Part shown: one piece after another, positions 1 through 64,000 of the stretch
Position numbering within the stretch: position 1 is the stretch's first letter
Layout of the letters: the number at the start of each line of letters is the position of its first letter
From: Chthonomonadales bacterium
GTDB taxonomy: Bacteria; Armatimonadota; Chthonomonadetes; Chthonomonadales; CAJBBX01
NCBI GenBank assembly: GCA_027459625.1
Contig: DAIDHP010000014.1
Coordinates: forward strand, 921 to 64,920
DNA length: 64,000 nt
Direction of reading: 5' to 3'
Program-made: the position numbers and the translations under genes
The notes under the pieces: model-generated
What the model was told of the DNA's origin: nothing
Databases searched by the model: none
The model's input: the letters and a program-made list of their open reading frames with translations, nothing else

Positions 1-1
1 A

Positions 2-166
2 AAGCCAGTCAGAGCGTTCAATAGCATCGTCATGCCGCGTAAAGAGCATTTGGTTTGCGAGGCGATCTCTTCGGCTGTTTTACTCTCAGACGTCATTGCG
101 GAGAAAACGGATAGCTGCACCGCCGCGCAGAGCATCCTTGACGGCATAAAAGACATGTTCAACTGA
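2..166 (+). CDS. 3' end of an unidentified CDS (partial, window edge)
   Basis: Open frame from base 2 (KPVRAFNSIVMPRKEHLVCEAISSAVLLSDVIAEKTDSCTAAQSILDGIKDMFN) ending TGA at 164-166; no family recognised. Confidence 0.45.
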   Translation, partial: KPVRAFNSIVMPRKEHLVCEAISSAVLLSDVIAEKTDSCTAAQSILDGIKDMFN

Positions 167-276
167 AAAATGGGGGTGGAATCCATTTCCGGGTTCGGAT
201 TTTTTTGTTTTGCACTCATGATCAATTCCTTTTTCCAACAAATGATTGAAGCGATAGACTAATATTGACTTTCAGC

Positions 277-975
277 TTAGGGAGTGAATTGTTCGTTTCC
301 CGCTGGATAACTCGGAAGGGGATACGGACCGATTGCGGAGGATGTGTAAGAGCTTGCCCAGAAATTCGGCGGTCCCTGGCTTGCGGGAACCGAGTTGCTT
401 ACAGGTTTGATACCGTATTTCAAGTAAGCCACGATCGCCCAGAGATCGTTATCGGACATGTTACGCGTTGACGGCCAAGGCATTGGAGGTGCCAAATAGT
501 GAGGAGTTGACGGGAAATTCCCCTGACCAGGCGTGGTGGATGTGATGACGACCGATGGTGTGCTCGCGGGATCCAGCCCATATCTTAGGGCGTTGTATAT
601 CTGTTGATCCGTATACCCTCCGATGCCAGTCGTTTTATCGGGCGTCAAATTGGCGGCGTAAGTCGTGAATGGACCGATTTGGAATTTTCCCGCACCGGTT
701 GGATTTGGGATGTATCCCGCTAGCCAGTTGGAATCCGAAGGGTTGTTCACGCCTCTGTTGTGGCAATCCACACACCCGAAACTTGTGAGGATTGCGCGAC
801 CTTGAAGGACTTGGTTCATTGATGGAGTGCCGTTTGGTAAATTTGACGGACCGTTACCTCCTCCGCAACCATAGGAACTTATCAGAATGATAACCATGGT
901 GGCTGCGATCAAAGTACTGATGACGGAGGTGAAAATGATACGTTTCGGAGATTGGTCGAGGCCTTTATACGACAT
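277..975 (-). CDS. Mono-heme cytochrome c lipoprotein
   Basis: Hydrophobic signal with lipobox-like SYGC; CVDCH heme motif; YAANLTPD..TGIG and MPW motifs typical of dehydrogenase-type cytochrome c domains. Confidence 0.85.
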   Translation of the reverse strand: MSYKGLDQSPKRIIFTSVISTLIAATMVIILISSYGCGGGNGPSNLPNGTPSMNQVLQGRAILTSFGCVDCHNRGVNNPSDSNWLAGYIPNPTGAGKFQIGPFTTYAANLTPDKTTGIGGYTDQQIYNALRYGLDPASTPSVVITSTTPGQGNFPSTPHYLAPPMPWPSTRNMSDNDLWAIVAYLKYGIKPVSNSVPASQGPPNFWASSYTSSAIGPYPLPSYPAGNEQFTP

Positions 976-1124
976 GGTATTCCCCTTTACATAAAGCTAA
1001 ATGAGCACTTGGCTCGTTGGTGAAAAGACGGGTCAGGTCGTACAGTGTATCAAAAAACTATCATTAACTATGTATGATAGGTCCATACCTACGGAGAGGT
1101 GAATATTTATCGTAGATACATTCT

Positions 1125-1153
1125 ATTATATGCCTCTTTCATATGCAAGTCAA
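1125..1153 (-). promoter_or_regulatory. sigma70-type promoter for the cytochrome c gene
   Basis: Minus strand TTGACT-N17-TATAAT in an AT-rich region. Confidence 0.75.
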
Positions 1154-1265
1154 TACTTTTTTATATTTTATAAATCGGTTGGAAAAGTTCAATCCTTAAT
1201 TGATGTTTTCAGTCTGACGGGGTGCAGTGGATTTAGAGGATTGGGTGCGATGCTTATACAGTCAT

Positions 1266-1290
1266 AAAAAAAAAGGAGGCGAAAGCCTCC
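1266..1290 (-). terminator. Intrinsic terminator of ahcY
   Basis: GGAGGC-GAAA-GCCTCC hairpin next to a 9-A run (U-tract on the minus strand). Confidence 0.8.
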
Positions 1291-1318
1291 CATTTGAAAA
1301 AAATCGATTTATCGTTTA

Positions 1319-2716
<1,398 letters not shown>

Positions 2717-3003
2717 TCATCCTCCACATGACAAGCGACGGATTGGGGGAACATTATCGTCGGAATATCGTTTTATATCCTAGATATATTCGATTATTCA
2801 CGGTTCCTCGGGTTTTTCAATCTTGAACAACGAAAAGGAGAGGATGTTACGGCTTTTCTTAACTCTGACTGAAGCACAATTGGTAAATCCAATCTCGTTA
2901 CGATTTCGCTCCATCCGCTTAATCGGGCGCCGAAAGCGATAACGGAACTTCCAAATATAGGATGATCTACATTTATGAGTCAATCCCACGAAGGAGAAAC
3001 GCT

Positions 3004-3894
3004 ATGTGTGGAAAAAGATCGTATCCCGCCTTCACTTTGATTGAACTGCTTATTGTCATTGCGATTATCGCTCTTCTTTGCGCCATTCTGTTTCCGGTGT
3101 TCTACGCCGTGAAAGAGGGGGCAAACTCGGCGATGTGCAGTTCGAATTTACGGCAATTGGGTCAGGCGTTCGCGATGTACGCCTCGGATAAGGATGGCTG
3201 GTTTCCCTCCCCCGGAGGGCATAGAACCCTTTTAGGTGAGATTGGATCCGGATGGATACAGAGCGATGGACCGGGCATGGGCAAGGATAACGGAGGAATA
3301 TGGCCCTACGTGCAACAACGTGGCAACGGCGGGATGTCCAACGTTTGGGGATGCCCTCACGCTCTTCCCGGTCCCCCTTGGGCGTATTCCCCAGGTCAAA
3401 ATTATATCATGAACGATTATCTCCGTTGCTGGCATCCCGGGGAAGAGCGTATCTATCCATTTATAAAGTGGAATATCCCGCTTCAAGTGGAGGCTTACGC
3501 CTGCGGAATTAGCCCTGATAATCTCATCGTATCCCCGTCCGGGATCATCCTGCTTTTTGAGGGGGCTCAGCACTCCTCAATGCATAACACCAGCCGACCC
3601 GGTTCTCCGTTCTTCAACACCGGCGCCAGCGCAACTCCTCCACTATGCAAGGATATGCCGCAAAACTATCATCACGGAAGGGGAAATTACCTGTTTTGCG
3701 ACCTTCATGTTAAAGCCCTGTATGCGGGGAAGACCTGGACCGCAGAGGATCAACCCGCTTTCGAGAAGTACAACGGCCCGGGATATAACGAATGTAAGAC
3801 GCTTGCGGCAATATTGGACTTAGGAGGGGATTATCATGGTTCCGCTGATGAATCGATGTGGAACCCTCGCATACCTTCCGTGGTTTACCCGTAA
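3004..3894 (+). CDS. Prepilin-type N-terminal cleavage/methylation domain protein (DUF1559, H-X9-DG-like C-terminus)
   Basis: AFTLIELLIVIAIIALL, C.SNLRQLG.A..MY and HHGRGNYLFCDLHVK; SD AAGGAG before ATG 3004. Confidence 0.9.
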   Translation: MCGKRSYPAFTLIELLIVIAIIALLCAILFPVFYAVKEGANSAMCSSNLRQLGQAFAMYASDKDGWFPSPGGHRTLLGEIGSGWIQSDGPGMGKDNGGIWPYVQQRGNGGMSNVWGCPHALPGPPWAYSPGQNYIMNDYLRCWHPGEERIYPFIKWNIPLQVEAYACGISPDNLIVSPSGIILLFEGAQHSSMHNTSRPGSPFFNTGASATPPLCKDMPQNYHHGRGNYLFCDLHVKALYAGKTWTAEDQPAFEKYNGPGYNECKTLAAILDLGGDYHGSADESMWNPRIPSVVYP

Positions 3895-3912
3895 ACTCGT
3901 ATGCTTAAGTAT

Positions 3913-3941
3913 TTGACATCTGATGAATACGGCATCATAAT
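3913..3941 (+). promoter_or_regulatory. sigma70-type promoter upstream of purH
   Basis: TTGACA-N17-CATAAT. Confidence 0.65.
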
Positions 3942-3947
3942 ACATAT

Positions 3948-4034
3948 GAGGAGTTGCAAAAAACTCGATTTTGCCATGATATGAAATGTCAAAATCGCTT
4001 TGAACGTTTCATATTATGGAATTTGCAATGATCT
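3948..4034. repeat. Copy of dispersed ~85-bp TIR element
   Basis: Ends AGGAGTTGCAAAAAACTC / GGAATTTGCAATGATCT; interior shares AAATTCCAT..CGTT.AAAGCGAT..TGACAT with the 16079 copy. Confidence 0.55.
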
Positions 4035-4051
4035 CCTAAAACCGATTTTGC

Positions 4052-4124
4052 GATGGGCGTCACTGGCGCAGCAGGGGAGTTCACCCCAAGGGAGCGTCCA
4101 TCCGAATTTGCCGAGCGCCTGGGC
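4052..4124 (+). ncRNA. ZMP/ZTP (pfl) riboswitch
   Basis: GATGGGCGTCACTGGCG...GGGGAGTTCACCCC.AGGGAGCGTCCATC then GCCGAGCGCCTGGGC matches the pfl aptamer; lies directly upstream of purH. Confidence 0.92.
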
Positions 4125-4209
4125 TTCCACTTTATTAAAAGCGGAGTGTCCGGGCGCTTTTTGATTCCCGAACACGCCACCTTATTCAAGGGTATGAAAG
4201 GAGCAAACG

Positions 4210-5790
4210 ATGAGCGCGATAAAGCGTGCGTTGATTAGCGTATCGGACAAGACGGGCGTAGTGGATTTCGCCCGGGAGTTATCCGGGATGGGCGTGGAGA
4301 TTGTGTCGACGGGCGGAACGGCAAACGCCTTGAGAGAGGCTGGCGTTGCCGTAATTGGAGTGGAGGAGGTAACCCATTTTCCCGAGATGCTGGACGGAAG
4401 GGTGAAGTCGCTGCATCCTGCGGTTCATGGGGGATTGCTCGCCAGGCGCGATATTCCCGAGCATATGAAGACAATACAGGATCATGACATCAAACCGATA
4501 GACATGGTGTGTGTGAACCTATATCCCTTCGCTAAAACCATTTCAAATCCAGATGTGAAATTGGAGGAAGCTATAGAGAACATAGACATAGGCGGTCCTT
4601 CCATGGTTCGCTCGGCAGCAAAAAACCACGATGCCGTTACCGTGGTGGTGAACCCCGCCGATTACGCCGTCGTCCTGCAAGAGATGAAAGATAATGATGG
4701 AGAGACCCTTTTGGAAACTCGACGCAGACTCGCCGCCAAAGCGTTTTCCCATACCGCCCGATACGATTCTCTCATCTCTCGATTTTTGAGCAAACGTTTC
4801 AATCCGGAGGAGTATTTCCCGGAGGAGATCAGTTTCGGATATGTGAAGGCGCAGGATTGCCGATACGGAGAGAACCCGCATCAGAATGCGGCTTTTTATA
4901 AAGAGACGAATGTAATAGAGCCATGCGTCGGGAACGCAAAACAGATTCACGGGAAAGAGCTATCCTTCAATAACTTCTTTGACATCAACGCGGCTTTCGA
5001 AACGGTGAAGGAGTTTTCCGAAAGACCCGCCGCAGTGATTGTAAAGCACACAAATCCATGCGGAGCCGCAGTGGCGGATACATTGGCGGATGCCTTTCTT
5101 CGCGCAAGGATGGGCGACCCTGTATCCGCGTTCGGGGGAATACTGGCGGTGAATCGACCGTTGGATGTCGCAACTGCGGATGAGATTACGGGTAAGAACA
5201 CCTTTTTCGAGGCGATTATCGCTCCCTCTTTTGAGCCCAGGGCTTTGCCCGTTCTGACCGAAAAGAAAAAATGGGGCGCCAACCTTAGATTACTGGAGGC
5301 GGGTGATCTTGCCTTCCCTGCGAACCTTGCTTCGGAGTTTGATATGAAAAAGGTGGTCGGAGGGCTTTTGGTACAGGAGAGGGATCTTCGGATCGCTTCA
5401 CCGGAGACATGGAAAACGGTAACCAATCGCGCCCCATCCAAGGAGGAGTTGGAGGAACTTCTGTTCGCTTGGAAGATCGTCAAGCACGCAAAATCCAACG
5501 CCATTGTTTTTACTAGAAACAGGAAAGTGGTCGGAGTGGGAGCGGGACAGATGAATCGCGTTCAGTCGGTGAGATTGGCGGTGGAGCACGCAGGCGAAAA
5601 CGCCAAAAGCGCTGTGATGGCTTCCGACGCCTTCTTCCCCTTCCCGGACGGTCCGGAAGCCGCCGCCGAAGCTGGCATCGTCGCAGTGATACAGCCAGGA
5701 GGGTCGGTGAAAGATCAAGAGACAATCGACGTTTGCAACCGGTATAATATCGCCATGGTTTTTACAGGAATGCGTCATTTCCTGCATTAA
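4210..5790 (+). CDS. purH: Bifunctional AICAR transformylase / IMP cyclohydrolase
   Basis: RALISVSDKTG, FPEMLDGRVKSLHP, IDIGGPSM, RYGENPHQ, KHTNPCG, ASDAFFPF and TGMRHFLH motifs. Confidence 0.98.
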   Translation: MSAIKRALISVSDKTGVVDFARELSGMGVEIVSTGGTANALREAGVAVIGVEEVTHFPEMLDGRVKSLHPAVHGGLLARRDIPEHMKTIQDHDIKPIDMVCVNLYPFAKTISNPDVKLEEAIENIDIGGPSMVRSAAKNHDAVTVVVNPADYAVVLQEMKDNDGETLLETRRRLAAKAFSHTARYDSLISRFLSKRFNPEEYFPEEISFGYVKAQDCRYGENPHQNAAFYKETNVIEPCVGNAKQIHGKELSFNNFFDINAAFETVKEFSERPAAVIVKHTNPCGAAVADTLADAFLRARMGDPVSAFGGILAVNRPLDVATADEITGKNTFFEAIIAPSFEPRALPVLTEKKKWGANLRLLEAGDLAFPANLASEFDMKKVVGGLLVQERDLRIASPETWKTVTNRAPSKEELEELLFAWKIVKHAKSNAIVFTRNRKVVGVGAGQMNRVQSVRLAVEHAGENAKSAVMASDAFFPFPDGPEAAAEAGIVAVIQPGGSVKDQETIDVCNRYNIAMVFTGMRHFLH

Positions 5791-5895
5791 ACGAGGAATC
5801 CCATGTCTCCTTGGCAGACGGTTATTCGTGTTTTGAAATATGCGTATCCGAATGCTTAGGGTAGCGGGAGTTCCTCAGATTTCAAGGAGAGTTCA

Positions 5896-6648
5896 ATGGG
5901 TAAAATTCCGATTGCATTGCAGTTGTATTCCATTCGGGAACTCTGTGAGAAGGATCTCCCTGGGACGCTAAAAGCGGTCGCCAAGATGGGATACGATGGG
6001 GTCGAATTCGCTGGATATTACGGTAGGTCTGCGAATGAGTTGCGTAAGATGCTGGATGACCTTGGGCTTAAGTGCGCCGGTACGCATTTAAGTATAACTG
6101 TGCTTTTCGGAGATGAATTCAAGAAGACGGTGGAATTCAATAAGACGATCGGCAATCCTAATCTTATTGTCCCCGGTTTGCCAAGGGAGTTCACCTCCTC
6201 TCGGAACACCTGGTATCTAACCGCCTTGCTTTTTAACGAGCTAGCCGAGAAGGCGAAAGGGGAGGGGATGCGCGTGGGCTATCATAACCACCACACTGAA
6301 TTTCAGCCGCTGGATGGGGAGATGCCCTGGGATACCTTCTTCAGCATCGTTCGCAAGGATGTTATCATGCAGTTCGATGTGGGGAACGCCCGTCATGGCG
6401 GAGGGGATGCCTCGGTATTTTTGAAAAAATATCCTGGACGAGCCGTGACGGTTCACGTCAAGGAATACTCCACCACGAATGATACCGCTCTCATCGGCGA
6501 AGGCGATGTGAACTGGGCGGAGATTTTCGCGCTTTGCGAGGAGCAAGGTGTTACCGAGTGGTACATCGTGGAGCAGGAGAGCTACGCTCATCCTCCATTG
6601 GAATGCGTGGATTTGTGCCTCAAGAACCTTCGGGAGATGGGTAAGTAA
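5896..6648 (+). CDS. Sugar phosphate isomerase/epimerase (xylose-isomerase-like TIM barrel)
   Basis: LQLYSIR, GYDGVEFAG, YHNH..EF, QFDVG, HVKE and IVEQE motifs. Confidence 0.9.
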   Translation: MGKIPIALQLYSIRELCEKDLPGTLKAVAKMGYDGVEFAGYYGRSANELRKMLDDLGLKCAGTHLSITVLFGDEFKKTVEFNKTIGNPNLIVPGLPREFTSSRNTWYLTALLFNELAEKAKGEGMRVGYHNHHTEFQPLDGEMPWDTFFSIVRKDVIMQFDVGNARHGGGDASVFLKKYPGRAVTVHVKEYSTTNDTALIGEGDVNWAEIFALCEEQGVTEWYIVEQESYAHPPLECVDLCLKNLREMGK

Positions 6649-6775
6649 CGGAGTGCGGATCAATCGATCCTCTCCAAGATCGAGAGCGAATGTTAACTTG
6701 CCGTGTCCATTGCAGGAATTTATTGGCAAGTGTAAAACCGAAGGTGGTTTTTTTAATATTAAGAGGATATGCACC

Positions 6776-6804
6776 TTGACATAATAAGTAGAAAGTGATA
6801 TGCT
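6776..6804 (+). promoter_or_regulatory. sigma70-type promoter
   Basis: TTGACA-N17-TATGCT with an extended -10 TG. Confidence 0.6.
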
Positions 6805-6810
6805 TAATAT

Positions 6811-6994
6811 GGTCATAATCCCCACTACAATTGAAGAACAATGGAAGGCAAAAGCGATCCCCTTGTTGCGTCGCCTGCCTCGGTGACTCCGCAAAGCAAC
6901 ATGATGGTTGCCAATGTTGTTCGAAAGTGATGTATTTGGCCCGAGAATACCACATTTTAGGGATCCGGGAGCGTCGCCCTCGACGTTCCCGGAT
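6811..6994 (+). ncRNA. Candidate structured ncRNA (rod-like, possibly 6S-like)
   Basis: Nested pairings 6836-6842/6916-6922, 6847-6851/6908-6912, 6864-6869/6896-6901 and 6870-6875/6882-6887; bounded by a promoter and a 14-bp hairpin at 6963-6994. Confidence 0.4.
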
Positions 6995-7046
6995 ATTCTC
7001 CAAAATATTGACACGTCCTCCTTTTCATCGGTAAAATATTCCAGCC

Positions 7047-8666
7047 ATGCCGTCAGCAATAACTTCATCCGATTCCGACAATCATTCCCATGTAACACAC
7101 CGCATAGCATCTGCATCAATCATCATGATGACGGCGGTGCTTGCTAGTCGTGTTTTGGGTTTGATAAGGGACGCCGTCATCGCCAGCAAGTTCGGCCAAT
7201 CCTTCAATTCCGATATCTATTTCGCCGCATTTTCCATCCCCGATCTTTTTTCCTTTCTCATAACCGGAGGCGCGTTATCCGCCGTCTTCATACCTGTTTT
7301 CACCGAGAAACTAACTCAGGGAAAGGAGGAGGAGGCTTGGCACATCTTCAATTCGCTGGTCTGCGTGATGGTGATCGGGATTACAACTTTGGTCATCTTC
7401 GGGGAGATTTTCGCGAGGCCCTTGGTCGCCATCATGAACTTTGGCTTCACCCCCTACAAAATCGCACAAGCCACACCATTGACACGCATCGTATTGCCGG
7501 CGCAGTTGTGTTTTTTCGTCGGGGGATTGTTGATGGGCACGCAATATGCACGGCATCAATTCCTTATTCCCGCCTTAGGACCGATCATCTATAATCTGGG
7601 CATCATCTTCGGAGGCGTGGTTTTGGTTAGGTGGTTCGGCGTGGCTGGATTGTGCTGGGGGGTGCTTATCGGCGCCATCATTGGTAATCTCGCTTTGCAG
7701 CTATGGGCGACGATACGCAACGGCATGCGCTTTCATTTTACACTGGACCTCAAGCACCCGGATATCAAAAAAGTATGGCTTCTCATGCTCCCATTACTCT
7801 TGGGACAGGCGCTTCCTCAAGTGAGCATCATCGTAAATAAAATGTTCGCCTCCACGCTAGGAAACGGACCGCAGTCGATCCTGAACCGAGCTAATATGAT
7901 TATGCAGGTTCCTTTGGGTATTTTCGCACAGGCGATAGCCGTGGCGATTTTCCCGACGCTGGCTACTCAGGCTGCGTTGAAACGCAAGGATCAGATGCAA
8001 TCAACCACGAGCCTCGGGATCCGCGCCATTTTTTTTCTCACCATTCCCGCATCCGTATTTATGATCGTTCTTTCCCGTTCCATCATCCAGCTTTTATTAC
8101 AGCACGGTCAATTCACATCAATGGATTCAGTGGATACAGCCACGGCGTTAAGCTATTACGCCATTGGAATTTTCGCTTGGTCCGCTCAATCCATCATCGC
8201 AAGGACGTTTTACGCCATGATGGACACCATTACCCCAATCATTATCGGGACGATTGTAACTGCGGTGTTTGTACCCATGAATTGGTTATTCATGAAAACG
8301 TTGAATATGGGATACGCCGGTCTGGCACTCGCCACCACCATTGCCGCCGTGTTGAACATGATATGGCTGGCAGAAGTGTTACGAAGACGTCTAAAGGGGT
8401 TGGAGGGAAGGAGATTGATTCAGTCCACACTTAAGATCACTGTTTCGTCTCTTATAGCAGGCTCTGCGGCTTATGGATGTCGATTGTTATTTGACCATCG
8501 TCTGCACCCTCTCACCACGCACCATGTTAAGGTTGTATCCGGAATAACACTATTGGTGAGCGCTGGAATTGGAATAGCCGTTTATTTGTTATTTGCGATG
8601 ATTTTAAAAATCGAGGAATTGCAGGTGGCCATTCGGCTCTTGCGCCGTAAAGCCTTGGATAACTAA
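7047..8666 (+). CDS. murJ: Lipid II flippase MurJ (MviN)
   Basis: SRVLGLIRD, AAFSIPD, GALSAVFIP and RTFYA..DT.TP; multi-TM; promoter TTGACA-N18-TAAAAT at 7008-7037. Confidence 0.95.
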   Translation: MPSAITSSDSDNHSHVTHRIASASIIMMTAVLASRVLGLIRDAVIASKFGQSFNSDIYFAAFSIPDLFSFLITGGALSAVFIPVFTEKLTQGKEEEAWHIFNSLVCVMVIGITTLVIFGEIFARPLVAIMNFGFTPYKIAQATPLTRIVLPAQLCFFVGGLLMGTQYARHQFLIPALGPIIYNLGIIFGGVVLVRWFGVAGLCWGVLIGAIIGNLALQLWATIRNGMRFHFTLDLKHPDIKKVWLLMLPLLLGQALPQVSIIVNKMFASTLGNGPQSILNRANMIMQVPLGIFAQAIAVAIFPTLATQAALKRKDQMQSTTSLGIRAIFFLTIPASVFMIVLSRSIIQLLLQHGQFTSMDSVDTATALSYYAIGIFAWSAQSIIARTFYAMMDTITPIIIGTIVTAVFVPMNWLFMKTLNMGYAGLALATTIAAVLNMIWLAEVLRRRLKGLEGRRLIQSTLKITVSSLIAGSAAYGCRLLFDHRLHPLTTHHVKVVSGITLLVSAGIGIAVYLLFAMILKIEELQVAIRLLRRKALDN

Positions 8667-8685
8667 ACGCCGGTCTCCTCGCTTC

Positions 8686-9873
8686 TCATTTTGACTCCTC
8701 TTTTCGATTCATGGTTTGCAGCAACGGGCCAATGGTGATGCCCTGTACGATGATGGAGAATGCAACAACCGCAAAAGTTACGATGATAATATCCCCTCGT
8801 TGCGGTACTTCGGGGCTTAACCCCAATACCAACGCAAGCGCCAATGCTCCGCGCAAGCCTCCCCAAACCAATATATGCTGATTTGCGTTGGATACCTTGG
8901 ACCAGGTAAAGGATGCCATTGCGCAACACCCATAAACCGCCAAAGCTCTGCCCAAGATCACCAGGAGGATGGTGCAAATGATAGGAATCCAATAGTGCTC
9001 AAAGGCGTAGTGCGGCAGTCGCATTCCAATGAGAAGGAATATTATGGAGTTGGCAATAAACGCTACATACTCCCAAAATGAGATTACGGCATCCCTGCCT
9101 TTTTTCGTAAGTATCCCATTAGTACCGGCATTGCCGAATACCAGTCCCGCTGTCATCGCGGCAAGAACGCCGGACAAATGAAAATGCTCCGCCAACAAGA
9201 AGGAGCCATATGCGGCAACGGTCGTAAATGTGATTTCGATAAGATGATCTTCGGTATGGCGAGTAAGAAGCATTACGAATAATGTGAATAAGCCCCCACA
9301 TAGGATCCCTCCGAATGCAGTGTAAAGGAACGCAATGCATACTCCTGCGGCTGTGATGTGCGCACCCCCCAGGGCGGCGAGCGCCACCATGAAAAGCACT
9401 GCGACCGTACCGTCATTGAAGAGACTTTCGGATTCCACAAGTAATCGAAGCCGCCCCTGGATTCCGATCTCCTTGAATGTTGCGATCACGGACACCGGGT
9501 CGGTGGCGGATAGCAGAACGCCAAGAAGAATAACAGTGGGCCAAGACCACATTGTTGCGACTTTTAATCCTGTCGCCACCAATATCGCGGACAGCAAAAC
9601 CCCTAATGTGGAAAGAAGTGTAACAACACCAACCTCCTTGCGAAGATCTTTCCATGGGATTTGAATGGCGGCTTCGAAAATAAGCGGAGGGAGGAGAACA
9701 TTAAAGATAAGAGTTTTGGTTAAGGGGATTTCTCGGACATTGGGAAGGAACGCTAACCCAGCCCCGGCGAGCACCAAGCCAACTGTATAAGGAAGACGCA
9801 AGAGGCGCGCCAACATGGCTACGACCGCCGCCACCAATAATAAAGCCTCAATCTGCTCGATATTCAACCCCAT
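8686..9873 (-). CDS. CPA1-family Na+/H+ antiporter
   Basis: LLPPLIFEAA, SATDPVSV, ESLFNDG and WGGLRGAL motifs. Confidence 0.93.
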   Translation of the reverse strand: MGLNIEQIEALLLVAAVVAMLARLLRLPYTVGLVLAGAGLAFLPNVREIPLTKTLIFNVLLPPLIFEAAIQIPWKDLRKEVGVVTLLSTLGVLLSAILVATGLKVATMWSWPTVILLGVLLSATDPVSVIATFKEIGIQGRLRLLVESESLFNDGTVAVLFMVALAALGGAHITAAGVCIAFLYTAFGGILCGGLFTLFVMLLTRHTEDHLIEITFTTVAAYGSFLLAEHFHLSGVLAAMTAGLVFGNAGTNGILTKKGRDAVISFWEYVAFIANSIIFLLIGMRLPHYAFEHYWIPIICTILLVILGRALAVYGCCAMASFTWSKVSNANQHILVWGGLRGALALALVLGLSPEVPQRGDIIIVTFAVVAFSIIVQGITIGPLLQTMNRKEESK

Positions 9874-9900
9874 ATTATATATACGATACCCTGAATCGCC

Positions 9901-12696
9901 TTAAGTGGATGCAGCCTTTCTAATATCATGAATGCGATTGGTTCCTGGATTCCATGCTATGCGTACCATCTCGCCGACTTTCAATGGCGGTTCCCCGATA
10001 GCGTAACTCCAACTGGATCCGTCATCTTTCTTGATCGCTCCTTGCCCGAATGGGCGAGGCGGTAGCCCCTCTATGGTTATCGTAGGCAATGCAAATGGGG
10101 TGACTGCTGTGAAAGCGACGATTCGCGCTTTTGAATAGGCTCGATGCGCTTTGATGTTCGTGGCGATTCCGTTCCTTATGATGACATGAATGTCATCCCC
10201 GGCGTTTAATTCTTTGATTTGCGCCGAAGTGGCGGGGCGGTCGTTTTCCACGAGGCTGATTTCAGTATCATTTGAAATTGGAATGGTGCGATTTTGGAAA
10301 CCCGGGTTATAGGGATTTACGCCGATACTGTTTGAATTCACCCATGTGAGTTCGCCTCGTTCCTCTCGATCAAGAGGAGGAATGCGCCATTCCGGTGGCG
10401 GTGGTTGAGCTTGGGGTGAGTGCCTCAGAACGATATTCCATGCTATGCGGCATGCCTTTGCGTAAGAGCCTTTTTGGAAAAGAGACTTCGCCTTTGTTAA
10501 TAAGTGCTTGTCCGTTTCGGGAAGATGCTCCGGTGGCTGGGATGCCGTCAGACCTAGAAACCATTCCGCATCCGCCCGCCACCCGACTATCGACGCCTCC
10601 GCTCGCAATCTTTTCGCATCATAACTTCGGTTCATGGCAATTAAATGTTCCACCGTCCAAGTCTTTTGCAAGGAGAATGCGAAGAGATTCACCCAGTCGG
10701 TTAAGCCCAATGGGTGAAAATCGAACTCAACCCATATTTCAGCCGCCCCTTTGGCTATGTTGGTGATATCCGCTTGTAATACACCGCCTCCGTTATTGTA
10801 CATTCGGCTTACTTCATGAAGTTCGTTCGGTCGAGTTCCAACCTGTACCGAAAGGAAACCGTCCATGTTATCCTGTTTAAATACAAAAGCTCTAGCACGG
10901 TAGCTGAGTGCGAGACTGCTGAATGCAGGTTGCCCGATGGTTTGTTGACTATTCAGTTTCAAGAGTAGGATATTATCCTTGTTCAACTCACGCCCAAGGA
11001 TTTTATCATGTTCGAGAACGATATCATTGCTGACAGTCGCCAATTCCAGCAAGTCTTTAAGTGAAGGGGAGTATAGAGTCTCACGCCATACGGTGGGGGG
11101 ATAATTATCCCATCCATTTTCAAACGATTTTCGTATATTATCCACGGAGGCGTCCTCTGCATTGAAGAGGGTTACATGGTCGCATCCTGCGGCGTATGCG
11201 TCTTGAACCACAGGACCCGCATCTGAACGTCCGCCAAACTCCACATTGACAGCCGCCGGTATTCCCAATTCTCTGAATTGAGTGAAATTCCCATTCACGT
11301 CTATGTCCCCTTCGACACCGAGGCGTGAACTTTTTATGACTCCTTCTCCGACCCCTTGAACAATCGAACGAAAGATACCGTTGCATATAGTTTCAAATGA
11401 GTGTGTGTAGACATAATAGGACAACGGAATGTTGCCAAGCCCTTTGTGGATTGCTGAGTGAGTCGCATGATAATACTCCGTAAGGACATCCCTGAGGAAC
11501 TTTTTCTGAGGCTCCGCCAATCCGTTTTTCGGATCCAGGTTGTTCCCTCTTTCTTGCGCCAGTTGCGTCATCGCCGGGTTGAAATCCGCAATGGCGTCAA
11601 AAGTATCCCATTCGGAGAAGGGGCTTCCGCCTGGATTTCCTCTCGCCCAGTAAGTGGGTTCATTGTCCAAAACCATTCGCTTGATGGGGAAGTCTCCATT
11701 AAAACTATGATAAGCTTCCTGGAGGAGATAGCCGAAGGTTTGAAATCCTGTCTCCTTAAACGAGTTTAATCGTTCATTTCCCATTGTGAGCCATGGGGTG
11801 TTGCTCCACTGATTCGGTATGGAGATGCCATACATGCGATGGCTTGGTGAGTAGGTTACCTGCTGATAAGTGACATCGGTCCAATAGCCGCCCTTCCCAT
11901 CACAACCGGAAGGGGTGCCGCCCCACCAAGTGATGGGATCAACCTCAATGGGGATATCGTACTCTTTTCCGAATGCGATGATGCGCTCCAATTCCCTCTT
12001 TTGATCTTCAGGCGGCATCTGCGCTATTGGGAACGTGCAATAGCACAAACCGATTTTCACATCCTTCCTATCGCTCCAGGATTTCCTCCATGCATTGATT
12101 CGCGCAGGATCGAGAAGAGCGGTTATATAAACAGTGAGAGGCTGGATCAGCTCTTCTCGGAGCGCATACTCCTCGATATCGGCGTAGAGTGTCGCCTCGG
12201 AGATGAGAAGAGGCGAATGAGCCAGGTTTATTAGTTCGACTCGAAGGTCTCTTTGGGTATTCGAACTGTCCGGGATGTCCAGAAAACAGGTGGTAACTCC
12301 CATATCCGCGAAGGCCGTGTTTCGAAAAGCCATATCCTTGCCGTTGAGACGTACGAGATACGCGATACCACCGTTATTTTCAGATCGATATTCTCGGATG
12401 GAAAGCGTGAGGTTACGAGTGTGACCATGGGTATCCAGGTTGAAAGAGATTTTATCGTTGTCGCCATGCATTTGCATCCCGGATATTTGGATGGATCGTT
12501 CCCCAATGATCCAGGAGGCATGCGTTATTCTATGTTTGATATCCGGTGTTTTAAGAGTCTGGTCAAAGGACACATGATCCAGAACGTGCCCGTTTCCCGA
12601 CGCAATGGATGCATTCTCCCCATCACTCAATGCGGGTGCAAATAGAGATGCACCCGCAAAACACAGGCTTTTAATAAGGAATTCACGTCGCAGCAT
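9901..12696 (-). CDS. Tat-exported protein, putative clan GH-A-like glycoside hydrolase
   Basis: LRREFL Tat signal; LDNEPTYW and AAVNVEFG resemble acid/base and nucleophile motifs; flanking beta-rich domains. Confidence 0.55.
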   Translation of the reverse strand: MLRREFLIKSLCFAGASLFAPALSDGENASIASGNGHVLDHVSFDQTLKTPDIKHRITHASWIIGERSIQISGMQMHGDNDKISFNLDTHGHTRNLTLSIREYRSENNGGIAYLVRLNGKDMAFRNTAFADMGVTTCFLDIPDSSNTQRDLRVELINLAHSPLLISEATLYADIEEYALREELIQPLTVYITALLDPARINAWRKSWSDRKDVKIGLCYCTFPIAQMPPEDQKRELERIIAFGKEYDIPIEVDPITWWGGTPSGCDGKGGYWTDVTYQQVTYSPSHRMYGISIPNQWSNTPWLTMGNERLNSFKETGFQTFGYLLQEAYHSFNGDFPIKRMVLDNEPTYWARGNPGGSPFSEWDTFDAIADFNPAMTQLAQERGNNLDPKNGLAEPQKKFLRDVLTEYYHATHSAIHKGLGNIPLSYYVYTHSFETICNGIFRSIVQGVGEGVIKSSRLGVEGDIDVNGNFTQFRELGIPAAVNVEFGGRSDAGPVVQDAYAAGCDHVTLFNAEDASVDNIRKSFENGWDNYPPTVWRETLYSPSLKDLLELATVSNDIVLEHDKILGRELNKDNILLLKLNSQQTIGQPAFSSLALSYRARAFVFKQDNMDGFLSVQVGTRPNELHEVSRMYNNGGGVLQADITNIAKGAAEIWVEFDFHPLGLTDWVNLFAFSLQKTWTVEHLIAMNRSYDAKRLRAEASIVGWRADAEWFLGLTASQPPEHLPETDKHLLTKAKSLFQKGSYAKACRIAWNIVLRHSPQAQPPPPEWRIPPLDREERGELTWVNSNSIGVNPYNPGFQNRTIPISNDTEISLVENDRPATSAQIKELNAGDDIHVIIRNGIATNIKAHRAYSKARIVAFTAVTPFALPTITIEGLPPRPFGQGAIKKDDGSSWSYAIGEPPLKVGEMVRIAWNPGTNRIHDIRKAAST

Positions 12697-12770
12697 GGAG
12701 CGGCTCTCCTTGAAGCGGGAATGTTACGTCTTGAAAGAACATTATAATTGCGTGGGGTTGCGGACGCAAT

Positions 12771-13409
12771 TCAACTTGGAATTTCGTCGGAGCTTATCCG
12801 AACTCGGCGCGACAGATCAAGAGGATCGGGAGGTGACTGGAAATTATCGAAATCCGTTAGAAGAACGCGCTCAATTTCATTGAACAAGTCATCATCCATG
12901 CATGGAGTGACTCCCTCCAAAGATATCGGCTCCGCTAATGTAACCCATGATTTGCACCCGGAGTATTCCTTGCGCATAGGGATATCCACATGTTTTGCCA
13001 AGCGATATGCACGCAAAATAATGAGATAAAGCGGATCATACGGATTGAAGTCGAATCTAATTTTCAGATAGTTATCGTTCCATATAAAAGGATCGTGGTT
13101 TTTTTTCAACGAGTCTTCATCCACGACCTGCAAAACCTTCGTCACTTCGGCGTATAACGAAACTGTAACATGGTCCGCTTCGGGTTGCGACATGGATACT
13201 TTCTCCCCCCATGGGGTGCGAAGCGACCCGGCGTTTTGATGTTCAAAAGTAGGAAATAGTAGGAAATCCATTTCCTGAATGCGAAAAACACCGCCCTCCT
13301 CTCGAATACCTCCTTTGCGCAAAAGGGCTGTTTGCTCTCCCTTTTCGATAGCTTCGCAAATAATCGCCCATTCCTTCAATGCCACGCTGCATGATGATTT
13401 CATAGTCAT
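12771..13409 (-). CDS. DUF1802 family protein
   Basis: ALKEWA, LLRKGGIRE, FLLFPTFEHQ and YSGCKSWV motifs. Confidence 0.9.
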   Translation of the reverse strand: MTMKSSCSVALKEWAIICEAIEKGEQTALLRKGGIREEGGVFRIQEMDFLLFPTFEHQNAGSLRTPWGEKVSMSQPEADHVTVSLYAEVTKVLQVVDEDSLKKNHDPFIWNDNYLKIRFDFNPYDPLYLIILRAYRLAKHVDIPMRKEYSGCKSWVTLAEPISLEGVTPCMDDDLFNEIERVLLTDFDNFQSPPDPLDLSRRVRISSDEIPS

Positions 13410-13414
13410 CCCCC

Positions 13415-13855
13415 CTAATCCCCCAAACTTGCCATTAGCGCGTCAATGCCCGCTTGGGATACGCTTCGGTCCTGATCGGATGTGCCGCTGCTGCATCCCA
13501 CTCCGCCGGCGCACTGCCCCTCTATGATGATGGGCAGTCCTCCCCCGAAAATGGTGAAGCGACCTTCATTGCTGGCATGGATGCCGAACGCCGCACCGCC
13601 TGCTCCTCCGGTGACGGCGTATTCATGGGTTCCCTTGCGCGTACCTGCTGCGGTAAATGCCTTGTTGATGGCTATGTCAACACTGGTAATCTTCGCGTGA
13701 TCCATTCTAATAAAGCCTAAGAGCATTCCATCCTCGTCCGTTACGGCGATATCCATGTCCACGCCGATTCTTTTCGCTTCCTGTACGGCGGCGTCTATAA
13801 TTATTTTAACGGCCTCCATCGTTAACTTGATGCCATCTCTTCGCAGTAACTTCAT
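13415..13855 (-). CDS. GlcG/HbpS-family heme-binding protein
   Basis: IAVTD..G.L, AINKAFTA and GGGLPI...G...GGVGCS.G...QD motifs. Confidence 0.9.
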   Translation of the reverse strand: MKLLRRDGIKLTMEAVKIIIDAAVQEAKRIGVDMDIAVTDEDGMLLGFIRMDHAKITSVDIAINKAFTAAGTRKGTHEYAVTGGAGGAAFGIHASNEGRFTIFGGGLPIIIEGQCAGGVGCSSGTSDQDRSVSQAGIDALMASLGD

Positions 13856-14481
13856 CTTATCTCCTTAAGAAATGGATTGAATAGTCTTTCGTTGCCAATC
13901 GTGGTTGAAGGACCATGCCCGGGATAAACTGTGTAATTATCCGGAAGGGATAAAAGCTTTTTCTGGATGGAATCAAGCAGGGCGCTCATATCTCCTCCGG
14001 GAAGATCCGTTCTACCTACGGATCCGGCGAATAAAATATCCCCTGATATTACGAAATCGTCCCCAACGAAACACACCCCTCCAGGCGAATGTCCCGGAGT
14101 GCGGATAACCTTCAATTGCTCTTCACCAACGGGTATCTCCTCATTGTCCATCAGCCACCCATCCGGTTCGAATTGGTCTGGCGGATCTATTCCAAACCAG
14201 GATGCTTGCAAGGGGATTTCATCAAGTGATTTTGCCGCGTCAGCATGCATGCATAGCATCCCGCCGGAGTTATTCCTGAAAAAAGCGTTTTCGTAGATAT
14301 GATCCAGATGCGCATGCGTATTAAGTATGAACGTGAAATGATATGGTTTCGCTTTGATTTGACGCCATACCCATTGGCTGTCAATTCCTGGGTCCACTAA
14401 AACACACTCACTCTCCGCATCATCTATAATGGCATACATATTGTTATCTGCGGGGCCGACTTTATAGGATCGAACTTTCAA
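13852..14481 (-). CDS. MBL-fold metallo-hydrolase (glyoxalase II/YcbL-like)
   Basis: THAHLDH, TPGHSPG, SGDILF.GSVGRTD and PGHG motifs. Confidence 0.92.
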   Translation of the reverse strand: MKVRSYKVGPADNNMYAIIDDAESECVLVDPGIDSQWVWRQIKAKPYHFTFILNTHAHLDHIYENAFFRNNSGGMLCMHADAAKSLDEIPLQASWFGIDPPDQFEPDGWLMDNEEIPVGEEQLKVIRTPGHSPGGVCFVGDDFVISGDILFAGSVGRTDLPGGDMSALLDSIQKKLLSLPDNYTVYPGHGPSTTIGNERLFNPFLKEIR

Positions 14482-14495
14482 AAAGCCACCTCGGA

Positions 14496-16058
14496 TCAGT
14501 TGTTGATATTTCTAAAAGAGGAAGGGTTGTTGCGATTTTTAATCGCCATCACCTCCATTTCCTCCATGCCCTCGGGAACGGCGGAGGATGCCTTACGGGC
14601 GCGTGTGAGCGCCCAGTTACGCATTTCGGAGATCTTTTCGCGCATGGTCATGGCCATTGGCACGGATGCGCTGCAGGCGTTTAGGATATCCTCCGTGGTG
14701 ATGTCTCGCCCTTCTCCGTAAGCGTTATAAAGAGCCTCGATAACCGCTTGCTCTATCTCCGCCCCGGAATAACCCGGAGTGACGATTCCGAGTTGCTGCA
14801 GATTGAATTGATCGGGGTTGCGATGCCGTTTGAGCAAGTGAATTTTAAATATATCCTCCCTTTCCTGGATCGCCGGTAGATCAACGAAGAAAATCTCATC
14901 AAACCTGCCTTTGCGGAGCAGTTCCGGTGGTAGGTTTTCTATGGAGTTGGCGGTTGCGACCACAAAGACAGGAGCCTTTTTCTCTTGTAGCCAAGTCAGA
15001 AAAGTGCTGAAAACCCGTGCGGTGGTGCCGCTATCCGTCGATCCTGAGCTTTGAAGCCCGGAAAGCCCTTTCTCCAGTTCATCCAGCCAGAGGATACAAG
15101 GCGATACGGATTCCGCCACGCTTAGCGCGTGACGCATATTCTCTTCGGATGCGCCCACATATCCGGCGAATATTCTGCCTACATCCATTCTCAGAAGCGG
15201 CAGCTTCCATAGTGCGGAGATCGCTTTAGCGAGAAGGCTTTTTCCGCAACCCTGAACTCCAAGCAAAAGCACGCCCTTAGGCTCAGGCAAACCAAAATCA
15301 CGCGCCTTTTGCGTAAACGAGGAAGAACGTTTCTCCAACCACGCTTTCATGTAATCCATTCCACCGACGTTTCCGATCTCCTCCTCCGCAGGAAAATATT
15401 CAAGGATTCCGGATTTCCTGATGATCTGCTCCTTTTGGGTAAGGATGGAGTTGATGTCAAGTTTTCTGGTCTCCACAAGGGATTTGGCGAAAACGTCCTT
15501 AGCCTCCACCGCTGTCAATCCCTGAGCGGCTTTGATAAGCGCCTCCTTGTCCAATGGGGTGATATCCGTTTGAATTTCCGGCTTGTCCTTGACGGACAAG
15601 AGTATCTCCTCCAGGATTTCCGCCAACTCGCTGTATTCCGGTATGTCGAAGTCTATGACCGTCACGTCCTTCTCCAATTCCTTGGGAAGGTGAAGAGTTG
15701 GTGACAGTAGAATGACTGTTTTGAAAGAGTTGCGCAGGGTCGAGGCGATATCGCGTAACATGCGAGTCGCGAGAGCATCCATATAGGGATGAAAATCCTT
15801 GAGCACAAAAAGCGTGTGATCCGGAGCGTTCAAAATAAAGCTTAATGCGTAAGCGGGATCTCTCGTGCTGTTTTGAATCAGGGTTTCCGCTCGGGTGAAA
15901 CCTTTTGTCGAAGTCCACATGAGAAGGGTCTTTTTAAGATGAAAGGCGATGGATTTCATAGCCTCTTCAACTCTTTCCTCCTCCCAGGAAACTATGTAGA
16001 TAATGGGGTAGCGTGCGCGAATGAGGATTTCCAAGTCATTGCAATTTTTCTTCGACAT
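14496..16058 (-). CDS. Ycf46-family AAA+ ATPase
   Basis: [37 protein letters not shown] and [12 protein letters not shown] motifs. Confidence 0.92.
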
Positions 16059-16078
16059 TCACTCCTCCGTAATGAAAG

Positions 16079-16161
16079 TACGCATTGCAAAATTCGCTCT
16101 TGCGAGTTTATGTCAGTGGCATCGCTTTTAACGCGAATCCAATGGAATTTTGCATGCACCT
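16079..16161. repeat. Copy of dispersed ~85-bp TIR element
   Basis: TTGCAAAATTC at 16085-16095 and GAATTTTGCATGCACCT at 16145-16161. Confidence 0.65.
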
Positions 16162-16220
16162 TAAGGAACAGTGTTTACTGTTGCGCCAAATATGGAACAC
16201 ACAGAGTTCAAAGCGTAAAT

Positions 16221-17858
16221 CTATGATGACGCGGCCGCTGAAGATGCGGTCGGCTCCAATTTGCTTAAATCAGCTTTCAATGCGTTTTCCGCAGTCGTGA
16301 TCTGATTTGCAGCCTCCAAGCGCAGCAGCTCCGACTGATCGCTGGCCTCCTTGCGATTGGACTGAAGATAGTCAAGCATCTCTTCCGTTGACTGACTTAG
16401 AAGGGAGGCTGCGAGCGAGTATTGCGCCACGGCGTCTTGCAACGACGAATTTGGTAAGTTTTGGAGGAAGCCATTCAGATCAATGGTGTTTTGTTTGATT
16501 GCGGTTATTTTTTGGAAAGCGGTTTCTCTGGTTGAAAAGCCATCCATAAAGTTCTTATGAGCTTGCTGGATCTCCAGAATGATGTCTGTTAAAATGGAAT
16601 CCGATTTCTGCAGGATAGCGGCGATATTGGACTGAAGCGTGGTGCTGTCGTTAGGCGCCAACAATGCTTTTGCGGTCAGCAATTCCTTGCCAGCATTGCC
16701 GTAATCTCCTGTTTGGAAATAAAAGAAGGCGAGCTTGCTATGAGGTAACGGATTATTCGGTTCCGATGCAGCGGCTTGGTGGTAGTCCTTTAACGCTTGG
16801 GTGTTGTCGCCCATTTTCATTTCCATATCCGCCAGCGATACGAGAAGATTGCCATCCTTCGGATCCAACGCCACTGCAGTCTGATATTCCTTGAGCGCTA
16901 GGTCGTTGTTGGATTCATCCGCGTATGTATCTCCCAAGAGTTGATGCAACAGAGCGCTTTTCGGGGATAAGGCGACGGCGCGCTCGGCTTCATTTTTCGC
17001 CTTCTCCGTCCATCCTTTCTCCTCGTATGCTTTTATAAGTTCGCGTCGCAAAGTGGGATCAGTCGGTTTCAGATTGATCGCGCGCCTGAGGGAAACGATC
17101 AGATTGGCGATATCACCGGTCTTGCGCGCCTGTTGTATCAGCATTTGATAAGCTTGCATGGAGATAGAGGCTACCGGAGTTGTGGTTCCGGTTGACGCCG
17201 CAGGGGTAGAAGGGATTGCGTTAGGCTGGGCGGGCGGATTCACCGCGACGGGTTGGGACGGGGGCGGAATCGTCGATGCCGAAGGCGCAGGCTGCAATGC
17301 CATGCGCTGAAGAATATCATCCTTCAGACCATTTATCATATCAAGGAGATTCGCTTTGGTATCGGTTTTCGCCGGTGTAAGATGCAAAAGAAATACGGAA
17401 CTCCAATCTTGCAAACCCACGCTTCTTTCTAATAGCACCGAGGATTTAATCCCTTTATCAACATAATGAGCTGAGATGGAGAGCAAGAGATCCGCCCCTA
17501 GCGCGTGGGCGATCTTTTGCATCGAATCCAAAGTGAGAGGGGGAGTGATATACAGCGCGGATAGTTGTCCCTGCTGCACCGCATTCCGCACTTCGGAGAG
17601 CTTCTGCGAGTAGGGAAGGGAGCGGAATTCCCCGCTGTTTTTAAGAGCATGGTCCATAACAACCGCCATGTCAACGTATGTGTTCTTGGGTAATTTCGGA
17701 TCTGGCTGTGAAAAAATAATGACTAAAGGTTGTTTGGTTATCGATACGGTGTCCAACCCATGAGCCATATTGGGGATGAATGGGATTATCATCAGGGTTA
17801 TGGCGACACTTAAAAACAGATTCAATTTCATTTGCATGCTTGGATCCCAGCCTGACAA
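16221..17858 (-). CDS. Exported tetratricopeptide-repeat protein
   Basis: Signal peptide ending AHG, Pro-rich linker, several TPR units (A..L.P), helical C-terminus. Confidence 0.8.
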   Translation of the reverse strand: MSGWDPSMQMKLNLFLSVAITLMIIPFIPNMAHGLDTVSITKQPLVIIFSQPDPKLPKNTYVDMAVVMDHALKNSGEFRSLPYSQKLSEVRNAVQQGQLSALYITPPLTLDSMQKIAHALGADLLLSISAHYVDKGIKSSVLLERSVGLQDWSSVFLLHLTPAKTDTKANLLDMINGLKDDILQRMALQPAPSASTIPPPSQPVAVNPPAQPNAIPSTPAASTGTTTPVASISMQAYQMLIQQARKTGDIANLIVSLRRAINLKPTDPTLRRELIKAYEEKGWTEKAKNEAERAVALSPKSALLHQLLGDTYADESNNDLALKEYQTAVALDPKDGNLLVSLADMEMKMGDNTQALKDYHQAAASEPNNPLPHSKLAFFYFQTGDYGNAGKELLTAKALLAPNDSTTLQSNIAAILQKSDSILTDIILEIQQAHKNFMDGFSTRETAFQKITAIKQNTIDLNGFLQNLPNSSLQDAVAQYSLAASLLSQSTEEMLDYLQSNRKEASDQSELLRLEAANQITTAENALKADLSKLEPTASSAAASS

Positions 17859-19201
17859 GTATTGATGCCGCTCTGTGCTGCGTCCACGTTCTTCCCTGAG
17901 CTCAGTTGAGATTTATAGATGGCGATGGCATCCTGATAGTGAGCGATCGCCTTATCCTTCTCGCCTAGTCTGAAGTAACACAGCGCCATCTGCTGTTGGA
18001 TTATGCCACCCAGACTTCCAGCCCCATCCAACGCTTTGATATAATTCCTTATCGCTTGGCGGTATTGTCCCTGCATTTGCAAGTCCTGAGCGATCTTCAA
18101 GGAGGATTGTGAATCCATCCCGGCGGATGAACCGGCGGAGCTTGAAGTGTTCGAGGATGTCGGAGAGTTAGCACCGCCGTTATCCGGTAACACCTGAATA
18201 GAGATTTGTCCTGGGTTTCCCTGAGTGGGTTGGGAGGTTGCACCGCTATCAGGAGCCGCAGTGTTAGTGTTTGGGGAATCCGGAAGGTGGATCGTTGTCG
18301 AGCCCTGATTGACGGGTTTTTGGGTTGTGGTTGGTTGCTTTTCAAGAAGCGGGGTTCCTCCACCAACCAACGGCAGTGGCGCAAGAGCCCTTGGCGCGGG
18401 AGATTGCGGGACGTATGGGGTTTGCGGTTGCGTTTGCGCCTGCGGACTGTACGTTTGAGTGAAGGAAGGATATTGCCATGTATTTGTGTAGTATCCCGCC
18501 GGAGGATAGGGCTGCTGAGTCTGTTGCGAGTCGGCGCCCTGGGCGATCTGTTGGGACGCATATGGATTGACCGCCTGATTGGTGTTGGAGGCCGTAGTTG
18601 GATTTGATGGCTGTTGATATTCGGAAACGTAACTCGTGGTTGAGCTTGCGGGTTTGTGAGAAGAGCGCCAAAGGATGATTCCCGCTCCTATCATTAGGAT
18701 AAAGAGCGTAACGGATACGGCCAGTAAAGCGAAAGCTCCCGGGCTGTCAAGGAAAAATTTGGTTGTGGACTTATGCAAGGAGATGATCTTCTTCGGGGTG
18801 ACTTTTAAATCCTTGTCCTTGAGTTGATCGAGCTTTTCCCTGTCCGCTATGCTGCCAGGATTAAGCTCAAGTACATGCTCCCTGTGCTTGATGGCTTGCT
18901 CCATGTCTCCCTTGCGTTCATATAGAGTGCTTATGAGCGACAATGCGTCGGAACTATCGGGATTGTAATGCAAAGCTTCGGAACATGTGTGGATCGCCTT
19001 GTCTATCTCCCCTCTTTCGCTCTGCTTGAACGCTAGAAGCAACAGATCCTTGATGCGTTGCTCCGGATCTTCCATGAAATCAAACTGATCCTCGGCAGGG
19101 GGCTGTTCGGTCTCAGTAACCAGTTTCCTGCCGCACTGTTTGCAAAATTTTGAGTCTTTCGTGTTATTGGCGCCGCATTCGGTGCAATACATCGCGTTCA
19201 C
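17828..19201 (-). CDS. Zinc-ribbon/TPR single-pass membrane protein
   Basis: CTECG...FCKQCG zinc ribbon, TPRs, one TM helix, Q/P/T/S-rich linker, C-terminal TPR. Confidence 0.85.
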   Translation of the reverse strand: MNAMYCTECGANNTKDSKFCKQCGRKLVTETEQPPAEDQFDFMEDPEQRIKDLLLLAFKQSERGEIDKAIHTCSEALHYNPDSSDALSLISTLYERKGDMEQAIKHREHVLELNPGSIADREKLDQLKDKDLKVTPKKIISLHKSTTKFFLDSPGAFALLAVSVTLFILMIGAGIILWRSSHKPASSTTSYVSEYQQPSNPTTASNTNQAVNPYASQQIAQGADSQQTQQPYPPAGYYTNTWQYPSFTQTYSPQAQTQPQTPYVPQSPAPRALAPLPLVGGGTPLLEKQPTTTQKPVNQGSTTIHLPDSPNTNTAAPDSGATSQPTQGNPGQISIQVLPDNGGANSPTSSNTSSSAGSSAGMDSQSSLKIAQDLQMQGQYRQAIRNYIKALDGAGSLGGIIQQQMALCYFRLGEKDKAIAHYQDAIAIYKSQLSSGKNVDAAQSGINTCQAGIQACK

Positions 19202-19613
19202 CCTCTTTCAACTATGCAGCGGTTTTGTGATGGACCGCCCAAAACATCCCAAACGATATTACCTCTTTTCGCCAAAATATGCATGAACGGGTCAAGCCAA
19301 TTGTAAGGATTGGATTTCGTTACCTTAACCAAACGTTATAACATTTAATCGGGAACCCGATGAAACCTTTTCCTGATTATTGCGTTTTGTTGCATATGGC
19401 TCTTATCATTATATACGAACTGGTGAAAAATCACGTTACAGGTACCAACGTATGGCGGCACCGCTATCTTATATGACTGAGATTAGGGCTAAGAGTTCCG
19501 GTGAATTGCGGTGTAAATCCCGCCGGAGAACAAAAAATAATTGAAAGTCGTCAATAAGGAGAAGACATTGATCATTGCATGTATTCGTAACGCATCATAG
19601 CAGGTATAATCAA

Positions 19614-19701
19614 ATATATTTGCACAATTCGAGAGAGAAAACATGCCGCGACGTTTTCCAATCCGCATCCTAATAGGTTTGCATGAATTCTGCAATGAGA
19701 C
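19614..19701. repeat. Copy of dispersed ~85-bp TIR element
   Basis: TTGCACAATTC at 19620-19630 and GAATTCTGCAA at 19685-19695. Confidence 0.5.
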
Positions 19702-19734
19702 GTGATACTAAAAACTAACAGAAAGGAGAAGCAT

Positions 19735-19920
19735 ATGAACGAAAGCGTGTTGATGCATCTGAGTTTCCCGCGCAGCGGTCAGAGAATATCCATATCGTTA
19801 CCGAAGTCCATGACGGATGATCCTTCCGACCGCATCAGCCCAGAGATCATGAAATATCTCAGTTGCTCCAGTGACAGGGACAAACATGCAGAGCATGATA
19901 AACCTAGCTATCATGATTAA
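19735..19920 (+). CDS. Small hypothetical protein (61 aa)
   Basis: Strong SD AAAGGAG before ATG; followed by a terminator-like hairpin. Confidence 0.55.
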   Translation: MNESVLMHLSFPRSGQRISISLPKSMTDDPSDRISPEIMKYLSCSSDRDKHAEHDKPSYHD

Positions 19921-19949
19921 TTTCTACAGTGTATAATCATTCAAACACA

Positions 19950-19978
19950 AAACGCCTGACCTCCGAGGTCGGGCGTTT
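19950..19978 (+). terminator. Terminator-like hairpin
   Basis: AAACGCCTGACCT-CCG-AGGTCGGGCGTTT. Confidence 0.65.
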
Positions 19979-20000
19979 CAAATTTATCCCCGAGGGTGCC

Positions 20001-21032
20001 ATGTTAACGAAAGAACGTTTATCCGAACTGTTTCATAAAATCAGAGATTTATCCGTCATCATGGTTGGAGATTTTTTCCTTGACAAATATTTCGTCACCG
20101 ATCCCCGGTTGTCAGAGATATCCGTGGAAACGGGGCTGGAGGCGCGACAGGTGATTGAAATTCGTTGCAGCCCCGGCGCGGCAGGCACGGTGGTGAATAA
20201 CCTTTACGCCCTTGGCGTGGGGGAGATCCGGGCGGTCGGGATCGCAGGAGACGATGGGGAGGGGTATGAACTGGATGCAAGGCTCCGGGAGATGGGTGTC
20301 AATACCGATTCGCTGTTGCGCTACCCCTTCGTTCACACGCCCACGTACATGAAACCGATGCGTGTAGTCAATGGCGCGGAAGTGGAGATGGAGCGTTTGG
20401 ATGTAAAGAATCGCGCCCCGTTAACAGAACAGATGGAGCAGCAAATCATCGCACTTCTAAACGAGCAGCTATCGGGAAGGCATGGATGGCGAACTCCGAA
20501 CGCTGTGGTTATATCCGATCAGGTGGAGGAGAGAAACTGCGGTGTGATATCCGACAGAGTGAGAGAGGCGTTATCGGATATGGCTAGGAAATATCCGAAT
20601 ACGATCTTCTTCGCCGATTCACGAAGGAGGATAGGGGAGTTTAACAATATCATCCTCAAGCCGAATCGAAGCGAAGCGATAAAGGTCTTGAAGAGTGAAG
20701 GGGCGAGGGACGCGTATGATTCAGACAAGGATATCTCAATTGCTATCAGTTCATTAAAATCGACTCCGGTATTCCTGACCTCCGGCGAGAACGGCATCTG
20801 GGTTGCGGTAAACGGAAAAGCGAGCCATGCGAAGGCGATTCGGTACGAAGGAATGATAGATATTTGCGGGGCGGGTGATAGCGCCACATCTGGAATTGTC
20901 AGCGCTTTGGCTAGCGGGTTCTCGCCTATCGAGGCTGCCGAGATGGGGAATTTGTGCGCGGGAGTGACGATACGCAAGCTTGGTACGACCGGAACCGCCT
21001 CCGAGGAAGAGATCCTATCCCTCTTGGATTAA
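20001..21032 (+). CDS. PfkB-family carbohydrate kinase (HldE/RfaE kinase-like)
   Basis: VGDFFLDKY, PGAAGTV..NL, LKPN..EA and DICGAGDS motifs. Confidence 0.88.
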   Translation: MLTKERLSELFHKIRDLSVIMVGDFFLDKYFVTDPRLSEISVETGLEARQVIEIRCSPGAAGTVVNNLYALGVGEIRAVGIAGDDGEGYELDARLREMGVNTDSLLRYPFVHTPTYMKPMRVVNGAEVEMERLDVKNRAPLTEQMEQQIIALLNEQLSGRHGWRTPNAVVISDQVEERNCGVISDRVREALSDMARKYPNTIFFADSRRRIGEFNNIILKPNRSEAIKVLKSEGARDAYDSDKDISIAISSLKSTPVFLTSGENGIWVAVNGKASHAKAIRYEGMIDICGAGDSATSGIVSALASGFSPIEAAEMGNLCAGVTIRKLGTTGTASEEEILSLLD

Positions 21033-21055
21033 TTCCCATGGACACATACAGAGGT

Positions 21056-21089
21056 GAACCCTGTTTGAAATGCTTTTCAAACAGGGTTC
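21056..21089. terminator. Hairpin between convergent pfkB-like gene and csrA
   Basis: Perfect 15-bp stem GAACCCTGTTTGAAA-TGCT-TTTCAAACAGGGTTC overlapping the csrA stop. Confidence 0.65.
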
Positions 21090-21325
21090 TCCGCACTCTT
21101 TTTGGTCACTAGGTCATCCAGATTGGGTAATACATCGGGATTGGATATGATGGCGGATCGATTCTCCTCCTCGATCTGTTCATAAACCTCTTTGCGATGG
21201 ATCATGACGGATTTCGGCGCTCTAATTCCTATGCGAACCTGTTCCCCCCGCACCTCGAGTATTGTTATCTCGATATCCTCCCCAACCATGATGCTTTGGT
21301 CCGGTTTACGAGTAAGTACCAGCAT
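21077..21325 (-). CDS. csrA: Carbon storage regulator
   Basis: [41 protein letters not shown]; SD GGAGG. Confidence 0.96.
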
Positions 21326-21384
21326 CGTATGCCCTCCATGGCGTATTTGAGAAGCCATTAGTACGTATATTGTACCATCAGATT

Positions 21385-21861
21385 TTAATGGTTCCTTCTC
21401 ATATGAATCTCTTCCATGATACTGTGTCGTGTGGTATATCTTTCATCCGATAAAACTACCTGTTTTCCTATTTTTCTCAACGGATTTATCACGATTGGCC
21501 CCAAAAGATTGGCAGTCATCGCGGCGGGATTGTTTCTGGGCACTGTAACGACGACAAAGACGATTTTCGGAGTGTCCTCATCCATGTGCAAAAAGTCAGC
21601 GTCCGCATCCGAAATGGAAAGGCTGTAATCCCTTTTGAAATCCCAGGGGTTGATGATGGGAAACGCCAACGCGCCGTCATCAAGGGATTGAAACCATTTC
21701 AAGGGATTGTCGGGATCCTGATGCATTACCACGAAGCGTTTGCAATCCTCGAAGCCGATCATTCCATCAGGCAGTGTGATGATGAGCGATTCCTCGACGG
21801 ATATTTCACCAAATCGTGAGGTGTTCACTTTCATTTCCCTCTTTAAATTGGTCGTTATCAT
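21385..21861 (-). CDS. fliW: Flagellar assembly factor FliW
   Basis: TSRFGEI, GMIGFE, WFQS and [12 protein letters not shown] motifs; adjacent to csrA. Confidence 0.95.
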
Positions 21862-22035
21862 ATGCGTAACCTTTCAAATTAGTATTTACCAATCCGGGGT
21901 ACTGAACAGGAATATCGCAGGATGTTTTCCATCTAACAATTCCCAGGATGTAATTGCGCCATTCAGCTTGCCAAGAGCGCTAAGCGCCTTGAACGCCCAA
22001 TGAAACTTCTAAATGTGAGTTATAATTCACCTGTG

Positions 22036-22929
22036 CTATTTGATGTAATCCAATAGACTCTGCTGAAACCCTTTCGATGTGGCCGTGAGAGCGGCTTGAT
22101 ATGCCAGTTGCGAGGATTGCAATCGCACCGCAGCCTGGCTGATGTCCACATCCTGAATCTGTGACAGAAGGTTTGTAAAATTCTCCTGCACCGCGCTATT
22201 TCGCTGCAAAGAGCTGTTAATACGCTGCACATTCGCCCCTAACATCGCTCTCGCCTGGGTGACGCTCGACAAACTGGAATCCAAGTTCGTTAGGTCCGTG
22301 TTGGAAATGGCTGTCAAATTGTTGTTCGTCATATCATTTGAAAGTTGGGTTAGCGTACTTAAGACCCCGGTAAAGACTTGATCTCCGGTGACATTAGTTA
22401 CGATGCTCTCTCCCTGTGCGATGTCCACTGTGAGATTGGCGTTGCCATTCGCAACCGTACCCCCTTGATATACAAAGGTTCCGTTTGATCCGGTAAAAGG
22501 CGGCGTAGTTGCTTTTTGACCACCGAAAAGATATCTCGATCCGTCTTTCGAATTACCTAAAGCCCCAATTTGCTGGATGATCGTGTTGATCTGATAGGCG
22601 AGATTCTGGCGCTGTGCGTTGGATACGGTGTCCGATGCGCTCTGCACCGCCAGACTGCGCGCTTGCTGGATCAGGTTGGTGACGCTCGCCAACGCAGTGT
22701 CGGTATTTTCCATAAAGGAGTTGGCTGTGTTCATATTCTGCACGTACTGAGTGAGTTGCCCCAGGGATTCCTCCAATGAGAGAGCCTGGGATGTGCCAGC
22801 GGGATCATCGGAAGGCTGGTTTAGCTTCTTTCCCGTCGCAAGCGACTGTTGAGCGTCCACGTAGTTTTGATAGGATGTTTCCACGTTGTTCAACGTATCG
22901 TTCAACATCATGTTTGTTGATATTCTCAT
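22036..22929 (-). CDS. flgL: Flagellar hook-associated protein 3
   Basis: MRIST, ATGKK...PSDDP, RYLFGG and flagellin-like C-terminus SLLDYI; follows flgK. Confidence 0.93.
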   Translation of the reverse strand: MRISTNMMLNDTLNNVETSYQNYVDAQQSLATGKKLNQPSDDPAGTSQALSLEESLGQLTQYVQNMNTANSFMENTDTALASVTNLIQQARSLAVQSASDTVSNAQRQNLAYQINTIIQQIGALGNSKDGSRYLFGGQKATTPPFTGSNGTFVYQGGTVANGNANLTVDIAQGESIVTNVTGDQVFTGVLSTLTQLSNDMTNNNLTAISNTDLTNLDSSLSSVTQARAMLGANVQRINSSLQRNSAVQENFTNLLSQIQDVDISQAAVRLQSSQLAYQAALTATSKGFQQSLLDYIK

Positions 22930-22943
22930 CGTTTACCCTCCGC

Positions 22944-24350
22944 TTACTGGACCATGGATAAAAGGCTGTCCAACATGGAGTTAATATTGGTGACCATCTC
23001 CGCCGCAGCTTGATAGGATCGTTGGTATTGAAGCATGTTCGTCATCTGTTCGTCGATATTGACGCCGCTAACGGAACTCTGCATGCTCTGTAACTGCTGG
23101 ACGATTTGCGTTTGGTTGTTATAATCATTCGTAAAAGATTGGGCGTCCGCTCCGATCTTCGATATATTCGCGTTATATTGTTGAAGGATGCTGTTATTGC
23201 CGAATATCGACGTATTGGCTAGATTGGAGATCGCGCTTGCGTTATCGCCGTTCGATGCTGACACGGATTGTCCGGCTGCAGGGGCGGTTGACGCCGCTAT
23301 GGCGTTCGGATTAGAGACCAGTTCGGGATTGACCTGGATCGTCGCCGCATTTGTCCCCGTGAAAAAATTCAAGCCCGTTTCACCATCCAACCCGTAACCA
23401 CTGGAGTGCAGTTGATTCACCTGGGTTATCAGCGTTGATGCGATCGTATCCAAATTGGATTGATAGCCTGCTATAAGATTGATCGATTGGACCATGCCCC
23501 CAAGTGAGCCGCCGCTTATTTGTACAGGCGTGCCATCGTTCACCAAATAGGGCTGGTTGTTAATCGTTTCGGTTTGAGTTGGTATTTTGTACGACTGAGT
23601 CCCCTGCACGATGGACATCCCGCCAATGTAGACATCCACCATTCCATTTGGCTGTCCGGAAGGGCTCAATTCCTGAGAAGTGGTCACGCCGACCAAATTG
23701 CCCAGTTGTGAAATAATCTGGTCTCTCTGGTCCATAAGGTCGTTAGGATGCGTATCATTCACCACTCCATCCATGATCTGCTGGTTCAGTTTAGCGATCT
23801 GACCGACCAAATTGTTCGCCTGGGTTATTGTGGATTGAATGGATCCCTGTAAATTTGTAGTCATATTGGTCAAACCCGTGCTCACGCTGTTGAACATCCC
23901 CGTCATGGCTTGTGCGTTGGAAATGACCGTGGTTCGTATCCCGCTATCCTCCGAATTGGTGGCAAGAGTTTGGAATGAGGTGAAGAATGTGTTCATTAAA
24001 TTCGACAAACCATTCGTTCCAGGTTCGTTGTATAAACCTTGCACCTCGTTAAGGGTTGTTTCCAATTGGTTGGATTGCGATTGATTGGCGGTGGCGCTCA
24101 GCAACCTCTGCGTGACGAATTCATCCGTGGCGCGAGTAATGGAACTCACCTGCACCCCTGTCCCGATTTGGGTGGATTGGAAAGCGACTCCCGTGTCGGT
24201 GTATGGCGGCATTTGAGTGAGATTAGCGGTTTGCTGTGAATAGCCGGGTGTGTTCACATTTGATACGTTTTGGCTGATCACATCCAACACCGCCTGATTT
24301 GCGATCAATGCGGATCCCGCCGTATTTATTCCCAGAAATGAATTAGACAT
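22944..24350 (-). CDS. flgK: Flagellar hook-associated protein 1
   Basis: NVSNVNTPGYS, GTGV, NDLMDQRD and SGVNIDEQM..MLQYQRSYQA motifs. Confidence 0.95.
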   Translation of the reverse strand: MSNSFLGINTAGSALIANQAVLDVISQNVSNVNTPGYSQQTANLTQMPPYTDTGVAFQSTQIGTGVQVSSITRATDEFVTQRLLSATANQSQSNQLETTLNEVQGLYNEPGTNGLSNLMNTFFTSFQTLATNSEDSGIRTTVISNAQAMTGMFNSVSTGLTNMTTNLQGSIQSTITQANNLVGQIAKLNQQIMDGVVNDTHPNDLMDQRDQIISQLGNLVGVTTSQELSPSGQPNGMVDVYIGGMSIVQGTQSYKIPTQTETINNQPYLVNDGTPVQISGGSLGGMVQSINLIAGYQSNLDTIASTLITQVNQLHSSGYGLDGETGLNFFTGTNAATIQVNPELVSNPNAIAASTAPAAGQSVSASNGDNASAISNLANTSIFGNNSILQQYNANISKIGADAQSFTNDYNNQTQIVQQLQSMQSSVSGVNIDEQMTNMLQYQRSYQAAAEMVTNINSMLDSLLSMVQ

Positions 24351-24371
24351 TTTGTTCTCCGCGACTGTGGA

Positions 24372-24899
24372 TTAGCATCGCTGATCCAAGTAAAAAACGG
24401 GTTTGATCAAAGCATTAGGATTTATCCCGTATTTCGCCGGTTGCAACGCGGCGTTGGAAAGATACTGCATCGTATATCGAACGTATTCGATCGCGTTTTG
24501 GAGGAGTGCTCTGTTTCTCTCGTTCATCGCCTTAAGCTCCGTGTTGGTTTTGATGATATCCTCTCGTATCATGCCCAAACGCTTCGCTTCCGGCTGGGAC
24601 AATCGGTTCATTAATCGCGATAACGGAGGAATGGCGGTGTCCCGCTCGTTCATTATTCCGGAAAGTATCGCGACGTTTCTTGCGATCTGGATGCGTTCAG
24701 CCTCAAGAATCTCCTGGTGACGGTGAAGAATATCCATCCGAACTTGAATCTCCTCCACTTGTCCGTGATTGAGCTTAAGCAATGCGTCCGTTAGCATTTT
24801 CCCTTCGGATATCAATTTCCCACCGGTATCGCATTCGCTTTGCAGCACACGAATTAGCTTTCGAACCTCTACACTCAAGTTTTTCGTCGTTTCAGCCAT
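24372..24899 (-). CDS. flgN: Flagellar export chaperone FlgN
   Basis: Helical protein with N.RN..LL motif immediately upstream of flgK. Confidence 0.75.
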   Translation of the reverse strand: MAETTKNLSVEVRKLIRVLQSECDTGGKLISEGKMLTDALLKLNHGQVEEIQVRMDILHRHQEILEAERIQIARNVAILSGIMNERDTAIPPLSRLMNRLSQPEAKRLGMIREDIIKTNTELKAMNERNRALLQNAIEYVRYTMQYLSNAALQPAKYGINPNALIKPVFYLDQRC

Positions 24900-24903
24900 T
24901 TCG

Positions 24904-25245
24904 TCACCTTCCTAAATTCGGAGACAACTCTTTATATAACATATCGGCGATCCCAAATGAGCCGTTTTTTCCGATCTCGTTGCCTATCGCCTGGTCGAAC
25001 ATCCCCTGATAAATCGACGATTGGTTCCCGGTTCCCATCATGGGGTCCTTGGGAACGCTTTTTTGCATCTCATCCAGAAGCATCCCGACGAAATATCCCT
25101 CCATCTCGGTGCAAGCCTTCATCAGGTTTTTATCCTTTACTTTGGACATACCCAAGGAATTGGATTGGGTGATGGCTGCAGGCGAAGACGCCAGTTGAAT
25201 GCTTGATGAAACGCCGTTAATTGTGCTCATATTTCTAACCTCCAC
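24904..25245 (-). CDS. flgJ: Rod-binding protein FlgJ (short form, no muramidase)
   Basis: L.KAC.EMEG.FV.MLL.EM.KSV and GIADMLYKEL motifs. Confidence 0.85.
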   Translation of the reverse strand: MEVRNMSTINGVSSSIQLASSPAAITQSNSLGMSKVKDKNLMKACTEMEGYFVGMLLDEMQKSVPKDPMMGTGNQSSIYQGMFDQAIGNEIGKNGSFGIADMLYKELSPNLGR

Positions 25246-25263
25246 ATGGGTGAGTGGTTATCC

Positions 25264-26370
25264 TTATTGAATCTCTATCTGTGCGGAAATATCCCCAGCC
25301 TCGTGCATTGCTTGCAGAATCGATATGAGATCTCTTGGTGTCACTCCTAGTTTGTTTAACGCTTTGACCAGGTCATCCACGGTCGGATTGGCGTTCAATA
25401 AAGCGAGACTCCCTTTGGATTCCGTTACCTGCGTACTCTTTTGAGGCAAAATAACAGGCTTTCCATTCTTGCTGAAGGGCGGGGGAATGGCAACGACCGG
25501 CGTGTTCGTAACGCTCACCTGGATGTTGCCATGTGCGATCGCGCACGGGGATATCCTGACATTGCCTCCAATCACGACCGTTCCCGTTCTCTCATTCACT
25601 ACGATCCGGGCTATGGTGTCGGGGGAAACGGTTAGTTCCTCGATTTTAGAAATGAATGCCACGGGATTATCCTTCATGGATTGAGGGATATCCACCTTCA
25701 CGGTGTAGGAGTCCTGAGCCTCAGCGTGGGTGTTCGGTATCGCAGTTTGAATGGCTTCCGCAACACGGTTCGCAGTGGTGAAATCCGGCTGGTTCAGGGT
25801 AACCTCCATCGTGTTGCCATCCCCTTGCGTGAGAGAGGTGGGAACCACCTTCTCCACGATTCCTCCTTGAGGAATTCGCCCCACGTTCACGGCATTCTTT
25901 TGGACGCTTGATCCGCCGCTGCTGTAATTGAATCCGCCAATTGATATCGGACCTTGCGCCACAACATAAACTTGCCCGTCCGCCCCAAGCAGGGGAGTTT
26001 GGATCAGAGTGCCTCCTTGCAAAGAGCGTGCATCGCCAAGGGAACTTACCGTGACATCAATCTGGCTGCCGTTCTTAACGAAAGGGGGTAACGTGGCGGT
26101 AACCAAAACCGCCGCCACGTTCTTGACTTTCACAGTGTTCTGAGGCACGTTCACCCCGAGTCGCTCAAGTGTGTTCACCACGGATTGCGCGGTGAAGATG
26201 GTGCTATTGCTATCGCCGGTGCCCTCAAGACCAACCACCAAGCCGTAACCCACTAGTTGGTTGTTTCTCGCACCTTGTATTCCTGCAATATCTTTGATCC
26301 GCACCTGAGCGAAGCAGATGGAGGGAAGCAAAACGCATACGATATAGAGAAGGTATGAAGCACGTTTCAT
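25264..26370 (-). CDS. flgI: Flagellar P-ring protein
   Basis: RIKDIA, NQLVGYGLVVGL.GTGD, KNVAAV and NERTGTVV motifs. Confidence 0.97.
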   Translation of the reverse strand: MKRASYLLYIVCVLLPSICFAQVRIKDIAGIQGARNNQLVGYGLVVGLEGTGDSNSTIFTAQSVVNTLERLGVNVPQNTVKVKNVAAVLVTATLPPFVKNGSQIDVTVSSLGDARSLQGGTLIQTPLLGADGQVYVVAQGPISIGGFNYSSGGSSVQKNAVNVGRIPQGGIVEKVVPTSLTQGDGNTMEVTLNQPDFTTANRVAEAIQTAIPNTHAEAQDSYTVKVDIPQSMKDNPVAFISKIEELTVSPDTIARIVVNERTGTVVIGGNVRISPCAIAHGNIQVSVTNTPVVAIPPPFSKNGKPVILPQKSTQVTESKGSLALLNANPTVDDLVKALNKLGVTPRDLISILQAMHEAGDISAQIEIQ

Positions 26371-26399
26371 ATCCGTATAACCTCTTAATTACCTTTTAC

Positions 26400-27035
26400 T
26401 TAGAATAACCAACCGAATAATCGACCTAATAATCCGCCGTGCGTTTGTTTGGAGACCGGTCCTTTGCCCTGATACGTAATGGTGGCGTTCGCAAGTGAGA
26501 CCGAGGAGACCGTATTGTTCGGGGAAATGTCTTGCGGGCGCACTTCTCCTGTGAGGACAATGTTCTCCTTCTCCTTGTTCACCGTGATCAGGCGTGTGCC
26601 TTGAATCATCAAATCGCCGTTAGGCAGCACCGTCTTCACCATGGCGGACATTGTCGTAATGAGTGAGCCGCTTCTGCTCGTCTGTCCGGATCCATTCAGA
26701 CTGGACGAATCGGAACTCCCCAATGGCCCTAATAGTCCGTGCAACCCGCCCGTCAGCCCGTTGAAAGCGTATGCCTCGCTTTTGCTTGTCTTCGTGGAGG
26801 CGGTGGAGGATGCCGTGGATGATTCCTGCACCAAAATGGTGATGGTGTCACCCACTTTATGCGCTCTGCAATCCGCCGTCAAACTCTGAGAGTTTGAACT
26901 CCAGAGTGAGCCGTTCGGCGTGGTTTTCCCGCTTGTCTGGGATATGCATGGCTGCGATATCATGAAAGGAGCGCTAAACGCCAAATAAAATGTGATTATG
27001 CGCAAACTGATGTTTTTCATATTAGTCACCTTCAA
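26400..27035 (-). CDS. flgH: Flagellar L-ring protein
   Basis: D.RA..VGD.ITI, VLPNG.L.I.G and G.VRPQDI..NNTV.S motifs. Confidence 0.93.
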   Translation of the reverse strand: MKVTNMKNISLRIITFYLAFSAPFMISQPCISQTSGKTTPNGSLWSSNSQSLTADCRAHKVGDTITILVQESSTASSTASTKTSKSEAYAFNGLTGGLHGLLGPLGSSDSSSLNGSGQTSRSGSLITTMSAMVKTVLPNGDLMIQGTRLITVNKEKENIVLTGEVRPQDISPNNTVSSVSLANATITYQGKGPVSKQTHGGLLGRLFGWLF

Positions 27036-27981
27036 CCTGAATGTTTTGATTGTCTATAACAACACCCGAAAGCTCCTTGCGCGTTTCGGCGGAATAGACC
27101 CGGATCGTATCTCCCACGGCTCCGTATGCTCTTGCGATACCTGGACACGTGATTTTAATGCCCCCCTCCGTGATAATGAGGTTTACCTTCGCTCCGGGTG
27201 TGATGACGTTATTTTTCTCCACCGCCCCGCATAAAATCGGAGCCCCAGGCATTATTAATCGCATGGAACGCTTTCCAATGATGGAGTCCATATCCTGGAT
27301 GATGTCGGGATTTGGGGACGAAATGGTCCCCAACGCTACCATGTCGGAAGTGATCACGGTATGGGGCATGATCGTTTTGGCAGCCACCACTACAGGGATG
27401 TCTTGATGGATGCGGAAAACGATGTCTATGGAACGAACCGGTTGTCCATCCACTTGTATCGTTTCCGGCACGGTGGCAAGGGTTTCATCATCGCCGATTT
27501 TAGGAACTCCCGCAACCATCTTGGTTTGTCCCATATTGACAATGCTCGCCATCGGTTTTTGGATCGGTGTCACAGTGGCGTTGGGCGGCAAAAGCGGCGT
27601 CAATGCTGAAAGCGCGGTTTGCACCATCATATCGGAAGAGATCGACAGCCCTCCGTGGGTAATATGAATTTCGGAAGGATAGTTTATCTCCAAATCCTTA
27701 AGCATGAGATGGTTCATCAGCAGTTTCGATGTGATGTCCGAATGATACAGATCCCTGCTGAACCCTGGGAGCGGTGAGACCCCGATCACAACCGCCGCAA
27801 GCTTCCGTTGCAGCGCTGCATCCTGCGAGGTGATAAGCGCAATGTCCCCAAGGGTGAATGACGCACCGGAGACCATGCTGTTTGGCTGGATTGTCACAAT
27901 CGCTTGAGGGGCCCTTTTCACAGTATTCATGCATAAAGCTATTAAAGTGATGAGATGAATTATTCGCATACTCTCCTCCAA
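27022..27981 (-). CDS. flgA: Flagellar P-ring formation chaperone FlgA
   Basis: C-terminal SAF-like region with GI.I...G.A...GAVGDTIRV; position between flgG and flgH. Confidence 0.85.
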   Translation of the reverse strand: MEESMRIIHLITLIALCMNTVKRAPQAIVTIQPNSMVSGASFTLGDIALITSQDAALQRKLAAVVIGVSPLPGFSRDLYHSDITSKLLMNHLMLKDLEINYPSEIHITHGGLSISSDMMVQTALSALTPLLPPNATVTPIQKPMASIVNMGQTKMVAGVPKIGDDETLATVPETIQVDGQPVRSIDIVFRIHQDIPVVVAAKTIMPHTVITSDMVALGTISSPNPDIIQDMDSIIGKRSMRLIMPGAPILCGAVEKNNVITPGAKVNLIITEGGIKITCPGIARAYGAVGDTIRVYSAETRKELSGVVIDNQNIQVEGD

Positions 27982-28003
27982 TCCGTAATACTTTGTCTTG
28001 GGA

Positions 28004-28789
28004 CTACTGTTTCAGATTGTTTGCGTCAGAGAGCATCTGATCGGCGGTCTGTATCGCTTTGGAGTTCGTCTCGTAACTGCGTTGAGCGGTAATCATCTTA
28101 ATCATCTCTTCGACAATTTGCACGTTCGATGTTTCCAGCGAATTCTGCAGTATCGTGCCCAATCCGCTTTGCCCCGGAACGTCCGTGACAGGGTCTCCCG
28201 ACGCAGAGGTGTTTCGAAAGAGATTTCCACCCAAGTTAAGCAATCCGGAAGGATTAATAAAGCGAGTGAGTTGTATCTGTCCTATCTGCTGCGCGTTTGT
28301 TTGACCGGCTCGCATGACGCTGACCGTGCCGTCGCTGGCAATTGTGACGGAGGTGTTGTCGGGAGGGATGATGATTTCGGGTTGTATGGGGTACCCATCC
28401 ACGGTGGTGAGTCTTCCTTGGGAATCGAGAGTTAAGGAACCATCCCTTGTGTAAGCCGTTGTGCCGTCAGGCATAAGGACGCTGAAAAAACCGTCCCCTT
28501 TTATCGCAAGATCATAGGGATTTCCCGTGGACTGGATGGTGCCTTGATTGAAAATCTGAGTGGTGGTACCTTGACCCACGCCAAGTCCCACCTGTGAACT
28601 GGTGGGCATTTGTCCGCCATTAGCGTTAATGGCACCAGGGATTTGGTTGTATTGATACAACAGATCCTGAAATTCAGCGGAACTTCCCTTGAAGCCGTTC
28701 GTGTTTACGTTGGCGAGGTTGTTGGCGATTACGTCTAGATTAAATTGTTGCGCCATCATACCGGTGGCGGCGGTGTATAGTGCACGCAT
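28004..28789 (-). CDS. flgG: Flagellar distal rod protein
   Basis: ANNLANVNTNGFK, FQDLLYQ, YTRDG and LETSNV.IVEEM..MITAQRSYE.NSK motifs. Confidence 0.96.
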   Translation of the reverse strand: MRALYTAATGMMAQQFNLDVIANNLANVNTNGFKGSSAEFQDLLYQYNQIPGAINANGGQMPTSSQVGLGVGQGTTTQIFNQGTIQSTGNPYDLAIKGDGFFSVLMPDGTTAYTRDGSLTLDSQGRLTTVDGYPIQPEIIIPPDNTSVTIASDGTVSVMRAGQTNAQQIGQIQLTRFINPSGLLNLGGNLFRNTSASGDPVTDVPGQSGLGTILQNSLETSNVQIVEEMIKMITAQRSYETNSKAIQTADQMLSDANNLKQ

Positions 28790-28930
28790 CGTATACTCCT
28801 GATGGGAGATACCCGTTTCAAGGATATCTCGAAGAATCGTAATAAGCTCCGTCTGTCATTCGGGAGCGATCTTCGGCTTCCATCCCGATGCGTACCGGGG
28901 TAGGTCCAGCCGAAATGAAATGGGTCTTAA

Positions 28931-29698
28931 TTATGTCTTAGGCAAATCGCTTACCGTCTGCGATAAAGTGCTGTCCTGTGCGGTTATGGCGTGTTGCGCA
29001 GCTTCGTAAGCCCGTTGCACGGAGATCATCTGAACCATGGCTTTGACGGCGTTGACATTGGCCTGTTCCAGAAAACCCTGTTTCACTTGCGCCTTGGATG
29101 GATGGGTTGCGCCATTGATGGAGAACCAGTTGTTCCCATCCTTGCTGATTGCCGTCGCCGGGGCGTTCACGATCTTCAGTTGGTCCAACAGTTTTCCGTC
29201 CGCAAAGACGTTGCCGTTGGATGTGATGGTGATGGATTGCGCTTGATTGAGATTGATCGGCCCCTTTTGTCCAAGCACATACTCGTTGTTTTCATCAGCC
29301 AAATAGGCGGTGGTTTTATTCACAGGTTGCAAATGAAAATTGCCGTTGCGCGTGAATCGAACACCCTGCGCCGTTTGAACCGAGAAGAAACCGTCACCGA
29401 CGATCGCCAAGTTCAACGGGTTTTTTGTGTTCGTGAGTTCACCTTCCGTGTAATTCGTGAAGGATTGCGCGGGGGATGTTCCCATTCCGAGAACTCCAAC
29501 ATATTGGGCGGATTGTTCCGGCGAACCTTGAATTCGATCAATCGCCATCTGACTCAATTCCTGAAATGTGGGAGTATCCTTTTTAAATCCAACGGTATTG
29601 ATATTGGCAAGGTTGTTGGCTATGGTATCCAATGCTGTTTCCTGGGCGATCATCCCGGTAGCGGCGGTGTATATGCCTCTGAACATACTATGTGTCAC
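28931..29698 (-). CDS. flgF: Flagellar proximal rod protein FlgF
   Basis: ANNLANINTVGFK, FTRNGNF and QGFLEQANVN motifs; upstream of flgG. Confidence 0.85.
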   Translation of the reverse strand: MTHSMFRGIYTAATGMIAQETALDTIANNLANINTVGFKKDTPTFQELSQMAIDRIQGSPEQSAQYVGVLGMGTSPAQSFTNYTEGELTNTKNPLNLAIVGDGFFSVQTAQGVRFTRNGNFHLQPVNKTTAYLADENNEYVLGQKGPINLNQAQSITITSNGNVFADGKLLDQLKIVNAPATAISKDGNNWFSINGATHPSKAQVKQGFLEQANVNAVKAMVQMISVQRAYEAAQHAITAQDSTLSQTVSDLPKT

Positions 29699-29745
29699 CT
29701 CCTTTCCATATTTCGCGGCTTTTCTAACATTGTTTCTTACATGGA

Positions 29746-29773
29746 TTGTCGGATAGGAATACGGTAATCTTTA
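29746..29773 (-). promoter_or_regulatory. Putative sigma28 (FliA/SigD) promoter of the flg operon
   Basis: Minus strand TAAA-N16-TCCGACAA versus consensus TAAA-N15/16-GCCGATAA. Confidence 0.55.
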
Positions 29774-30039
29774 GATGTTTTTTACGGTAGAGATATGTAA
29801 GAAATAAGACCGCAAAATGCGAAAGGTCCCACTGCCGATATCATCCGTCATACTTTCGTGAAGGGAACTTGGATCGTCCTATCGGATGTGTGATTGGCAC
29901 CGAGGGTGCATAAGGCTCTCGCAACAGGTATGTGTAAAATCCGAGGATACGATTTTTTCCTTGTGCGTCAAATGCGCATTGTCCGCATTTCCGGCGATGA
30001 CCTGATGGAATTGACTTGAAAATAGATGCTTATCTATTT

Positions 30040-30126
30040 AGGTAATTGAATAATTCGATTTTCAGATATTCCGTATAGCGTGAAATGAGCGATATTAGCC
30101 TTATTTTCCGAATTTTGCAATTCTCT
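30040..30126. repeat. Copy of dispersed ~85-bp TIR element
   Basis: AGGTAATTGAATAATTC ... GAATTTTGCAATTCTCT; interior aligns with the 43359 copy (AGCGTGAA.TG.GCGA.A.TAGCCT..TTTTC.GAATTTT). Confidence 0.7.
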
Positions 30127-30170
30127 CTATTGAGAAAATTATGCTGGAAGAGCATATAAGGAGATATTTT

Positions 30171-31292
30171 ATGAGGTGTTGGGAGTGTATGGAGTGTGAA
30201 TATCGTTTCGAGGGGGAGACGGCACCTGATAAATGCCCCATCTGCGATGAACTTCGTGAATCTTTTGTGGAGACTCATCCCATTAAACTGGATCAAAAGG
30301 ATAAACTGCTCTTAAACGAAATTCAATCCAGCGTTCCTTTATCGGAAAGACCCTTTCTGGAAATAGGCCGCTTATTGTCGTTATCCGAGACGGATGTGAT
30401 TGAACGTATAAGGCGATTGAAATCGGGGGCGATAAGGCAGATATCCGCGATATTTGATTCGAGGAGTATTGGATATCGCAGCACCTTGGTGGCCTTTAAA
30501 TTGAAAGCGGATCATCTGGAGGAGGGGGCGAGGGTCGTCAGCAGCCATCCGGGTGTGAGCCACAATTATAGACGGAACCACCCCTTCAATCTCTGGTTCA
30601 CTCTCACTATTCCAGGCACGGCGAGCTTGGAAGGGGAAGTGGATAGGCTTAAACGAAAAAGCGGCGCCGAATTGTCGATCATTCTGCCAACCATCAAGCT
30701 GTTCAAAATTGGTGTGAAACTGGATACGCTGGGCGAAGAGCCTGCGACGCGCAAGGAGAAAGGTCCCGTCGTCAAGGGCTTTAGAGAGGCTCAAAAGCTA
30801 ACGGACATAGAGATCAGCGCTATTCGGGCGTTGCAAAGAGATTTGCCCTTGATTGAGGAGCCCTTTCATAATATTGCGGAGAGGTACGGCGAGGGATTAA
30901 CGCAAAATGAGCTTTTCGAAATGGCGAGGGATTTTCAAGCGCGAGGCGTAATGCGACGATATAGCGCGGTCTTAAGACACCGTAGCGCGGGTTTTTCCGC
31001 AAACGCCATGGGCGTATGGGTTATTCCAGACGAACGGATGGAGGAGATTGGGAATATGATGGCGGAATACGCCGCAGTAAGCCACTGCTATCAACGACCC
31101 GCCTATCCCCCAGACTGGCCCTTCAATATGTTTTCAATGGTGCATGGGCGAAGCGTGGAGGAGTGCGAATCCGTACTCGATGACATTTCACGCAAGGCCG
31201 GTATCAGCGATTACGCCAAATTATACAGCACGCGAGAGTATAAAAAGGTCCGGGTGAAATACTTCACCTGGACCCCGGAACAACTGAATTAA
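30171..31292 (+). CDS. Siroheme decarboxylase AhbA-AhbB (NirDL-like) fusion with N-terminal rubredoxin-like domain
   Basis: WECMEC...APDKCPIC; two Lrp/AsnC-like halves with HPGVSHNYRR and VSHCYQR; SD AAGGAG before ATG 30171. Confidence 0.9.
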   Translation: MRCWECMECEYRFEGETAPDKCPICDELRESFVETHPIKLDQKDKLLLNEIQSSVPLSERPFLEIGRLLSLSETDVIERIRRLKSGAIRQISAIFDSRSIGYRSTLVAFKLKADHLEEGARVVSSHPGVSHNYRRNHPFNLWFTLTIPGTASLEGEVDRLKRKSGAELSIILPTIKLFKIGVKLDTLGEEPATRKEKGPVVKGFREAQKLTDIEISAIRALQRDLPLIEEPFHNIAERYGEGLTQNELFEMARDFQARGVMRRYSAVLRHRSAGFSANAMGVWVIPDERMEEIGNMMAEYAAVSHCYQRPAYPPDWPFNMFSMVHGRSVEECESVLDDISRKAGISDYAKLYSTREYKKVRVKYFTWTPEQLN

Positions 31293-31301
31293 TTAGGAAA
31301 A

Positions 31302-31330
31302 GGCTTGCTCCGAGCTAATCGGTGCAAGCC
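31302..31330. terminator. Hairpin between convergent genes
   Basis: GGCTTGCTCCGA-GCTAA-TCGGTGCAAGCC. Confidence 0.6.
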
Positions 31331-31338
31331 GATGTGTC

Positions 31339-34300
31339 CTATTTTATGCGATAATAGATCGCACTCGGAATCGTATTCGCTGTGAATTGAAGCCATCCAT
31401 TGGTTCGTTCAACCGGCACGGTTTTCACAACTTTGTAATCGCTGTTCAACGCCTCCAAAGCCGGAGTAGCTGTGGAGATGTTGAAGTCTTTCTCTTTCAA
31501 GCGTATTGTGAATTGACGAGTGCGAGGGAATGGAATGATGAGCCAGTACCCTGTTTTATCCTTGTTCATCAGGATACTGCCATCCGTTGCCACCTTTCCG
31601 AAATCGACCAAGATCCCCTTAAGATTTACATGTCTCTCCGGTGGGAGAGTACCCTCCTTAATGGATTCTTCAAGAGGAACCGGTTTGAAGCCTATATCGG
31701 CTCCGTTGTTCGACACTGTCAATGTGCCAATCATATAGCGATTGTTACCATCATTCAATCCTGTCAGATTAAGCCTGTTGCCATCCGGCTCCGGATTGTA
31801 CATTCCCGTATACAGAATGTACGAACCATCTTTCAGCGTATCCGGAAGCGTTACGGACACGGGACTTCCAACCATATCCCCGAGGCTCCATTGACTTGGA
31901 GATGAGGCGATACCCGAGGAGGTCTGCAGAACGATACCCTCATTCGCGCTATCCTGCGGGTTTGTCAGATGGATGAAAATCACGTATCCTTGCGGCAACT
32001 TATCCTTGGTGCGCCAAGCGTATGTGATGTCGAATTGGCGAGGACCTGTTTGGTGGAAGGACGGAACATAGGGCGTCGCTTCCCAAATATGCGGTCTGGT
32101 TTGCATATCCGTTCGGGAGTTCGCGAATATCATATTTGGGGTTTCCAAATAGTCGGACACCACTCCGTCCCGGATTGCGGTTGCGGCGAACAGATTTTTG
32201 CCTTTGACCTCCCAACCGTATTGAGGCAACTCCGCTCCGACATTCCAATGCTGTTTTGCGCCATTCGCCCAAACGCGTAGTCCGTCGTTATATTGCACGT
32301 AAACGCGATTAAGAGGATCATCCGCGGCGATAGCCTGCTCTATTGGGAGCATCCTGCCATGGACATCGTAAAGGATTAACGATGCCTTGGCCGTTGCATA
32401 CTGCGATGTGATCGGCCATAGTAGATTGTGCTCCTCCCATACGAATGGGAGATTTTTATAAAATTGCCCTGCAACGAAGCCAGCGTGCCCATATGCGATC
32501 TCCTGCATTCGATACTGATCCAAGGTTTTCGCATCCGGAACGCGATGCTGCCAGTCTCCTGTGTAACCCGAGGCGAGCCATCGTTCAATATAGCCCATTC
32601 CATGGTTGAATTGCAGGGGATGAATGCGATCCAGGTCAAAGTTCACGAAGAGGGGCGCTGTCTGTCCTTGATTTGCGGGCCATCCCACTCCGAACTGCGC
32701 CTCCACTCCGTCCAGCAATCCGCTCCAATACCAATGGTTTGCACCTTCGCCGAGAACGGGGCCGTGATGCACTTCGCGGAAGAGCTTCCACAGGTTCTTA
32801 TGCGCTTCTAAAACAGTATGGAATTTACCGGCGCCCGGGACATTCGCTCGGAAATCCACATGGAACCACGGGGGAACGGCGGAGTGAACGTCGAGATAAC
32901 TCATGTTGGGATGAAGTTCTTTTTGAACTTGGGGTGTGATCATCCTCGCATAATGCAATATCTCCGTGGGCGCCATCGCGTAGGATTGTATGAGGTTCTT
33001 CCATGCGGGGATCAGGTTACCATTTGAATCTCTGGCGACGTTGTTCACATCATACAGAGCCGCGTTCGGGTAGAAGTCCACGTAATTCTCATGAACACCA
33101 ATCAGTTCCCCCAACTTTTCGGCGGTGGAAATCCACGATCTCAATCCTGCGTTGCCGCCCAAATCCGCGTTTGCGGGCAGTGTGTTAGGAAGCTTGTTGT
33201 CGTAACCGCCATTTTGCCATACATGAACGATTGTGGCGAAATGAGTGAGATGATAACTCGCCAATGTGTTTAACCACTCCCCGTTCTCCTTGAAATTCCC
33301 GCCCCAGGTATCCAAAATAACCTTGTTCGAAAGCAGTTTGCGATAGGGTGATGGCGGATTGGGCGGCGCGGGGAGAACATCCTTCAGGATCGGGGAAACG
33401 AGAAAATCGCCTACTTCATACACCGGATTGCGAATACCCGATGTCAGTGGGAGGTATTCGGCGGTGTATCCATTCAAATCGCTCGCTTGGGATACGGTGT
33501 AATCGATATAAGTGTTGGCGAATAGCATTTTATCCGGCATGTAAATCACGTTTCCGTAGTAGGGCACGGATATGGTTTTCCTATAATCCAGCGGTCCGAA
33601 TGTTCCGAAATGCACGGCTGAGATATGATGAGAGTCGGAATGAATGATCGCTCGGATTGTGTACGGGGGTATGAATTTCAAAGTGGCTGTGACGTTAACG
33701 GGCTTCCCGTTAACGACGTATTTCGCCACTCTTTTAACTTCATTTTTCGTGGTTTCAGGATATTGCACTATCGTTTTTCTTAAGTTTGAATCCTTGGAGG
33801 ATTGGAGGGCGTTGAAATCAATGGCGGACCCCAAACCCACATCTATGCGCTCACCGGCTGATTTCATCGAGATCCCTTGCAGTAAATCGCTGGGATGCGG
33901 AGAGAAGCGAACGGTCACCGCTGATTCATTCCATTTTAAATGAGGAGTGAATTTACCGGATCCATTTACGACTATCTCTCTGTCACCCCATAGGGCGAAA
34001 TCAAAGCTCGGATCATGCTTAGGCCCGGGATCGGTTTCAAAACGGAGTTCGATCGTTTGTCCAGCGTACGGGGTAAGGTCAAACTGATAGTCTGTCCATT
34101 TTGAGTCCTTTTTAAGCCGGTACATTATCTGCTTGTTGTTAAGATACACGTGAAAACCGACGCCGTCGGATTTCCCAGGTTGCGCCGCTTCATCGCTGAG
34201 CGCCACCGCGAAACGGAAATACACGTTTTTCGCCTTGGGCAGGCGCAAGTCAAAGATTTGATTGGAAACCCCGGTTCCGTTTCTCCAGGGAGGATGAAGG

Positions 34301-34563
34301 AGGAACGCCTGTTTTCCGTTTTGTATTCCAAATGGCATACAGGCGACCCCCGTTGTGTCGTCGAAATAGGAAACCCAGCCTACGGGCATCTTCCCGCTTG
34401 ATCCCCCGTAATATTGATAAGTCACATTGTATACGCCAATATCATCAAGGCGATTAACCCCGTTATGCAGGGGAACAGCGCTCAGTGCGAAGGAACGGAG
34501 GGAGTAGAGAAAGAGTAGCGGAAGAAGAATGGAAAAAGTCATTAGGATACGTTTATATCGCAT
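31339..34563 (-). CDS. Large secreted putative glycoside hydrolase (DUF5696/GH101-129-like barrel plus beta-sandwich domains)
   Basis: Signal peptide; NPCBM-like N-terminal domain; HVWQ..GYDN, HENYVD, YLDVHSA and GPVLGEG motifs. Confidence 0.6.
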   Translation of the reverse strand: MRYKRILMTFSILLPLLFLYSLRSFALSAVPLHNGVNRLDDIGVYNVTYQYYGGSSGKMPVGWVSYFDDTTGVACMPFGIQNGKQAFLLHPPWRNGTGVSNQIFDLRLPKAKNVYFRFAVALSDEAAQPGKSDGVGFHVYLNNKQIMYRLKKDSKWTDYQFDLTPYAGQTIELRFETDPGPKHDPSFDFALWGDREIVVNGSGKFTPHLKWNESAVTVRFSPHPSDLLQGISMKSAGERIDVGLGSAIDFNALQSSKDSNLRKTIVQYPETTKNEVKRVAKYVVNGKPVNVTATLKFIPPYTIRAIIHSDSHHISAVHFGTFGPLDYRKTISVPYYGNVIYMPDKMLFANTYIDYTVSQASDLNGYTAEYLPLTSGIRNPVYEVGDFLVSPILKDVLPAPPNPPSPYRKLLSNKVILDTWGGNFKENGEWLNTLASYHLTHFATIVHVWQNGGYDNKLPNTLPANADLGGNAGLRSWISTAEKLGELIGVHENYVDFYPNAALYDVNNVARDSNGNLIPAWKNLIQSYAMAPTEILHYARMITPQVQKELHPNMSYLDVHSAVPPWFHVDFRANVPGAGKFHTVLEAHKNLWKLFREVHHGPVLGEGANHWYWSGLLDGVEAQFGVGWPANQGQTAPLFVNFDLDRIHPLQFNHGMGYIERWLASGYTGDWQHRVPDAKTLDQYRMQEIAYGHAGFVAGQFYKNLPFVWEEHNLLWPITSQYATAKASLILYDVHGRMLPIEQAIAADDPLNRVYVQYNDGLRVWANGAKQHWNVGAELPQYGWEVKGKNLFAATAIRDGVVSDYLETPNMIFANSRTDMQTRPHIWEATPYVPSFHQTGPRQFDITYAWRTKDKLPQGYVIFIHLTNPQDSANEGIVLQTSSGIASSPSQWSLGDMVGSPVSVTLPDTLKDGSYILYTGMYNPEPDGNRLNLTGLNDGNNRYMIGTLTVSNNGADIGFKPVPLEESIKEGTLPPERHVNLKGILVDFGKVATDGSILMNKDKTGYWLIIPFPRTRQFTIRLKEKDFNISTATPALEALNSDYKVVKTVPVERTNGWLQFTANTIPSAIYYRIK

Positions 34564-34681
34564 AGGTCGCCTCCGAAAATTAGTGGAATCAGATGGGTCA
34601 TGGGTTACCATTCAATCAAAAGCGTAACTTGCATCCCGTGGGAATTCAGTCAGTCCATAAATATCATTGAATGCGAAAGCC

Positions 34682-36970
34682 TCACTTGAAGGGGTTGTCA
34701 TCAAACATACGGTCAACCTCATCCCGGGAGATGAGTATCTCTCTTGGTTTCGCCCCATCCGGCGGACCGACAATTCCTCGGTCCTGCATATTATCGATGA
34801 GTCGCGCAGCCCTGGTATAGCCTATTTTAAACCGTCTTTGAAGCATAGAAGTGGAGGCTTGACCATTCAATACTACCAATTTCACTGCCGCTTCGAAAAA
34901 TTCATCATCCTCCTCGCCGTCCGGATCATTGGAGAACCCGCCGCTTGACGCTCCCACGTCCACGGGCGTAAGAGTGTAGTTCGACGATGTTTTTCTCTCC
35001 TTGAGATATTTCACCAAGTCGTTAGTTTCCTGCTCCGAGAGGAAACACCCCTGCATTCTTATGGGCTTCATCGCGTCAATCGGCATAAAGAGCATATCCC
35101 CTCTTCCGATTAGGCGTTCCGCGCCTGTTTGATCTAAAATGGTTCTGCTATCGACTTGACTCGAAACCGCGAATGCAATGCGGGAGGAGATGTTCGCTTT
35201 GATTAAACCGGTGATCACGTCCACCGACGGACGCTGCGTGGCGATGACCAGGTGTATGCCCGTGGCGCGCGCCAATTGCGCCAAACGACAGATGGATGTT
35301 TCGATCTCCGCAGCGGCTTGCATCATCAAATCGGCGAGTTCATCCACTACAATTACCAGATACGGCAGTCGTTCCTCGGTATCCACTTTTGAATTGTAGC
35401 CATCGATATTGCGCGTGCCAATTCGCGCGAATAGATCGTATCTATGGTCCATCTCCTTCAACGCTGCGCGAAAGATTCCCGCCGCCTGTTTTACATCCTT
35501 CACCACGGGGTGCATCAGATGGGGGATTCCATCCCAGAGGGATAACTCCACTCGTTTGGGGTCGATCATGATCAATTGAACCTCATCGGGAGTGGCGCGA
35601 AATAGCATGGTGGCGATGAGCACGTTCAGACAGACGGATTTGCCTGAGTTCGTGGAGCCGCCGATCAAAAGATGTGGCATCTTGGTGAGATCTGCGAAGC
35701 GCGTGGCTCCTGCGACATCCTTGCCCAACGCGAAGGTGAGCTTGCTCGCTTTTTTCAGTTCAGGGGATTCCAAGCACTCTTTGAGGGTCACAATGCTCGG
35801 CGTTGCGTTTGGCACCTCAACGCCAATGGCGGATTTACCGGGGATTGGCGCCTCCACTCTTACATTAATCGCCGCGAGAGCCATCGCGAGGTTATCGGCG
35901 AGAGATGCGATTTTGCTCACCTTTATGCCAGGGGCGAGTTGAATTTCATATCGGGTGATCGTTGGACCATGTGCGATTTCAACCACGTTCGAACCGATGT
36001 TGAATTGATCCAGAGTCTGTTCCAATATCCGAATCTTATCGGCGAGTTCCTGCTGGGATCGTTTTGGCGGTTGCACGGGATCCTTGAGTAGGGATATAGG
36101 TGGGAGTTCAAAGGAATCCGATCCTGTGGAGTGGTCATGAGAATTCGCCGCCGCCTTGGATCGTTCCGAAGAGAGAACGATATCCGTATCAGACTCTTTT
36201 TCCGACGTGGCATGGTAGGGGTCTTGGAGGGGCAGCGTGAGTTGGGTTCCATCGTCGGGGACGGATTTACCAGAAAGCTTGGGAAACAGGCGGATACGCT
36301 TTGGTTTTGACTCCTTGTCGTTTTGCGGCGCCAATGGGGAAGCGGCGGTCTCCTCAGGCGCTATCAACGGATTAGAATCCGGATTCTTTCTTCGTAAACT
36401 CACTTCCCCACCGCCGATGCGCTTTTTAACCGCATTCACCCCTATGTCCGCCGGTTTTCGCAGATAGGCGAGAAGCTCGATGAACGGTTTGTCCACCAAT
36501 AAAACGACGGAGATGCACGCCATGAATATTAAAATCACATATGATGTAATTAACCCGAAAAGTCGATAAAAAATAACTCCAAAAACCGCCCCTATAATTC
36601 CGCCCGCAGGAAGGAAATGGTTGGTATCAAAGGATACGTCATGCAACGCAACGGGAGTGGTGATGTGCCTCCAAATCACATAGGTGAAAAAAAGGAGTAT
36701 GGATCCCAACGTGGAATGGGTGAAACTGAGACGATCATAACCAATGAGGAACATCGCTCCCACATACATGGCGATGATAGGGGGCAGGTACGCGCCCGTG
36801 CCGGCGACTAAGCGCAAAGAGTAATCGATGAACGGGGGGATCACTCCGTTTTGAGGCCATGTGAGGGCTAGGAAACTGACTACTCCGATGAAAAAAAGGA
36901 GTAAACCGAAAATATCAGATTTTCTTCTGCTGCGTGAATCCGACGCGTTCATTTGTTTGGTTCGAATCAT
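34682..36970 (-). CDS. ftsK: DNA translocase FtsK
   Basis: N-terminal 4TM; PHLLIGGSTNSGKS, IDPKRVEL, VDELADLM, ATQRPSVDV; gamma domain LQRRFKIGY.RAARL. Confidence 0.97.
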   Translation of the reverse strand: MIRTKQMNASDSRSRRKSDIFGLLLFFIGVVSFLALTWPQNGVIPPFIDYSLRLVAGTGAYLPPIIAMYVGAMFLIGYDRLSFTHSTLGSILLFFTYVIWRHITTPVALHDVSFDTNHFLPAGGIIGAVFGVIFYRLFGLITSYVILIFMACISVVLLVDKPFIELLAYLRKPADIGVNAVKKRIGGGEVSLRRKNPDSNPLIAPEETAASPLAPQNDKESKPKRIRLFPKLSGKSVPDDGTQLTLPLQDPYHATSEKESDTDIVLSSERSKAAANSHDHSTGSDSFELPPISLLKDPVQPPKRSQQELADKIRILEQTLDQFNIGSNVVEIAHGPTITRYEIQLAPGIKVSKIASLADNLAMALAAINVRVEAPIPGKSAIGVEVPNATPSIVTLKECLESPELKKASKLTFALGKDVAGATRFADLTKMPHLLIGGSTNSGKSVCLNVLIATMLFRATPDEVQLIMIDPKRVELSLWDGIPHLMHPVVKDVKQAAGIFRAALKEMDHRYDLFARIGTRNIDGYNSKVDTEERLPYLVIVVDELADLMMQAAAEIETSICRLAQLARATGIHLVIATQRPSVDVITGLIKANISSRIAFAVSSQVDSRTILDQTGAERLIGRGDMLFMPIDAMKPIRMQGCFLSEQETNDLVKYLKERKTSSNYTLTPVDVGASSGGFSNDPDGEEDDEFFEAAVKLVVLNGQASTSMLQRRFKIGYTRAARLIDNMQDRGIVGPPDGAKPREILISRDEVDRMFDDNPFK

Positions 36971-37023
36971 CGTTTACACTATGCAAATGCCGAGAGATGA
37001 GATGTTAAATTCCTTCTCAACCG

Positions 37024-37110
37024 AGGTAATGGCAATGTTCGGTAAATGAGGTTAGTCTCACACTTTTTACGCTTGGAGCCATACTCGCAAGATGAATTGT
37101 GCAATTACCT
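37024..37110. repeat. Copy of dispersed ~85-bp TIR element
   Basis: AGGTAATGGCAATGTTC ... GAATTGTGCAATTACCT; ACTCGCAAGA shared with the reverse complement of the 16079 copy. Confidence 0.65.
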
Positions 37111-37289
37111 AAACCAGCAATACATAAAGCGAGTGTCGATCACCTATAATGCGTCCATCGACGTCCGAGGACATTCGTTGGAAATTATCAAGCGATTTAT
37201 GCAATTGCGCATCATTTTAAATTATATCAAATGAGTGGGAATAGGTCAATTGACGCACTGAAATAGTACAAGCCGGGAACTATGAAATT

Positions 37290-37372
37290 AATAAATTGCA
37301 AAATCATATTGGTGATTGACACGCATGGCTATTGGCGTGTGAAAGAGACATTACGATGCTTTTACAATCATA
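37290..37372. repeat. Degenerate copy of the ~85-bp TIR element
   Basis: AATTGCAAAATCAT ... ATGCTTTTACAATC; interior ATGGCT..GCGT..GAGAC resembles the reversed 37024 copy. Confidence 0.45.
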
Positions 37373-38080
37373 TCACTCGGGAATATATAGCATTCTGCCG
37401 CAATTATCACAAAAAACGATCTCTTCGCTATCCTTGATACGTCGGATGACAGAGTTCCTCAATGTGGTGTGACAGGCGCTGCAGGATTCCGTTTCGATTT
37501 TCCCTATACCGATTCCAGCTTTGCCGGAGCGAAGTGACTCATATTTTTTGAGCATTGCCGAATTGATGGTCGGCGTCAGTTTTTCACGTTCAGCTTTTAG
37601 GTTTCTCGCCTCGCTAGCCAGAATTGACACTTCCTTTTTGTACTCGCTCTCTTTTTTCTTGTAATTTTGTTCGACTTCCATAAGGTGGGCGGTTAACTCT
37701 TTTTCCTTATTCTTATTCGCCTCCGCCTCATCCATCATAAGGAGAATTTTTTCGTCAAGACGGCTACGTTGTTTTTTCAAAGACTCGATCTCTTTTTCCA
37801 ACGCCGCCAACTCCTTTGGGTTGGATACTCTTCCTCCGTAAAGGCTCTTATGGCATTCCTTCTCCTTTGCCTCGATATTGGCAAGTTCGAGTTCGGCGTC
37901 TTTGATATCCCGCTGCAAATTCTTAAAGGATGTTTGGAAGGTTTCGTTCTGTTTTAGAGTTTCGTCATAGAGAGCCTTAAGCGCGGAGCCGTTATCCAGT
38001 TCGTGATAACGCTTGTTCAAATAGGCGATGCGGCTGTCGATCTGCTGCAGTTGGTAAAGGTCTTTTAGCGAGGAATTCAT
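37373..38080 (-). CDS. Coiled-coil protein with C4 zinc ribbon (DUF164)
   Basis: L..LQQIDS.I, long coiled coil, CSACH...FCDNCGRMLY. Confidence 0.92.
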   Translation of the reverse strand: MNSSLKDLYQLQQIDSRIAYLNKRYHELDNGSALKALYDETLKQNETFQTSFKNLQRDIKDAELELANIEAKEKECHKSLYGGRVSNPKELAALEKEIESLKKQRSRLDEKILLMMDEAEANKNKEKELTAHLMEVEQNYKKKESEYKKEVSILASEARNLKAEREKLTPTINSAMLKKYESLRSGKAGIGIGKIETESCSACHTTLRNSVIRRIKDSEEIVFCDNCGRMLYIPE

Positions 38081-38278
38081 TATGTTGATACTCCTTCAAT
38101 GACATTTTAGCAAAGACCGGTGCCTGAAGTCAAATCACGCGCATCTGGAAATCATGGAAATCTGAGGGTATAGTCTGATAATCGCAAAATTCAGATCACG
38201 CAGGGCATCAAGTTCGATAAACCGGATGAGCTTGCGAATGCCCCTAGTAATTCGATTAAACGCTTAGGCTTGCTATGA

Positions 38279-39046
38279 ATGGGAAGCGGATCAATGGTTA
38301 AATCATTGCAACTGGATAGATTCACGATAAAGACCGACGGGGCAACGATATCTTGTCTGCATTATTCCCCGCCTGTTACTAAAAGCCGTTTTTGCGTCGT
38401 GTTGTCGCACGGATTGACATCATCAAAGGAGAGTATGGACGTATTGGCATCCTATCTGGCTGAAAAGGGGTTTCCGACCGTGACCCATGATTTTCGAGGG
38501 CATAAGTTAGGCGGAAGCACGGGCGAGTTGCATCAAGTGATGGATCTCGTCTTGGATACGGTCGCTGTGTGCAATATCGCAATGCATCGAACCGGTTTGC
38601 ATTTTGTGGTTCCTATCGGGCACTCCATGGGCGGAATCATAAGCCTTGCGGTTTTGCATGGCATTAAAAACGCGATTGGGGTTGGAGTGATCGCTTCCGG
38701 ACCGGAACCGATAAAAGGGTTTCAAGGCATGGCGGGACAGTCCCTTCTGCGACAGCGAGCCGATTATATCGAGGGGATTTCCCCGGAAACGGCGCTGAAA
38801 GAGCTTGGAGACCTTTATGCAGGCATGACTCCGTCGAAGAATCATCCCGCATTATTCGTCGCCGCGAAAGATGATTTTTTCGCGAAATCCAAGCCGATTC
38901 TCGCCATGGTTGAAAAGCATGGCAAGCGCGCGGAATATGCCGAGGTGGATGGCGCTCATTTGGAGGCGCCCTTGCGTTCGCGAGGCGTTGTGACACGCTG
39001 GCTCGAAAAGACCTTCGAATCCCTTCCATATCCACAAGTGAAGTGA
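38279..39046 (+). CDS. Alpha/beta hydrolase
   Basis: HGL, DFRGH, GHSMGG nucleophile elbow, late Asp and His. Confidence 0.88.
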   Translation: MGSGSMVKSLQLDRFTIKTDGATISCLHYSPPVTKSRFCVVLSHGLTSSKESMDVLASYLAEKGFPTVTHDFRGHKLGGSTGELHQVMDLVLDTVAVCNIAMHRTGLHFVVPIGHSMGGIISLAVLHGIKNAIGVGVIASGPEPIKGFQGMAGQSLLRQRADYIEGISPETALKELGDLYAGMTPSKNHPALFVAAKDDFFAKSKPILAMVEKHGKRAEYAEVDGAHLEAPLRSRGVVTRWLEKTFESLPYPQVK

Positions 39047-39059
39047 GTGAATCCTCCGT

Positions 39060-40103
39060 ATGAAATCAGTTATGCTTGTTGGCAAGCGAAGCATTGAAAT
39101 TCGCGATATCCCCGTGCCTAACCTGAACGCAGGGGAGGCGTTGATTGAAGTGGAATACGTTGGCGTTTGCGGGGCGGAGATCAGTTGGTGGGCGTCTGCC
39201 GGAGATTCCTCGGGGCTGCCGTGCGTCCTAGGGCATGAGTTTTCCGGAATAATCACGAGTATCCATGGAGATGGAGAGGGCTTCATCGTTGGGGACAGGG
39301 TAACCGCCGATCCTTTGATTGCCTGCGGTAAGTGTTCTTATTGCTTGCGAAGACAAACAAATCTTTGTGATAGCTTGAAATTAATGGGGCTTTACGGATA
39401 TCCCGGAGTTTTTTGCGAATACGTCTCCCTGCCTTTAAACCGTCTTTATGCGATATCCGCCCAAGCAAGCGCAAGGAATAGCGTTTTAGCGGAGCCTATT
39501 GCATCAAGCGTCCATCTTCTGCGCCTCATTTCTCCGAATTTGCCGAAGGATGCTAAAATCGCCATATTCGGCGCTGGCATGCAGGGGATTATTTGTCTCA
39601 ATCTGGTGAGAATCAACGGTTGGAGCAATGTGGCGATGGTGGATGTGGATGAAGATCGTTTGCAAATCGCCAATGAACAAGGTGCGTCCCTAATCGTCAA
39701 TTCCTTAAGAGAGGATTCCATCGATCTTTTGAAGCGGTGGACGGACGGTGCGGGCGTCGAGGTCGGTATCGATGCATCGCGGTCCGGTGACGTCAGAGGG
39801 CGGCTTTTACGAGTTATGGCGAAAGGTGGAACCATTCTTTTGCTTGGAATGAATGATACGATCGTCGAGGCGGATTTCAGATTGGCCGTGGAGCGCGAGC
39901 TGAAAATACAAGGCTCGTTCGGATATTGTGCGCAGGATTTTGCAACGGCGGTACAATATATATGCGACGGACATATTTCGATGGACAGGTTCATCCGCCG
40001 GTTGCCGTTTGCCGAGGCGATAAACGCATACGCTCTCTCATCGCAATTCGGGGGAGAGTATCTGAAAACCGTAGTGTGCATGAAAAATACGGGTTTATCC
40101 TAA
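39060..40103 (+). CDS. Zinc-dependent (MDR) sugar-alcohol/threonine dehydrogenase-like protein
   Basis: GVCG, GHEFSG, CGKCSYC...NLC and GAGMQG motifs. Confidence 0.9.
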   Translation: MKSVMLVGKRSIEIRDIPVPNLNAGEALIEVEYVGVCGAEISWWASAGDSSGLPCVLGHEFSGIITSIHGDGEGFIVGDRVTADPLIACGKCSYCLRRQTNLCDSLKLMGLYGYPGVFCEYVSLPLNRLYAISAQASARNSVLAEPIASSVHLLRLISPNLPKDAKIAIFGAGMQGIICLNLVRINGWSNVAMVDVDEDRLQIANEQGASLIVNSLREDSIDLLKRWTDGAGVEVGIDASRSGDVRGRLLRVMAKGGTILLLGMNDTIVEADFRLAVERELKIQGSFGYCAQDFATAVQYICDGHISMDRFIRRLPFAEAINAYALSSQFGGEYLKTVVCMKNTGLS

Positions 40104-40404
40104 CTTTTTAAGTGCGCGCCACCTAAAATGAATTAACGCACAAGTTCCCGATTCCATGTGGAAAGGGAGTATCAGGCGATTAAATTCGAGTGATTGCGTG
40201 TGGCTGCGAATCACTTCTAATAAAACATCTCGGAAGATGAAGTAAGGAATACTTCCATGACAGGTTTATAGGAACCTGCCATAAACGTTTCTTCCAAATG
40301 TGGTTTCTTGTCACAAACTCATGTCTGATTGTTTTTAACGATCATCAAATCTTAAATAAGGGATAGGGGATATTTGACATGAGACCGCATGGATTGGATT
40401 TTTT

Positions 40405-41565
40405 ATGGCTCTTGATCTACAATTCAGACCTTTTTCACAAACCACGCAGTCCCCGCAACTGCAAAACGTTTCCAAAGTTCCCGTTGTTAGAACCAAACGA
40501 AATGTCACGATTGATATTTTACGCGGTTATTGCATCGTTATGATGATAACCAGCCATATAAGCCCGAATTCACTCGTCAATCAGTGCATTCACTTTCAGC
40601 AATTCATAAGCGGCGCGGAAGGTTTTGTATTCCTTTCCGGCTTGGTTTTGGGACTTGTGTACCGTCGCAAACTGGATGCATTTCCGGCGGTTCAATCCTA
40701 TGTGAAAATATGGAAAAGGGCGTTGATGATATGGGGGGTTCATTGCATTATCGTCCTTGGCGCACTGGTTGCCAATGTGTGGGTTTTTCATTTTCCGGAT
40801 ATTCCCGATATTCGTTCACTTGGTGTGCTCCACGCAATTTGGATAACGATTTCATTGCAGATGCAGCCCGGACACATGCTGAATATTCTGCCCATGTATG
40901 TGATTCTTCTCGTAATCGCTCCGCTGGCGTTTGAAATGCTACGCAAAGGTAAAACGGGATGGTTGGTCTTTTTATCCGCCGCGATGTTTGCATACACTCA
41001 ATTCAATCCTGCTTTTTTGACATGGGGTGATCCGAATCTCGGGGGCGTTGCGTTTCCTCCGGTGATGTGGCAGGTTCTATTTATCGCGGGGATGTGCATC
41101 GGTTATCATTCAAATCTCATTCGCACCACGATTTTGGATAGAAATCGCAACGAAATCACCTGGATTTTGGGCGGTTTGGTGCTTCTTATGATGGTCATCA
41201 CACTGTACCATACGCCGCACTTCGCGTTTTACAGACATACGAAGTGGGACTTGTTCCTATGGCAACGCGAACCTCTGCGTTTTGGACGGGTTTTGTATTT
41301 CATGCTGAGCGTAAGCTTCTTTTATCTGCTTGTCCAAAGACTTCAGAAACTCTTTTTCACAAGAAGGGTGATGAATGCTTTGTCCATGCTCGGGAGAAAC
41401 AGCCTTTACTCCTTTATCGTTCATCTGGGCATCGCTTTCGTTGTAGGGGCGTTAATGATGATTGCCACGGATCGTGTTTCCCTGGAGTTGAGCCCTGTCT
41501 TCACGGTTGCTCTGGTTTATTTTATGGCGAAGTATCAGGTTGGTCGCAAGTTCATTCCCAATTAA
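40405..41565 (+). CDS. OpgC-family membrane acyltransferase
   Basis: IDILRG, GAEGFVFLSG, NILPMY, WQ.LF and LG.NSL motifs; multi-TM. Confidence 0.88.
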   Translation: MALDLQFRPFSQTTQSPQLQNVSKVPVVRTKRNVTIDILRGYCIVMMITSHISPNSLVNQCIHFQQFISGAEGFVFLSGLVLGLVYRRKLDAFPAVQSYVKIWKRALMIWGVHCIIVLGALVANVWVFHFPDIPDIRSLGVLHAIWITISLQMQPGHMLNILPMYVILLVIAPLAFEMLRKGKTGWLVFLSAAMFAYTQFNPAFLTWGDPNLGGVAFPPVMWQVLFIAGMCIGYHSNLIRTTILDRNRNEITWILGGLVLLMMVITLYHTPHFAFYRHTKWDLFLWQREPLRFGRVLYFMLSVSFFYLLVQRLQKLFFTRRVMNALSMLGRNSLYSFIVHLGIAFVVGALMMIATDRVSLELSPVFTVALVYFMAKYQVGRKFIPN

Positions 41566-41638
41566 GATATCTCCGTGTTCGCATATTCCCAAGGGTATGA
41601 TATGTTGAAACATACTCTTTCACTGAGGTGAAAAAAAT

Positions 41639-43351
41639 ATGCGTTACTTGGCGCAAAGTTGTTTTCTGATTCTTATGATCATCGCTCCCGTCCTATCGCA
41701 TGCGCGAGGGGTTCGGGAGGGATATGCGCCTGCCCCCGCCTATTCCCCATCGAAGTGGTCTCTCTGGATTTCTCAGCCCCCCGGGGATTGCCCCTTCAAA
41801 CAATCATCCCACTTCAAGGGGCTCGCCTTTTCCGATCTTCATGCGGAGTATGAGAATGCGGATACTTGGTATCCCTCTTGGGCTTCCGACGGCAATCTCT
41901 ATTCTCCCTGGACGGACGGAACGGTGGAGGGAATCAAGTCCTACTCGGGTGGCAAAGAGGCGACAACGGGATTCGCGAAAATCATTGGGGATGACCCCAT
42001 GCATTTGACCATCACCGATGTTGGAACGTATCCGTCCGATCCCTCCCCCTATGGCGGAAGATACCCATGCGGAAGCTTGGTTTACAACGGAGTGTGGTAT
42101 TACGGCACCTATTGTCTTTTGGATGGAGGGAATCAATTAAACTGGGACGTCCTCGGCCCGTTTGTGGGATTCCGGTGGTCCGAGAATTACGGGAAAAGCT
42201 GGACTCAAACGCCCTGCACCCCGTCACATCCGCTATTTGGCGAGCAATCCTTGCATCATGAACCCATCCGGATTGGATCACCTCATTTCGTGGATTTCGG
42301 CAGGGATATGGAATATTCCCCCGATGGCTATGCATACCTGGTGGCGCACGGAGCATCCCAAGGTCCGCAAGGAAGAAGAAAAGCCTATGATAGTTGGATC
42401 ACGGGGGATGAGATATATCTCATTCGGGTGAAACCAAGCATTGCGGATATGAACGACATCTCGAAATATCAATTTTTCGCGGGTTACGACAAAGCCGGCA
42501 GCGCCATTTGGAGCGAGGATTTCAAGAAGATTCATCCTATCGCCAAATGGATGAATCATATGGGCTGCGTCACCATGACCTATGACGCGCCTCTTAAAAG
42601 ATACCTGATGTGCGTAACGGATGGCGGAACCACGCTTTCCATGTTCAACACCTACATCCTTGAATCGCAGGATATCACAGGCCCGTGGAGACTGGTCACC
42701 TATATGGAGCATTTCGGGCAGCAGGGGTATTTTGTGAATGTCCCTTCAAAGTTCATCAGTCCAGACGGAAAGACCTTCTGGCTTTGCTATGCGGCTAATT
42801 TCAGCGGAGGGGAGGATGGTGTGCCGTTTCGCTCCAATCCTTCAGGCAGTCGATATGGAATGTGTCTTCAAAAAGCGAAGCTTATTGGGTCGAATGATCC
42901 AATGTTGAATACCAATATTTTGCAATCCCCCGATAATATCGCCCCGGATGCGCTTCTAACGGTCAGTTCCGTGCACCCGGATTACTCGGCGGACGGAGCG
43001 GTAGATCGCGTTATTGGAGGGTTTCCTGGCGATATCCTCCATGAATGGGCTTCAAATGGTGAGGGAAGCGGGACGTTTATACGCTTGGAATGGCAAAGCG
43101 ATCATTTGGTGAACAGGGTGATGCTTTTTGACCGCCCGAATAATCTGGATCAGATACTCTCCGGGGTGTTGGTTTTCAGCGACGGGACTTCCATTCAAAC
43201 CAAGGCGCTGCCGGATGACGCCAAACAGGGATTGGATGTCACCTTCCCCCCAAAGAAAATCCATTGGTTGATATTCATTGCGACCAAGGTGAAACCTAAC
43301 TCCCCGAATATCGGGTTGTCGGAGATTGCGGTGTTCAAGACGAAAAAATAG
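41639..43351 (+). CDS. Secreted beta-propeller (DUF4185-like) putative glycosidase with C-terminal discoidin-like domain
   Basis: Signal peptide; ADTWYPSWA.DG.LYS.WTDG, GPW and QGYF..P.KF; C-terminal NIA..A...SS, EWAS.GE and GLSEI.VF. Confidence 0.65.
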   Translation: MRYLAQSCFLILMIIAPVLSHARGVREGYAPAPAYSPSKWSLWISQPPGDCPFKQSSHFKGLAFSDLHAEYENADTWYPSWASDGNLYSPWTDGTVEGIKSYSGGKEATTGFAKIIGDDPMHLTITDVGTYPSDPSPYGGRYPCGSLVYNGVWYYGTYCLLDGGNQLNWDVLGPFVGFRWSENYGKSWTQTPCTPSHPLFGEQSLHHEPIRIGSPHFVDFGRDMEYSPDGYAYLVAHGASQGPQGRRKAYDSWITGDEIYLIRVKPSIADMNDISKYQFFAGYDKAGSAIWSEDFKKIHPIAKWMNHMGCVTMTYDAPLKRYLMCVTDGGTTLSMFNTYILESQDITGPWRLVTYMEHFGQQGYFVNVPSKFISPDGKTFWLCYAANFSGGEDGVPFRSNPSGSRYGMCLQKAKLIGSNDPMLNTNILQSPDNIAPDALLTVSSVHPDYSADGAVDRVIGGFPGDILHEWASNGEGSGTFIRLEWQSDHLVNRVMLFDRPNNLDQILSGVLVFSDGTSIQTKALPDDAKQGLDVTFPPKKIHWLIFIATKVKPNSPNIGLSEIAVFKTKK

Positions 43352-43358
43352 TGAAGTA

Positions 43359-43443
43359 AGGTCATTGCAAAATTCGCTTATGGGGTGTTTCGCAAAGCGT
43401 GAATGCGCGACATAGCCTCGTTTTCTGAATTTTACAGTTACCT
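43359..43443. repeat. Copy of dispersed ~85-bp TIR element
   Basis: AGGTCATTGCAAAATTC ... GAATTTTACAGTTACCT, 17-bp imperfect TIR, between convergent genes. Confidence 0.7.
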
Positions 43444-43502
43444 AAAGTGAAAAAAGGTAAAAAACATATCCTAATCGGCGCGTTTCATGAAATCGGGTAT
43501 TT

Positions 43503-45149
43503 TCATTTCTGCGTTTGCTGCGCCACGATGGGGACGTAACCAATTTCCAAACCCTTCGGAGGCTTCACGATCAAGGCGGGGTCAATGGATACCAATTTAC
43601 CGTGAGCCAGGGGGGGGATATAGTCGGTTTTAGTTTTCCATGCGGACTGTATCCTCTCAAACCTCGCCTGCAAATCCTCCTTTTGCTTTTCGTTCAAATG
43701 AAGATGCTGCAATGATGGTTGGTCCACAAAGCGATACCAGTAATAGGTTACAACGGAGCCATCCGTTAGTTTCGCATGGTAAGGGCCGCGCTTGGGGCCC
43801 GGAGTCCACCATACTGAGGTGGAATCCGCAGGGCATTCATAGGACTTTCCCTTGCCGGAGGGTTGGAACTGCTGCGATTGGAGTTGAGTGCTCTCCGGGA
43901 CTTGATTGGCGGGGATGACTTCCATCTCTTCGCCTACCTGTTTGTAGTACTCCGGGAATATTCCCGTGCTCCCGGGGGTTTTCCATTCCAGCCCGAAGGT
44001 TCGCGAAGAGGGTTTGCCGAATACCTCGGTCTGAACGATATCGCCGATACCGTGAATCGGCAGGTTTTCCGATCCTTGCCGGAAATTGATTCGATTGGCT
44101 GTGAGCGCTGGGGACCAGGAATAGAACGAGTTGAATTTACCCGTGGGTTTTATTTTCCCTTCCATCATGGATTGAACGGAATCCCACAAAGCCTCCTTCG
44201 AATACGTTCGGACATCCTCCATGAGCGTCGTCCGTCCGGATTTGTCCACGGGAAAAAGAATCTCGGGAATTCTGGCGTATGTGTTTCCCGCATCATCATG
44301 ATTCTGGAAATAGGGGACGGTGTTAAACTCCATCGCGCCACCCGCCATGATTGCGGGTCGGGCGTCCAGCCCGCGCCCATCGATAACGGGATATCCTGCG
44401 GAGAGCATGCTCCATATCCGAGGAATCCAAAACGCGACGGGGCCCTTGAAGTTCGCGGCGTTAAAGAACAGCGTCCAGCACTGATCGCCGGTTGGGGGAT
44501 TTTGGGATGGAACATCCCCGCTCATCAACGGCAAAGCCATCCAAGCGTTACCCAACACTTCTCCGTTGGCGCCTTTTTTAAAGGTGAAGCCATCGGGGGG
44601 GAGGAGTATTCGGTTGGAGAGTTGCGCGATCCCCATTATATTCGCAGGCAATGGATTGGGATCTCCAAAACCGAAACCCGGGGAGGATATCTGATGGTTA
44701 TACCCGTCCGGAGTTCCATTGATACGGTATTTCGGAGTTGGCGAACCGAACTGAGTACTCGCCCAAAAGCCCAATCCGCCCTCGATCGTTTGGAAAACAT
44801 CGCGATAATAAGGGCCTCTTTCGGGCCAGTTGTCTCGTGCGAAGGTGCCCGGCGGACACAACGGCTCCTTGAAATCGGTGTTGTCCGGAATGATCCACGT
44901 GGCAGGGAGACCAATCTGAAACGAATCCAATGGCGTTTTTAACAGAGGCCATACGCTTGAATAAAAGCTTACGCCATACCGGAAATCCGACGGAGGTTTG
45001 CTGACATTCATGGAAATGTAGCCCTTCAAACCACCGTATTGCTCCGGAAGTTTTTCAGCGGAGGAGGGGGATGCACTTGCAATAAAGGAAAGCGCCCCTG
45101 AGAATAGAAGGAAAACATATGCTTCTTGAAGGATGCTTGATTTGCCCAT
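43503..45149 (-). CDS. Secreted hypothetical protein
   Basis: 548-aa ORF with signal peptide; rich in aromatic residues, Gly and Pro; no family recognised. Confidence 0.8.
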   Translation of the reverse strand: MGKSSILQEAYVFLLFSGALSFIASASPSSAEKLPEQYGGLKGYISMNVSKPPSDFRYGVSFYSSVWPLLKTPLDSFQIGLPATWIIPDNTDFKEPLCPPGTFARDNWPERGPYYRDVFQTIEGGLGFWASTQFGSPTPKYRINGTPDGYNHQISSPGFGFGDPNPLPANIMGIAQLSNRILLPPDGFTFKKGANGEVLGNAWMALPLMSGDVPSQNPPTGDQCWTLFFNAANFKGPVAFWIPRIWSMLSAGYPVIDGRGLDARPAIMAGGAMEFNTVPYFQNHDDAGNTYARIPEILFPVDKSGRTTLMEDVRTYSKEALWDSVQSMMEGKIKPTGKFNSFYSWSPALTANRINFRQGSENLPIHGIGDIVQTEVFGKPSSRTFGLEWKTPGSTGIFPEYYKQVGEEMEVIPANQVPESTQLQSQQFQPSGKGKSYECPADSTSVWWTPGPKRGPYHAKLTDGSVVTYYWYRFVDQPSLQHLHLNEKQKEDLQARFERIQSAWKTKTDYIPPLAHGKLVSIDPALIVKPPKGLEIGYVPIVAQQTQK

Positions 45150-45158
45150 GATATCTCC

Positions 45159-47108
45159 TTATCCCCGTTTGTTGATGGCGGCTATCAAATGCAGAAAACC
45201 GATTTGGCAGAACGCGGTGGATTCAGGATACATATCCTGCTTCATTTTGTCCTCGACACCGTCTCCGTTCGTATCATCCGTCCAATTATACACCCCGCCC
45301 ATCTCGTTAAACAGCCGGACTTGGAAGGGGTTGTCACCGCAGAGATAGCGCACCATCGACATGGCACGGTCGCAATAACGCTTCTCTCCGGTCAACGCGT
45401 ACAAATCCGCCAAGGCATGAATCCAATGCCCGGTCTGATAGTAAAAAAACTGCGCATTGCCACCCTTGCTCCAGATATAGGTCATCCTTCCCGGGGCTAT
45501 GAGCAACCCGAAGTTCACGCAGGGTGCCTTCCTCTCCTTGGGATCGGCTTTGGCGGTTATCCATGCGTCCGCAACCTGCATCGCGGAAGTGCGCCAGTGG
45601 TCGGCGTCAGGCTCTTGAGGCAGTAAGGCGGTCCCTTCCGCTAACGCCGCAACCCCCATGGCATCCACATTGGGATAGATGGACCATTGATGGTTGGCGG
45701 ATTCCAAATCCACCAGGGCGTTAAGGGAGTTGACGCAAAGCCGGCGCAGGGGTTGAGTGTCGTTGGGGGCGAGCATCACCGGCATGTCCGGATGCACGCT
45801 GCAAGCCGCGAGCATTCCCAGTAAAAGATACGCGTGCTCTCCGGCATCCCGCCAGTAGACATGCCCTTGGGGCGTGGTTTTGACGTATCCGCCTTTTTTC
45901 CCGTCATGCAGACAGAAGCGCAGGGAGAGTGCGATGCTGTCTCGAAGATTGGCGGCTATTGGACCTTCGGGATCCGCCTTCAACATCTCCCCCAGTCCCC
46001 ACGTCGCCCGACCATTAAGCACCCCTCCGGCGGCGTAATCGTGAAAGGAGGGGTTGTAAAACCAGCCCTTGCGCTCTGTCATATAATCACCGTTGTTGAA
46101 CATGCCATAGTGAAACGCTCCCGCCGTGTATATCTCCCGCATGCCCTGCCAATCCGGAAGGCAGAAGTTGGACGCCGTTTTATGCTGCATCGCCATCAAG
46201 TTGCGCGCAGCCTCGCGGCAGAACCCGAGGGTGTTCTCCATGGGATCGATTGGCGCGTGGATTCGCATAACATGCATGATGAGGACATCTGCGAAATCGT
46301 TGGAGAAGGCATAAGGACGATAGTTATCCGGATTGTTGTTCTTCGGGTTACCGTCAAGAGGGTTATCGTTGCTGGAGTTGAACCACGTGCTCCACACCGA
46401 CTGCCAAAATGTTTGCGCTACGCGATGGTTGAGCGGTTGATCCCAATCCCTGTCCCGGTATCGGAACTCGTAGAGCGAGAGGTTGTTTTTGAACCACTCC
46501 AAATCAGCCTTATTCGCCAGATCGAAGGTCTGTCGCTCCGCATTCGCCTTCATCGCCCCCTCGCTATGCAGATAGAGGTTTATCAGGGAGCGCATCTCGT
46601 TCCATTGCGCGCATTTTTCGTCCGTCCTGCCTTCCCGATCTATAAGCCCGGTGGTGAATCCGGTCGGGAGTACGGTTCCGGATGAATCGTAGAGGATGAT
46701 CGTCGCCTCCGTTTGGCGGTGATCGGGTCCGGTTACGTCGAAATCGTTGTCGGTTGTGGCGTCGATGAAGAGGGTTCCCAGACGCAGCTTCGGTGCGCCG
46801 AGGAAGTCATTGGGGTATCGGCATCGGAATTTACCCGAGTTCACCGCGACCTGTTTTATAACAGACACGCCGGCACCCGTGGTGACGCGAACTCTCACTG
46901 AGGATGCGTTTGTACTCGTCACCACTCCATCGATATCCACATGTCCCTTGCGAATATCCGCGAGGACGGAACGCCTTAGTGTGGGCACTAGGGATACGGG
47001 CGATTGGGAAGGGGTTTGAGCGGCGTGGCAAACCTCCATCATAGGGAGCGCCAGGGCTGCGCTTATGAAGGAGAGCGCTTGACGGCGGGTGAATGTCGCT
47101 TTGTTCAT
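45159..47108 (-). CDS. Tat-exported protein with probable (alpha/alpha) barrel
   Basis: TRRQAL Tat motif; ALADLYALTGEKRY.D.A and YL.GDNP motifs typical of six-hairpin enzymes. Confidence 0.7.
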   Translation of the reverse strand: MNKATFTRRQALSFISAALALPMMEVCHAAQTPSQSPVSLVPTLRRSVLADIRKGHVDIDGVVTSTNASSVRVRVTTGAGVSVIKQVAVNSGKFRCRYPNDFLGAPKLRLGTLFIDATTDNDFDVTGPDHRQTEATIILYDSSGTVLPTGFTTGLIDREGRTDEKCAQWNEMRSLINLYLHSEGAMKANAERQTFDLANKADLEWFKNNLSLYEFRYRDRDWDQPLNHRVAQTFWQSVWSTWFNSSNDNPLDGNPKNNNPDNYRPYAFSNDFADVLIMHVMRIHAPIDPMENTLGFCREAARNLMAMQHKTASNFCLPDWQGMREIYTAGAFHYGMFNNGDYMTERKGWFYNPSFHDYAAGGVLNGRATWGLGEMLKADPEGPIAANLRDSIALSLRFCLHDGKKGGYVKTTPQGHVYWRDAGEHAYLLLGMLAACSVHPDMPVMLAPNDTQPLRRLCVNSLNALVDLESANHQWSIYPNVDAMGVAALAEGTALLPQEPDADHWRTSAMQVADAWITAKADPKERKAPCVNFGLLIAPGRMTYIWSKGGNAQFFYYQTGHWIHALADLYALTGEKRYCDRAMSMVRYLCGDNPFQVRLFNEMGGVYNWTDDTNGDGVEDKMKQDMYPESTAFCQIGFLHLIAAINKRG

Positions 47109-47269
47109 GATGGTGTTCCTTGCATTACATTCATGTGAAGCGGGGTTGCCTAATATTACCATACGGGGGCGCCTATCTCACGATAAGGCGGAATTATCTC
47201 TCGCGGAGGCGGATTTACCTCACGCAGAGACGCGGAGACGCTGTTTTTCTTACAATGTACGGAGGATTC

Positions 47270-47360
47270 GTAGGGGCGACCCTTGTGGTCGCCCGAAATG
47301 TTGCGAGTTCCGGAAATCTTGTGAGCGGTACGGTTTCGCCTTAACGCCCAATCCCCGCGC
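47270..47360 (+). repeat. GTAG-type REP unit, copy 1
   Basis: GTAGGGGCGACCCTTGTGGTCGCCC hairpin plus a tail repeated at 47742. Confidence 0.8.
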
Positions 47361-47700
47361 AGGTTGGCGGTCCCCCCGCGCGGTGAACCATGCGGTATGC
47401 GCTCGCGAACGCCATGAATGGCGTGACGCGTGGAATTCGATCCCGCAGGTTGGCGTTCCCCGTGCGATAAATCACGTGGTACGCGCTCGCGAACGCCATG
47501 AATGGTGTGATGCGTGGAATTCGATCCCGCAGGTTGGCGGTCCCCGCGCGATAAATCACGCGGTACGCGCTCGCAAACGCCATGAATGGCGTGGCACGGG
47601 GGTATTCGATCCTGCAGGTTGGCGTTCCCCCCCGCGCGGTGAACCACGCGGTACATGCTCGCGAACGCCATAAATGGCGTAACACGTGGAATTCGATCCC
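47359..47700 (+). repeat. Tandem array of four 84-86-bp double-hairpin repeats
   Basis: GCAGGTTGGCG starts at 47359, 47445, 47529 and 47614; each unit has CGCGCGRTRAAYCAYGYG and ACGCCATRAATGGYGT hairpins. Confidence 0.92.
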
Positions 47701-47741
47701 GAACGGGTACATGGTTTCATCGAATGTGTCGCGATGATTTT

Positions 47742-47833
47742 GTAGGGGCGACCCTTGTGGTCGCCCGAAATGTTGCGGGTTCCGGAAATCATGTGATCGA
47801 TAGCGAATCCACCATCACGCCTAACCCCTGCGC
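47742..47833 (+). repeat. GTAG-type REP unit, copy 2 (direct repeat of 47270)
   Basis: GTAGGGGCGACCCTTGTGGTCGCCCGAAATGTTGCGRGTTCCGGAAATC nearly identical to copy 1. Confidence 0.8.
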
Positions 47834-47889
47834 GACATATTATATGACCGGTGAGATGTAAATCCGTATTTCAAAACTCCCGCCGAATA

Positions 47890-48963
47890 CTAATTACATC
47901 TCGTATATTGGCATACATGCACGGCGCAAATATTCGTTAAAAATGCGCAAGGTTCCTTTGTTGCAATGTCAAACACCTCTTCATCCGTTTTTTCTAAGAT
48001 TACCCGGCAAATTCGTATAGGATGTTGGTCAATTCCACCATACGCCAAATCGCTTGTTTTTACGGAACGTGCAAATAACCATTGCTTTTCCGGATCTTTT
48101 GGAAGAATTGATTCCCTGCAATGCTTGGAAATATCGATAATAATACCGTGAAGATTCTGGAAGATATCCCTCGCAGTATAACGAAGGACCTTTAAGCCCA
48201 TGCTCTCCATCCATTTATCTCGCTTCATATCATATCTTCGACTATCCTGAGACCCATGCGCTATATCCCCATCCACTTCGATAACAAGTCCGGCGTCATG
48301 GGAATAGACATCCGCGATAAAAGGACCAATCGGGTGCTGTCTTCTGAATTTAACACCGCATTTATGTCCTAAAAGCGCTTGCCAAAGCAATCTCTCAGGT
48401 GGTGTCATCGAGTTACGTAATTCCCTTGCGTATGCGAAATGTTCAACTGGAACGCCGCTCCATCCACCATTAGGAGAGAGTTGTTGAACCCTCCTGCGCA
48501 CCAAAACTCGATGGTATTCCGTGAGCCAAAGGACGCTTTCGCTCTCTTCGGTTTGTATTCCAATCATTATCCCCCGGTAATGTCTTCGAACCACCTTTTG
48601 TATCGGAAATACGTTCCCGTCATAAGCCACGATCAATTCGTCGGGATGGAGAGATTCAATGGGTTTCCATGCAAACCAATCACCCTCCTTAAATCCCGCC
48701 TCTTCCTCACCCCCCACAAATCCCTCCGCCGCACCATCGCCCCCTTTAAATTCCCCCGCATGCGGGGGGAGACTGGGTTTTTCGTTGTCGTGGAGGGTAT
48801 TCTCCCCCGCGTGCGGGGGAGTTGGAGGGGGTAAATCCGGCGATGTATCTTGGGTGTTTGGAGGGGGTAGCACGCAAAGGACGAGAACTCCCGCCCTTAC
48901 GCAACATGAATGGATCTTTTTAGATCGAAGAAAGTTGAAGTTCGCCTTTTTCATTCGCACCAT
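47890..48963 (-). CDS. Stand-alone Hint/intein-like protein with embedded DUF559 (Vsr-like) endonuclease
   Basis: Block A CVRAGVLV, block B LWLTEYH, DUF559 (ARELR..MT..E..LW, FRRQHPIG.FIAD, IEVDG..H, RD), blocks F/G VFDIAT..FLTNICAVHV-C. Confidence 0.82.
   Translation of the reverse strand: MVRMKKANFNFLRSKKIHSCCVRAGVLVLCVLPPPNTQDTSPDLPPPTPPHAGENTLHDNEKPSLPPHAGEFKGGDGAAEGFVGGEEEAGFKEGDWFAWKPIESLHPDELIVAYDGNVFPIQKVVRRHYRGIMIGIQTEESESVLWLTEYHRVLVRRRVQQLSPNGGWSGVPVEHFAYARELRNSMTPPERLLWQALLGHKCGVKFRRQHPIGPFIADVYSHDAGLVIEVDGDIAHGSQDSRRYDMKRDKWMESMGLKVLRYTARDIFQNLHGIIIDISKHCRESILPKDPEKQWLFARSVKTSDLAYGGIDQHPIRICRVILEKTDEEVFDIATKEPCAFLTNICAVHVCQYTRCN
48740..48832. repeat. Inverted pair of GC-rich palindromes read in frame inside the Hint domain
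   Basis: CCCCCGCATGCGGGGG (48753-48768) and CTCCCCCGCGTGCGGGGGAG (48802-48821); both translate as PPHAGE. Confidence 0.8.
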
Positions 48964-49005
48964 CCCGAGTACGTGTTTGAAATCCGTCTTGAACTATATA
49001 TGCCC

Positions 49006-49200
49006 CTACCCGAAATCCATCTCCTCGTTTCGCGCCCGGGGTTTTCCAGAGCCCTCGTTGCGTTGCACCATGTATCCCAATGGGAGTTCGGGTCGTTTGC
49101 CCTCCTCCAGAATCTCCTTGATGGTGAGAAGCTGCATTCGTGGGATGCGCCGTGTGCCGAAACCCTCCACGAATCCGAGACCCTCCGCCTCATGCAATCT
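49006..49200 (-). pseudogene. C-terminal remnant of a DNA methyltransferase/Mrr-like fusion
   Basis: EAEGLGF...IPRMQLLTIKEIL.EGKRPELP resembles the EA...GF..YP.IQILT..ELL.G..P tail; begins abruptly after the GH116 terminator. Confidence 0.55.
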
Positions 49201-49216
49201 TGATCAATAATAAATG

Positions 49217-49242
49217 CAGGGGCGATGTATTTACCGCCCCTG
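49217..49242 (-). terminator. Terminator after the GH116 gene
   Basis: CAGGGGCG...CGCCCCTG hairpin with an A/T-rich tail on the minus strand. Confidence 0.65.
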
Positions 49243-49257
49243 AGCATTACACGAATG

Positions 49258-52200
49258 TTACGCGTTCCTAATCACCAGCATATCGCCGGGTTTGAGGAGG
49301 ATGGGGGATTGGAACCGCAGAAGGACGGCGTTTCCCTTCGAGGAATGATCCGCCTCCAGAACCGTGCCGTTGCGCCGAGCCACCCACTTTGCCGAAGATG
49401 ACGGCAGGCTGGTGAGGATCTCCGCTAATGGCAGGGAGCCCTCGCGCAACGTCAGGCGTACTTCGTCGCGATTTTGATTGAATATCCCCCACGACGTAGG
49501 AGTGCAGAAAACCGCCTGGTACTTCTCCGGGGTTACTCTCGGCGAGAACCCGATGCTTTTTGTTTTGGCGTTGTAGGAGAAACCCTGCGTCGCCATGTAG
49601 GTGGTCCAAACGCTCATGGGGCGGTAGTAATGGTTGCCGCATTCGAAATGGTTCCAAGGCTTGCCCCACGCTAGATATCTGTCCTGAACGTCGCGGATCA
49701 TTTGCAGCCCTTCGTCCACCATTCCGGAGTAGATCATATTGGACGCAAGGGAGTACTCCACGCCGGTCCACGTCGCGGACCACTGCCCTCCTTGCTTCGG
49801 TGCGTCGGCGGGATTCGGCCACCACCCGTTGATGATGCTGCGGTGTTGTCGGTTTTTTGTGTAGATGGTTTTCAAGTCGGAAACCACGTGGTCGTTGGGC
49901 AACGGATCGCCAAGGTCCGGGATCAGCCTGGCGTACCACATGGAGTCCATTCCCGCCGCGAGGCTGGCGTTGCTTCGTTTTCCGGTTGCGGGGTCGTAGT
50001 ATAGGTCGTAATACTCGCCGTTCCATAGCTCCTTCTCGAAGTTGGGTTGTCCCTGCTTGAACCAGCTTGTTAAAAGCGCGTGATTGGCTTCGTCTTTCAT
50101 CTCAAGTGCCATCTCGATCGCCGCTTTCACCGCCACCAAATAGAGAGAGGAGACGTAGACCGAGGTGCCATAGAACCCCCATTGATCGTAGGTTTGATCC
50201 GCACCGGTGTCGTTGGGAAGCCCGTCGCCATCGGTGTCTCTGTTGCGCATGTTGGTGAGAGCGAGCATGATGTGCGGCCAGTGCATATGCAGGAAGGCGT
50301 GGTCGCCCATCCACTTCCAATCCCTGTAAACCATGAGAACATATTGAGGCATGAGGTCTATGCGATAAAAGCTGTCGGGATGATCGAATGTGGCGGGAAA
50401 GAAGTGGGGGACATGCCCGCTTTTCTTTTGAAAATCCATGATGAGATCAATTTGACTTCTCTCTAAATCGGGATAGAGAAGCGCTATCACATGGGAGCCG
50501 TAGTACCCCACATCGGTCGTGTCCAGTCCGCAGCACCCTTCGCCTTCCCACACACTGAATTTGTCCTCCTTGGTCCACCATGTCTCTTTTGTGAAGGTGG
50601 TCAATTGGGCGTTGATGGCGTCAAGCACCTTGCGCTCAAGAGTGGATTCGTAGAAATCCGTATGAAACCGCTCCGTTTTCTCATGAAGCGACTGCAGGTT
50701 TTTCGTGACGTAATTCGCCACCTGATTGGCGCTGGAGAACCAGTTGGAGTACATGTGACCGATCCTCGTGTGATCCGCATCGTAGTGGTTTGGGTAGTAC
50801 CAGGTAAGAATGAACGTAGCCTCCCGCGATTCCCCTGCGGGAATGGCGAGCTTCTGGGTCATGGCGGTATTACGCCCGGATTCACCTGTGAGCGCACCGG
50901 TCGCCTCCACGGCGCCGTCCTCGGCGAAATCCGCCAACAACTCGTCGAATTGATTCCATTCCGCGCGCACGGAGCCCGCCCCCAAGCCGCTCAAGGTCAT
51001 TTCGCCATTGGTTCCCCATTGCGCCGGAATTCCGTCCCCCGTTTTGTATGTGGTGTGCGCCGCATAGGAGATCAAGTGAGCGTAGATATCCGAAATAAGA
51101 TCCGAAGAGGCGGGCCACCCTCCCCATATCGCGGTGGCGTAGACCAGAGTTCTGCCCGAGCCGTACTTGCCCGCTACGATCAAGGGTTGTCCGCCGTCCC
51201 CCTTGGCGATCACGACGCCATCCGGTTTGACGGATGCGATGGTGTTGTATCCGCTGTATTGGGGGAGGCTCATTTTGCCGAAGATCGCAGTCGCCTCGGG
51301 ATTATTGACCTTCGTCATTTGAACGTTAACGTTGTTGGCGTCGAATTGGTTTTCAAACGTGATCGGAAGAATGCTTTCCAAAACGGTTCCGTTCATGTGA
51401 CCCCATCGGTCATCCGAAATCCCGTAGAATGCATCCCATCCTCCGGAGTAGATAAACCCCATGCCGCTGTTAACTGCGTCCTTGAGGATGATCATGTTCG
51501 CATCACCGAGGGTTGAACTTGCATGAGCGGTCTCGCCCATCCAAGCGCAATCGAACTTTTGAGCCAGTTCCGCGCCGGTTCGAGCGGGCAGATGGATGCC
51601 GTTGGGACCTTCGCCGGTCGCCCAGGTGATTTTGATGTTTTTGATACCGCTTAGCGTTTGTTGAAATTCCGGATGCTGCTGGTCGGAGATCATCAGCAGG
51701 CGTACCGGTTTTGCGAAGGCGGAGAGCGATCCGCCGGTTTTCGCATCCATAAGAACCCGCAACCCTTTTTCCACATCGATTTTTCGGTTTCTCGATCCCA
51801 GGGATCCGATGTCAAAGCCCGTGCCGTTCCTCATGCTGGAGAGCAAGGAGACCTCCATGGGTTTGTCCGTCGGATTGTGCACGGTGAAGGAGAATATGCA
51901 CGCGGGGATCCCGGAGTTCTTGGAGTCGTGGGGGATGAAAGGCGTCCATGCTTTCATATCCACCTTCGCGGGGATATTGGCGTCCATGAACTTCATCATT
52001 GCGAACGGATGCTCGCCGACATAGTCAATCGTAGTCACTCCAGGAACATAGCCTCTCCCATTCAACTGCAGCAAATGAACGGCGGATTTGGCATCCTGTT
52101 GTGCTCTGACTGCGAAGAAGGCGTCATCGAACGCCATTTGGCTCGCCCAGTTATTGAAAATCTGCCAGTCGTGAAAGTTACCGTCCGCGCGAATCTCCAC

Positions 52201-52380
52201 CGTTCCGCATCCGATTCCTCCCAGCGGTATGCCGGAGTTCATAGGGGGATTCACGCCGGTGTACTCATTGGGCAACGGCTGCGCCTCCGTCTGAGCGATG
52301 CTTTTGCACGCCACCGCCCCTGAAACCGCGGTTACGGCGATTGTCTTAACAAAATCCCTTCTGGTTAACCCTTTTCTCAT
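49258..52380 (-). CDS. Tat-exported GH116 (GBA2-like) glycosidase with inserted GATase1-like domain
   Basis: TRRDF; SGIPLGGIGCG; WEGEGC..LDTTDV.YY; DTDGDGLP..DQTYD; LWNGEYY; NHFECGNHYYR. Confidence 0.9.
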   Translation of the reverse strand: MRKGLTRRDFVKTIAVTAVSGAVACKSIAQTEAQPLPNEYTGVNPPMNSGIPLGGIGCGTVEIRADGNFHDWQIFNNWASQMAFDDAFFAVRAQQDAKSAVHLLQLNGRGYVPGVTTIDYVGEHPFAMMKFMDANIPAKVDMKAWTPFIPHDSKNSGIPACIFSFTVHNPTDKPMEVSLLSSMRNGTGFDIGSLGSRNRKIDVEKGLRVLMDAKTGGSLSAFAKPVRLLMISDQQHPEFQQTLSGIKNIKITWATGEGPNGIHLPARTGAELAQKFDCAWMGETAHASSTLGDANMIILKDAVNSGMGFIYSGGWDAFYGISDDRWGHMNGTVLESILPITFENQFDANNVNVQMTKVNNPEATAIFGKMSLPQYSGYNTIASVKPDGVVIAKGDGGQPLIVAGKYGSGRTLVYATAIWGGWPASSDLISDIYAHLISYAAHTTYKTGDGIPAQWGTNGEMTLSGLGAGSVRAEWNQFDELLADFAEDGAVEATGALTGESGRNTAMTQKLAIPAGESREATFILTWYYPNHYDADHTRIGHMYSNWFSSANQVANYVTKNLQSLHEKTERFHTDFYESTLERKVLDAINAQLTTFTKETWWTKEDKFSVWEGEGCCGLDTTDVGYYGSHVIALLYPDLERSQIDLIMDFQKKSGHVPHFFPATFDHPDSFYRIDLMPQYVLMVYRDWKWMGDHAFLHMHWPHIMLALTNMRNRDTDGDGLPNDTGADQTYDQWGFYGTSVYVSSLYLVAVKAAIEMALEMKDEANHALLTSWFKQGQPNFEKELWNGEYYDLYYDPATGKRSNASLAAGMDSMWYARLIPDLGDPLPNDHVVSDLKTIYTKNRQHRSIINGWWPNPADAPKQGGQWSATWTGVEYSLASNMIYSGMVDEGLQMIRDVQDRYLAWGKPWNHFECGNHYYRPMSVWTTYMATQGFSYNAKTKSIGFSPRVTPEKYQAVFCTPTSWGIFNQNRDEVRLTLREGSLPLAEILTSLPSSSAKWVARRNGTVLEADHSSKGNAVLLRFQSPILLKPGDMLVIRNA

Positions 52381-52501
52381 TTCCTGACTCCGTTAAATGT
52401 TTGATAGGACAAGGTGTTTTCACAACTCTCAATACGGGGGGAATCGCGCCGATTTGTGGCTTAATGTTGCGCCAGCATCGTGAATTCAGCGATTACCTGC
52501 G

Positions 52502-52520
52502 GTTGGAACGGCGTTCCAAC
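52502..52520. promoter_or_regulatory. Perfect inverted repeat, possible operator
   Basis: GTTGGAACG-G-CGTTCCAAC upstream of the GH116 gene. Confidence 0.35.
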
Positions 52521-52586
52521 GTCTCTTCAAGTCTAAAAGCCATGGATGATTTTCGTGCGTTGGTTGAACATGATTGCAAATTCCAC

Positions 52587-54518
52587 TTATGGCTTTATCG
52601 TTTCCACTATCAAGATCGGTCTCAGGCTTGGATCATCATATGCGATTGAAATGAAGGATTTGTTGCAGGGCTGATTTCCCCAAGCAGCTATCATCATACC
52701 GTAATCCGTACCCTCCATCAATTTACGGACCAGCTTCGTGACATCCCATTCCACTTTCGCTCCAAGCGTTGTAAAAGGGGGGACATCGGTGATCGCCCAC
52801 GGTACAAGATGCGCACACGCACGGAAGGGGCGCCCTTTCGCGTCTTCAGCCGTTCCGCCAGGTCTGGTCCAATCCACGCCTAAATCCGCCTCTTTCCACG
52901 TCGCGCAAATCGCCTGCCAAGGCTGTGTTACGCGATAGATCGCCAGCGGCGCGGTTATATTGAGATGGTAATTCAGATAGCGGTGCAATACCAGTTTCGC
53001 GGAACGAATTTTGCAGCCATTTGGCAACGATTCGAAAGGAAACTTAAGCAGAATCCTCTGTGTCTGCCCCCCCTGCACCACCGCCATTTCCGGGTCCGTC
53101 GCTTTGAGCGCGTCGGGGTAAGCACTCATTATGCGTGTGCTTTCATAGCAATCTATCATCCATGTTCCAGGAGCGGCACGGTGGACCACATCCTCTTTTA
53201 GATACGGTGGAAGCATCTTGCCAGTAGCATAGAACGCGCGTATCATACGCACCATGTATTCGAAAGGCTTATACGTTTGCGAGGGTGTAACGCCATCGTT
53301 TTCAAACAACCAGTTGCTCCAAGTGTAATCCACTCCGCGAATACCGCAATTTATCACCACCTCCCCAAGCCAAATGGGATTGCGCCCGGCGGATTCGCTT
53401 CCCGCATTCTCCCCCCACATGGATTTATAGGCGTCGCTCCCAATAGCCTTGAGCTTTCGGACGATATTTCGCACCTCGTGAACATTTTCCGCCCCGGTGT
53501 ATTGCAGAATGCACCCCTTGGTGATAGCCGTTTTCATCAGCCAATCGTTATCCATCATCAACCTAATGGATGCGGGACCGGAGGCGTCCCTGACCGCCAC
53601 GTCCCAATCCGCCTGAGTATACGCGGTACCCGGAAGGTAAACGATGCATTTCACATCCTCGCCTAGGAACTTCTTCGCCAGGGATTGTGTTTGATTGATG
53701 CGTTTTAGTATCATGTCGCGCTTGGAATTGCGATACCAGAGAAGCATGTCATTCCAGAAGGCGCCGCGAGCCCATTCGGTACTGGGTTTGGGAATCAGCA
53801 CCTCGTTCCATGAAGCGAACCTATGCGATCCGGATAGCTTCCATGCGTCGTTGGCGGAATTGATATCCCCGTATTTCGCTTGCATTGCGGAACGGAAGCT
53901 CACCTGGGCTTGCGCGGAGTAACACCAATACGCCTCCTCCCCCTGACGATTTAGGGTCCAATTGGCGGGGTAGATTCCTTCTCCGGCAGGACCGCAGTCC
54001 ACGACCAACTCCTTGACATTGCCAGCTAGTCCCGATGCAACAAGCTGTTGCAACTGCACCCTGCCAGCCTCCAGGGTGGTTTCCGAGAAATCGATATTCC
54101 ATGGACCGAGATGCCAATCCGTAACGCCATGTTCATCCACCATGCGTTCGTTTGGATATTTGTCCGAATAAGATTTGGAGATTCCCAGCACATATAGAAT
54201 GTATTTAATATTGAAGGGGTGATTTTTCAAAGCTTCAATCAGCGGAGGGTGGTTCAGCCAGCCGGTCTCCAATCGGATCATGTCCACGTCCAGTTGGGTG
54301 TAATACTCGAACCGTGCTTTAAACGAAGACAGTGGATCTCCATAAAATCCCGCCCATTCAGTCACGCAAATACGGGACATGGCATGCGCGGCGCTGGAGT
54401 TAGGGAGAGGATAAGCATCCATTCCATATGCACCGGGCGGATTCGCAATTATGACGCCGGAAATGGCGGCAAGCCCAATCGTTTTTACGAAATCCCTTCG
54501 TGATATGTCTTTTGGCAT
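52587..54518 (-). CDS. Tat-exported GH14 (beta-amylase)-like hydrolase with C-terminal DNRLRE-like domain
   Basis: SRRDF; GPAGEGIYP and WGENA match the two beta-amylase catalytic Glu motifs; LLKF..I.SAKL.L, W..PGG, WDVT.LV and RP.L.V. Confidence 0.7.
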   Translation of the reverse strand: MPKDISRRDFVKTIGLAAISGVIIANPPGAYGMDAYPLPNSSAAHAMSRICVTEWAGFYGDPLSSFKARFEYYTQLDVDMIRLETGWLNHPPLIEALKNHPFNIKYILYVLGISKSYSDKYPNERMVDEHGVTDWHLGPWNIDFSETTLEAGRVQLQQLVASGLAGNVKELVVDCGPAGEGIYPANWTLNRQGEEAYWCYSAQAQVSFRSAMQAKYGDINSANDAWKLSGSHRFASWNEVLIPKPSTEWARGAFWNDMLLWYRNSKRDMILKRINQTQSLAKKFLGEDVKCIVYLPGTAYTQADWDVAVRDASGPASIRLMMDNDWLMKTAITKGCILQYTGAENVHEVRNIVRKLKAIGSDAYKSMWGENAGSESAGRNPIWLGEVVINCGIRGVDYTWSNWLFENDGVTPSQTYKPFEYMVRMIRAFYATGKMLPPYLKEDVVHRAAPGTWMIDCYESTRIMSAYPDALKATDPEMAVVQGGQTQRILLKFPFESLPNGCKIRSAKLVLHRYLNYHLNITAPLAIYRVTQPWQAICATWKEADLGVDWTRPGGTAEDAKGRPFRACAHLVPWAITDVPPFTTLGAKVEWDVTKLVRKLMEGTDYGMMIAAWGNQPCNKSFISIAYDDPSLRPILIVETIKP

Positions 54519-54630
54519 TGTATCTCCCTGTGATGATTATGTTTGTTGGGAAAGATGCAATTCAACTTCTTGGTAAATTAGCTCGAAAGTAAAAAAACCA
54601 TATCGGGAAAAATCGCGAGGAATGAGCGGA

Positions 54631-55029
54631 TTACCTCTCGTATGGCTGAATTGTCCTCAGACCCGGAACGGCGTCGAAATGGCGTTTATTGAAGGTGACC
54701 ACACTCAAATCGCGGTCCAAGGCTGTTGATGCGATCAAGGAATCAATTATCCCAATGCCAGTGGATAGATGCAATGGTGTGAAATCGTTAAGAGCACGTT
54801 GCATTGCTTCAATAGATGGCCAAATAATAGGAAATACATGTAGAAATGCACGGGCTCTTCGTATCTGATCGGAATTTGATACGCCAAAAAGAAATTCCAT
54901 TGCCGAAAACCCACATATGTTGGGCATGGGGGTGTCATATATTTCATAGAGCCAATTCAATGCGGGAGCATATTGCCGGGAAAGATCGATCAATATATCC
55001 GTATCTAACATTAAGTGGCTGGCTACCAT
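54631..55029 (-). CDS. vapC: PIN-domain (VapC) toxin
   Basis: LDTDILID, E..FG, DSLIA.TA and TFN.RHF motifs. Confidence 0.92.
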   Translation of the reverse strand: MVASHLMLDTDILIDLSRQYAPALNWLYEIYDTPMPNICGFSAMEFLFGVSNSDQIRRARAFLHVFPIIWPSIEAMQRALNDFTPLHLSTGIGIIDSLIASTALDRDLSVVTFNKRHFDAVPGLRTIQPYER

Positions 55030-55316
55030 TGTCTATGTTCCGCTTCCGCCCTCAATTTGCGTGCGAGTTCGGGTGAATCGATATCTTCTGAAAAAATCCC
55101 TTTCGTTGCTCCGGATTCCAAAAACTCGATTATATCTTTAATGGACTTTCGTTTTGATTCGATTGGAGCAAAATCATTGCGAGAGCTTGGCGCATTGATT
55201 TTAATGATTTTATCTATCACATGCTTTAGGTAATCATCCACGCTCATTCCTGCGCGCGCGGCTTTGCGCGCCAGAACAGCCTCCTGCTCGGGGGTTAATT
55301 CCAAAATTCTTGTCAT
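55023..55316 (-). CDS. Probable antitoxin (RHH-like)
   Basis: LELTPEQEA.L..KA...G.S...Y; overlaps the vapC start; SD GAGGTG. Confidence 0.7.
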   Translation of the reverse strand: MTRILELTPEQEAVLARKAARAGMSVDDYLKHVIDKIIKINAPSSRNDFAPIESKRKSIKDIIEFLESGATKGIFSEDIDSPELARKLRAEAEHRQW

Positions 55317-55513
55317 TTCATACACCTCGCATTCCAGATAACCCAATCCCCATTGGAACGGAGAGGTTGCCCATCGCGGAGCTATCTCCGTTTCGTCCAT
55401 CGTCATTTTTTAGTATATCCGCATTCTCGTATTTTGATTGCCATGGATCGGGTTCCGACATCCGAGCCATGGCGTAACTGTGCGCTTATCAGCAACGAAA
55501 ACCATCGCCAAAC

Positions 55514-56986
55514 TTAATGTGTGAATGTCACCAGGGTGGCGCTTGCAGCGGGCATATATATTTTATACTCACCGTTGCTTTCCCGCACATTTTCTCGTTG
55601 CAGCTTTCCGACCGGCTTGCCGTCCATGCTGCCGTCAAACGTTTGCCCTCCTAGGGTGATGCCGGTCGCAGCTTTGTAATCCGGCGCCAGCAATCGAATG
55701 AGGCTAGCATGATGGTAATCTTCGGGAAGCGTCAGAGCGACATCTCCGGATGTGTCCGTCTCCTTGTTCAATATCGCCACGCGCACTTTCCCGCCGCTTT
55801 GAGTCGCATAGATCTTTATATTGGCTGTGGTTTGTTCCATGACGGGTACTGTGCGAGAGTGATCCGCAATGGCGCGAGCGAAAAAGTAGAGGCCGTAATA
55901 TAGCGGTCGAACGTAGGGTGTGTATCCGGAAGCAGGGTCGTTTTTGTCATGCATGAAAGAGAATACCGCATAATTCCCTCCATTGCCGGAATGGAAATTC
56001 ACTCCGCACACCCCTTCATCGGCAAATCGAAACATCGAGTCAATCGCCCATAAGGCGGAGACGAACCGATCACTTACGCCGAGAGCCCCACCGCAGGCGA
56101 AGGAGTTCATCTCCCCCATGCGAAAGTCCAAGTGGTATTGCCGAGCCACCTTCACCCAAGGCTTAACTGCATCGGGTCCGCTAGCCGCCGGGGCTTCCGT
56201 GAGCAAATAGGATGCCGGCGGAGGCTGGCGATTCCCGCAGACATTGTTGGGATACCAATGTTGCGTCACCAAAGCGAGATATCCCTTTTCCGCATCCAGA
56301 AATTCAGGCAGATGTTTTAGACTTCCCGACATGGCCCAGGCGGGTCCGATCACCTTGATGTTTTTGGTTTTCGGATCCTGCATGATCTGCTCGCGGAAAA
56401 GGGTGAAATCGTTGATATAGTCCTGATAGGAGTAAGAGTGCCCGCGATGTCCGTTTGAATGGAAGAGGTCCGGCTCATTTCCGATCTCAAACCCAATGAT
56501 GGAGCCGCCCGGCATGTTTTGAGCGTAGGTGCGCGCCTGCTCCTCCGCCAGCTTTGGGTCATCCGCTCCAAGGTTCACGCCTAAAATGAACCTCACCCCA
56601 ATCGCCTTATGCAGCGCCGCGAACGGCGCGACCGTTTGCGGCGTCGCGGCTTTCGTGAAATCCGTGCTGTTCCCGCCTATGCGGAGAATAAAAGGCCCGT
56701 TCCCGAATGAAGTCAGATTCTTTAGCAGTTGAATATAGGACTTATTCAGATTGGGTGGCTCGCCAATCATCGCCTGGGCGGTTCCCCATTCGTGGGATAG
56801 TCCCAGGAAATCGGGAGGAATGGGAATGCCAGGTTTGTTCGGTTCTATTTGCGCTTGAGCCAAAATCGGGCTGGTATTTGCGGATTGGGATTGACCGGCT
56901 ATTCCCTGGGTGTTTTGTGCGTATGCATCCGTTCGTGCAATAATCAGGATAAACGCAAGCGATGCCAATAGTCTGAAGAATCTCAT
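55514..56986 (-). CDS. GH79 beta-glucuronidase-like protein
   Basis: DFLGLSHEW, LRIGGNSTD, EIGNEPD, MGEMNS, SALWAID, GVNFH and RPLYYG; signal peptide. Confidence 0.9.
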   Translation of the reverse strand: MRFFRLLASLAFILIIARTDAYAQNTQGIAGQSQSANTSPILAQAQIEPNKPGIPIPPDFLGLSHEWGTAQAMIGEPPNLNKSYIQLLKNLTSFGNGPFILRIGGNSTDFTKAATPQTVAPFAALHKAIGVRFILGVNLGADDPKLAEEQARTYAQNMPGGSIIGFEIGNEPDLFHSNGHRGHSYSYQDYINDFTLFREQIMQDPKTKNIKVIGPAWAMSGSLKHLPEFLDAEKGYLALVTQHWYPNNVCGNRQPPPASYLLTEAPAASGPDAVKPWVKVARQYHLDFRMGEMNSFACGGALGVSDRFVSALWAIDSMFRFADEGVCGVNFHSGNGGNYAVFSFMHDKNDPASGYTPYVRPLYYGLYFFARAIADHSRTVPVMEQTTANIKIYATQSGGKVRVAILNKETDTSGDVALTLPEDYHHASLIRLLAPDYKAATGITLGGQTFDGSMDGKPVGKLQRENVRESNGEYKIYMPAASATLVTFTH

Positions 56987-57106
56987 TTTACTCTCCGAAA
57001 AGATATGTTAATGTTTGTTGAGGAACGGTACTTTGTTACTTCGGCTTAAACCTCTCTGATACCGCATGGCTGACACGCATTGGACGGCTTGTTAATCGCA
57101 TTGTGA

Positions 57107-58147
57107 TTAAGTTGAATTTGGCGAGAGCGGAAGCGGCCAGCCGGCATGGGACCATTTTATTTGATCTATTCTCAGAGTTGGAACGCCGCCATTTCTCGCA
57201 TCGTAAGCGTGGTACGTCATCCACCAACGACCGCATGCCCTGAATAGCGATTCTCCGCCTGGCCCTTTCCAGCGCTCCGTTCCCGATAGAATCTCGCTCC
57301 CCCCGCCATTCAACATCGAAATCCCTTCCTTATCCATATACGGGCCAAGAATATTTATTGAACGTCCGACACGTACATTATACGTGCTCTGTGCGCCGCG
57401 ACAGCAAAAATTAAACGATGCGAAGAGGTAATAATATTTTCCTCAATGAATAATGAAGGGGGATTCGATTGCGTCCGGCTGGTCAGGGCGCCGCGCCAAA
57501 GGTGAAATGTCCAATCCTCCGCCCAATGGCTTGCCGGTTAGCCGATCCACCCTTACGATCTTCAAACCGCTCCAGAAACTCCCAAACGAAAGCCAAGGAT
57601 TTCCATTCTCATCAAAACATATATTGGGATCAATCGCGTTCCAATCATCCTCGTTTTTGGATGTAAGCACAACCCCCTGATCCACCCATCGATATTCAGG
57701 ATTGTTTCCATCCAAGGTTTTATTGGTTGCCAATCCGATAGCGGAACGGTTACTTCCAAAGGTGGAAATCGCGTAATAGAGATGATATTCACCACTGAAA
57801 TAGGATATGTCCGGAGCCCATACATCGCTCTTTCCTGGAAACATGGCGGTGATCCAAGCAGGCATGGCGTTAAACACGACACCCGCGGTCACCCAATGTT
57901 TCATATCCCGTGATTTTCTTATGGGTATGCCCTTACCAGTTGAGAATAGAAAGAATGTATCCCCATTGTGCACCATGCAAGGGTCATGAACATGTCTTAT
58001 ATCGCCGATGACATGCACGGATCGGTTATTTGAGATTGAGGCGTCGCCTTTCAGGTACGAACAGGCTTGCACACTAAGCATTATAAGAAACCCTGTTATG
58101 AGTGGAAACCGCCCCATGAATCGCGATCTTTTCCGATAACCAGTCAA
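57107..58147 (-). pseudogene. GH43 endo-1,5-alpha-L-arabinanase with one in-frame TGA (57443-57445)
   Basis: HDP, WAPDI, NAIDP, SFGSFWSG, IESPFIIH*GKYYYLFASF.FCCRG..STY...GPY.D, GPGG, YHAYD; the frame continues to 57107. Confidence 0.85.
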
Positions 58148-58163
58148 TGGTATTTTTCGCAGA

Positions 58164-60350
58164 CTATTTAATTGTGAACTCCAAGGTGTCTTGCGCCAAT
58201 GCCGGTTTCCTTAATCTGGCGGTCTCATTCCATTCAGCGAGCAAATAGTGGGTATTAGTTCCTTCCCCCTGCACCGTCAAATTGTGAGCGCCTCTCTTCA
58301 AGTCTTTCAGCGGAACCGTATACGTGGCGCTTTGTACGTCACGCGCCAAAACACGGTGATCCAGTAGAATGTCGTATCCAGTTGGTTTCGCCCCCATGAC
58401 GCTCCATTTTAATATCAAGTCACCCTTGTTCGGCAACATGAGATGATTGGTGTTCGAGATCACCAGGATCGATCGCTTTGAGGTCGGGGCTTTGTAAAGC
58501 GTAATCATGGCGCGTGTGAGGTTTAGGTAACGGAATCCCCACCCGCCGCATCCGCGATAAGCGCACGATGTGAGCGACGTGGGTTCGATATCGTTGCTCA
58601 AAGGGACATTGTAGCAATCCACGAATTGATCGTGTTTCGGACCGTAACCCGCGCCAATGGCTTGTCCCGCAAATTCGTTCCATTGGCAGATCAGCAGGAA
58701 TTTCGGATGAACGGTCATGGCGTATTTAAACTCCTCCAGATACGTCGCGCCATTTCTCCTGCCTATCGCCTGAGGGTAAGTCCACCCGCCGTCTCCGAAG
58801 AATGCGGGCGTGATGGTCAACGCTTCGGGTTTTCCGTCATGGTAGGTGGGTATCGGATGAATCGAACCATCCATCCAGGACCAATATCCCTCCTTGGCTA
58901 CTCCGGGATTGTATTGCAATTGGCTTGTCATCCAGCGAACGGTGAACTTTGATTGATCGATTGGCGATTTCCCTGCGAGAAACCCCGGTCCTCCGCCGTT
59001 AAAGGGAACGATAAGCGGCTTGCCCTCATAATAGAGCCACAATCCTTTGTATTTTGGATTTTCCACGATATGGTTGTAAATCCAGTCCATCTCCTCGTTA
59101 AGAGCGTACATGGTGGTGGTGGGACCGTTATCCAATCCCAGTAACAGGGTGATTTTGGGAGTGGGTACGCCTTCCTTTCTCATTTGAGCATAGGTGTCGA
59201 ATAGGAGAAGAGTGGAGCGGATTAACTCATCAACGCCCGGCGCCCGATCCCGCCAATGGTCTTTGCCCCATAGATTGTTGGACCAATCCACGAGCAGGTA
59301 GTCTATTCCTATTTGATCAAACCAAAGACAATGCTGTCGGATGACGGCTTTTTGGAAGGAGTCATACCTTCCTTCAATCGGCACCGCTTCCGCGGTGTCC
59401 CAGGTGGCGTTCAGCGGGGTGAACCAAGGCTCGTATTCCATGCCTATCAGATGATTTGGATCAGTGTGCAAAAAGAAAGGGCGTTTCATCACGCGAACAA
59501 GAACCGCATTCGATACTTTCACCCCTTTTGAAATCGGACTGCCCACGGGGAATTGATCCATTTGACTCATTCCGGGCCAGCCCACTATGGAGCGTCCCCA
59601 AACTCCGCCACCCACGGCGCCGATGATGGTTGAAGCTTCGCCAGGAGAGCCACCAGGCTTCGGCCAGCTGTGGGGTTTTTCAGGGGATACCATCCATGAG
59701 GGATTCGTGAAAATACTCTCTCTCTTTTTATTATCCCTAAGCTCAATGCACGCCAGCAATCCGGCTGGTCCGGAACCGTTCAGGGATTCAACGGCGATTG
59801 TGTTTACCCCTTTGACTAGGTATCGGGCGGGAATGACTGGATTTTGCACTTTGTGGAAATCGGTTCCCTGTGCCACAAGACGACCGTTCAAATAAGCGTG
59901 AAATGAATCATCGCAAGTAATGAATAGTCGAGCGGATGAAGGGATAGAGGTAAGACTGAAATGCTTTGTAAAATAGACCGTTTGCTGATCTCGCGTCGTA
60001 TGATACCAAATCCAATATGCCGGAAGGGGATTCTGTACGGTTGGAATCGCCACCTGCAGTCTGGCTTCGCCCGGGTACGGGAGGGGGATTAGAAAAATCG
60101 CTTTGCCGGATGCATTGGTTTTTTCCGGGGCTCCCCATTGGCGCCCGTTCCAATAGGGTAAAAGCGAGATGCCAGAAAACGGACGATGCCGGGGATTCGA
60201 TATGGTTGCGGTCATGGTGACGGTTTGTCCCATGGAGATAAGGGATTTATTAACGATCAGCTTGACAGATTGCTGCGCCATAGCGCCACGACCGAGGATT
60301 AGCAAACAGTAAGCCACAAGTGTTAAGGACGCCTTTCCGGTGAGTTTCAT
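58164..60350 (-). CDS. Secreted GH99/GH71-like glycoside hydrolase with N-terminal beta-sandwich domains
   Basis: ITCDD..YLNG..NG.GPAGLL sandwich; YEPWF, YDS...IRQH, GIDY..VDWSN and QWNEF motifs. Confidence 0.7.
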   Translation of the reverse strand: MKLTGKASLTLVAYCLLILGRGAMAQQSVKLIVNKSLISMGQTVTMTATISNPRHRPFSGISLLPYWNGRQWGAPEKTNASGKAIFLIPLPYPGEARLQVAIPTVQNPLPAYWIWYHTTRDQQTVYFTKHFSLTSIPSSARLFITCDDSFHAYLNGRLVAQGTDFHKVQNPVIPARYLVKGVNTIAVESLNGSGPAGLLACIELRDNKKRESIFTNPSWMVSPEKPHSWPKPGGSPGEASTIIGAVGGGVWGRSIVGWPGMSQMDQFPVGSPISKGVKVSNAVLVRVMKRPFFLHTDPNHLIGMEYEPWFTPLNATWDTAEAVPIEGRYDSFQKAVIRQHCLWFDQIGIDYLLVDWSNNLWGKDHWRDRAPGVDELIRSTLLLFDTYAQMRKEGVPTPKITLLLGLDNGPTTTMYALNEEMDWIYNHIVENPKYKGLWLYYEGKPLIVPFNGGGPGFLAGKSPIDQSKFTVRWMTSQLQYNPGVAKEGYWSWMDGSIHPIPTYHDGKPEALTITPAFFGDGGWTYPQAIGRRNGATYLEEFKYAMTVHPKFLLICQWNEFAGQAIGAGYGPKHDQFVDCYNVPLSNDIEPTSLTSCAYRGCGGWGFRYLNLTRAMITLYKAPTSKRSILVISNTNHLMLPNKGDLILKWSVMGAKPTGYDILLDHRVLARDVQSATYTVPLKDLKRGAHNLTVQGEGTNTHYLLAEWNETARLRKPALAQDTLEFTIK

Positions 60351-60710
60351 GATAGAACCCTTCTTCCAATTCCATCGAAGCTATAAAATTCGATCGTTTC
60401 ACGATTCATTCAGCTATTTGATGTTTGTCAAACAACGCCATTCCATGCGAAGTTCTGAAAAATTGCACGGATGTCCAAGATCATAACCGATTTTACCTGC
60501 GGATTGGAAGGGGATACAACGAAAAAAGGGTTCCTCGCTGCATTGTGTGGGTATACGACAGGCGGGTATCTCTGCATTGAACTCATTCCATCCCGAAAAA
60601 GATGTCCAATGGAGTGTGCCGATACGCTTGCAAAGCCTGAAGAAGGATGTGTTGCGGGCGAACCGAGCTATTAATATTCAACCCCTTCGAGGTTGGGGGA
60701 TGGCTTTCAA

Positions 60711-60932
60711 GCCATTCGTGAGAGCGTACCTCGGGATTTATCCCGAAGGTTCGATACGTGCACTTTCCTTACTTCTTCACTTCGGAACCCTGTAGCTTCC
60801 TTCCCCTCGGAATCCCGCCGTCTTCCGCACTTCGGAATCCTGATGCCTCCCGCACCACGGGATAACCCACACCGGCTCCCGCACTACGGGATAAATCCCG
60901 AAGTGCTCGCTAACGAATGCCATGAATGGCAT
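60711..60932. repeat. Inverted doublet of the double-hairpin repeat family seen at 47.4 kb
   Basis: 60711-60749 is an imperfect reverse complement of 60884-60921; CGGGATAAATCCCG and ATGCCATGAATGGCAT hairpins. Confidence 0.7.
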
Positions 60933-61636
60933 CGGGGGAGAGTGGGCTTTTCGGGGGGGGGAATAAATACGAGAGCGGCGGCGAGCCTTGGGCGCTGCTT
61001 GAAGAGAACACTTGTCGAATGCGTCATTCGGAATCTCCTTCTCGAAACGAGCCTCAAACAGAACCTTCCCTTGCACAAACTATCATATCGCCGCCCGTTC
61101 AGGTTGTATAGAGGGATTTGATATAATCTAAAATATTTGTTTCGGCTAGTTATTTCATATGGGGGTCATCGCCTGAAAGAGAAGAGTTAGCCCATCATTC
61201 TGGAAGCGGGCATACGCGGCGCGAAAGCCTTCATCGTTTCTGTCGGCTTTGGCGTTTACGGAAATACTTGCTGTGGCTTTTCTCACGCGGAACAGGCGGT
61301 ATTTGATTCATCGGAGGGAAGCCGATGGTCGATGATAGGTCAACTGTTCGAGGAGGTTTGGTTGCTGTCGCAATGGGGGTCGCATTCACTACATCTTGAC
61401 ATAATTGGGGCGTTCGGGACGAGGTGACTCCCAATCCCATCAATTATCGGGCAGGAAGGGGGACTCGCAGGTTTCAACATTAACTTCGGGCTTCTTCACA
61501 TGAAAGAGCGGTTTCAATCCAATCTCGGCGGAGGATATAAGAGTAATGATGATTCAGATTGATGTCATATATTGGGTAGCAAAGGTTTAAAATACGGCAA
61601 TAGAGTTGCAATAATCCGCGCAATGTGACGAATAAC

Positions 61637-61669
61637 AGAAAAAGGGTTGGAGGCATAAACCTCCAACCC
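61637..61669 (-). terminator. groEL intrinsic terminator
   Basis: GGGTTGGAGG-CATAAA-CCTCCAACCC with an adjacent A-run. Confidence 0.85.
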
Positions 61670-61692
61670 AATTTGGCATGTTTACATCTATA

Positions 61693-63321
<1,629 letters not shown>

Positions 63322-63375
63322 TCATTTCTCCTTTGGAGTCACACATAGATTATCTGCCGATTGAATTGTTTAGAA

Positions 63376-63666
63376 CTACTTCTCCACCACTGCTAGCACA
63401 TCGTCCTGTCGAAGGATGATCAACTCCTCGCCTCCGACCTTTACTTCCGTGCCGCCGTATTTGGCGTAGTAGATGGTATCACCGACTTTTACGTCCATGG
63501 GAACTATCTTGCCATTGTCCAGTTGTTTCCCCGGGCCAATCGCGATAACATCGCCGGCTTGAGGTTTGGTTTGAGCACTGTCCGGAAGTACGATCCCCCC
63601 GGCAGTCTTTTCTTCCGCTTGAGTGGCCTTAACAATCAGCCGATCTCCTAGAGGTTTAAGCGACAT
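63376..63666 (-). CDS. groES: Co-chaperonin GroES
   Basis: LKPLGDR, TAGGIVLPD and YGGTEVK motifs. Confidence 0.99.
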   Translation of the reverse strand: MSLKPLGDRLIVKATQAEEKTAGGIVLPDSAQTKPQAGDVIAIGPGKQLDNGKIVPMDVKVGDTIYYAKYGGTEVKVGGEELIILRQDDVLAVVEK

Positions 63667-63717
63667 GGTTGCGCCTCCTGTAATATGGAATTGTAGGTGA
63701 ATAGTATGGTTTAGCGA

Positions 63718-63744
63718 TTAGCACTCTATCCTTACGAGTGCTAA
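63718..63744. promoter_or_regulatory. CIRCE element (HrcA operator)
   Basis: Perfect TTAGCACTC-N9-GAGTGCTAA upstream of groES. Confidence 0.97.
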
Positions 63745-63950
63745 TCCGATTGAATTATACACCATCTTTGTCGGATGCTACAATATCCCAAGGGATTTTT
63801 TTCCCGTTCACTTAATTTTTTTCATCTCCCCCTCATTGATTAGTTCGCTCGCCGTATCGATGATTCGGAAATTGGGGAACTCGCACATTCCCTTTACAAA
63901 ACATCTCCTTCGGGAATAAAATGATACGACACTGCAAGGAGAGACCCAAA

Positions 63951-64000
63951 ATGACTAACGAGGAGACACTGCATCTATTTCAGGAGGCGGAGGCTCTGCT
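63951..64000 (+). CDS. 5' end of probable orotate phosphoribosyltransferase (PyrE-like, partial)
   Basis: SD AAGGAG; MTNEETLHLFQEAEAL resembles PyrE N-termini; only 16 full codons visible. Confidence 0.5.
   Translation, partial: MTNEETLHLFQEAEAL

What the first reader, a model, noticed from the sequence alone, without database searches (positions are those of the whole stretch)
47890..48963. Host-less intein-like protein carrying a DUF559 nuclease
Seen: residues 21-350 (48903-47914) have intein blocks A, B, F and G around a DUF559 domain with its conserved motifs. The flanks are only 20 aa and 7 aa, and the terminal His-Asn is His-Val before Cys, so canonical splicing should be blocked while Cys1 and TxxH remain. 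From recall, similar DUF559 inteins sit in the DPF/DFF-C-GSGT motif of DNA methyltransferases. A DPFM reads in another frame just before Cys1 (weak evidence), and no GSGT follows. The 357-codon frame is uninterrupted. Inference: either a stranded intein from a decayed R-M gene, or a free-standing, N-terminally self-cleaving nuclease element. This is the best candidate here for an undescribed system.
Basis: partly seen in the sequence, partly recalled or inferred. Interest (0 to 1): 0.72.

Follow-up and report, generated by a model that had tools for sequence, protein, structure and literature searches.

The report
Stranded intein relic with DUF559 nuclease
This open reading frame is the leftover of a self-splicing protein insert (an intein with a DNA-cutting domain) whose host DNA-methylase gene has been lost, and related strains show it is drifting and breaking rather than working as a new system.

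Summary
ORF 47890-48963 (-), 357 aa, has a Hint (intein) fold split by a DUF559/Vsr-like nuclease domain. It keeps Cys1 and TxxH, ends His-Val-Cys instead of His-Asn-Cys, and has no methyltransferase exteins around it.

About 37 relatives carry the same intein in frame at ...D-P/F-T/F | CGSGTT of N6/N4 DNA methyltransferases (PF01555).

Here the host gene is gone. The C-terminal splicing residues have decayed (block F His to Cys, Asn to Val). The same-genus genome lacks the ORF.

Contigs from four metagenome runs (two studies) carry 1-nt indels inside the ORF at 48470, 48676 and 48916. The main variant haplotype differs from the window by 17 nonsynonymous and 4 synonymous changes. The neighbouring GH116 gene shows 1 and 9 over the same haplotype.

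The genome also holds a second broken DUF559 intein, an IS-cut methylase and, just upstream of the ORF, the 188-nt tail of yet another methylase.

Best reading (about 0.78): a stranded intein relic drifting neutrally, of which the window holds a still-open allele. A free-standing or self-cleaving nuclease is not supported but not excluded for this allele.

An intein pseudogene with tiny exteins is already in print (Arth_1007). In-frame DUF559 inteins in methylases are barely described. The scan's earlier notes found no look-alike of this sequence.

The parts
47890..48963 (-). 357-codon open frame: an intein-like (Hint) protein with an inserted DUF559 nuclease domain and no exteins
48901..48906 (-). 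Cys20-Cys21 codons (TGT TGC). Cys21 aligns with Cys1 of block A (CVRAG, against the family's CVRKGT).
48908..48916 (-). GAT CCA TTC (D-P-F), read one base out of frame with the ORF, followed by one extra A at 48907. Likely the last trace of the N-extein motif I. Weak evidence.
   Evidence: inference
48679..48870 (-). Variable, low-complexity insert after block A, encoded by GC-rich palindromes (arms 48741-48768 and 48804-48831). Predicted disordered.
48448..48675 (-). N-terminal half of the Hint fold, including block B T148-E-Y-H151 (48511-48522)
48118..48435 (-). DUF559 / Vsr-like (EDxHD-type) nuclease domain, residues 177-282. D218, E229, D231, H236 and D245 are all retained.
47914..48096 (-). 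C-terminal half of the Hint fold with decayed block F (DIATKEPCA, against the family's DLEVE..HS) and block G (His349-Val350)
47911..47919 (-). His349-Val350-Cys351, where relatives have His-Asn|Cys
49007..49194 (-). 188-nt relic of the 3' end of a different, intein-less methyltransferase type. It is 84.6% identical in DNA to G000:C1:62422-62609.
49217..49242 (-). Terminator-like hairpin directly after the GH116 gene and upstream of the relics (pattern match only)
47267..47802 (.). Downstream border of the island: two 64-nt REP-bearing units bracketing four 84-nt tandem repeats

Best explanation
The ORF is a stranded relic of a homing intein.

Its ancestor sat in frame in motif I (DPx|CGSGTT, the SAM-binding loop) of an N6/N4 DNA methyltransferase. 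It carried a DUF559/Vsr-like nuclease as its homing endonuclease. That role is inferred by analogy with the EDxHD enzyme I-Bth0305I.

The methyltransferase was then lost by deletion, and only the intein reading frame remains, in a variable island between two glycosidase-type genes. With nothing left to splice, the C-terminal splicing residues decayed and the frame now drifts.

The window holds a still-open allele, while sister alleles in related strains are frameshifted. Cys1, TxxH and the nuclease catalytic residues are still present in this allele. So residual N-terminal cleavage or nuclease activity is chemically possible, but nothing indicates that it is selected for.

Shown: the anatomy, the homology, the absence of exteins, the decay of blocks F and G, the frameshift alleles, and the neutral substitution pattern.

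Inferred: the former host gene, the homing role of the nuclease, and the lack of present function.
For: 1. Family. Thirty-seven relatives of 631-1445 aa carry the same element, and 34 of them have PF01555. All 37 end ...VHN|CGSG. Thirty-four show GDLV.D..|CVRKGT at the N-junction.

2. No exteins here. tblastn with those 37 proteins hits the window only at 47911-48915. Nothing else scores better than E 0.01.

3. Decay is concentrated in the splicing part.
- I took the 65 columns conserved in at least 18 of 19 non-redundant hosted inteins. The ORF differs at 6 of 15 in Hint-C, 3 of 15 in Hint-N, 1 of 6 in block A and 3 of 29 in DUF559.
- Hosted sequences, tested leave-one-out, differ at 0-9 columns in total.
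- Hint-C against DUF559 gives Fisher p 0.044.
- Domain scores relative to the hosted mean are 0.67 for Hint-N, 0.84 for DUF559 and 0.49 for Hint-C.

4. Population.
- A 1-nt deletion at 48470 occurs in X2, X3 and X4.
- A 1-nt deletion at 48676 occurs in X1 and X3.
- A 1-nt insertion at 48916 occurs in X2.
- So all 4 of 4 laid runs, from 2 studies, carry at least one indel inside the ORF.

5. Substitutions.
- Of the listed differences in the ORF, 17 are nonsynonymous and 4 synonymous, giving pN/pS 1.2. This fits the neutral share of 0.78 (binomial p 1.0).
- The differences include Q209L and R183H. Q209 is invariant in the 38-row alignment and R183 is at least 90% conserved.
- GH116 next door has 1 nonsynonymous and 9 synonymous differences on the same haplotype (1 and 10 over all runs). 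Fisher p is 3e-4.

6. The same-genus genome G001 lacks the ORF. Its sequence diverges directly after the GH116 stop codon.

7. The same genome holds other wrecks.
- A second DUF559 intein on C62 has an internal stop and a truncated C-extein.
- A methylase N-part on C21 is cut by an ISL3-type transposase gene.
- The 188-nt methylase tail lies at 49007-49194.

8. Decayed copies recur in the phylum.
- G012 has Cys1 changed to Tyr and the nuclease deleted.
- G054 has lost TxxH and block G.

9. No sigma-70-like promoter was found in 47700-49400, and a terminator-like hairpin follows GH116. This is weak evidence.
Against: - The frame is open for 357 codons, and all 18 columns invariant in the 38-row alignment are kept, including the nuclease catalytic residues.
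- At the polarisable conserved sites (Q209, R183) the derived state is in the variant haplotype. Much of the neutral signal may therefore have accrued after that haplotype was frameshifted, and it does not prove that the window's allele is unconstrained.
- The contigs laid have low depth (2-7), and the tool warns that single low-depth differences can be errors. However, 48470 is seen in three runs and 48676 in two.
- Five host-less relatives from Calditrichota form a clade with 100% support. They are open although 45% diverged from each other. One sits between housekeeping genes with no methylase nearby. This could mean that host-less copies can persist.
- The methylase tail lies 5' of the intein and belongs to another methylase type. 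The history of the locus is therefore not a simple in-place decay of one gene.
Confidence: 0.78

Rival explanations
1. A functional free-standing nuclease gene derived from an intein. It would be selfish or domesticated, as HO endonuclease derives from an intein-like element. The Hint fold serves only as scaffold or DNA-binding module, the DUF559 domain cuts DNA, and splicing is no longer needed.
For: - The frame is open, and nuclease residues D218, E229, D231, H236 and D245 are intact.
- The DUF559 domain scores 0.84 of the hosted mean while Hint-C scores 0.49.
- Host-less relatives in Calditrichota form a supported clade. One lies between an hbd-like gene and ackA with no methylase nearby.
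- Precedent: HO endonuclease (PMC7282813; I saw only the start of its abstract in a search listing).
Against: - Frameshift alleles are present in all 4 laid runs, and pN/pS is 1.2 against the neighbouring gene's 1 nonsynonymous to 9 synonymous.
- The variant haplotype has changed the invariant Q209 inside the nuclease.
- The ORF is absent from the same-genus genome.
- No promoter-like site was found.
- Host-less relatives also show broken alleles: the L132 frameshift, and a 203-aa 'Hint domain' fragment in the P0002 cluster.
- The flanks of the host-less relatives are not alike, which fits independent strandings.
Confidence: 0.13
2. An N-terminally self-cleaving element. Cys1 and TxxH perform the N-S acyl shift and release the 20-residue leader, as in some bacterial intein-like (BIL) domains. 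This would activate or mature the nuclease.
For: - Cys20/Cys21 and T148-x-x-H151 are retained while Asn is lost.
- The best Foldseek match is a BIL2 domain (6y75, E 1.4e-5, TM 0.61 on the target).
Against: - The sequence relatives are true methylase inteins, not BIL proteins.
- The 20-residue leader has no recognisable function or conservation.
- The X2 allele shifts the frame between the start codon and Cys1.
- The Calditrichota allele L132 also separates block A from the rest by a frameshift.
- The same population evidence for drift applies as above.
Confidence: 0.04
3. The uninterrupted frame is not a real allele but a consensus or chimera of the assembly. Every real haplotype would then be frameshifted, so the locus is already a plain pseudogene.
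For: - No laid contig spans the ORF without an indel.
- The closest run, X1 (0.76 of the sampled words), differs by a 1-nt gap at 48676.
Against: - X1 pieces 1, 2 and 4 agree with the window.
- The piece carrying the gap has a depth of only 3.57.
- The four runs need not include the sample from which the genome was assembled.
Confidence: 0.1

Closest known systems
Arsp-FB24 Arth_1007 intein pseudogene (Tori and Perler 2011, PMC3196547; abstract and outline read)
   Same: An intein-only open reading frame with very short flanks. Its exteins total 66 aa, against 27 aa here. Catalytic splicing residues are missing, and it is interpreted as an inactive relic.
   Different: That one is a class 3 mini-intein without a nuclease domain, and it was shown inactive at the bench. 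This one is class-1-like, carries an apparently intact DUF559 nuclease, and is judged from sequence and population data only.
DUF559-bearing inteins inside N6/N4 DNA methyltransferases (P0056-P0092; PF01555 with PF04480). One passing mention in print for Thermosynechococcus (PMC9403480, section 17 read).
   Same: The same intein family, at 36-44% identity over 61-95% of the ORF. It shares the order block A, palindrome-coded insert, Hint-N, DUF559, Hint-C.
   Different: Those sit in frame between GDLV.D.. and CGSGTT and keep His-Asn and the block F His. This one has no exteins, has His-Val, and has Cys in place of the block F His.
EDxHD / Vsr-like homing endonucleases (Dassa 2009, PMC2677866; I-Bth0305I, Taylor 2011, PMC3239194; passages read)
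   Same: The inserted domain has the same fold (3r3p, TM 0.70-0.78 on the target). It also has the E..D..H..D catalytic pattern and is associated with inteins.
   Different: Those are free-standing genes between split-intein halves or inside group I introns, and they have their own N-terminal DNA-binding region. Here the domain is fused in frame inside a contiguous Hint fold.
HO endonuclease and WHO elements of yeasts (PMC7282813; only the start of its abstract seen, in a search listing)
   Same: An intein-derived protein that stands alone without exteins. This is the model for the rival reading.
   Different: HO is conserved, expressed and functional, and has a LAGLIDADG nuclease. The present ORF shows drift and frameshift alleles.
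Bacterial intein-like (BIL) domains
   Same: A Hint fold that may cleave at one end without splicing. A BIL2 domain is the top structural match.
   Different: The sequence kinship here is with true methylase inteins. BIL domains, as I recall, lack nuclease inserts and sit inside larger variable proteins.

Membership tests
Intein (Hint domain, class-1-like) | Hint fold | tested here: met
   The model has pLDDT 81. Foldseek matches BIL2, Prp8, gp41-1, DnaB and RadA inteins at TM 0.54-0.71 on the target. A profile search of PDB sequences hits MJ0781 (2jmz, E 4.7e-8) and the RecA mini-intein (E 1.8e-6).
Intein (Hint domain, class-1-like) | Block A nucleophile (Cys/Ser1) and block B TxxH | tested here: met
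   C21 aligns with Cys1 of CVRKGT. T148 and H151 fall in nearly invariant columns.
Intein (Hint domain, class-1-like) | Block F Asp/His and block G His-Asn, followed by a +1 Cys/Ser/Thr | tested here: not met
   D332, H349 and C351 are kept. The block F His is Cys339 and the terminal Asn is Val350. E334, V335, E336 and S340 are also changed.
Intein (Hint domain, class-1-like) | In-frame insertion in a host protein (exteins on both sides) | tested here: not met
   The flanks are 20 and 7 aa. tblastn of 37 host methylases finds no extein in the window. No GSGTT follows.
Intein (Hint domain, class-1-like) | Protein splicing activity | not testable with these tools
   Needs expression and analysis of the products.
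DUF559 (PF04480) / Vsr-like EDxHD nuclease | Profile match above the curated cut-off | tested here: met
   83.8 bits against 20.6, residues 177-282. The family alignment A2, which includes the ORF, hits 3hrl with E 1.7e-27 in the PDB sequence search.
DUF559 (PF04480) / Vsr-like EDxHD nuclease | Catalytic acidic and His residues (E..D..H..D, plus the upstream Asp) | tested here: met
   D218, E229, D231, H236 and D245 are invariant in 38 of 38 aligned rows, including the ORF. Their catalytic role is taken from the Vsr and I-Bth0305I literature, not tested.
DUF559 (PF04480) / Vsr-like EDxHD nuclease | Vsr-like fold | tested here: met
   3hrl TM 0.84, 3r3p TM 0.70-0.78, and Vsr 1cw0/1vsr TM 0.43-0.44 on the target.
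DUF559 (PF04480) / Vsr-like EDxHD nuclease | Nuclease activity and a target site | not testable with these tools
   Needs a bench assay.
Pseudogene / decaying relic | Disrupted frame | tested here: inconclusive
   The window's allele is open. Alleles in all 4 of 4 laid runs carry 1-nt indels.
Pseudogene / decaying relic | Neutral substitution pattern | tested here: met
   17 nonsynonymous to 4 synonymous, pN/pS 1.2. The neighbouring gene has 1 to 9. Fisher p 3e-4. Part of the signal may postdate the frameshift in the variant.
Bacterial intein-like (BIL) domain | Closest sequence relatives are BIL proteins, with no nuclease insert | tested here: not met
   The closest relatives are methylase inteins with DUF559. 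Only the fold resembles BIL2.

The most novel reading that the evidence does not exclude
Host-less DUF559-Hint genes are not just wrecks. They are a recurrent second life of this intein family.

After the methylase is lost, or after the element lands outside it, the intein persists for a time as a free-standing, possibly mobile nuclease gene. The palindrome-coded insert would act as a DNA or RNA hairpin control element.

The window's open allele and the Calditrichota clade, which sits between housekeeping genes, would be active examples. The frameshifted alleles would be its normal turnover.
Probability: 0.12. Interest if true: 0.7.

Novelty: new member of a known kind. Interest (0 to 1): 0.3.

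Why it matters
For this locus the result is mainly a clean-up. An attractive 'orphan intein nuclease' turns out to be the drifting remnant of a lost methylase gene, so it should not be pursued as a new defence or self-cleaving system.

Two wider points remain.

1. The parent family is widespread but barely described.
- It consists of contiguous inteins with an in-frame DUF559/Vsr-like nuclease, inserted at the SAM-binding motif of N6/N4 DNA methyltransferases.
- I saw it in Armatimonadota, Nitrospirota and Calditrichota, and in proteins or records labelled as cyanobacteria, Chloroflexota and Leptospiraceae (Spirochaetota).
- In the papers searched it appears only as a passing mention.
- A 2025 preprint states that Vsr-like nucleases in inteins were known only from split inteins, and adds antisense cases.

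2. The locus gives a snapshot of the end of the intein life cycle. The host gene is lost first, the splicing residues decay next, and the nuclease domain and the open frame go last.

Tried and rejected
- **RNA evidence.** No RNA holder was listed for the ORF, so expression is untested.
- **Orthologue dN/dS.** The same-genus genome G001 has no copy. Its contigs end on both sides of the island, at C175 331 nt after GH116 and at C233 inside the 548-aa gene. The 667-aa gene was not found there. No orthologue comparison or empty-site comparison was therefore possible.
- **Contexts of host-less relatives.**
  - A genome-contig scan with P0008 returned only plain DUF559 loci.
  - A scan with P0002 returned nothing.
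  - The metagenome scan with P0006 gave two loci.
- **Hint-N alignment A3.** I used it in the genome search instead.
- **First genome-contig scan with A2.** It keyed on the DUF559 core. Mostly plain DUF559 genes came back, and only about a dozen of the 80 loci cover the Hint parts.
- **The methylase tail as the intein's own C-extein: rejected.**
  - It lies 5' of the intein.
  - The 37 host methylases do not match it.
  - It was not found in five genomes that carry this intein type, four of them hosted and one (G012) decayed.
  - It is instead a paralogue of the tail of the intein-less C1 methylase.
- **'ANEKGEL...DPF' upstream in the shifted frame as an N-extein remnant (SNEGDL..D.F).** The DNA alignment with hosted junctions was uninformative. 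Only 'DPF' is kept, as weak evidence.
- **Terminal branch length.** It is 1.01 against a median of 0.19. I do not use it as proof of relaxed constraint, because isolated hosted rows reach 0.7-1.2.
- **Residue-to-column mapping.** It was wrong because the --keeplength option dropped residues. It was not used. Polarity of changes rests on the invariant columns.
- **Domain-wise differences among host-less Calditrichota proteins.** They gave no clear signal of nuclease-only constraint.
Full report
**What is there**

The minus strand of 47890-48963 holds an uninterrupted 357-codon frame.

- Pfam finds DUF559 at residues 177-282 (E 9.8e-24, 83.8 bits, cut-off 20.6).
- Standard intein models almost miss the rest. 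TIGR01445 gives E 0.15, below its cut-off.
- Homology searches make the anatomy plain.
  - Among proteins of 196-625 aa, 55 match at E of 1e-3 or better.
  - Among proteins of 626-2000 aa, 419 match.
  - The best 37 long ones (P0056-P0092, E 1e-84 to 3e-43) contain the whole element inside N6/N4 DNA methyltransferases. Thirty-four of the 37 have PF01555.
- All 37 end ...VC.VHN|CGSG (36 of them CGSGTT). Thirty-four show the N-junction GDLV[LFA]D[PFC][TF]|CVR[KRA]GT. The other three are N-truncated.
- The ORF aligns end to end with it:
  - block A is C21-VRAG;
  - a low-complexity insert follows;
  - Hint-N carries T148-x-x-H151;
  - then comes the DUF559 domain;
  - Hint-C ends H349-V350, followed by C351.
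- An AlphaFold model built on a 38-row alignment has mean pLDDT 81 and pTM 0.76. Residues 1-15, 53-90 and 353-357 are disordered.
- Foldseek matches the split Hint fold to BIL2, Prp8, gp41-1 and DnaB inteins (TM 0.54-0.71 on the target). It matches the inserted domain to DUF559 3hrl (TM 0.84), I-Bth0305I (TM 0.70-0.78) and Vsr.

**No host gene**

- tblastn with the 37 host methylases hits the window only at 47911-48915. No other hit is better than E 0.01.
- The seven residues after Val350 (CQYTRCN) and the other two frames show no GSGTT.
- Directly 5' of the two Cys codons the sequence reads GAT CCA TTC A TGT TGC. D-P-F therefore stands one base out of frame, with a TAA two codons further up. 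I take this as a weak trace of the N-extein.
- About 40 nt upstream of the ORF's start codon lies a 188-nt stretch (49007-49194). It is 84.6% identical to the 3' end of an intact, intein-less 541-aa methylase elsewhere in the genome (C1:60985-62607, motif DPFCGCGT).
- That tail is not the intein's own C-extein:
  - it lies on the wrong side;
  - none of the 37 host methylases matches it;
  - it was not found in five genomes that carry this intein type.
- The island therefore holds debris of two different methylase genes.

**Decay of the splicing part**

- At 65 alignment columns conserved in at least 18 of 19 non-redundant hosted inteins, the ORF differs at 13.
  - These are 1 of 6 in block A, 3 of 15 in Hint-N, 3 of 29 in DUF559 and 6 of 15 in Hint-C.
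  - The Hint-C changes are block F V, E, H, S to T, K, C, A, block G Asn to Val, and one Gly to Ser.
  - Hosted sequences, tested leave-one-out, differ at 0-9 columns.
- Hint-C against DUF559 gives Fisher p 0.044. All Hint parts together against DUF559 give p 0.12.
- Profile scores relative to the hosted mean are 0.67 (Hint-N), 0.84 (DUF559) and 0.49 (Hint-C). A distant but hosted member, P0007, has 0.74, 0.86 and 0.74.
- The nuclease residues D218, E229, D231, H236 and D245 are kept.
- C-terminal splicing chemistry is thus gone, while the N-terminal residues and the nuclease look intact in this allele.

**Population evidence**

No RNA run is listed. Six DNA runs from two studies (mine drainage and mine tailings) hold part of the ORF. 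I laid the contigs of four of them on 47850-50800.

- All four carry 1-nt indels inside the ORF.
  - A deletion at 48470 (codon 165) occurs in X2, X3 and X4.
  - A deletion at 48676 (codon 96) occurs in X1 and X3.
  - An inserted base at 48916 (codon 16) occurs in X2.
- Each indel breaks the frame upstream of the nuclease domain.
- The 21 listed substitutions in the ORF, all present in the X2 haplotype, are 17 nonsynonymous and 4 synonymous. This gives pN/pS 1.2, in line with the neutral share of 0.78. They include Q209L and R183H at invariant or nearly invariant family columns.
- On the same haplotype the adjacent GH116 gene has 1 nonsynonymous and 9 synonymous changes (Fisher p 3e-4). Over all runs the figures are 1 and 10.

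Limits:
- The contigs have low depth (2-7).
- One X2 difference is not listed.
- At the polarisable sites the derived state is in the variant. Part of the neutral signal may therefore postdate its frameshift.
- No contig shows the window's open frame over its full length.

**Comparative context**

- The genome belongs to Armatimonadota. A same-phylum locus is identical to a record with that title.
- The same-genus genome lacks the ORF.
  - Its GH116 orthologue is 93% identical.
  - The sequence diverges right after the stop codon, and the contig ends 331 nt later.
  - The 667-aa gene downstream of the island was not found there.
- Within the same genome:
  - a second DUF559 intein on C62 has an internal stop and ends VHNCGSTLLIP;
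  - a P0058-like methylase N-part on C21 is cut by an ISL3-type transposase gene.
- A scan of 401 genomes of the phylum with the Hint-N alignment found matches in 27.
  - The strong, full-length matches are hosted copies: G256, G161, G103, G027, G024, G182 and G067.
  - Two are decayed. G012 has Cys1 changed to Tyr and the nuclease deleted. G054 has lost TxxH and block G but remains open for 449 aa.
- In a tree of 58 rows the ORF has a long end branch (1.01 against a median of 0.19).
  - It sits in an 11-row clade (SH-aLRT 95) with hosted P0057, P0001, P0058/G024 and P0007.
  - The clade also holds a fully supported group of five host-less proteins from Calditrichota.
  - One of these lies between an hbd-like gene and ackA with no methylase in sight.
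  - One of its alleles is frameshifted in the palindromic insert.
  - A 203-aa 'Hint domain' fragment in the Caldithrix cluster shows breakage there too.
  - The flanks of the host-less forms are not alike. This fits independent strandings, but I could not fetch most contexts.

**Interpretation**

The best-supported reading is a stranded intein relic. The methylase host was lost in a genome that is visibly shedding methylase genes. The intein frame survived the deletion, the splicing residues decayed, and the frame is now drifting and breaking in the population.

Shown:
- the anatomy;
- the kinship;
- the missing exteins;
- the block F and G decay;
- the frameshift alleles;
- the neutral substitution pattern.

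Inferred:
- the identity of the former host;
- the homing role of the nuclease, by analogy with the EDxHD enzyme I-Bth0305I;
- the present lack of function.

The rival, a functional free-standing nuclease, keeps some probability. The window's allele has every invariant residue, and host-less copies recur elsewhere.

**Comparison with what is known**

- An intein pseudogene with only 66 aa of exteins and missing catalytic residues has been characterised (Arth_1007, PMC3196547, abstract read).
- Vsr-like homing endonucleases are known as free-standing genes in split-intein loci and in group I introns (PMC2677866 and PMC3239194, passages read).
- A 2025 preprint (10.1101/2025.01.02.630785, passages read) states that this was the only intein-associated report. 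It adds antisense cases in phages.
- Literature searches:
  - 'intein' with 'DUF559' gave 1 paper, with a one-sentence mention;
  - 'intein', 'Vsr' and 'homing endonuclease' gave 18 papers;
  - 'intein', 'DNA methyltransferase' and 'EDxHD' (at least 2 of the 3 terms) gave 194 papers, of which 12 were listed.
  - I saw no description of contiguous in-frame DUF559 inteins in bacterial methylases in the titles and abstracts listed or in the passages read. Databases do label such proteins automatically, for example with the UniRef name 'Intein C-terminal splicing region/intein N-terminal splicing region'.
- Earlier notes of this scan describe Vsr/DUF559 nucleases in other frames or on the antisense strand of phage inteins. 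A sequence look-up found no earlier look-alike of this ORF.

**Verdict**

The locus is a new member of a known kind, a degenerate host-less intein. Interest is low to moderate, mainly for the under-described parent family and as a snapshot of intein death.

Noticed in passing
window 48679-48870 (arms 48741-48768 and 48804-48831); also L094, L095, L098, L101, L132: Every family member carries a variable number of GC-rich palindromic units after block A, translated as PPHAGG, LPACGEGWGGG or PASGGIKGG. In two hosted loci such units also sit inside Hint-C. In the window this stretch folds at -50.9 kcal/mol (z -5.5), is predicted disordered as protein, and its motif occurs nowhere else in the genome. 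A copy-number change frameshifts one allele (L132). Dassa 2009 reports hairpins 5' of Vsr-like endonuclease genes, so a common origin is possible.
   Followed up: partly
window 47267-47802: Two 64-nt units with a REP-like palindrome (92% alike) bracket four 84-nt tandem repeats. The palindrome core occurs 32 times across the genome's contigs.
   Followed up: partly
proteins P0029-P0041, P0096-P0099, P0102-P0175: Proteins carrying a DUF559 match also carry Pfam families of housekeeping enzymes. These are leucyl-tRNA synthetase (some records named Capnocytophaga), DnaE-type polymerase families, a helicase and NPD/ThiE-like enzymes. This suggests in-frame nuclease inserts or inteins in those genes.
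   Followed up: no
G000:C1:60000-62607 and G001:C51 (L012): A SIR2-like gene is followed by an intein-less 541-aa methylase with an Mrr-like C-terminal part. The pair is conserved between the two genomes of the genus and is a possible defence pair.
   Followed up: no
G000:C21:21671-23839: The N-part of a methylase, 73% identical to the intein-bearing P0058, carries an internal stop and is cut off by an ISL3-type transposase gene.
   Followed up: partly
G000:C62:19145-20161: A second, more distant DUF559 intein (29% identical to the ORF) lies at a contig end. It has an internal stop and a C-extein truncated to CGSTLLIP.
   Followed up: partly
window 48046-49489 against 49552-50800: The X2 haplotype differs from the window by 2-3% from the ORF through the last 230 nt of GH116, but by only 0.24% in the rest of GH116. 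This suggests a recombination boundary or an old polymorphism at the island's edge.
   Followed up: no
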